Shown piece after piece: positions 1 through 32,000 of a stretch of DNA of 32,000 nucleotides. The first letter of the stretch is position 1. Each line of letters starts with the position of its first letter. Made by a program: the position numbers and the translations under genes. The notes beneath the pieces were generated by a model, which was given only the letters and a program-made list of their open reading frames with translations, had not been told where the DNA came from and made no database searches. The stretch comes from Xanthomonas campestris pv. campestris str. ATCC 33913 (GTDB lineage: Bacteria; Pseudomonadota; Gammaproteobacteria; Xanthomonadales; Xanthomonadaceae), in the NCBI RefSeq assembly GCF_000007145.1, contig NC_003902.1, forward strand, positions 1,837,436-1,869,435. Reading direction: 5' to 3'.

Positions 1-323
1 GCGCCAATGGCGACACCGCCAACAAGATCGGCAGCTACCAGCTGGCGATCGCCGCCCGCCACCACGGCGTCAAGTTCATGGTGGTGGCGCCGTCGTCCAC
101 GGTGGACATGGCCACCGCCGATGGCGACCAGATCGAGATCGAACAGCGCGATCCGGGCGAATTGTTCGGCGTGGGCGGCGTGCGCACCGTGGCCGACGGC
201 ATCCATGCCTGGAATCCGGTGTTCGATGTCACCCCGGGCCATCTGATCGATGCCATCGTCACCGAACGTGGCGTCATCGCGCAGCCGGACCTGGCGCGCA
301 TGCAGGCCGCCTTCGGCAACTGA
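1..323 (+). CDS. mtnA: S-methyl-5-thioribose-1-phosphate isomerase, C-terminal part (5' end lies outside the window)
   Basis: Frame 3 is open from the window edge. The translation [35 protein letters not shown]...[21 protein letters not shown] fits the conserved C-terminal core of MtnA/eIF-2B-like isomerases. TGA at 321-323. Confidence 0.85.
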
Positions 324-418
324 GCCAGCACACGGGCGCGGGGCCGGCAAGTGCCCCGCAAAGTCCTGCAAGTGCTTGTTTCTGGCTGGTAAACCGGCGG
401 CATTGGGTTGCCCCTTCA

Positions 419-427
419 TGCTACAAT
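419..427 (+). promoter_or_regulatory. Candidate extended -10 promoter element (TGcTACAAT) upstream of gyrA
   Basis: TGCTACAAT at 419-427 lies about 105 nt upstream of the gyrA ATG, in the 209-nt mtnA-gyrA spacer. No convincing -35 hexamer was found. Sequence match only. Confidence 0.3.
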
Positions 428-532
428 CCGGCGCTTGAATCGATCGGCGGGAGCGTGGGGTCGGCAGCCTGTCTCTGAGGCGCCCCCGACGCGGCTTTCC
501 GGCTCGCCCGCCACCTCACTTACGGAACCCGA

Positions 533-3232
533 ATGGCAGAAACCGCCAAGGAAATCATCCAGGTCAACCTGGAAGACGAGATGCGCAAGAGCTACCTCGA
601 TTACGCGATGAGCGTGATCGTGGGGCGCGCACTCCCCGATGCGCGCGACGGCCTCAAACCCGTGCATCGCCGTGTGCTGTTCGCGATGAACGAGTTGGGC
701 GCGCACAGCAACAAGGCCTACTTCAAGTCGGCGCGTATCGTCGGCGACGTCATCGGTAAGTACCACCCGCACGGCGACCAGTCGGTCTACGACACGCTGG
801 TGCGCATGGCGCAGCCGTTCTCGCTGCGCTACCTGATGGTGGACGGCCAGGGTAACTTCGGTTCGGTCGACGGCGACTCCGCCGCGGCGATGCGTTACAC
901 CGAGTCGCGCATGTCGCGGCTGGCGCATGAGCTGATGGCCGACATCGAGAAGGAAACCGTCGATTTCCAGCCCAACTACGATGAAAAGGAACTCGAGCCG
1001 ACGGTCATGCCGACACGGTTCCCGAGCCTGCTCGTCAACGGGTCGGCTGGTATCGCGGTGGGTATGGCCACCAATATCCCGCCGCACAATCTGACCGAAG
1101 CGATCAACGCGTGCATCGCGCTGATCGACACGCCGGAGCTGGATATCGAAGGGCTGATGGAGTACATCCCGGGCCCGGATTTCCCCACTGCCGGCATCAT
1201 CAACGGCACCGCCGGCATTGCCGCCGGCTACCGCACCGGCCGTGGCCGGGTGCGCATCCGTGCCAAGGCCGACGTGGAAGTGGCCGACAACGGCCGCGAA
1301 GCGATCGTGGTCACCGAGATTCCGTACCAGGTCAACAAGGCACGGCTGATCGAAAAGATCGCCGAGCTGGTGAAGGAAAAGAAGCTCGAAGGCATCAGCG
1401 AGCTGCGCGATGAGTCCGACAAGGACGGCATGCGCATCTACATCGAAATCAAGCGCGGCGAGTCGGCCGAGGTTGTGCTCAACAACCTGTACCAACAGAC
1501 CCAGATGGAGTCGGTGTTCGGCATCAACATGGTGGCGCTGGTCGATGGCCGCCCGCAGTTGATGAACCTCAAGCAGATGCTGGAGGCGTTCATCCGCCAC
1601 CGGCGCGAGGTGGTCACCCGCCGCACCATTTTTGAACTGCGCAAGGCACGCGCACGTGCGCATGTGCTGGAAGGTCTGACCGTTGCGTTGGCCAACATCG
1701 ACGAGATGATTGAGCTGATCAAGACCTCGGCCAATCCGCAGGAAGCGCGCGAGCGCATGCTGGCCAAGACCTGGGAACCGGGCCTGGTGGGCGCGCTGCT
1801 CGGCGCTGCCGGTGCCGAGGCGTCCAAGCCGGAAGATCTGGCGCCGGGCGTGGGCCTGTCCAACGGCTTCTATCAACTCAGCGAAGTGCAGGCCTCGCAG
1901 ATTCTGGAAATGCGTCTGCATCGCCTGACCGGGTTGGAGCAGGAAAAGCTCACCGACGAATACAAGCAGTTGCTCGAAGTCATCCAGGGTCTGATCCGCA
2001 TCCTGGAGAACCCCGACGTGCTGTTGCAGGTGATTCGCGACGAGCTGATCAACATCCGCGAAGAGTATGGCGATGCGCGCCGCACCGAGATCCGTCACAG
2101 CGAAGAAGACCTGGACATCCTGGATCTGATCGCGCCGGAAGACGTAGTGGTGACGCTTTCGCACGCGGGCTATGCCAAGCGCCAGCCGGTGAGCGCGTAT
2201 CGCGCGCAGCGCCGCGGTGGCCGTGGCCGTTCGGCGGCGTCGACCAAGGAAGAAGATTTCATCGATCAGCTGTGGCTGGTCAACACGCACGACACGCTGT
2301 TGACCTTCACCAGCAGCGGCAAGGTGTTCTGGCTGCCGGTGCATCAGTTGCCGGAGGCCGGCTCCAATGCACGCGGTCGCCCGATCATCAACTGGATTCC
2401 GCTGGAATCGGGCGAGCGCGTGCAGGCGGTGTTGCCGGTGCGCGAATACGCCGACAACCGCTACGTGTTCTTCGCCACCCGCAACGGCACGGTCAAGAAG
2501 ACCCCGCTGAGTGAATTCGCGTTCCGTCTGGCGCGCGGCAAGATCGCCATCAATCTCGATGAAGGCGATGCGCTGGTGGGTGTGGCGCTGACCGATGGCG
2601 ACCGCGATGTCCTGCTGTTTGCTTCCAACGGCAAGACCGTGCGCTTTGGCGAGTCGACCGTGCGCTCGATGGGCCGTACCGCCACTGGCGTGCGCGGTAT
2701 CCGTCTGGCCAAGGGCGAGGAGGTGGTCAGCCTGATCGTTTCCGAGCGTGCCGGCGGAGTGGAAGACGAGGTCGAGGACGAGAGTGCCGAGGAGGTCGTG
2801 GAGACCACCGACGGCGCCGAGCCGGCAGTGATCGATGTCGCCGACAACGGCGATGTGGCCTACATCCTGACCGCCACCGAGAACGGGTATGGCAAGCGCA
2901 CGCCGCTGGCCGAATACCCGCGCAAGGGACGCGGCACGCAAGGCGTGATCGGTATCCAGACCACCGAGCGCAACGGCAAGTTGGTGCGTGCGGTGCTGCT
3001 GGGTTCCACCGATGAAGTGCTGCTGATATCCGATGGTGGCACCTTGGTGCGCACGCGTGGTTCGGAGATTTCGCGCGTGGGCCGCAACACCCAGGGCGTG
3101 ACGCTGATCCGGCTGTCCAAGGGCGAGAAACTGCAGGCCGTCGAACGCCTGGATGCCTCGCTGGAAGAGCCCGAGGATGTGGTGGACGAGGCGGTTGCAA
3201 TCACCAGCGATGCGCCGCCTGCCGAGGGCTGA
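533..3232 (+). CDS. gyrA: DNA gyrase subunit A
   Basis: 899-aa ORF. QRDR sequence [20 protein letters not shown], active-site AAMRYTE (Tyr122), and repeated C-terminal beta-pinwheel blades. Confidence 0.98.
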
Positions 3233-3259
3233 TCGCGCGGTGCGATGTGTGCAGTCATG

Positions 3260-3292
3260 AAAAACGCCGGCGCATTGCCGGCGTTTTTTTTT
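3260..3292 (+). terminator. Rho-independent terminator of gyrA
   Basis: AAAAACGCCGGC (3260-3271), loop GCATT, GCCGGCGTTTTT (3277-3288). A run of 9 T at 3284-3292, 28 nt after the gyrA stop. Confidence 0.8.
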
Positions 3293-3424
3293 GCGGTGTT
3301 TGGCTGTAACGCATTGTTGACAGAACATGTCAGCAAAGAACGCAGGTCTTTCACAAAAACGGGTCGAAGGTAGTTCGCGGTGCGGCAACGTTGCGTTGGC
3401 CGCAGATGCAAAGAGGAACTACTG

Positions 3425-5896
3425 ATGTCGACATTGCTTCGTCCCTCCCGTCGCGGCCATTGGGCCCTGGCGATTCTGGGAGGCGTGATTGTGCTGCTGG
3501 GGCTGGTGCTGCTGGCAGGTGGTGCGTGGCTCGCCACGCTGGGCGGATCCTGGTATTACGCACCGGCAGGCCTGGCGATGCTGATCGCTGGCGTGTTGCT
3601 GTTCCGCGGCCGCAATGCCGGCGCGTGGTGGTTTGCCGCCGTCGTGGCCGCCACGCTGCTGTGGACGTGGTGGGAATCGGGCAGTGATTACTGGCGCTGG
3701 GTGCCGCGGCTCGGGTTGATCGTGGGCCTGGCGTTTGTGCTGGCGCTGCTGTTGCCCAAGCTCGAGCGCCCGGTGTCGCGCGCCGTCTCGCGCAGCGTGG
3801 CTGGCGGACTGGCAGTGGTGTTTGTGGTGGCCTTTGCGTTGGCCTTCGTGCCGTTCGGAATCACCGAGGCCGAGGGTGCATTGACGCAGGTGGCAGGCAT
3901 CGCCGCAGGTGTGGTCAATCGCCCCGCCGATGGCGCACAGCCGGCACAGCCCGCCAATGCGCCGGTCGATGACGACTGGGCCGCATATGGACGCAGCCAG
4001 GCTGGGCAGCGCTATTCGCCACTCACCCAAATCAATCGCGACAATGTCAGCCAGCTGCAGCAGGCGTGGGTGTTCCATACCGGCGATGTGCCGACCAAGC
4101 GCTGGGGCGCCGAAACCACACCGTTGAAGGTCGGCGACAGCCTGTATCTGTGTAGCGCGCGCAATCAGGTGATCGCGCTGGACGCCTCCACCGGCAAGCA
4201 GCGCTGGCGCTACGACCCCAAGGTCAAGGACGAGGCCATTCCATACACCGCGGCCTGCCGCGGGGTGTCGTATTACGAAGTGCCGACGGCGGCGCCGGCC
4301 GCAAATGACGCAGCCGCTTCGCAGGCGGCGACGGCGCCTGCGCTGTGCCGTACGCGCGTGATCGAAGGCACGCTGGATGGGCGCCTGATTGCATTGGATG
4401 CGCGCACCGGGACACCATGCGCGGACTTCGGCACTCACGGTCAGGTCGACATCACCGTCGGCATGGGCGAGACGCCACCGGGCTACATCTCGATCAACTC
4501 GCCGCCGGCCATCGTGCGCGGCGTGGTGGTCATCGGGCATCAGGTCCTTGACGGGCAAAAGCGTTATGAGCCCTCGGGCGTGATCCAGGGCTTTGACGCG
4601 GTCACCGGCCAGTTGCGCTGGGCCTGGGACATGACCCATCCCGAATGGAATGGTGCACCGCCGCCTGGCCAGACCTGGACGCGCGGCACCCCCAACATGT
4701 GGACCACCGCAGCGGCCGACGAGCAGCTGGGTTACGTGTATCTGCCGATGGGCAATTCCACCGCGGACTACTGGAGCAGCTCGCGCACGCCGCCGGAAAA
4801 CCGCTATGCCACCTCGCTGGTGGCGTTGGATGTGACCACCGGCAAGCCGGTGTGGAATTTCCAGACCACGCATATCGACGCATGGGATTACGACCTCGGC
4901 TCGCAGCCCAGCCTGATCGATTTCCCCAAGGATGGCGTCAACGTGCCGGCCGTGTTGCTGCCGAGCAAGCAGGGCGAGTTGTACGTGCTGGACCGTCGCA
5001 CCGGCGAGCCGCTGGTTGGCGTGGAAGAGCGCGCCGTGCCCGGCGGTGGTGTGGAGCCGCAGATGCGCTCCAAGACCCAGCCGTTCTCGCTGTATCACAC
5101 GCTGCGCAAGCCGGATCTGACCGAGCGCGACATGTGGGGCATGACCCCGATCGATCAGCTGGTGTGCCGTATCCAGTTCCGCAAGGCGAGCTACAAGGGC
5201 ATCTACACGCCGCCCGAAGCCGACCGGCATTCCATCGAATACCCCGGCTATAACGGCGGCTCGGACTGGGGCAGCGTGGCGGTGGATCCGCACCGTGGCG
5301 TGATCGTGGCCAACTACAACGACATGCCCAACTACAACATCCTGGTGCCGCGCGCCAAGGCGGACAAACTGGGCTGGGCTCCGCGCGATCAGGTGCGTGG
5401 CGATGCCGGTGGTGCCGAAGGCGCCGGCGACCCGCAGGCCGGCACGCCCTACGCGGTAAACGTCAACGCCGGCTGGCGTTTGCCGTTCACCAAGCTGCTG
5501 TGCAAGCAGCCACCCTATGGCGGCATTCGCGCCATCGATCTGAAGAGCGGCAAGACCCTGTGGGACCGTCCCTTTGGCAGTGCGCGCGGCAACGGGCCGT
5601 TCGGGATTCGCTCCGGCCTGCCGATCGAAATCGGCACGCCGAACAACGGTGGCTCGGTGGTCACTGCGGGTGGTCTGATCTTCATTGCCGCCGCAACCGA
5701 TGACCTGATCCGTGCGATCGACCTGGCCACCGGCAAGGAGCTGTGGCACGCCAAGCTGCCGGCCGGTGGCCAGGCCAATCCGATGGTCTACGCGTACGGC
5801 GGCCGCGAGTATCTGGTGATCATGGCGGCCGGTCACCACTTCATGGAAACACCGGCAGGCGATGCCCTGGTGGCCTACGCGTTGCCGCAGCGGTAA
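3425..5896 (+). CDS. gcd: Membrane-bound PQQ-dependent (quinoprotein) glucose dehydrogenase
   Basis: N-terminal multi-TM segment (ALAILGGVIVLLGLVLLAGGAWL...), followed by the PQQ beta-propeller region (YGRSQAGQRYSPLTQINRDNVSQLQQAWVFHTGD..., WDYDLGSQPSL). I prefer the ATG at 3425 (MSTLLRPSRRGHW) over the ORF-track start at 3380. Confidence 0.9.
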   Translation: MSTLLRPSRRGHWALAILGGVIVLLGLVLLAGGAWLATLGGSWYYAPAGLAMLIAGVLLFRGRNAGAWWFAAVVAATLLWTWWESGSDYWRWVPRLGLIVGLAFVLALLLPKLERPVSRAVSRSVAGGLAVVFVVAFALAFVPFGITEAEGALTQVAGIAAGVVNRPADGAQPAQPANAPVDDDWAAYGRSQAGQRYSPLTQINRDNVSQLQQAWVFHTGDVPTKRWGAETTPLKVGDSLYLCSARNQVIALDASTGKQRWRYDPKVKDEAIPYTAACRGVSYYEVPTAAPAANDAAASQAATAPALCRTRVIEGTLDGRLIALDARTGTPCADFGTHGQVDITVGMGETPPGYISINSPPAIVRGVVVIGHQVLDGQKRYEPSGVIQGFDAVTGQLRWAWDMTHPEWNGAPPPGQTWTRGTPNMWTTAAADEQLGYVYLPMGNSTADYWSSSRTPPENRYATSLVALDVTTGKPVWNFQTTHIDAWDYDLGSQPSLIDFPKDGVNVPAVLLPSKQGELYVLDRRTGEPLVGVEERAVPGGGVEPQMRSKTQPFSLYHTLRKPDLTERDMWGMTPIDQLVCRIQFRKASYKGIYTPPEADRHSIEYPGYNGGSDWGSVAVDPHRGVIVANYNDMPNYNILVPRAKADKLGWAPRDQVRGDAGGAEGAGDPQAGTPYAVNVNAGWRLPFTKLLCKQPPYGGIRAIDLKSGKTLWDRPFGSARGNGPFGIRSGLPIEIGTPNNGGSVVTAGGLIFIAAATDDLIRAIDLATGKELWHAKLPAGGQANPMVYAYGGREYLVIMAAGHHFMETPAGDALVAYALPQR

Positions 5897-5927
5897 GCGG
5901 CAACGCGGTTCAATGGATCTGTGAATC

Positions 5928-5958
5928 AGAAACGCGCCGCTTGCGGCGCGTTTCTTTA
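5928..5958 (+). terminator. Probable intrinsic terminator of gcd
   Basis: AGAAACGCGCCGC (5928-5940) is complementary to GCGGCGCGTTTCT (5943-5955). The T-rich tail TTTCTTT follows. It starts 32 nt after the stop. Confidence 0.6.
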
Positions 5959-6116
5959 GCACGCATTCCTCGCAACCCGTCCAGACTCGCAGCTCGAATA
6001 GTCAGCCCGAGCGCTCAATTCAAGGCACGATACGAATGGCCGGCGCGACTGCTTTGTAAGAAAGCAAACGTCCCACATTCCGCGCCGCACGCGCCTCAGG
6101 CACTCAACCCAGGCAC

Positions 6117-6854
6117 TCAGTTCACAGCACTTGCAAGACTGTCTTGCTCTTCCTTCACGGCATCCTGCACGTCCTGCGCCAGCGTGGCCTTGACGATAAT
6201 CGAGCGAATGGCGTCGGTGGCCTCTGACAGCGGTATGTCGCTGCTCAGGCGCTGGAAGGTATCGCGGCTGTTATAGCCGGAACCATCCTTGAGGTAGTGC
6301 TCGTACATCGACAGCAGATCCTGGCACGCCGTGATCAGCGCAGCCACATTGCCACGCAGCAGCGCATGGCCGATCTGGTCGAAGCTGTGCAGACAATCGG
6401 CCAGCCAATGCAGGTCGTAGCGTGCAGTGCTGGGTTCGGGCGCGTTGTGGCCGCGGCTGTAAGCGCTGTAACGGCGCAGGCTGCGTGCCACGCGCGCGAC
6501 ATGCGCAAACAGCGTGCCGATTTCCGCAGCGATATCCAGGCGCTGCACCATCACCATCGGAATCACCTGGTCGGGCGTGTCTGAAGACTGCTGCGCCGAG
6601 GCATTCTGTTCCTGCTGATCGAGCGATTGCTTCAACACCGTGTAGCTGCGTTGCAGGGACTCCAGCTCCAGCGTGGTCGCCGCCGCACGTGCTTTCAGCT
6701 GCGACAGCGCCGCCTGATAGCGCGCAAGACTGTCCTGGGTGCTGGCGTGCTGCCCGTACTCGGCAGTGAGCTGGCGCCCACGCACGAACGCCAACCCCGT
6801 GGCGATGAGCGCCCAGAGTGCGAAGGCAGGCACCAGGTAGATCAGGATGCCCAT
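6117..6854 (-). CDS. Hypothetical membrane-anchored coiled-coil protein
   Basis: ORF with one N-terminal TM helix (MGILIYLVPAFALWALIATGLAF), a Gln/Leu-rich predicted coiled coil, and a helical C-terminal region. I prefer the ATG at 6854 because GAGGAGCC lies just upstream; the ORF-track start is 6965. I recognise no family. Confidence 0.55.
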   Translation of the reverse strand: MGILIYLVPAFALWALIATGLAFVRGRQLTAEYGQHASTQDSLARYQAALSQLKARAAATTLELESLQRSYTVLKQSLDQQEQNASAQQSSDTPDQVIPMVMVQRLDIAAEIGTLFAHVARVARSLRRYSAYSRGHNAPEPSTARYDLHWLADCLHSFDQIGHALLRGNVAALITACQDLLSMYEHYLKDGSGYNSRDTFQRLSSDIPLSEATDAIRSIIVKATLAQDVQDAVKEEQDSLASAVN

Positions 6855-6993
6855 GGAGGCTCCTCGGAACGATGCATATCTTGTCGGCCAGGAATCGGCA
6901 GACTTGAGCGCTTTCGCTTGAAGATGCTCGATGCGCGGTGCCGCGGCCTTTGCGGCAACCGCCAATTAGAGACTTACGTGTGGCTTCGGCCTA

Positions 6994-7016
6994 CTGACAG
7001 CGCGTGGCGCTGTCAG
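6994..7016 (-). terminator. Hairpin just downstream of hutU (terminator-like, no U tract)
   Basis: CTGACAGCGC (6994-7003), loop GTG, GCGCTGTCAG (7007-7016). It lies 12 nt beyond the hutU stop on the minus strand. Confidence 0.35.
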
Positions 7017-7028
7017 CGCGGCCAAGGC

Positions 7029-8696
7029 TCAGCTCAAGATGCCCGGCAAATCCAGGCCTTGGTCCTTCGCGCACTCCACGGCGATGGCGTATCCCGCATC
7101 GGCATGGCGCATCACGCCGGTGGCCGGGTCGTTCCAGAGCACGCGTTCGATCCGCTTGTCTGCTGCTTCGCTACCGTCGCAGACGATGACCATGCCGGCG
7201 TGCTGCGAAAAGCCCATGCCGACGCCGCCGCCGTGATGCAGCGAGACCCAGGTGGCGCCGCTGGCGGTGTTGAGCAGGGCGTTGAGCAGGGGCCAATCGG
7301 AGACGGCATCGGAGCCATCGGCCATCGCCTCGGTTTCGCGATTGGGCGAGGCCACGCTGCCGGAATCCAGATGATCGCGGCCGATCACCACCGGTGCCTT
7401 CAGCTCGCCGCTGCGCACCATCGCGTTGAAGGCCAGGCCGAGCCGATGGCGGTCGCCCAGACCAACCCAGCAAATCCGCGCGGGCAGGCCCTGGAAGGCA
7501 ATCTTTTCAGCGGCCATGTCCAGCCAGCGGTGCAGGTGCGCATCGTCGGGGATGAGTTCCTTGACCTTGGCATCGGTCTTGGCGATGTCTTCCGGGTCGC
7601 CGGACAACGCCACCCAGCGGAACGGGCCGATGCCGCGACAAAACAAGGGCCGGATATAGGCGGGCACGAAGCCGGGGAAGTCGAAGGCGTTGTCGATGCC
7701 TTCTTCCAGCGCCATCTGCCGCAGGTTGTTGCCGTAGTCCACGGTGGGCACGCCGAGTGCGTGGAAGGTGAGCATGGCGCGTATGTGGTTGGCCATCGCC
7801 TCGCGCGCGGCGGCTTCCACGTCCTTCGGCGCGCTCACGCGCTTTGCGTCCCATTCTTCGACGCTCCAGCCCTGCGGCAGGTAGCCGTTGACAGGGTCGT
7901 GCGCGGAGGTCTGGTCGGTCAGCAGGTCCGGCTTGATGCCGCGCAGCAGCAGTTCGTCCAGCACGTCGGCGACATTGCCGAGCAGGCCGACCGACAGTGG
8001 CCTCTTCGCGGTGCACGATTCCTCGATCAGCCGTAACGCCTCGTCCAGCGAGTCGGTCCAGGTGTCCAGGTAGCCGGTGCGCAGGCGCATGTCGATGCTA
8101 GAGCGGCGGCATTCCACCGCCAGGCAGGAGGCGCCGGCCATCACCGCGGCCAGCGGCTGCGCGCCACCCATGCCGCCGAGCCCGCCGGTAAACAGCCACT
8201 TGCCGGCCAGGCTGCCGCCGTAATGCTGGCGGCCCATCTCCACGAAGGTTTCGTAGGTGCCTTGCACGATGCCTTGCGCGCCGATGTAGATCCAACTGCC
8301 GGCGGTCATCTGGCCGTACATGGCCAGGCCCTTTTTATCCAGTTCGTTGAAGTGGTCCCAGGTGGCCCAGCGCGGCACCAGGTTGGAATTGGCGATCAAC
8401 ACGCGCGGCGCATCGGCATGCGTGCGGAACACACCGACCGGCTTGCCCGACTGCACCAACAGGGTCTGGTCATCGTCCAGGCGGGTCAGCGCGGCGACGA
8501 TTGCATCGAAGGATTCCCAGTCGCGCGCGGCACGGCCGATGCCGCCGTAGACCACCAGTTCCTGCGGACGCTCGGCCACGTCCGGGTCCAGATTGTTCAT
8601 CAGCATGCGCAGCGGCGCTTCGGTGAGCCAGCTCTTGGCGGTAAGCGTGGTGCCGGTGGCGGCGCGGATGACGCGGGTGGAGTCGTGACGGGTCAT
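7029..8696 (-). CDS. hutU: Urocanate hydratase (urocanase)
   Basis: Full-length urocanase-like sequence ([43 protein letters not shown]...). ATG at 8696 is preceded by AAGGA; the ORF-track start at 8711 is a TTG. Confidence 0.96.
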
Positions 8697-8711
8697 GCCA
8701 AGGTCCTTCAA

Positions 8712-9554
8712 TCAACGGTGAGCGGCGGGCGTGGCGCCCGCGGCGAAATCCAGGCAGGCGCGCAACACATGCCGCAATACGGCGCGCAGTGCGGCTGCGT
8801 GTACCGGTTGCCACGGCGTTGGCCAGGTGTCCGGGGTGATCTGTTCCGGTTCCTGCATGTAGCCGCGGCAGGCCAATTCCATCTGCAGCGCGTGCACGCC
8901 CTGATCCGGCTGCGCGTAGTGGCGGGTGATCCAGCCACCCTTGAAACGGCCGTTGCGCACGGTGCTGGAGCCGCTGCTTCGGCACAGCTGTTCCACCGCA
9001 TCGGCCAGCGCCGGATCGCAGCTGGCATCGTCGTTGCTGCCGATGTTGAACTGCGGCAATTCGCCTGCGAACAGGTGCGGGATGTGTGAGCGGATCGAAT
9101 GCGCGTCATAGACCACGATGCGCGGATGCAGTGCGCGCAGACGTGCAATTTCATCGGCCAGCGCAGCGTGATACGGATCGAACCATTGCGTGCGGCGCAA
9201 CGCGATCTGTGCCGGATCCGGCGCCTGCCCGTCGCGGTACAGCGGCTGATTGTCGAAGGTGGTCAACGGGCACAGGCCGGTGGTGTGCTGGCCGGGATAC
9301 AGCGAGGCACCACTCGGGTCGCGATTGACGTCGATGACCGAACGCGAAACCGTCGTGCGCACGGTGGTGGCGCCCAGGCTCTGCGCAAAGTCGTAGAGCT
9401 GATCCACCCACCAATCGGTATCGCGGCAGGCCAGCCATGGCGAGACGAAGTGGTTGGCCACGCTCTGCGGCAGGTCGGTGCCGGTGTGCGGGAAGCTGAT
9501 CAGCAGCGGTGCGTTGCCGCGCTGCACGTGCAGCCAGTCGGGCAGGGCGCTCAT
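8712..9554 (-). CDS. hutG: N-formylglutamate amidohydrolase (deformylase)
   Basis: 280 aa. FGase-family N-terminus (APLLISFPHTGTDLP). Tightly packed between hutH and hutU: a 34-nt gap on one side and 15 nt on the other. Confidence 0.88.
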   Translation of the reverse strand: MSALPDWLHVQRGNAPLLISFPHTGTDLPQSVANHFVSPWLACRDTDWWVDQLYDFAQSLGATTVRTTVSRSVIDVNRDPSGASLYPGQHTTGLCPLTTFDNQPLYRDGQAPDPAQIALRRTQWFDPYHAALADEIARLRALHPRIVVYDAHSIRSHIPHLFAGELPQFNIGSNDDASCDPALADAVEQLCRSSGSSTVRNGRFKGGWITRHYAQPDQGVHALQMELACRGYMQEPEQITPDTWPTPWQPVHAAALRAVLRHVLRACLDFAAGATPAAHR

Positions 9555-9588
9555 GCGCGCGCTCTGCGATGCGACGCGGTGGGCCGGC

Positions 9589-11130
9589 TCATGCGCTCAG
9601 CTCCACGCCAGGCAGTACGATGCCCACCGCAGTGGCGAGGGCGCCCGAGCGCACCAGCGCGCTGGCGGCCAGCATGTCCGGATGGAAGTAACGGTCGTCC
9701 TGCAGCGTGGGCACCTGCGCACGCAGCAGTGCACGCGCGGCTTCCAGCGCGGCGCTGGAGCGCAGCGGCGCGTGGAAATCGCAGCCCTGCACGGCGGCCA
9801 GCAGTTCGATGCCGATGACGTGCGCGGCGTTGTCGGCCATCGCCAGCAGGCGGCGTGCGCCATGCGCTGCCATCGACACGTGATCTTCCTGGTTGGCGGA
9901 GGTCGGAATCGAATCGACGCTGGCTGGGTAGGCGCATTGCTTGTTTTCCGAGACCAGCGCGGCGGCGGTCACCTGTGGAATCATGAAGCCCGAATTCAAG
10001 CCGGGGCGCGGGGTGAGAAACGCCGGCAGGCCCGAGAGCGCAGGGTCGACCAGCATCGCGGTGCGGCGCTCGCTGATCGAGCCGATTTCGCACACCGCCA
10101 GCGCCAGCATGTCGGCCGCGAATGCCACCGGCTCGGCGTGGAAGTTGCCACCGGACAATGCCTCGCCGGTATCGCTGAAGACCAGCGGGTTGTCGGACAC
10201 GCCATTGGCTTCAATTTCCAATGTGCGCGCGGCCTGGCGCATCACATCCAGTGCCGCGCCCATCACCTGTGGCTGGCAGCGCAGGCAGTACGGATCCTGC
10301 ACACGCACATCGCCCAGCCGATGCGATTCGCGGATGGCCGATTCCGCCATCAGCGCACGCAAGGCGGCCGCGGTTGCGATCTGCCCGGGTTGCCCGCGCA
10401 AGGCATGGATGCGCGCATCGAAGGGCGTGTCCGAGCCCTTGGCCGCTTCCACCGACAGCGCGCCGGTGACCAGCGCGGCCTGCAGCACGGTTTCGATCTC
10501 GAACAAGCCGGCCAGCGCGCAGGCGGTGGAGAACTGGGTGCCGTTGAGCAGCGCCAGGCCCTCTTTGGCACCGAGCACGCGTGGCTGCAGCTGCGCCCGG
10601 GCCAGCGCATCCGCCGCCGGCAGGCGCTGATCGCCGACGAAGGCCTCGCCCACGCCGATCATCACCGCGGCCAGGTGTGACAGGGGCGCCAGGTCGCCCG
10701 ACGCACCCACCGAGCCCTGGCACGGCACCACTGGCGTGATGCCCTGACGCAGCATCGCCTCCAGCAGCGCCAGGGTATCGGGCTGAATTCCCGAGGCGCC
10801 CTGCGCCAGGCTGGTGAGCTTGAGCGCCATCATCAGCCGCACCACCGGCACCGGCGTGGGGTCGCCGACACCGGCCGCGTGCGAGAGCACGATATTGCGT
10901 TGCAGGGTCTGCAGATCGTCGCGTTCGATCCGCACGCTGGCCAGCTTGCCGAAGCCGGTGTTGACCCCGTACACCGGCTCGCCCCGCGCCACGATCGCCT
11001 CCACCGTCTGCGCGCTACGCAACACCGCCTGCGCGCAGGCAGGGTCCAGGGTGACTTCGGCACCGCGATACAGCGCACGCCACTGCGCCAGGGTGACCTG
11101 GCCGGGCTGCAACACAACAGACGCACTCAT
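9589..11130 (-). CDS. hutH: Histidine ammonia-lyase (histidase)
   Basis: 513 aa. Contains the MIO-forming region [16 protein letters not shown] typical of HAL/PAL enzymes. Confidence 0.97.
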
Positions 11131-11142
11131 GACGACTCCGGG

Positions 11143-12348
11143 TCAGCAAGGATGCCCGCGCCAAACGCGGGTGTGGAGAGGGTTGAAGCCCATGCGGTAG
11201 ACCAGATCGGCCGGCGCGTCGATGTCCCAGATCGCCAGATCGCACTGCATGCCGGCGCGCAGCCGGCCCAGCCGGTTGCCCCGTCCGAGCGCACGTGCCG
11301 CTTCGCGGGTGAAGCCGGTGATGCATCCGTCTACCGTCATGCGGAACAAGGTGGCGGCCATGTTCATCGCCAGCAGCGGGCTGGTCAGCGGCGAGGTGCC
11401 GGGGTTGCAGTCAGTGGCCAGGGCCAGCGGTACACCGGCCGCGCGCAATGCGGGAATCGGTGGCAATTGGGTGTCGCGGGTGAAGTAGAACGCGCCCGGC
11501 AACAGCACTGCGACGGTGCCGGCATTGGCCATCGCATCAATGCCGGCCTGGTCCAGGTATTCGATGTGGTCCGCCGACAAGGCACCGTAGCGCGCGGCCA
11601 ACGCGGCGCCGTGTTGGTTGCTCAATTGCTCGGCGTGGATCTTGATCTGCAGCCCGTGCGCCCGCGCAGCAACGAACACCTGTTCGGCCTGCGCCGGCGA
11701 AAACGCCAGGTGCTCGCAAAACACATCCACCGCTTCGGCCAGGCCCTGCGCCGCCACCGCCGGGATCATCTCCTGGCACACTGCATCGATATAGGTCTGC
11801 CCCTGCGCGCCGGGCGGCACCGCATGCGCGCCCAGGAAGGTAGGCACCACCTCCACCTGTCGCAGCGTGGCGAGCTGGCGCGCGACGCGCAGCTGCTTGA
11901 TTTCGTCTTCCAGCGTGAGGCCGTAGCCGGATTTGATCTCCAGCGTGGTCACGCCTTCGGCAAGCAGCGCGTCCAGGCGCGGCAGGCTGGCGGCGAGCAA
12001 AGCGGCATCATCGGCGGCACGCGTCGCGCGCACGGTCGCCACAATGCCACCGCCGGCCGCGGCGATCTGCGCATAGCTGGCGCCGCGCAGGCGTTGTTCG
12101 AATTCATTGGCGCGGTTGCCCGCGTACACCAGGTGGGTGTGGCAATCGATCAGGCCGGGGCTGATCCAGCGCCGCTGGCAATCGTGGACGTGGCTGGCCT
12201 GCAGCGGCGGCGCATCGGCCGCCGGCCCGGCGTACACGATGGTGCCGTCCTGGCAGGCGACCACGCCATCGTCCACGCTGCCCAGGCCGCCGTCGCCAGC
12301 GTCCAGCGTCATCAACCGCGCGTTGTGCCAAAGGACGTCGCAATGCAT
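11143..12348 (-). CDS. hutI: Imidazolonepropionase
   Basis: Amidohydrolase-fold HutI sequence ([20 protein letters not shown]...). I prefer the ATG at 12348 ([16 protein letters not shown]) over the ORF-track start at 12429. Confidence 0.93.
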
Positions 12349-12372
12349 GGCGCAGGCCTGTGTGGTCTGATA

Positions 12373-12382
12373 TGTATATACA
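12373..12382. promoter_or_regulatory. Candidate HutC operator in the divergent hutI / hutF control region
   Basis: TGTATATACA is a perfect 10-bp palindrome. It sits in the only AT-rich patch of the 60-nt spacer between the hutI start (12348) and the hutF start (12409). It fits the TGTA-N2-TACA layout that I recall for Pseudomonas HutC sites. Confidence 0.5.
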
Positions 12383-12408
12383 ATAGAGTCGGCAACCGAG
12401 GGTGTCCA

Positions 12409-13779
12409 GTGGCAGACCAAGCAGTGCAAGCGGTGTGGGCGGCCCGGGCGTTGTTGCCCGATGGCTGGGCCAGCGACGTGCGGATCACCGTGGCGTACGG
12501 GCGCATCGCCGCTGTGCAGACGGAGGCCATGCCCGCCGCCACCGATACCCGTGCCGAGGTACTGCTGCCCGGGCTAGGCAACTTGCATAGCCATGCCTTC
12601 CAGCGCGGCATGGCCGGGCTGACCGAAGTGGGCGGGCGCAGCGGCGACAGTTTCTGGAGCTGGCGCGAGCTGATGTATCGCTTCGTCGACCGGCTGGACC
12701 CGGACAGCCTGCAGGCCATCGCCGAGCAGGCGTATGTGGAAATGCTGGAAGCCGGCTTCACCCGCGTGGGCGAATTCCATTATCTGCACCACAGCGTCAG
12801 CGGCGCGCCGTACGCGCAGCCCGCCGAAATGGCCGAGCGCATTGTTGCGGCGGCCGCGGGCACCGGCATCGGCCTGACCCTGTTGCCGGTGTTCTACGCG
12901 CACTCGGATTTCGGTGGGGTGCCACCGAACCCTGCGCAGCGGCGGCTGATCCACGATATCGACGGCTTTGCCCGGCTGTTGTCGGACTGCGCGCGCAGCC
13001 TGGCCGCACTGCCGGACGCGGTGCTCGGGCTGGCGCCGCACAGCCTGCGCGCGGTAACGCCCACGCAGCTCGCCGCGCTGGTGCCGCTGGTGGATGGCCC
13101 CATCCACATCCATATCGCCGAACAACAGCGCGAGGTGGAGGCCTGCCTGGCCTGGTCGGGGCAGCGCCCGGTGCAGTGGCTGTACGCCAATGCGCCAGTG
13201 GATGCGCGCTGGTGCCTGGTGCACGCCACGCATGTGGAGGCGGGGGAGCTCGACGCAATCGTCAAGAGTGGCGCGGTGGTCGGCCTGTGCCCGATCACCG
13301 AGGCCAATCTCGGCGACGGCCTGTTCCCGATGCAGGCATTCGCCAGCCGCGGCGGGCGCTTCGGTGTGGGCTCGGATTCGAATGTCTTGATCGATGCGGC
13401 CGAAGAACTGCGCCTGCTCGAATACGGCCAGCGCCTGCAGCTGCGCGCGCGCAATGTGCTGGCGCCCGCCGACACCTCCAGTGGCCGCTGGTTGTACAGC
13501 AGCGCACTGGCCGGCGCGGCGCAGGCGCTGGGGAGCGGGCAGCCCGGGATCTGCGTCGGTGCATCGGCCGACTTGCTGGAGCTGGACCACACTCATCCGG
13601 CGCTGCTGGCACGCACGGACGATGCGTTGCTCGACAGCTGGCTGTTCGCCGCACGCGCCGGCGCAGTGCGGCATGTCTGGCGTGCCGGGCAGTGGGTGGT
13701 GCGCGATGGCCGCCACGTGGCGCGCGAGCGTGTCGCCGCACGCTTTGCCGCCGTCATGCAAACGCTGTTGCACGGGTGA
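12409..13779 (+). CDS. hutF: Formimidoylglutamate deiminase
   Basis: Translation ...[17 protein letters not shown]...[22 protein letters not shown]... is typical of HutF. There is no in-frame ATG, so I chose the GTG at 12409, which gives 456 aa. The upstream part of the track ORF (10879 onward) is antisense shadow over hutH and hutI. Confidence 0.85.
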
Positions 13780-13831
13780 TCGGCGCGATGTGCGAAGCGG
13801 GCACAATGCAGGTCTCACCGGAGACCCTGTC

Positions 13832-14569
13832 GTGACCACCGCCACCCCCGCCACACCCGGAACCTTGCATCAGCGGATCCGGCAGGACCTGGAGCAACGC
13901 ATCCACAGTGGCGACTGGCCGCCCGGGCACCGCGTGCCGCCCGAGCATGAATTGATGGCGCAGTACGGTTGCTCGCGCATGACCGTCAACAAGGTGCTCG
14001 GCCTGCTGGCCGACGCCGGCATGATCGAGCGCCGCCGCCGCACTGGTTCGTTCGTCGCGCGGCCGCATCCGCATCTGGAGCAGGTGGCGCTGTCGATCCC
14101 GGATATCGAAGTGGAGATGACCACGCGCGGCCATGTCTATCAGTTTCAGTTGCTGTCGCGGCGCGTGCGCGCGGTGCGGCAGCGCGTGCCGCAGGAGCGT
14201 GCGCTGGGCAGCCGCGGCAAATTGCTGGCACTGGAAAGCGTGCATTTGGCCGATGGCAGTCCGTTCGCCCTGGAGCAACGCGTCATCGACATCACCACCG
14301 TGCCCGAGGCGCTGGCGCAGCCATTCGACACCATCGCGCCCGGCAGCTGGCTATTGCGCAACGTGCCCTGGACTCGTGCCGAGCACCGCATCAGCGCGAT
14401 CAGTGCCGATCCTGCCCAGGCCAGGTGCCTGCAGGTTGCCGATGGCGCGGCCTGCCTGGTCATCGACCGGCACACCTGGCGCGGCGACCAGCCGGTCACC
14501 TATGTGCGGCAGCTGTTCCTGGGCGGGTCTTACGATCTGATTGCACGCTTCGCGCCTGGCATGCGCTGA
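13832..14569 (+). CDS. hutC: Histidine utilisation repressor, GntR/HutC family
   Basis: Winged-helix N-terminus (LHQRIRQDLEQRIHSGDWPPGHRVPPEHELMAQYGCSRMTVNKVLGLLADAGMIERRRRTGSFV) followed by a UTRA-like C-terminal half. GTG start at 13832 with GGAGA 9 nt upstream. 245 aa. Confidence 0.85.
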   Translation: MTTATPATPGTLHQRIRQDLEQRIHSGDWPPGHRVPPEHELMAQYGCSRMTVNKVLGLLADAGMIERRRRTGSFVARPHPHLEQVALSIPDIEVEMTTRGHVYQFQLLSRRVRAVRQRVPQERALGSRGKLLALESVHLADGSPFALEQRVIDITTVPEALAQPFDTIAPGSWLLRNVPWTRAEHRISAISADPAQARCLQVADGAACLVIDRHTWRGDQPVTYVRQLFLGGSYDLIARFAPGMR

Positions 14570-14750
14570 AGCGATTGCACTGCCTGCGCACGTCGAGCTT
14601 GCGCGCGCATGCGGCCGGTGGCGGCAGGGTGCGTACTGGGTAAATCGACGGGTTGGATGAAGTGACGGGCAAGGCGAGCGGTGGGCGAGGTGGTCGCGGC
14701 TGGCGGGTGTCGCGCAGAACGCACCGCCCGCACGCATCAGTCCGCGCGAC

Positions 14751-15752
14751 TCAAATCGTCGTGCATTGCCGCCAGCGCACCGGCTCGGCGACACCGGCGC
14801 GCGGATTGAGCTGCACCCGCACCGTGCGCAGGTAGGGGTAACGCTCCAGTTCGCGGCAAATCAGCGGCCAGGCGGTCGCATCGTCCACGGTGCGGTCCAC
14901 CGCCAGCGTCAACTGCGTCAGCCAGATTCCGCGCACCAGTCCCGGCGTCTGCGCCAATGCCTTGGAGACTTCGCGCTGGTAGCCCTGCAACGTGGCGAGG
15001 TCTGGCTCGTCGCCGGCGGCGACCGGCGTTGCCGCTGGAGTCGACGTCGCTGCCTGTGCGGCCGATGCCGGAGCCGGCGCAACAGCCGGTGGAGCAGCCG
15101 ATGCTGCACCTGGTGCGGGACTCAGCGGTGCTGACGTGCGCGGTAGTGGTTGGGCGGGCGGCACCTCAGCCGGCTGCAAAGCCACTGCCATCACCACGCC
15201 CAGCGTTGCCGCCGCTGCGCCGGCAATCACGGTGTGGCGGATCGCCCGGCGCCTGGCCGCACCGACCACGCCGGTTTCGATATCGCCGGGCAGGTAGGGC
15301 TTGAGCAGCGGCCACAGCCGCGCGCCATCCAGCACCTCGATGGACTGCTTGTCGGCCGCGGCCATGCCTTCACGTTCCATGCGGCCTTCGGTGACCATCA
15401 CCCCGCCATTGGCACCAGCCAGGCGGGCCATCGCACCCAGCTCGTTCACCGCAGCCACGCCGATGCGATACCCACGGCCATGTTTGCAGGCCACCAGACG
15501 GGTGCCGTGCTCGGTCTGCATCATGAAATCGGCGGTGGGCAGGCCGTCCTGCGGCAGCTGGGTGGGTTGCCAGCCGCGCTGGTCCTGCAGCACCCGCAGC
15601 ACCACGGCGGAAAAGTCGCGCCAATGCATCGCGGCCAGCGCGCGTACGCCTTCGGTCAGTTCGTTGGCGCGTCGGCGCACCAACCAGAGATAGCCACTCA
15701 CCGCCAACCAGGGCAGGAGTGCAGCCACAAGCGCCAACATCCAATGGGACAT
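14751..15752 (-). CDS. Membrane protein with an Mrr-like restriction-endonuclease-fold domain
   Basis: N-terminal TM helix. Then FSAVVLRVLQ...ADFMMQTEHGTRLVACKHGRGYRIGVAAVNELGAMARLAGANGGVMVTEGRMEREG...IEVLDG, which resembles the Mrr_cat layout (D...(Q/A)xK core, then the T-x-G region). Then a second TM helix, an Ala/Pro-rich linker and a C-terminal domain. Family call is from memory. Confidence 0.55.
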   Translation of the reverse strand: MSHWMLALVAALLPWLAVSGYLWLVRRRANELTEGVRALAAMHWRDFSAVVLRVLQDQRGWQPTQLPQDGLPTADFMMQTEHGTRLVACKHGRGYRIGVAAVNELGAMARLAGANGGVMVTEGRMEREGMAAADKQSIEVLDGARLWPLLKPYLPGDIETGVVGAARRRAIRHTVIAGAAAATLGVVMAVALQPAEVPPAQPLPRTSAPLSPAPGAASAAPPAVAPAPASAAQAATSTPAATPVAAGDEPDLATLQGYQREVSKALAQTPGLVRGIWLTQLTLAVDRTVDDATAWPLICRELERYPYLRTVRVQLNPRAGVAEPVRWRQCTTI

Positions 15753-15870
15753 GAGTATCTAGCGAAGCAATGGCGCGTCTAACGAAGCAGTGCGCTTAGA
15801 AGAATCCTTCGCGGCAGATTCGTCAATGGATCACGGTCGGTGAATGCACGAGCCGTGACCCAGGCAGCGA

Positions 15871-15941
15871 AAGACCCGCCAGTCCGAAGCCGTGAGGGGA
15901 GGGGAGCAAACGGACTTCGTGTTGCAGGACTGGCGGGTCTT
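15871..15941 (-). terminator. Long composite hairpin 3' of the phasin gene (terminator or small-RNA-like element)
   Basis: 15-bp perfect outer stem: AAGACCCGCCAGTCC (15871-15885) pairs with GGACTGGCGGGTCTT (15927-15941). Inner 8-bp stem: 15886-15893 pairs with 15910-15918, with a 1-nt bulge. The 16-nt apical loop reads GAGGGGAGGGGAGCAA on plus, so it is C-rich on minus. It lies 53 nt beyond the phasin stop. The U tract on minus is short (CUUUCG). Confidence 0.4.
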
Positions 15942-15993
15942 CCCGATTGTCTAAAAAACCATGCTGCTTTGCAACAATCCAGTTATGCAGGGT

Positions 15994-16554
15994 TTATTCG
16001 CCGTCAAAGGCCGCATTGTGCGTAGCTGCGGGACCACTGCCCGGCGTTGCGGTGCCAGGCGCAGTGTCGCTGCTGGCCGCCTGTGCGGCCTGGTTGGCGG
16101 TGCGGTTGGCCCGCTTGGTCGCAGCCGTGTTCGCGCGCACCTGTGCCTTGAGCGACTCCACCTCGCGACGCAGGTTTTCCAGCTCGTCCTGCTCGGGGAT
16201 GTTGAGGGTGCGCAGCACGCCCTTGACGCGTTCATCGAACGCCTTGCCCAGCCGGTCCCAGCCACGCACCGCGGTATCGCGCGCCTGCTCGAACTGGGTT
16301 TCCACTTCCTCGCGCAATTCGTCTGCGCTGGCCGCTGCCTTGCGCTGGCCGCTGCGTTCGTACGCGGCGCCTTCGCGTACCAGCGAGTCGAATAGTTTGC
16401 TGCCTTCGCTCTGCACACGGCCCAAGGCGCCGAGCCCGGCCAGCCAGACGGTCTGCGCCGATTCGCCGAGCCGGCGCGACACCTGTTCGGCCTGCGCCTG
16501 GAACCCATGGGCCGCGTTGCCGCGGTTGCCGTTCTGATCGTATCCGGTCGTCAT
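15994..16554 (-). CDS. Phasin-family PHA granule-associated protein
   Basis: 186 aa. The segment QTVWLAGLGALGRVQSEGSKLFDSLVREGAAYE...LNIPEQDELENLRREVESLKAQV matches the PhaF/phasin (TIGR01837-like) pattern. There is an Ala/Thr-rich tail. CAGGAG Shine-Dalgarno before the ATG. Confidence 0.8.
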   Translation of the reverse strand: MTTGYDQNGNRGNAAHGFQAQAEQVSRRLGESAQTVWLAGLGALGRVQSEGSKLFDSLVREGAAYERSGQRKAAASADELREEVETQFEQARDTAVRGWDRLGKAFDERVKGVLRTLNIPEQDELENLRREVESLKAQVRANTAATKRANRTANQAAQAASSDTAPGTATPGSGPAATHNAAFDGE

Positions 16555-16689
16555 GCGATGCTCCTGTCGGTTGCGGACTGACGTTGCCTCACCCTAGTGC
16601 CGGTCCTGCATCGGCCAGGTGAAGCGTCCATCAAGCATCCGCCCGCAGGCTGTGGCGCAGGTGACTTGCGGCTGAAGCCTGGGGCTGGA

Positions 16690-16965
16690 TCAGGCCAGCT
16701 TTTCAGCCAGCAGGCGGCGGATCTCGGACTCGACCATCGGCTGCATGGCCGACAACAAAAAGCCCAGCTCAGCGGTGACTTGCACCTGCTGCGGCAGCAG
16801 ATTGATCGCCCCATCCACGCCCGCCCGCGCGATGCGCAAGGTGTCGCCTTCCCAGTGCGAAGCGATGCCGTAACGATCGGTCAGCTTGCGTGCCGCATCC
16901 TCGATCGCCGCACGGGCCTGCGCCGGCGTTCTGGAATGGTCGTGGCGGATATCGATACTGGACAT
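16690..16965 (-). CDS. Putative polyhydroxyalkanoic acid system protein (PHA_gran_rgn-like)
   Basis: 91 aa. MSSIDIRHDHSRTPAQARAAIEDAARKLTDRYGIASHWEGDTL... fits the small PHA-system protein family that is usually encoded next to phasins. CAGGAA Shine-Dalgarno. Confidence 0.65.
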   Translation of the reverse strand: MSSIDIRHDHSRTPAQARAAIEDAARKLTDRYGIASHWEGDTLRIARAGVDGAINLLPQQVQVTAELGFLLSAMQPMVESEIRRLLAEKLA

Positions 16966-17034
16966 GGGTTCCTGAAGTCATGCGATGGAGCGCGCATTGT
17001 GCGCATGTGCGGGGCGCGCTCCAAGTGCAGCGGC

Positions 17035-17886
17035 ATGCGCTATGGGGCTGCGGGCAAACCTGCTAGGCTGCGGCGGGTGCGCGATCTGCAAGTTCATTTC
17101 ACCCACCGGCAGCAGCCGGATCATCCTCTCCAGCCCGGGGTCCACCGGATCGTACGCCATGCCTCCGGCAGCGTGCGGATCGTCGACGATGCCCAGGGGG
17201 CGTTGCTGTTGGCGCAGTTCTGCCTGGATCAGCGCGGTCTCTGGCTGCAGGTGGCCAACGGCATTCGCGGCATCCACGTCAACGGCCGGCCGGTGCGGCG
17301 TATGGCGCTGTTGCGTGCCGGCGACGCGTTGTATGCCGATGGCGTGGAGATGCTGTTGCGCAGTGCGCCGTCCAGCGCGCCGGCCAACGACATCCAGGAC
17401 GACGATGCCGGCCTGAGCGAAGTCTGCCTGCTGTTGCGCGGGTTGGGCGGTCGCCACCATGGGCGCAGTTTCACGCTGGACCGTTCGCGGCTGGTCGGCA
17501 GCGACCCGGCGGCGGACATCGTCATCGACGACCCGGCCTTCGCCGCCCAGCATGCCCGCCTGGAACGGCATGGCGACCGGGTGCTGATCCGCGATCTCGG
17601 CTCGGAAGAGGGCAGCTGGATCAACGGCGTGCAGGTGCGCGACGGCTGGCTGCAAGCCGGTGATCAGGTTGTATTCGACGCGCGCCACCGTTTCGTGGTG
17701 GAAGTGCCCAAGATCCAGCACGACGCCACCTGGCATGTGCCCGAGAGCGACCCGCAACCGTTGCCGCGCGTGAGCGAAGCCCCGACCCGAGCGCCGGTAA
17801 AGGTGGCCCGCTGGCCGTGGCTGCTGCTCAGCGCGGTGTTGCTGGCGGCGGCGCTGAGTGCCTTGCTGTGGTTCGGCGCGCGCTGA
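17035..17886 (+). CDS. FHA-domain protein with C-terminal transmembrane anchor
   Basis: Clear FHA domain (RSFTLDRSRLVGSDPAADIVIDDPAFAAQHARLERHGDRVLIRDLGSEEGSWINGVQV) and a degenerate FHA-like N-terminal half. C-terminal TM helix WPWLLLSAVLLAAALSALLWF. The start is uncertain: ATG 17035 or GTG 17077. The upstream part of the track ORF overlaps the PHA-system gene and was rejected. Confidence 0.72.
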   Translation: MRYGAAGKPARLRRVRDLQVHFTHRQQPDHPLQPGVHRIVRHASGSVRIVDDAQGALLLAQFCLDQRGLWLQVANGIRGIHVNGRPVRRMALLRAGDALYADGVEMLLRSAPSSAPANDIQDDDAGLSEVCLLLRGLGGRHHGRSFTLDRSRLVGSDPAADIVIDDPAFAAQHARLERHGDRVLIRDLGSEEGSWINGVQVRDGWLQAGDQVVFDARHRFVVEVPKIQHDATWHVPESDPQPLPRVSEAPTRAPVKVARWPWLLLSAVLLAAALSALLWFGAR

Positions 17887-18484
17887 GCCGTTTCCACACG
17901 CGCCACCCCAGCAGCAGCGCCAGGATGCCGGCATACAGCGCTGGCTCGCGGATATCGGATTTGACCAGCCACCAGAAGTGCAGCACGGCCAGCAACCCGA
18001 TCGGATAGATCAGCATGTGCAGCCGGCCCCAGTTGCGCTTGAGCCGCCGCATCCAGCCCTGGGTCGAAGTGATCGCCAATGGCACCAACAGCAGCCAGGC
18101 GGTGAAGCCGACCGTGATGTACGGGCGTTTGACGATCTCTTCAAAAATCTGTGTCCAGAACCCGCGCAGGTCCAGCCAAAGGTAAGCGGTGAGGTGCACG
18201 CTGGCATAGAAAAACGCATACAGGCCGAGCATGCGGCGGAAGCGGATCAGCACCGCCTGGCCGGTCAGCTGCCGCAGCGGCGTAATGGCCAGGGTGATCA
18301 GCAGCAGCCGCAGCGCCCACAGCCCGGTGCGATGCTCGATCTCGGCCACCGGGTCGGCGCCCAGTGCATCGCTGCCTTGCTGCCACACCTGCCAGAACTG
18401 CCAGCCCAGCAGTGCAATGGGCGCGAGCACGGCGGCATGCACGGCGGTCTTGGCAGCGATCACGGAAACGGATTTCTTGGCCAT
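17828..18484 (-). CDS. msrQ: Protein-methionine-sulfoxide reductase, heme-binding membrane subunit
   Basis: 218 aa. YedZ/MsrQ ferric-reductase-like TM pattern (RRMLGLYAFFYASVHLTAYLWLD...HMLIYPIGLLAVLHFWWLVK). Lies downstream of msrP. Confidence 0.9.
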   Translation of the reverse strand: MAKKSVSVIAAKTAVHAAVLAPIALLGWQFWQVWQQGSDALGADPVAEIEHRTGLWALRLLLITLAITPLRQLTGQAVLIRFRRMLGLYAFFYASVHLTAYLWLDLRGFWTQIFEEIVKRPYITVGFTAWLLLVPLAITSTQGWMRRLKRNWGRLHMLIYPIGLLAVLHFWWLVKSDIREPALYAGILALLLGWRVWKRLSARRTTARHSAPPPATPR

Positions 18485-18635
18485 GCGATCTCGAAGATGA
18501 AGCGACGCATCGCAGCCGCGATGCGTTGGTTGTCGTAGGAGCGCACTCGGGCGCGAGAGGCAGTTCCGGGAAAGCCATCGCGCCCGGGTGCGCGCCTACA
18601 GACAACGGGTGGATGTCACGTTGGGCGTTGCGTCC

Positions 18636-19604
18636 CTAGAACCACTTCTTCAGATCCATCCCCGCGTACAGCGAGGCGACCTGGTCGGCGTAGCCGTTGA
18701 AGGGCTTGGTCGCAATTCGTTCGGCAAACAGCTTGCTGGCGGTGCCGGCAATGCGGCGCTCGGTCTTCTGGCTCCAGCGCGGATGATCCACGGCTGGATT
18801 GACGTTGGAAAAGAATCCGTACTCGGACGGCTGCAGGTCGTGCCAGGCGGTTTCGGGCATCTTCTCGACAAAGCGGATCTCCACGATCGACTTGATGCTC
18901 TTGAAGCCGTACTTCCACGGCACCACCAGCCGTAGCGGCGCACCGTTCTGCTGCGGCAGCGGCTTGCCGTAGAGCCCGGTGGCGAGCAGCGTCAGCGGAT
19001 GCATGGCCTCGTCAATGCGCAGGCCTTCGCGGTACGGCCAGTTGATCGAGCGGTAGCGTACGCCGGGCATCTGTTGCGGGTCGGCCAGCGTGGTAAAGGC
19101 CACGTACTTGGCCCTGGAGGTGGGGGCAAAGCGCTTGAGCACTTCGCCGAGCGGCACGCCCGTCCACGGGATCACCATCGACCAGCCTTCAACGCAGCGC
19201 AGCCGGTAGATGCGTTCTTCGGCACTGATGCCCTTGAGCAACTCGTCCAGCGACAGGCTGCCGGGTTTTTCGCACTCGCCACTGACCTTCACCGACCACG
19301 GCGACAGCTTGAGTGTCTTGGCCGCCTTGGACGGGTCGGTCTTATCGGTGCCGAACTCGTAGAAATTGTTGTAGCTGGTGACATCTTCCAGCCGGGTGAG
19401 TTCCTCGGCGGTGCGGAAGCCGCTGCGCGCTTGCGCAGGCGTCACCACGGTCTTCGGCGGAGGCGGCGGATCGGCCTCGGCGCACCCGGCCACGCTCAAC
19501 GCAGGCGTCAGCGCAAACAACTGCAGCAAGCGCCGCCGGTCGCGATAAACGGCCTCATCGGTGATCTCGCTGGACGGCGTCTTCAAGGCATCGCGAAGTG
19601 ACAT
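18636..19604 (-). CDS. msrP: Protein-methionine-sulfoxide reductase, molybdopterin catalytic subunit
   Basis: 322 aa. Twin-arginine signal ([16 protein letters not shown]) and YedY-type core ([13 protein letters not shown]...[17 protein letters not shown]). Confidence 0.93.
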
Positions 19605-19779
19605 GGCAGGCTCCAGGCAGTGGCTGCAAGGTGAGACTAACGGACCAGGACGAAAGTTCTGCTCCAGGTCTCCAGACTACGCGGCGCAGGGTCAAAAGGA
19701 TGCAGGTGCAACCGTTTGTCGGCGCTGCCAACGCGGATGCGCTGCGGCATACTAAGAGGCTAGCTCGACAAGGTGTGCC

Positions 19780-20865
19780 ATGACACGCGCGTTCAATTTC
19801 AGTGCCGGCCCTGCGACATTGCCGGAATCGGTCCTGCGGCAAGCGCAGGAAGAGATGGTCGAGTGGAACGGCGTGGGTGCCTCGATCGTGGAGATCAGCC
19901 ACCGCAGCGCCGACTTCATGGCGGTGGCTGCCGCCGCCGAGGCAGACTTGCGCACGCTGTTGTCGATTCCCGACGACTACGCGGTGCTGTTCACCTCCGG
20001 TGGCGCGACCACCATCCAGGCGCTGTTGCCGCTGAATTTCGCCGCGCCTGGCCAAGCAGTCGATTACGTGGTCAGTGGCCATTGGGGCAAGACCGCGATC
20101 AAGCAGGCCACGCCGTATGTGGATGTGCGCGTGGCCGCCGATGGCCAGCCCGGCGGTTATGTCGACATTCCGCCGGTCGCGAGCTGGACGCTGTCGCCGC
20201 ACGCCGCGTACGTGCACATCACTGCCAACGAAACCATTCACGGGGTCGAGTTCCGCGACACGCCGGACGTGGGCACCTTGCCGCTGTTTGCCGACTTCAG
20301 TTCGTCGATCGCCTCCGAGCCGCTGGACATCAGGCGCTATGGCCTGATCTATGCCGGCGCGCAGAAGAATCTGGGCCCGGTGGGTATTTCGGTGGTGATC
20401 GTGCGCCGCGAATTGCTCGAGCGTGCCGGCCAACCGCGTGCAGACATCTTCAATTACGCCTCGCACGTGGCGCGCGATTCTATGCTCAACACGCCGCCTA
20501 CCTGGAACTGGTATCTGCTCGGGCTCACCGTCAAATGGATGCTCGAGCAGGGTGGGGTGGCCGCATTCGCGCAGCGCAATGCCGAAAAGGCCGCGTTGGT
20601 GTACGGCGCAATCGATGGCTCCGGTGGCTTCTATCGCAACCAGGTGATGCCGACGGTGCGTTCGCGCATGAATATCCCGTTTTTCCTGGGCGATGAGCAG
20701 CTCGATGCGTTGTTCGTCAGCGAATCCAAGGCGGCCGGCTTGCTCGCGCTGAAGGGGCACAAGGCCGTGGGCGGGATCCGCGCTTCGCTGTACAACGCCA
20801 TGCCGGTGGCCGGTGCGCAGGCACTGGTGGCCTTCATGCACGATTTCCAGCAGCGCCACGGCTGA
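19780..20865 (+). CDS. serC: Phosphoserine aminotransferase
   Basis: 361 aa. [26 protein letters not shown]...EISHRS...GAQKNLGP (PLP lysine region). AAGGTG Shine-Dalgarno. Confidence 0.97.
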
Positions 20866-20931
20866 GTCCCCCACAACCGCGGCATTGCCGCGCTGGCGCA
20901 GTGCGCCGTTTTATTGAAGGAAAGCCCCCCG

Positions 20932-22134
20932 ATGGCTCCCAAGCCCAAGAACACCAACGCCGCTGGCGGCACCGCCAAGTCGGCTACCAAGGCCAGCAGC
21001 AAGAAAGCCACCAAGTTGGCTGGCAAGGACAGCGCCAAGCCACTGGCAACCGCTGCCCCAGTGCTGGCCGATGTGCGTGCCAAGATCGACGAGATCGACC
21101 GTGGCATCCAGGCGTTGATCGCCGAGCGCGCCAACTTCGCGCATCAGGTCGGCAAGGCCAAGGGCAAGCTGGCAGCGGCGGTGGATTACTACCGCCCCGA
21201 GCGCGAAGCGCAGGTGCTGCGCATGGTGGTGGACCGCAACGAAGGACCACTCAGCGATGAAGTGCTGGTGCATGTGTTCCGCGAAATCATGTCTGCGTGC
21301 CTTGCGCAGCAGGAGCCGCTGAAGATCGGGTATCTCGGCCCGGAAGGCACCTTCAGCCAGCAGGCGGTGCTCAAGCATTTCGGCCGGTCGGCGGTGGGTC
21401 TGCCGATGGCGACCATCGAAGAAGTGTTTCAGGAAGTGGAAGCCGGCAATGCCGATTTCGGCGTGGTGCCGGTAGAAAATTCCGGCCAGGGCACGATCCA
21501 GGTCACGCTGGACATGTTCCTCACCTCCAACCTCAAGATCTGCGGCGAAGTCGAGTTGCGTGTGCATCAGTACCTGCTTTCGCGCAACGGGCGCCTGGAA
21601 GACATCGAACGCATCTACGCGCATTCGCAGTCGTTTGCGCAGACCGCCGGCTGGCTGCGTTCGCACTTGCCCAAGGTGGAAAAGATTGCGGTCTCCAGCA
21701 ATGCCGAAGGCGCGCGCCGTGCGCGTAATGCCGAGGACGCGGCGGCCATCGGTGGCGAAAGCGCCGCGCACGTGTATGGCTTGAAAAAAGTCATCATGAA
21801 ATCGATCGAGGACGACGACGACAACACCACGCGCTTTCTGGTGATCGGCCGGCAGATCTTTCCATCGTCCGGGCATGACCGGACCTCGGTGCTGGTGTTC
21901 ATCCACGACAAGCCGGGCGCGTTGTTCGATGTACTCAGCCCGTTCGCGCGGCATGGCATCAGCATGAACCGCATCGAGTCGCGGCCGTCGCACCAGGCCA
22001 AGTGGGAATACGGCTTCTTTATCGACCTGGCCGGCCATGTGGAGGACGAGTCGATGAAACAGGCACTGGCCGAACTGGAAGCGCATTCGGCACAGATCAA
22101 GGTGCTGGGCTCGTATCCGGTCGCCATTCCCTGA
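20932..22134 (+). CDS. pheA: Bifunctional chorismate mutase / prephenate dehydratase (P-protein) with Lys/Ala-rich N-terminal extension
   Basis: CM domain (LADVRAKIDEIDRGIQALIAERANFAHQVGKAK), PDT domain (KIGYLGPEGTFSQQA...VPVENS..G) and ACT domain (TSVLVFIHDKPGALFDVL...ESRP). ATG at 20932 is preceded by GAAGGAAAG; the track start at 20914 is a TTG. Confidence 0.92.
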   Translation: MAPKPKNTNAAGGTAKSATKASSKKATKLAGKDSAKPLATAAPVLADVRAKIDEIDRGIQALIAERANFAHQVGKAKGKLAAAVDYYRPEREAQVLRMVVDRNEGPLSDEVLVHVFREIMSACLAQQEPLKIGYLGPEGTFSQQAVLKHFGRSAVGLPMATIEEVFQEVEAGNADFGVVPVENSGQGTIQVTLDMFLTSNLKICGEVELRVHQYLLSRNGRLEDIERIYAHSQSFAQTAGWLRSHLPKVEKIAVSSNAEGARRARNAEDAAAIGGESAAHVYGLKKVIMKSIEDDDDNTTRFLVIGRQIFPSSGHDRTSVLVFIHDKPGALFDVLSPFARHGISMNRIESRPSHQAKWEYGFFIDLAGHVEDESMKQALAELEAHSAQIKVLGSYPVAIP

Positions 22135-22150
22135 GCAGCGCATCGGCTGC

Positions 22151-22178
22151 GGCGCCGCGTCGGCCCTGACGCGGCGCC
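22151..22178 (+). other. GC-rich hairpin between pheA and aroA
   Basis: GGCGCCGCGTC (22151-22161), loop GGCCCT, GACGCGGCGCC (22168-22178). An 11-bp perfect stem with no U tract. Function unknown; possibly a partial terminator or an mRNA-stability element. Confidence 0.3.
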
Positions 22179-22249
22179 TGTCTCTACACCGCCTTCCTTC
22201 CCACGCGCATTGCTGACCGCAGCGATGTCGTCGCAATCGGATCATTCGC

Positions 22250-23566
22250 ATGAGCAACAGCACGCAACACTGGATCGCACAGCGCGGCACCGCGCTGCAG
22301 GGCAGCCTGACCATTCCCGGCGACAAGTCGGTTTCGCACCGTGCGGTGATGTTCGCCGCACTGGCGGATGGCATCTCGAAGATCGACGGCTTTCTGGAGG
22401 GCGAAGACACGCGCTCCACCGCGGCGATCTTTGCCCAGCTGGGCGTACGCATTGAAACGCCGTCGGCGTCGCAGCGCATCGTGCATGGCGTCGGTGTGGA
22501 CGGCCTGCAGCCGCCGCAGGGGCCGCTGGATTGTGGCAACGCCGGCACCGGCATGCGCTTGCTGGCCGGCGTGCTCGCGGCGCAGCGGTTCGATAGCGTG
22601 CTGGTGGGCGATGCGTCGTTGTCCAAGCGGCCCATGCGCCGCGTCACCGGCCCGCTGGCGCAGATGGGTGCACGTATCGAAACCGAATCGGATGGCACAC
22701 CGCCGCTGCGGGTCCACGGTGGCCAGGCGCTGCAAGGCATTACGTTTGCTTCGCCGGTGGCCAGCGCACAGGTCAAATCAGCCGTGCTGCTGGCCGGGTT
22801 ATACGCAACGGGTGAGACCTCGGTGAGTGAGCCGCATCCCACGCGCGACTACACCGAACGCATGCTCTCCGCATTCGGCGTGGAGATCGCGTTTTCTCCT
22901 GGCCAGGCGCGTCTGCGTGGCGGACAGCGTTTGCGCGCGACCGATATCGCGGTGCCGGCAGATTTTTCATCGGCAGCGTTTTTCATCGTAGCCGCCAGCA
23001 TCATTCCCGGCTCGGGCGTGACCTTGCGTGCGGTAGGACTGAATCCGCGGCGCACTGGCCTGTTGGCCGCCCTGCGGCTGATGGGCGCCGATATCGTGGA
23101 AGACAATCACGCCGAACACGGCGGTGAGCCGGTGGCAGACCTGCGCGTACGCTATGCCCCGCTGCGGGGCGCGCAGATTCCCGAAGCGCTGGTGCCGGAC
23201 ATGATCGATGAGTTCCCGGCGCTGTTTGTCGCAGCAGCTGCGGCGCGCGGCGACACGGTCGTCAGTGGTGCGGCGGAATTGCGCGTCAAGGAATCCGACC
23301 GCCTTGCCGCGATGGCCACCGGCCTGCGCGCGCTCGGCATTGTGGTGGACGAAACCCCGGACGGCGCCACCATCCACGGCGGCACGCTGGGCAGCGGCGT
23401 CATCGAGAGCCACGGCGATCACCGCATTGCAATGGCGTTTGCCATCGCAGGCCAGCTGTCCACCGGGACGGTGCAGGTCAACGACGTGGCGAACGTGGCC
23501 ACCTCGTTCCCAGGCTTCGACAGCCTGGCGCAGGGCGCCGGGTTCGGGCTCAGCGCGCGTCCGTGA
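22250..23566 (+). CDS. aroA: 3-phosphoshikimate 1-carboxyvinyltransferase (EPSP synthase)
   Basis: 438 aa. Motifs LTIPGDKSVSHRAVMFAALA, LDCGNAGTGMRLL, ELRVKESDRL and HGDHRIAMAF. Confidence 0.97.
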   Translation: MSNSTQHWIAQRGTALQGSLTIPGDKSVSHRAVMFAALADGISKIDGFLEGEDTRSTAAIFAQLGVRIETPSASQRIVHGVGVDGLQPPQGPLDCGNAGTGMRLLAGVLAAQRFDSVLVGDASLSKRPMRRVTGPLAQMGARIETESDGTPPLRVHGGQALQGITFASPVASAQVKSAVLLAGLYATGETSVSEPHPTRDYTERMLSAFGVEIAFSPGQARLRGGQRLRATDIAVPADFSSAAFFIVAASIIPGSGVTLRAVGLNPRRTGLLAALRLMGADIVEDNHAEHGGEPVADLRVRYAPLRGAQIPEALVPDMIDEFPALFVAAAAARGDTVVSGAAELRVKESDRLAAMATGLRALGIVVDETPDGATIHGGTLGSGVIESHGDHRIAMAFAIAGQLSTGTVQVNDVANVATSFPGFDSLAQGAGFGLSARP

Positions 23567-24113
23567 ATTCCACCGGCACCTGCACGCTGCTGACGACCGC
23601 ATGGCCGTCACGCAGCGCAGGCTCGAAGCGCCACTGACGCAGCGTTTCCACCACGGCTTCGTCCAGGCGCGGATCCGGGCTGCCTTGGCGCTCCACGATG
23701 GTCACCGCGCTGACGCGGCCCTGTACATCCAACTGCAGCCGCGCGATGCGGCTGCCGGCGCTGCCATCCTGCAGAGCCTGCGAGGGGTAATTAGGCATCG
23801 CGTTGCCGGGCAGCGGTTGCGGCTCCTGGCTGCTGATCGGCGGGCGCACCGGCAGATGCGGAATCATCATTGCCTCACGTGGCGCATCGGACGCGGGCAG
23901 GACCTGGCGCGCCATCGGCGCTGGAGCATCAGTTGCCAGCGATTCGTCGCTATGCCGCGCCCACCACCAACTGGGAACGACCACCAGCACGGCAAGCACG
24001 GTCGCCCACAACCAGGGCGAGGCACCGTCGCTTTCGTGATCACGCACGCGGCGGCCTGCGTCGCGCGGCAGCGGTGTGGCGTGGTGGGATGAAGACTGTG
24101 AGGTGAAGGACAT
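23550..24113 (-). CDS. TonB C-terminal-domain protein (second copy of a tandem pair)
   Basis: TM helix (WLWATVLAVLVVVPSWWW), a Pro-containing linker and a TonB_C-like end (YPSQALQDGSAGSRIARLQLDVQGRVSAVTIV...AVVETLRQWRFEPA). I prefer the ATG at 24113 with GGAGG 6 nt upstream; the track start is 24146. Confidence 0.7.
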   Translation of the reverse strand: MSFTSQSSSHHATPLPRDAGRRVRDHESDGASPWLWATVLAVLVVVPSWWWARHSDESLATDAPAPMARQVLPASDAPREAMMIPHLPVRPPISSQEPQPLPGNAMPNYPSQALQDGSAGSRIARLQLDVQGRVSAVTIVERQGSPDPRLDEAVVETLRQWRFEPALRDGHAVVSSVQVPVEFTDAR

Positions 24114-24226
24114 GGCCAACCTCCGGGCGCATCTTTGGGATGACACCCACAGTCTGGTCGGCCTTGCCTGAGGCGCAGCTAAGGCGACGCCTTCACATCC
24201 CGGTCGGCGACCGGGCGAGGTTCAGC

Positions 24227-24880
24227 TTACTGAGCGGGCTTGAACTCGAACGGGATATCGATACTGCCAGCCACCGGCTGGCCGCCGCGCTGGGCCGGGT
24301 GGAAGCGCCAGCGACGCACCGCCTCCATCGCGGCGCGGTCCAGATCGCGCGAGCCACTGCGCTGCACCAGCGCCACGCCGCCAGGGTTGCCGGCGGCATC
24401 CACGTCAACGCGCACCACCACATCGCCCGCATCGCCACGGCGCAGCGCCGCTGCGGGATAGCGTGGCGGCGGCATCTGGCCCTGCATCGGCACCGGCCGA
24501 TCACCGCCTGCAACGGGCGCGGCGCTGGTCGGGGCGCCAGGTGCACCGGGTACTGCGTCTTCGGGAAGCGGGGCCGGTGCGGGCGGCGCAGGCGGGGCGG
24601 TTTCCACCAGAGCGGGCGCGTCTTCGGGCGGCTTGGCCTGCGGCATCTCGATGGAGCCATCCTGCGCCGGTAACGGCGCCGGCAGCGGCTGGATGGTGTC
24701 GGCGGGTGCGCCAGCGGTTGGTTGTGCGGGCGAGGCCTTGTAGAAGTCCTTGCGCCCGGTGGCCCAGACCAGCAGGAACAGCAGCAGGCCCGCGACGAAC
24801 GCGATACCGGCAATTTTCAGGGTGTGGCGGGGCAGACGCAGAACGATGTGGCGATCGGACGCAGGGCGGGGCGCGGGCAT
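24227..24880 (-). CDS. Energy transducer TonB-like protein (first copy of a tandem pair)
   Basis: 217 aa from the ATG at 24880. It has a TM helix (IAGIAFVAGLLLFLLVW), a Pro-rich spacer (APPAPPAPAPLPE) and a TonB_C domain (YPAAALRRGDAGDVVVRVDVDAAGNPGGVALV...AAMEAVRRWRFHPA). The 391-aa track ORF extends antisense into serS and was trimmed. Confidence 0.8.
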   Translation of the reverse strand: MPAPRPASDRHIVLRLPRHTLKIAGIAFVAGLLLFLLVWATGRKDFYKASPAQPTAGAPADTIQPLPAPLPAQDGSIEMPQAKPPEDAPALVETAPPAPPAPAPLPEDAVPGAPGAPTSAAPVAGGDRPVPMQGQMPPPRYPAAALRRGDAGDVVVRVDVDAAGNPGGVALVQRSGSRDLDRAAMEAVRRWRFHPAQRGGQPVAGSIDIPFEFKPAQ

Positions 24881-24959
24881 AGGGCTCACCTGAAGGATCA
24901 GGCCGATTCTGGCATAGCATCGGTGAATCGATCGCAGCGACTGTCGGAACAGGCGATAA

Positions 24960-26270
<1,311 letters not shown>

Positions 26271-26428
26271 GCGTCATTGGACTGCTGCGCAGCCGTGTGG
26301 CTGCGGAGTCGTGAGGGCATTAGATAGCTGGTAGTCACGCGGCTGCCGCAGCGTTCGGCCGGCCCAAGCGGGCGCTAGCGATGCATGAGCAACGACGTTC
26401 GACGCAGTGACCCAAAAGTGTTCGTAAC

Positions 26429-26456
26429 CCAACGGGGCCGGTGACGGCCCCGTTGG
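26429..26456. other. Perfect 12-bp hairpin inside the structured serS-lysR spacer
   Basis: CCAACGGGGCCG (26429-26440), loop GTGA, CGGCCCCGTTGG (26445-26456). It is enclosed by a longer-range complementarity between 26387-26398 and 26493-26505. Confidence 0.35.
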
Positions 26457-26562
26457 CATTTGAGGCGGGCGGCGCAAGGCGTGACGCCGGACACGTTCGT
26501 TGCTCGATTGGGATAAAGGTGGTTAAATATCGCGCATCGTTCTATCCATGGATACCTGCGCC

Positions 26563-27567
26563 ATGCACGACCTGAATGACCTGTACTACTTCGCGATGGT
26601 GGTGGACCACGGCGGCTTTGCGGCTGCCGAGCGCGCGCTGGGGATTCCCAAATCGCGTCTGAGCCGCCGCATCAGCCAACTCGAAACCGACCTGGGCGTG
26701 CGCCTGTTGCAGCGCTCCACGCGCCGTTTCGCGGTGACCGACGTCGGCACCAGCGTGCACCGGCATGCGCAAACCATGCTGGCCGAAGCGCAAGCCGCGC
26801 GCGAGGTAGTGGACCGCCTCAGCGCCGAGCCACGCGGCCTGGTGCGCGTTAGCGTGCCGGTGTCGCTGGCACAGATCCAGTTACCGAAACTGCTGCCGCA
26901 ATTCCTCGGTAAATACCCGAAGGTGCGGCTGCAGCTCAACATCAGCAATCGCCGCGTCGATGTCATCAACGAGGGCTACGACGTCGCCTTGCGCGTGCGT
27001 TCGCGGCTGGATGACGACGGCAGCCTGGTGATGCGCAGCTTTGGCCAGGTGCAGGAGTTGCTGGTGGCCAGCCCCAAGTACCTGGACCGCGCCGGACGTC
27101 CGAAGGACCCGGGCGAGCTGGCCAACCACACCACCATGAGCACCAGCGAGGACGAAGCGCACCAGCGCTGGGAACTGCACGGCCCCAACGGCGAGATGCG
27201 CCGCGTGGACCTGCAGCCGCGGCTGGCCGGCTTTGACTTCCCGCTGCTGCAATCGATGGCGCGCGACGGTTTCGGCATTACCATGCTGCCGGAGACGGTG
27301 TGCGCCGAAGCGGTGCGCAATGGCGAACTGGAAGTGGTGCTGCCGCATTGGTCGCTGCCGCAAGGCATCTGCCACGCCGTGTTCGCCTCGCGCCGCGGCC
27401 TGCTGCCGGCCGTGCGTGTGTTCATCGACTTCCTGGCCGAACACCTGCCGCAGGAAATCGAGCGCTCGCGCCTGGATTGCGGCGGCAACTGCGCCGAACT
27501 GGCGGAAAAGCTCAAGCGCGCCACCGCCGCAGCGGCCCCGCGCCTGGTGGTGGCCGAAGCCGGCTGA
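26563..27567 (+). CDS. LysR-family transcriptional regulator
   Basis: HTH N-terminus MHDLNDLYYFAMVVDHGGFAAAERALGIPKSRLSRRISQLETDLGVRLLQRSTRRF followed by a LysR substrate-binding domain. ATG 26563 fits family N-termini better than ATG 26548. Confidence 0.9.
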   Translation: MHDLNDLYYFAMVVDHGGFAAAERALGIPKSRLSRRISQLETDLGVRLLQRSTRRFAVTDVGTSVHRHAQTMLAEAQAAREVVDRLSAEPRGLVRVSVPVSLAQIQLPKLLPQFLGKYPKVRLQLNISNRRVDVINEGYDVALRVRSRLDDDGSLVMRSFGQVQELLVASPKYLDRAGRPKDPGELANHTTMSTSEDEAHQRWELHGPNGEMRRVDLQPRLAGFDFPLLQSMARDGFGITMLPETVCAEAVRNGELEVVLPHWSLPQGICHAVFASRRGLLPAVRVFIDFLAEHLPQEIERSRLDCGGNCAELAEKLKRATAAAAPRLVVAEAG

Positions 27568-27739
27568 GCCAACGCCGACGCGTGGGCAAACCGGCCCGGG
27601 CATGCGAGAATGCGCGCCCGGGAGTGATCCCGGCGGTGGCAGCCCCAAGCAGTTTGGCGGTCACCCTCAGCGCCACCTGCACTGCATGGTGGCGTTCGTG
27701 CGAGCGACCAAGGTCGTTGACGCACGCACCAGCAGCATC

Positions 27740-27829
27740 GGAGAGATGGCCGAGCGGTTTAAGGCACCGGTCTTGAAAACCGGCGAAGGGTCAAACCTTC
27801 CGTGGGTTCGAATCCCACTCTCTCCGCCA
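27740..27829 (+). tRNA. tRNA-Ser (anticodon UGA), CCA encoded
   Basis: Acceptor stem GGAGAGA pairs with TCTCTCC. D arm GCCGAGCGGTTTAAGGC. Anticodon stem-loop CCGGT-CTTGAAA-ACCGG. Long variable arm, T arm GTGGGTTCGAATCCCAC, discriminator G and CCA. Confidence 0.95.
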
Positions 27830-27912
27830 GTCACTCCTAAATTATTGATTTCACTCATTAATTTCTTGGGTAGGTTGATTGGAGGCAGGAAGCATGCAGA
27901 GGAAACACTCGC

Positions 27913-29379
27913 ATGCGCATCCCTCATCATTTGAGCCGTTCTCCGACCGGCCGCTGGTCGTTCGTCCAACGTGTGCCCGTCGATTTGCAAACCGTGATGG
28001 GCTGCCGGCTTATCAAACGCACCCTGCAAACGAAGGACTTGGCGCAGGCGCATGTGCGTGCAGTCGTGCTTGGGGCGGGCTATGCTCGGCTCTTCGCACA
28101 GTTGACGGATCAACGCGTGGACAAGCTGAGCAAGACGGACGCTGACCTCCTGATTGCGCGTCTGACGAGCGCAGAAAATCTTCAGGACCTGACGCTCAAC
28201 CGCACCCGCCAGCCGGATGGCACGGTGACGGAGCAGTGGCAGATCGACAGCCCGAAGGACTTGAAGCTGTATCGGCAGCTCATGGAGTTGGAAGCGATGG
28301 CCGGTGCGGCCTTGCAGGCTCGGGCCCACCCGGTTGCCGTGCCAACCATGTTTGGCTCAACGCACGCTGGCCCAAGTAGGCAGTCATCTGCGCCGGCCAT
28401 CGAGACGATGACGCTGGGCAAAGCCCGTGACGCCTTTCTGGCGACACTCAAGGGCTCGACGCTGCCCAAGACCTACACCATCAAGAAAACCGCCATTGAG
28501 GCGTTGGTGTCGTTTCTGGGACCGACAATGAAGGTCCATGCCATCACCCGGTCGGATTTGGCACGGTGGTATCAAGACATGCGCGAGAAGGGCGCTTCGA
28601 CCCCGACCCTCACGAACAAGCAGTCGTATATCGGTGGGCGGGGAGGCTTTTTCGAATGGGCCATGGCGTCGGGCCATTACCCGAAGGGCGATAACCCGGC
28701 GAGCGGCCACGTGAGCTACTCCCAGCGCGAGAAGCGGGCCCGGAAGAAGCTGGGATTTAAAGCGTATGACCGTGCCCAGATCCAGGCGCTGTTCGCGCCT
28801 GAGGCGCTGGCCAAGCTATCAGAGTCGGCTCGCTGGGCCTCGTTCCTTGGGCTCTACACAGGTGCCAGGGCATCCGAAGTGGGGCAGCTTCTGGTCAAGG
28901 ACGTGTTCGAAGAAGACGGCATCCCGTGCATTCGTATCTCTGACGAGGGCGAGCACCAGAAGGTCAAAACCGAGGTCAGCCTTCGGACGGTGCCGCTCCA
29001 CCCCGAGCTCCTCAAGATGGGCTTCCTTGAGTGGGTTGGTGGCAAGCGCAAGGTCGGTGAAACGAGGCTATTCCCGGCGGCTAAAGCAACGGCGGTAAAC
29101 GGGCAGGGCAACTGGATCACTAAGGCGTTTAGCAGGCACTTGGCCGAGGTTGGCAAAAACTGGGAGCCGGCAAAGCGTGGCTTCCACTCGCTCAGGAAGA
29201 CCTTAATCCAAGAGCTGCAGGGCGCTGGCGTGGTGTCAGAGCTAAGGGCTCAAATAGTCGGCCATGAGCTGGACGACGAGCATCACTCAACCTACGGCAG
29301 GGATTTTACAGTAGTTGAAAAGCTCAGAGGTCTCGGGCCGCACTCGCCTGGAATTTCTCGCTTGTCCTTCTTCCAATAA
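27913..29379 (+). CDS. Tyrosine-type site-specific integrase
   Basis: 488 aa. Catalytic-domain signatures: LYTGARASEVGQL (Arg I), HSLRKT (His-x-x-Arg) and VGHE...HSTYGRD (His/Tyr). The N-terminal RSPTGRWSFVQRVPVDL motif is typical of long island integrases. Confidence 0.9.
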   Translation: MRIPHHLSRSPTGRWSFVQRVPVDLQTVMGCRLIKRTLQTKDLAQAHVRAVVLGAGYARLFAQLTDQRVDKLSKTDADLLIARLTSAENLQDLTLNRTRQPDGTVTEQWQIDSPKDLKLYRQLMELEAMAGAALQARAHPVAVPTMFGSTHAGPSRQSSAPAIETMTLGKARDAFLATLKGSTLPKTYTIKKTAIEALVSFLGPTMKVHAITRSDLARWYQDMREKGASTPTLTNKQSYIGGRGGFFEWAMASGHYPKGDNPASGHVSYSQREKRARKKLGFKAYDRAQIQALFAPEALAKLSESARWASFLGLYTGARASEVGQLLVKDVFEEDGIPCIRISDEGEHQKVKTEVSLRTVPLHPELLKMGFLEWVGGKRKVGETRLFPAAKATAVNGQGNWITKAFSRHLAEVGKNWEPAKRGFHSLRKTLIQELQGAGVVSELRAQIVGHELDDEHHSTYGRDFTVVEKLRGLGPHSPGISRLSFFQ

Positions 29380-29432
29380 CTGGATTTTGCTAGTTGTTGG
29401 TGGAATAAATTTTTATTCTCAAATTCATTGAG

Positions 29433-30752
29433 ATGTTTGCCAATATCAAGAGAGGGGGGGTAATTTTGAGCGGGAAAAAGATCGCGATCATTGGGGCGGG
29501 CGCGAAAGCCGCCGCAATAGCTGTCAGAGCTACAGCGCTAAATGAATCAAAACAATTTCACGAGGTGAGTGTTGATATATATGAAAAATTTCAGGTGGGA
29601 TCAAGTTGGAATGGGCTCCATGGGTATACCGATGGGGAGCAGCCTCTGTGTACACCAATCGAACGAGATTTGGGCTACCCGTATACTCGGGCTCGCCAGA
29701 AGATTGGTGTATCCATTCATGAAAATTATTCCTGGTCGAGCTATCTGATTTCCAGAGCGGATAAAGCTTTTGTGGAGTGGGTAGATGGAGGTAGGCGGCC
29801 ACCATCTCACGCACTTTTTGCCGAATATCTAACCTGGGCGATAAACAAGTCGGACGCAAACCTTATCTTAAAGGAGGTTATTGGACTTCAGCCGGTAAAA
29901 GGAAGGTGGCGGGTGAGGTGCAGGGCAGGATCTACAAATCGCCTCAGTAAAAATAGTTACGATAGCATCGTTGTTACAGGTCCCGGTCCTGCTAACCGGG
30001 TGAAGGCGCCTGGCGGAGTGGCGCGTGTGTTTGATGGTGAGAAGATGTGGATGGCACTGGATGAAGTTAGGTCGGCGCTGGAGGAGACTCGGCCGGGTCA
30101 AGACATGGAAGGAAAGATCGCCATATTAGGAGCGGGTGGAACTGCGGCAGCTATTCTCGCTTGGCTTGTGCGTAATGGTTGTAAGGATCGAGAAATAATC
30201 ATAATTTCGCAGCAGCCTGCTTTCTACACAAGAGGTGATAGCGTATTCGAGAATAGGCTATTCAATGATGAGGACTCCTGGGCATCTCTGCCGCGTGAAT
30301 CGCAAATCGAATTTGCCGACCGACTTAATCGAGGAGTGGTTTGGTCAACAGTGATGGACCAGGTGTCTGTAGCGCGCGGGGTGAAATTTGTATTCGGCAA
30401 GGCTGAGGAGGTTCTTGAGCGAGATGGTTCTTTGTTCGTAAATGTCGCAAGGTCGGACGGCCCGCCCATTGATGTTCCAGCAAACATAGTATTTGATGCC
30501 GTCGGCTTCAATGGCGTTTGGTGGCTGGATTTAATAGAGGACGATGAGATTCGTGCCGCTAACGGTAATGAATTAAAAAAGCTCCTGCAGGCTTCAATAC
30601 TCCCTAGTCTTATGCTTGACGGTCCTGACTGGAAGTTGCCCCCTCTCTACGCTCCAATGCTTGCGAGCACTATCGGACCTGGATTTCAGAGCTTGATGTC
30701 ACTTGGAGGCCTAGCCCATAGGATCTTAGAGGGTCATTTGACAGAGCTGTAG
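29433..30752 (+). CDS. Two-Rossmann FAD/NAD(P)-binding oxidoreductase, resembling class B N-hydroxylating flavin monooxygenases (IucD/PvdA/SidA-like)
   Basis: 439-aa ORF in low-GC DNA. GAGAKA at aa 21-26, GAGGTA at aa 233-238, DAVGF at aa 355-359. SSWNGLHG...ERDLGYP...SYL, FAEYLTWA and the C-terminal GPGFQSLMSLGGLAHRI resemble the K_oxygenase layout, judged by recollection with no search run. Alternative start at TTG 29466, just after a strong AGAGGGGGGG Shine-Dalgarno, which would give MSGKKIAIIGAG. Confidence 0.55.
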   Translation: MFANIKRGGVILSGKKIAIIGAGAKAAAIAVRATALNESKQFHEVSVDIYEKFQVGSSWNGLHGYTDGEQPLCTPIERDLGYPYTRARQKIGVSIHENYSWSSYLISRADKAFVEWVDGGRRPPSHALFAEYLTWAINKSDANLILKEVIGLQPVKGRWRVRCRAGSTNRLSKNSYDSIVVTGPGPANRVKAPGGVARVFDGEKMWMALDEVRSALEETRPGQDMEGKIAILGAGGTAAAILAWLVRNGCKDREIIIISQQPAFYTRGDSVFENRLFNDEDSWASLPRESQIEFADRLNRGVVWSTVMDQVSVARGVKFVFGKAEEVLERDGSLFVNVARSDGPPIDVPANIVFDAVGFNGVWWLDLIEDDEIRAANGNELKKLLQASILPSLMLDGPDWKLPPLYAPMLASTIGPGFQSLMSLGGLAHRILEGHLTEL

Positions 30753-30795
30753 TTGAAGCGTATACATATGTATGGGTCTTTCAATGGGGTGGTAT

Positions 30796-31257
30796 ATGTC
30801 AAGTAGTGGATCAGTGGTAGATAAAAATATGGTGCTGCGTACGATATACATTAACCCTGCTTTGGATGATTGGCTTAAGCAGGAGGCATTCTCGTCTAGA
30901 ACAAGCAAGAACGATTTGCTGCGCCAGTATATTGAGATGGGAATACTGGCGGCAGCACAGACGGATGCTTCTAGCCCGAGGAAGTATGCTGAGGTATTGG
31001 ATATAGTTAAGGATTCTAACGCTGCTAAAGTGCTCGCAAAGCTAACTAAGCAAGTGGCTACTTCAAAGAAGTCTGGTCAGTCCGCGACTAAAATTTTACA
31101 TTATACCGGTGGCTATACGGCTTCCGTATTTGGCGGCGCAAAGAGGGCGGCGGTAAAAAAGGCAACGGCAAAAAAGGCTGTTAAAAGAGTTGCCAAGAAA
31201 GCTGTAAAGAAGGTTGCTGCAAAGAGGGCAGGCGCGCGCAGGGCTGCAACTGCTTAA
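30796..31257 (+). CDS. Ribbon-helix-helix (CopG/Arc-like) DNA-binding protein with histone-H1-like Lys/Ala-rich C-terminal tail
   Basis: VLRTIYINPALDDWLKQEAFSSRTSKNDLLRQYIEMGI fits a beta-alpha-alpha RHH pattern. The tail is [41 protein letters not shown]. In-frame ATGs are at 30772, 30784, 30796 and 30829. I chose 30796 because GGGGTGG lies upstream. Confidence 0.6.
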   Translation: MSSSGSVVDKNMVLRTIYINPALDDWLKQEAFSSRTSKNDLLRQYIEMGILAAAQTDASSPRKYAEVLDIVKDSNAAKVLAKLTKQVATSKKSGQSATKILHYTGGYTASVFGGAKRAAVKKATAKKAVKRVAKKAVKKVAAKRAGARRAATA

Positions 31258-31514
31258 TTAATTTAATACTGGGCGGCTCGTGGTGACACAGGTCTCTCGT
31301 GACATGCCCACGTCCGCGTCCAAAAATAATGTGAGAGAGCTCTCAAGCTGGCGCCGTCAGACTGGACCGGCCCGATGACAAATCCGAAACGTCCAAAAAA
31401 GAGCGGGGCGCCCGATGACCACCAGAAGAGCCGGTGCCGAGGCGTCACGGGCATGCGGACTAGCGGCAATGAGGGGGCTCCTTTTGCCGGACAGCTGGCC
31501 CAGGTGCCGCGCCG

Positions 31515-32000
31515 CTACACTTCGGACTCAGGCGGGGCGGTCACGGAATCATCAGCCCAGTCCATTGGCACTAGCGCCTTCCCGTTTCGCCAGCGCTCCA
31601 CGACTAGATCCTGATACCACGGCTCCTGAATGTCTGCGTGTTCCGTGATGATGACCTGCATGCGTGGAGACAGGTCCTGGACGACGTTAACAATCAGCCG
31701 GAAGATGCGAATCACGGCCAGGCGATCCTCATCCTCCTCGCCCACTTGGTTGACATCACGACCTTTTTCCGCCGGGAAGTAGACCTGTGACGGCTGGTCT
31801 AGGATCAGGAACCGCGGCACAGGACGTTCCCTGCGAACGAAAAATTCGTGTAAGGCAAGGAAGGCGATAAGATGGCAGCCGAGCCAAGTCTCACCGCTAC
31901 CCATTCGGCTCATGGGCACGGCACCGTCTTCCGTGTCGGCGACGACGATGAGCTTCTTCGGCTCAAGCCGGAAGGGGATTCCGGCGTGCTCCAGTTCTAA
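31515..32000 (-). CDS. C-terminal part of a DUF3732 / LmuB-like SMC-type ABC ATPase (Lamassu / ABC-3C family); N-terminus outside the window
   Basis: The reading frame stays open to position 32000 (LELEHAGIPFRLEPKKLIVVADTEDGAVPMSRM...). Signature-like GSGETWLGCHLIAFLALHEFF, Walker B-like PRFLILDQPSQVYFP, and H-loop-like QVIITEHAD. Family assignment is from memory of DUF3732 conservation. Confidence 0.65.
   Translation of the reverse strand, partial: LELEHAGIPFRLEPKKLIVVADTEDGAVPMSRMGSGETWLGCHLIAFLALHEFFVRRERPVPRFLILDQPSQVYFPAEKGRDVNQVGEEDEDRLAVIRIFRLIVNVVQDLSPRMQVIITEHADIQEPWYQDLVVERWRNGKALVPMDWADDSVTAPPESEV

Follow-up and report, generated by a model that had tools for sequence, protein, structure and literature searches.

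A two-gene cassette beside a tRNA-Ser gene

Two co-directional genes, here called A and B, lie near the right end of the 32,000-nt stretch of Xanthomonas campestris pv. campestris DNA that was analysed (hereafter the window), between an integrase gene and the end of a Lamassu gene. The features of the region are as follows.

27740–27829, + strand: tRNA-Ser(TGA) (ARAGORN; Rfam tRNA, 62.6 bits), at which the cassette-bearing island is integrated
27913–29379, + strand: tyrosine integrase (Pfam DUF6538, 3.7e-14; Phage_integrase, 2e-07), part of the island context and not a conserved part of the cassette
29433–30752, + strand: ORF A, NbtG-like, predicted FAD/NADPH-dependent N-hydroxylating monooxygenase (NMO), 439 aa from the annotated ATG 29433
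29493–29510, + strand: predicted FAD-binding dinucleotide motif GAGAKA, N-terminal, aa 21–26 of the 439-aa ORF (from the translation)
30129–30146, + strand: predicted NADPH-binding dinucleotide motif GAGGTA, middle of the protein, aa 233–238
30738–30743, + strand: −35-like box TTGACA of a candidate B promoter, within the last codons of A (read from the sequence)
30760–30773, + strand: AT-rich palindrome GTATACATATGTAT, candidate operator for the ribbon-helix-helix (RHH) protein, covering a candidate −10 box, TATACA (30761–30766)
30772–31257, + strand: ORF B, predicted RHH DNA-binding protein with a disordered basic tail, 161 aa in the long ORF
30829–30945, + strand: RHH core of B, MVLRTIYINPALDDWLKQEAFSSRTSKNDLLRQYIEMGI, the sole part of B that is conserved in sequence
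31132–31254, + strand: Lys/Ala-rich basic tail of B, 41 aa (from the translation)
31401–31413, − strand: terminator-like hairpin between B and the end of LmuB
31515–32000, − strand: 3′ end of the Lamassu gene LmuB, convergent with B and running off the window (Pfam DUF3732, 1.3e-46; PADLOC LmuB, 2.9e-36)

The genes are separated by 19 nt, or by 43 nt with ATG 30796 as the start of B, in agreement with the spacing below 80 nt given in the original prediction. The GC content of positions 29350–31300 was 0.44–0.53 in 300-nt windows, compared with 0.57–0.63 in the integrase and 0.62–0.75 in core genes, and the low-GC block of foreign composition noticed earlier is therefore real; the context of tRNA-Ser, integrase and Lamassu/ABC-3C-type ATPase was likewise recovered, by ARAGORN, Pfam and PADLOC (LmuB), respectively. 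For comparison we used a set of about 45 non-redundant loci (L numbers), mostly from alpha-, beta- and gammaproteobacteria. The order tRNA–integrase–A–B was also present in L006 and L096–L099, and a complete LmuA(CTD7)–MC3–LmuB operon was visible in L096, L097 and L099. A search for an attR copy of the tRNA end within 10 kb downstream gave none, and Rfam and repeat scans of the cassette revealed nothing besides the tRNA.

The start of A is more probably TTG 29466 than ATG 29433, giving 428 aa, because this TTG is preceded by the Shine–Dalgarno sequence AGAGGGGGG and homologues begin there. Similarly, B more probably starts at ATG 30796 (153 aa) than at 30772, because a promoter-like site overlaps positions 30738–30773; gene callers in other assemblies placed the start at equivalents of 30796 or 30814.

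An NbtG-like enzyme and an RHH protein

ORF A matched Pfam PF13434 above threshold (36.5 bits; gathering score 21.3), and PF13434 was present in nearly all ORF A homologues in precomputed annotation, whereas PF13454, the second family proposed at the outset, stayed slightly below its cut-off (19.9 versus 21.8). NCBIfam returned nothing but spurious Rossmann matches to shikimate dehydrogenase. The best PDB match was NbtG (4d7e; 3e-43 from the single sequence with phmmer, 1.6e-85 from the profile), and MbtG (9nns) matched at only 7e-10. Foldseek placed NbtG at the top for the AlphaFold2 model of A (pLDDT 91.2) as well, with E 4.8e-31 and TM 0.78/0.84, and also gave SidA, KtzI, PvdA and DesB, all with probability 1.00; the model thus has the three domains of the NMO fold, and the sequence its two Rossmann dinucleotide motifs. 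More than 120 homologues of 35–89% identity were found. Among 63 of them, G10, G12 and K14 of GAGAKA (428-aa numbering) were kept in at least 90%; G222, G224 and G225 of GAGGTA, which aligns to GGGETA of NbtG, were invariant, as were G358 and F359 of DAVGF (aa 355–359). All three motifs had been picked out in the original prediction, the two dinucleotide motifs at these very positions of the 439-aa protein. Besides the two dinucleotide motifs, A shares GxTDG, DxGFPY, FSW, W(I/V)DRGR, TRG(D/E)SxFEN and GPGF with NbtG and MbsG, the nocobactin and mycobactin lysine N6-hydroxylases. Judged from sequence and model, A is an intact class B flavin N-hydroxylating monooxygenase of the NbtG (lysine N6-hydroxylase) type with predicted catalysis, and the earlier assignment to the IucD/PvdA/SidA superfamily can be narrowed to the NbtG subtype on the evidence of PF13434, 4d7e and Foldseek.

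A nevertheless differs from NbtG and MbsG in several respects. Identity to them is only about 27–32%, and the proteobacterial clade of A forms a tree branch separate from NbtG/MbsG and sister to mycobacterial and nocardial lysine hydroxylases. The position aligned to NbtG Lys64, which by motif we take to be the equivalent of the substrate-carboxylate anchor Lys107 of SidA, is a near-invariant Arg in A (IERDLGYPY versus PEKDIGFPY), so that the charge is kept and the residue changed. K107 of SidA is documented (PMC8009421). The Arg would favour a (free) amino acid over a nucleobase as substrate.

The RHH cores of the B homologues matched RHH_1 in 34 of 41 cases (best 1.2e-6) and Antitox_RHH in 15 of 41 (Pfam); the window's own core reached only E 0.061 and 13.7 bits against RHH_1 (cut-off 20.5). 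A profile of the cores found VapB26 in the PDB at 7.4e-5, and AlphaFold2 gave a strand-helix-helix segment of confident topology (pLDDT 86–96). The top Foldseek matches of B were RHH proteins (TacA2, VapB, AtaR), none of them significant. Searches of a set of 5.8 billion proteins returned just 4 homologues of B from the single sequence and 16 from the profile. Two short, tail-less relatives (P0125 and P0135) did not lie beside any NMO gene; the family of RHH cores thus extends beyond the cassette. The tails had a pI above 9 in 34 of 38 homologues and a composition of 13% K, 9% R and 20% A, with no conserved sequence. In being repetitive and basic (AKKAVKK repeats) they resemble H1-like, Lys/Ala-rich nucleoid proteins (NF038053, AlgP-like tails), but the likeness is compositional only, and conservation in B is confined to the RHH core and does not reach the tail; against the H1-like NCBIfam model NF038053, B stayed below threshold (15.7 bits, cut-off 80). 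The earlier description of the second protein, a DNA binder of the RHH type whose basic tail is H1-like, thus holds, on the RHH_1 and VapB26 matches and the AlphaFold2 model.

Because the tail is basic and unconserved and the A proteins are not acidic (median pI 8.1), B fits DNA binding better than it fits a classical antitoxin tail, and an antitoxin that wraps around A is not indicated. A DNA- or chromatin-directed modifier is a further reading of such a protein: B would dock on DNA through the RHH domain and the H1-like tail and either recruit A or serve as its substrate, or A would hydroxylate exocyclic amines of bases, in line with the second hypothesis of the original prediction (N-hydroxylation of a nucleobase or polyamine). 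Were B the substrate, N-hydroxylation of tail lysines would lower the charge and switch DNA binding. The tails are indeed Lys-enriched, with a K:R ratio of 1.4 compared with 0.5 in the A proteins of the same genomes; most loci pair a lysine hydroxylase with a DNA binder rich in Lys, and a DNA-binding role is underscored by the tandem RHH cores of L018 and L030. However, the tails of L040, L046 and L048 are non-basic or lysine-poor, an IS insertion cuts the tail in many Xcc strains and removes roughly its last 14 codons, and the Arg conserved at the position that binds the carboxylate speaks for a free amino acid; moreover, no NMO is known to act on proteins or nucleobases. We consider such a modifier improbable.

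Pairing, mobility and neighbours of the cassette

A B homologue was located directly beside the NMO gene in all 40 non-redundant proteobacterial loci with a readable flank, and further A–B pairs were found in L054, L091/L092, L093, L100 and L048. None of about 40 actinobacterial NbtG-type loci contained a B homologue; the NbtG-type genes of actinobacteria stand among NRPS genes. All-against-all clustering of the neighbours revealed no third conserved gene, leaving A and B alone conserved. A helicase and a 304-aa protein upstream of A in L037 and L100 were considered as a third part and rejected; they occur in one lineage only and look like Hachiman. The pairwise identities of A and B co-varied (Spearman 0.56, 703 locus pairs). 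In L098, A was split by an IS and B was intact, and an intact A without B was seen in no locus. In 13 of 39 loci, the gene upstream of A was read from the other strand.

The GC content of the cassette was below that of its flanks in 36 of 40 loci. Integrases, IS and conjugation/ICE genes occurred nearby, integrases in only about 6 of 40 loci. The cassette is rare, and its insertion sites are unrelated across three proteobacterial classes. A phage origin was rejected, since neither INPHARED nor IMG/VR yielded a match; the plasmid matches were two Rhizobium records only. Absence from phage collections and near-absence from plasmids neither help nor hurt the reading as a conflict module. The region is thus a rare, horizontally mobile two-gene cassette, and the clade to which A belongs has left the siderophore context.

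Defence genes were among the neighbours. Three divergent loci, L033, L037 and that of the window, had Lamassu immediately next to the cassette, CBASS lay nearby in L092 and L094, and strong PADLOC matches within 4.5 kb comprised Hachiman-like HamB, Old, AbiE (two loci), Iet, bSEFIR, AriA and PDC-S39. By comparison, 16 actinobacterial control loci gave only generic PADLOC matches. Genomic islands and ICEs rich in anti-phage systems carry the cassette as cargo, in accordance with the defence and mobile-island setting described from the window. As evidence for a defence role, however, guilt by association within islands is weak, since islands carry non-defence cargo too.

The Lamassu neighbours raise the question of whether the cassette is an accessory or regulatory module of Lamassu (LmuA-CTD7/MC3/LmuB). 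The same subtype stands 21–424 nt from B in the window, L037 and L033; the A proteins of L033 and L037 are only about 36–40% identical to that of the window. This linkage is confined to 3 of about 45 loci; the other loci, about 40, have no Lamassu within 4.5 kb, L100 lacks it despite being a close relative of L037, L006 retains A–B after deletion of Lamassu, and orientation varies among loci. We rejected this reading as scarcely probable at all.

In textbooks, flavin N-hydroxylases catalyse the first step towards hydroxamate siderophores and N–N natural products. A rival reading is ordinary accessory metabolism, in which A would supply N6-hydroxylysine or another N-hydroxy amine to a siderophore or N–N/N–O pathway encoded elsewhere and B would be a local transcription factor travelling along. 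All characterised relatives of A serve such pathways, with NbtG, MbsG, SidA, PvdA, KtzI and DesB the closest (PMC7347517). The Arg at the NbtG Lys64 position would suit such a role in suggesting an amino-acid substrate, and many cassette hosts are soil or plant bacteria rich in secondary metabolism. Comparison of the neighbourhoods, however, revealed no NRPS domains (AMP-binding, Condensation, PP-binding) among the top families of 286 neighbour ORFs in 40 loci, whereas 115 ORFs of the 16 actinobacterial control loci contained 10 AMP-binding, 8 Condensation and 9 PP-binding domains. No siderophore partner gene was nearby in any of the 40 loci, extending to the whole set what had been noticed for the window; the original prediction had named residence in siderophore clusters without a conserved RHH gene as evidence against itself, and the proteobacterial homologues were never in NRPS or siderophore clusters and always had the RHH neighbour, on mobile islands. 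Rarity, foreign composition and unrelated insertion sites across three proteobacterial classes further argue against accessory metabolism, as does the location of the candidate operator described below, at the promoter of B and not that of A; B thus does not look like a regulator of A's pathway. On this evidence accessory metabolism is unlikely.

Flavin monooxygenases that inactivate antibiotics occur in other classes (e.g. rifampicin monooxygenase), and the cassette could by analogy be detoxification or resistance cargo, with A inactivating an exogenous amine (a toxin, an antibiotic or a metabolite of plants) by N-hydroxylation and B an unrelated regulator. In L095 the cassette is indeed island cargo next to metal-resistance genes. 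Such a function is very improbable, as the cassette has neither a transporter nor a sensor as partner, A carries the active-site motifs of the NbtG lysine hydroxylase, and the constant retention of an RHH gene with only a self-operator would be left unexplained.

A candidate operator and a possible conflict module

Analysis of the sequence between A and B revealed the only conserved operator-like element. The palindrome at 30760–30773 is unique in the window. In 32 of 40 loci, the intergenic A–B 14-mer palindrome was outscored by no other such 14-mer in the locus, and in 27 of 38 loci a CTTGA(C/A) box was located 23–32 nt upstream of the palindrome centre. The 260 nt upstream of A contained no comparable palindrome in any of the loci. 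In L054, where B is inverted and convergent to A, the palindrome moved along and stayed on the upstream side of B. A scan with the sigma-70 consensus did not call the intergenic site, because the candidate −10 box (TATACA) ends in A rather than T. We infer that the CTTGAC box and the palindrome over the −10 region constitute B's own promoter and operator. The simple form of the idea that B represses the promoter of A was rejected, since no locus has an operator upstream of A, and the RHH protein as repressor of the whole cassette, as first proposed, needs revision to this extent. An antisense promoter reading out of the palindrome was also rejected; no conserved reverse −35 box occurs on its right side.

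Among the readings of the whole, we incline tentatively to a conflict module, a credible candidate in which A would be the effector and B its obligate partner. B would be transcribed from its own promoter, the CTTGAC box followed by the palindrome over the −10 region, and would repress this promoter via the palindrome, which would fix the level of B whatever the transcription of A does; A would have its own, non-conserved promoter. A would use NADPH and O2 and turn lysine or a similar amino acid into an N-hydroxy antimetabolite, and an uncoupled reaction would release peroxide. Wasteful use of NADPH and O2 has precedents: NbtG and MbsG are listed among the N-hydroxylases with uncoupled reactions, and peroxide was detected in assays of the related enzyme DesB (PMC8009421; PMC7347517). 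B would restrain or direct A at the protein or DNA level. The least sure part of this scheme is the mechanism, namely A as an effector of the toxin–antitoxin, abortive-infection or element-stabilising kind, its chemistry and the part played by B; formation of N-hydroxylysine is not known to be toxic.

A more specific proposal, that the NMO–RHH pair represents a new class of anti-phage or anti-mobile-element system with a flavin N-hydroxylase as effector, is a more doubtful possibility. Under it, infection or lost RHH control would make A drain NADPH and O2, with peroxide or an N-hydroxy antimetabolite (N6-hydroxylysine or, less likely, an N-hydroxylated base) as output, which would make the system the equivalent, by redox or antimetabolite, of immunity through NAD+ depletion. 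Neither A nor B matched a family of PADLOC-DB v2.0.0 at E up to 1, and no paper on an NMO–RHH pair was found in the literature. The A–B cassette is undescribed in PADLOC, phage collections and the literature, as the original prediction had supposed when it knew of no defence system of this architecture. It shares its genomic habitat with systems such as Lamassu, CBASS, Hachiman and AbiE, some of which flank it directly in several loci, and is likewise of low GC, patchy and rare; unlike the known anti-phage systems, it matches no PADLOC model and has no nuclease, NADase, pore or protease effector and no conserved sensor ATPase or helicase. What is new here is a whole N-hydroxylase clade outside the siderophore context, travelling through defence islands with a DNA-binding partner that probably regulates itself. 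As a conflict module, the cassette would introduce N-hydroxylation driven by NADPH and O2 as a new kind of effector chemistry in bacterial immunity, in a small and easily cloned system; and even if it is no conflict module, the strict pairing and the conserved candidate operator define a clean unit for biochemical experiments.

Type II toxin–antitoxin systems with RHH antitoxins (VapB, TacA/AtaR, ParD, CcdA) are likewise mobile two-gene units in islands by integrases, and B resembles their antitoxins in its N-terminal RHH domain, disordered C-terminal region and candidate self-operator palindrome. In the cassette, by contrast, the enzyme gene comes first, the promoters appear to be separate (with the genes convergent in L054), and the candidate operator serves the RHH gene only, so that the bicistronic operon autoregulated at the operon promoter, a type II trait, is absent; the tail of B is basic and unconserved, and the candidate toxin, a flavoenzyme of 430 aa, comes from a family in which no toxin has been reported. 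A standard type II toxin–antitoxin operon is at odds with the enzyme-first order, the apparently separate promoters and the single convergent locus. That the redox state of a flavin can feed into DNA binding has a precedent in PutA, in which an RHH domain is fused to a flavin proline dehydrogenase. Like the cassette, PutA combines an RHH module for DNA binding with an enzyme that uses FAD, but it does so in one polypeptide with an unrelated flavoenzyme fold and regulates the put operon, whereas the cassette encodes separate proteins and has its candidate operator upstream of B and none upstream of A.

Gene pair and its surroundings

Inspection of the window revealed two co-directional genes, A (NMO-like flavoenzyme) and B (ribbon-helix-helix, RHH, protein), within a block of low GC, both as stated in the original prediction. 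GC content was 0.44–0.53 across approximately 29350–31300, compared with 0.57–0.63 in the integrase gene and 0.62–0.75 in core genes (300-nt windows). The tRNA-Ser, integrase and Lamassu-type ATPase gene claimed as surroundings were all located, the proteins by Pfam and PADLOC:

27740–27829, tRNA-Ser(TGA)
27913–29379, integrase, DUF6538/Phage_integrase
29433–30752, + strand, ORF A, 439 aa from the annotated ATG
30772–31257, + strand, ORF B, 161 aa as a long ORF
from 31515, − strand, 3' end of the LmuB gene of a Lamassu operon (Pfam DUF3732 1.3e-46; PADLOC LmuB 2.9e-36)

The annotated ATG at 29433 gives A 11 extra residues (window 29433–29468) that are missing in most homologues. TTG 29466, the start chosen by other gene callers (428 aa), is the likely start of A, since a strong Shine-Dalgarno sequence, AGAGGGGGG, lies ahead of it and the homologues begin there. 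Judging from the position of its candidate promoter, B likely starts at ATG 30796.

Protein A, protein B and their pairing

The motifs GAGAKA (aa 21–26), GAGGTA (aa 233–238) and DAVGF (aa 355–359), previously claimed for A, are present and conserved among homologues, and the proposed PF13434 profile matched with 36.5 bits against a gathering score of 21.3. The closest solved relative was the lysine N6-monooxygenase NbtG (4d7e; E 3e-43 over residues 17–434); a profile of 63 homologues matched NbtG at 1.6e-85, followed by MbtG (9nns), PvdA, SidA and KtzI at 1e-10 to 1e-6. The AlphaFold2 model from the 63-sequence alignment (pLDDT 91.2, pTM 0.92), used in the fold search suggested earlier, again had NbtG as top PDB neighbour (E 4.8e-31, TM 0.78/0.84), then SidA, KtzI, PvdA and DesB. 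On these profile and structure-model matches, A is a predicted N-hydroxylase of the NbtG type that retains both cofactor motifs. Lys64 of NbtG (PEKDIGFPY) aligned with a near-invariant Arg across A homologues (IERDLGYPY). In SidA, Lys107 is the carboxylate anchor (PMC8009421); if the Arg position equals it, as the likeness of the motifs suggests, the substrate of A would likely be an amino acid. Detoxification as the function of this enzyme appears very improbable.

The family of A is small (293 representatives at E ≤ 1e-30 among 1.84 billion proteins), and among the 150 matches listed all but one of its proteins stand alone, with 251–539 aa. Homologues of 35–89% identity occur in Xanthomonas, Stenotrophomonas, Pseudoxanthomonas, Paraburkholderia, Massilia, Duganella and Variovorax, and also in sphingomonads, Methylobacterium, Brevundimonas, Acetobacteraceae and others; 294 loci were found. 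When all ORFs in 90 fetched loci were searched with an HMM of B, each of the 40 non-redundant proteobacterial loci had a B homologue immediately 3' of the NMO gene, and approximately 40 actinobacterial loci (NbtG-type siderophore loci) had none beside it; this is the opposite of the pattern named beforehand as adverse, siderophore clusters in which the RHH neighbor is not conserved. Five additional paired cases were found: S. maltophilia (L091/L092), Massilia varians (L093), a Rhizobium plasmid (L100), a Chloroflexota MAG (L048) and Loktanella (L054), in the last of which B (7660–8301, minus strand) is convergent to A, not co-directional. No locus contained A without B. Clustering of neighbors showed conservation limited to A and B, with integrases next (6 loci), and loci with more similar A proteins tended also to have more similar B cores (Spearman 0.56 between pairwise identities, 703 pairs). 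In a distance tree, B-linked enzymes held all proteobacterial branches, and the actinobacterial siderophore-type enzymes formed their own clade.

In the Chloroflexota MAG, a B-like RHH gene (5379–5600, E 1e-10, acidic tail) immediately follows the NMO gene, and this NMO falls with the actinobacterial siderophore clade, at its base; given that basal position, A and B may have been paired before the proteobacterial clade arose.

Whole-protein B matched nothing in Pfam. When the conserved N-terminal core of 41 homologues was used instead, RHH_1 matched in 34 and Antitox_RHH in 15, and a profile of the core retrieved the RHH antitoxin VapB26 from the PDB (7.4e-5). The AlphaFold2 model comprised an extended segment and two helices (pLDDT 86–96), then two weaker helices, a disordered stretch and a Lys/Ala-rich tail; a fold search with it gave no significant match, the top-ranked entries being RHH proteins. 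B resembles H1-like proteins solely in composition, scoring 15.7 bits where the cut-off is 80. That A modifies DNA or this tail is quite improbable in our estimate. In Rugamonas rubra/Massilia mucilaginosa (L018 11351–11797, L030 7549–8037), a single B polypeptide contains two tandem RHH cores, in effect a covalently joined RHH dimer.

The A–B spacer

The spacer carries an AT-rich palindrome in which purines and pyrimidines alternate; it occurs once in the window, with equivalents such as TGTACATATGTACA, TTCATATGTACATATGAA and similar sequences in other loci. In 32 of 40 loci no like 14-mer across the whole 6–32 kb locus surpassed it, and a CTTGA(C/A) box lay 23–32 nt 5' of its center in 27 of 38. 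The elements in the window are:

30738–30743, TTGACA, −35-like
30760–30773, palindrome GTATACATATGTAT
30761–30766, TATACA, candidate −10, after a 17-nt spacer

A Shine-Dalgarno sequence and then a start codon follow TATACA. We read TTGACA/TATACA as a putative sigma-70-type promoter of B's own with an RHH operator over its −10, an arrangement that would imply autorepression of B; the candidate −10 hexamers have A as their last base, and a consensus promoter scan made no call at the site. In the inverted Loktanella arrangement the palindrome stays upstream of B, which assigns the putative element to B. No locus had a comparable palindrome within 260 nt upstream of A. In 13 of 39 loci the gene preceding A is read from the other strand, from which we infer that A has its own, non-conserved promoter.

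Habitat and reading of the cassette

In 36 of 40 loci the cassette (A and B) was poorer in GC than its flanks. Complete Xcc genomes share the order tRNA-Ser, integrase, A, B, convergent LmuB-MC3-LmuA(CTD7), then HTH and CHAT genes. Lamassu of the same subtype adjoins B in two more, distantly related loci, convergent and approximately 20 nt past B in L037 and co-directional, 424 nt past B, in L033 (a Novosphingobium plasmid). A role as Lamassu accessory we consider scarcely credible; in an 89%-identical locus (L006, 6968–7336), only the last ~60 codons of LmuB are left after B (cf. window 31407–31595), and the operon has been deleted or replaced there, with integrase, A and B retained. Directly upstream of A in L037 (5451–9997) and in the Rhizobium plasmid (2346–6895) lie genes for a 304-aa HamA-like protein and a 1211-aa DEAD/DEAH helicase, the two loci being 84–88% identical (HamB match 7e-75 in that PADLOC batch); the L037 cassette therefore has a Hachiman-like pair on one side and a Lamassu operon on the other. 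Other contexts included CBASS type III with BrxR (S. maltophilia), an ICE followed by CBASS type II and Hen1/Pnkp (Sphingomonas formosensis), a Prim-Pol island, UvrD with integrases, and HNH with IS elements.

Analysis of the 286 ORFs lying up to 4.5 kb from the cassette across 40 loci (GC3-guided heuristic gene calls; counts cover the top 25 families per batch, with matches not tied to individual loci) revealed frequent Phage_integrase, AAA_21, rve and conjugation genes. NRPS or siderophore domains were not among these top Pfam families, in agreement with the claimed absence of siderophore partners. PADLOC matches (E ≤ 1e-10) comprised Old (2e-230), IetS (8e-217), IetA, bSEFIR (9e-100), HamB (7e-75), LmuB, LmuA, CBASS cyclase, CBASS E1-E2, AriA and PDC-S39, with one AbiEi/AbiEii pair per batch. 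The same pipeline applied to 115 ORFs from 16 actinobacterial loci returned AMP-binding (10), PP-binding (9) and Condensation (8), and its PADLOC matches were all generic (kinase, SNF2 and mad). A belongs to the NMO superfamily, closest to NbtG, yet lacks the genomic context of siderophore NMOs; accessory metabolism is an unlikely function. Neither 50,697 phage records nor IMG/VR contained the cassette, which was present on 2 of 72,556 plasmids.

The intact NbtG-like N-hydroxylase, its RHH partner, the strict pairing, the mobile island habitat and the separation from siderophore genes stand firm. Our tentative reading is a conflict module, with A as effector and B as obligate restraining or directing partner. 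It draws on the defence-island habitat, the lack of any locus with A but no B, the uncoupled reactions reported for NbtG and MbsG (PMC8009421; PMC7347517), and Xcc CP066953.1 (L098 7455–9591), in which an IS3-family element splits A, leaving a 329-aa remnant, and B is intact. If B were autorepressed from its own promoter, its level would be buffered independently of A. Against a conflict module, B has a basic tail that lacks sequence conservation, A proteins have a median pI of 8.1 and so no acidic character, and operon-level autoregulation is absent. The cassette resembles two-gene island modules with an RHH partner and fails the tests that define a type II toxin-antitoxin operon. The claim that no described defence system has this architecture held: PADLOC has no model for A or B, and a full-text literature search found no paper tying such enzymes to phage defence or an RHH partner. 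We rate the cassette as a two-gene module carried on islands, its enzyme being without precedent; that it is a categorically new, N-hydroxylase-based immune effector is rather doubtful.

In the genome with the split A, IS copies also lie in the adjoining LmuB and MC3, and an Eco57I/XhoI-type restriction-modification pair is upstream. Many Xcc assemblies cease to match the window at a point within the 3' end of B (window 31213–31257; L001 ~11781–11993, L004 ~4018–4042); from there the sequence reads GTCGCCCCTGAAAAACCCCCAATCACC..., apparently an IS end. The broken B ends KKAVK-SRP*, with ~14 tail codons lost, and the contigs stop ~200 nt past the break. Such a break probably accounts for all identical-A contigs ending just past B. 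In Sphingomonas formosensis (L094 6326–7999), the gene for a 557-aa protein without Pfam match or homologue beside the cassette in other species ends one base 5' of A, and the two may share a transcript. The two S. maltophilia islands (5487–7904) have in common four unannotated genes (250, 106, 153 and 243 aa) immediately 5' of the cassette and differ in the rest, one containing the CBASS III and BrxR genes and the other H-NS and an ImmA/IrrE pair.
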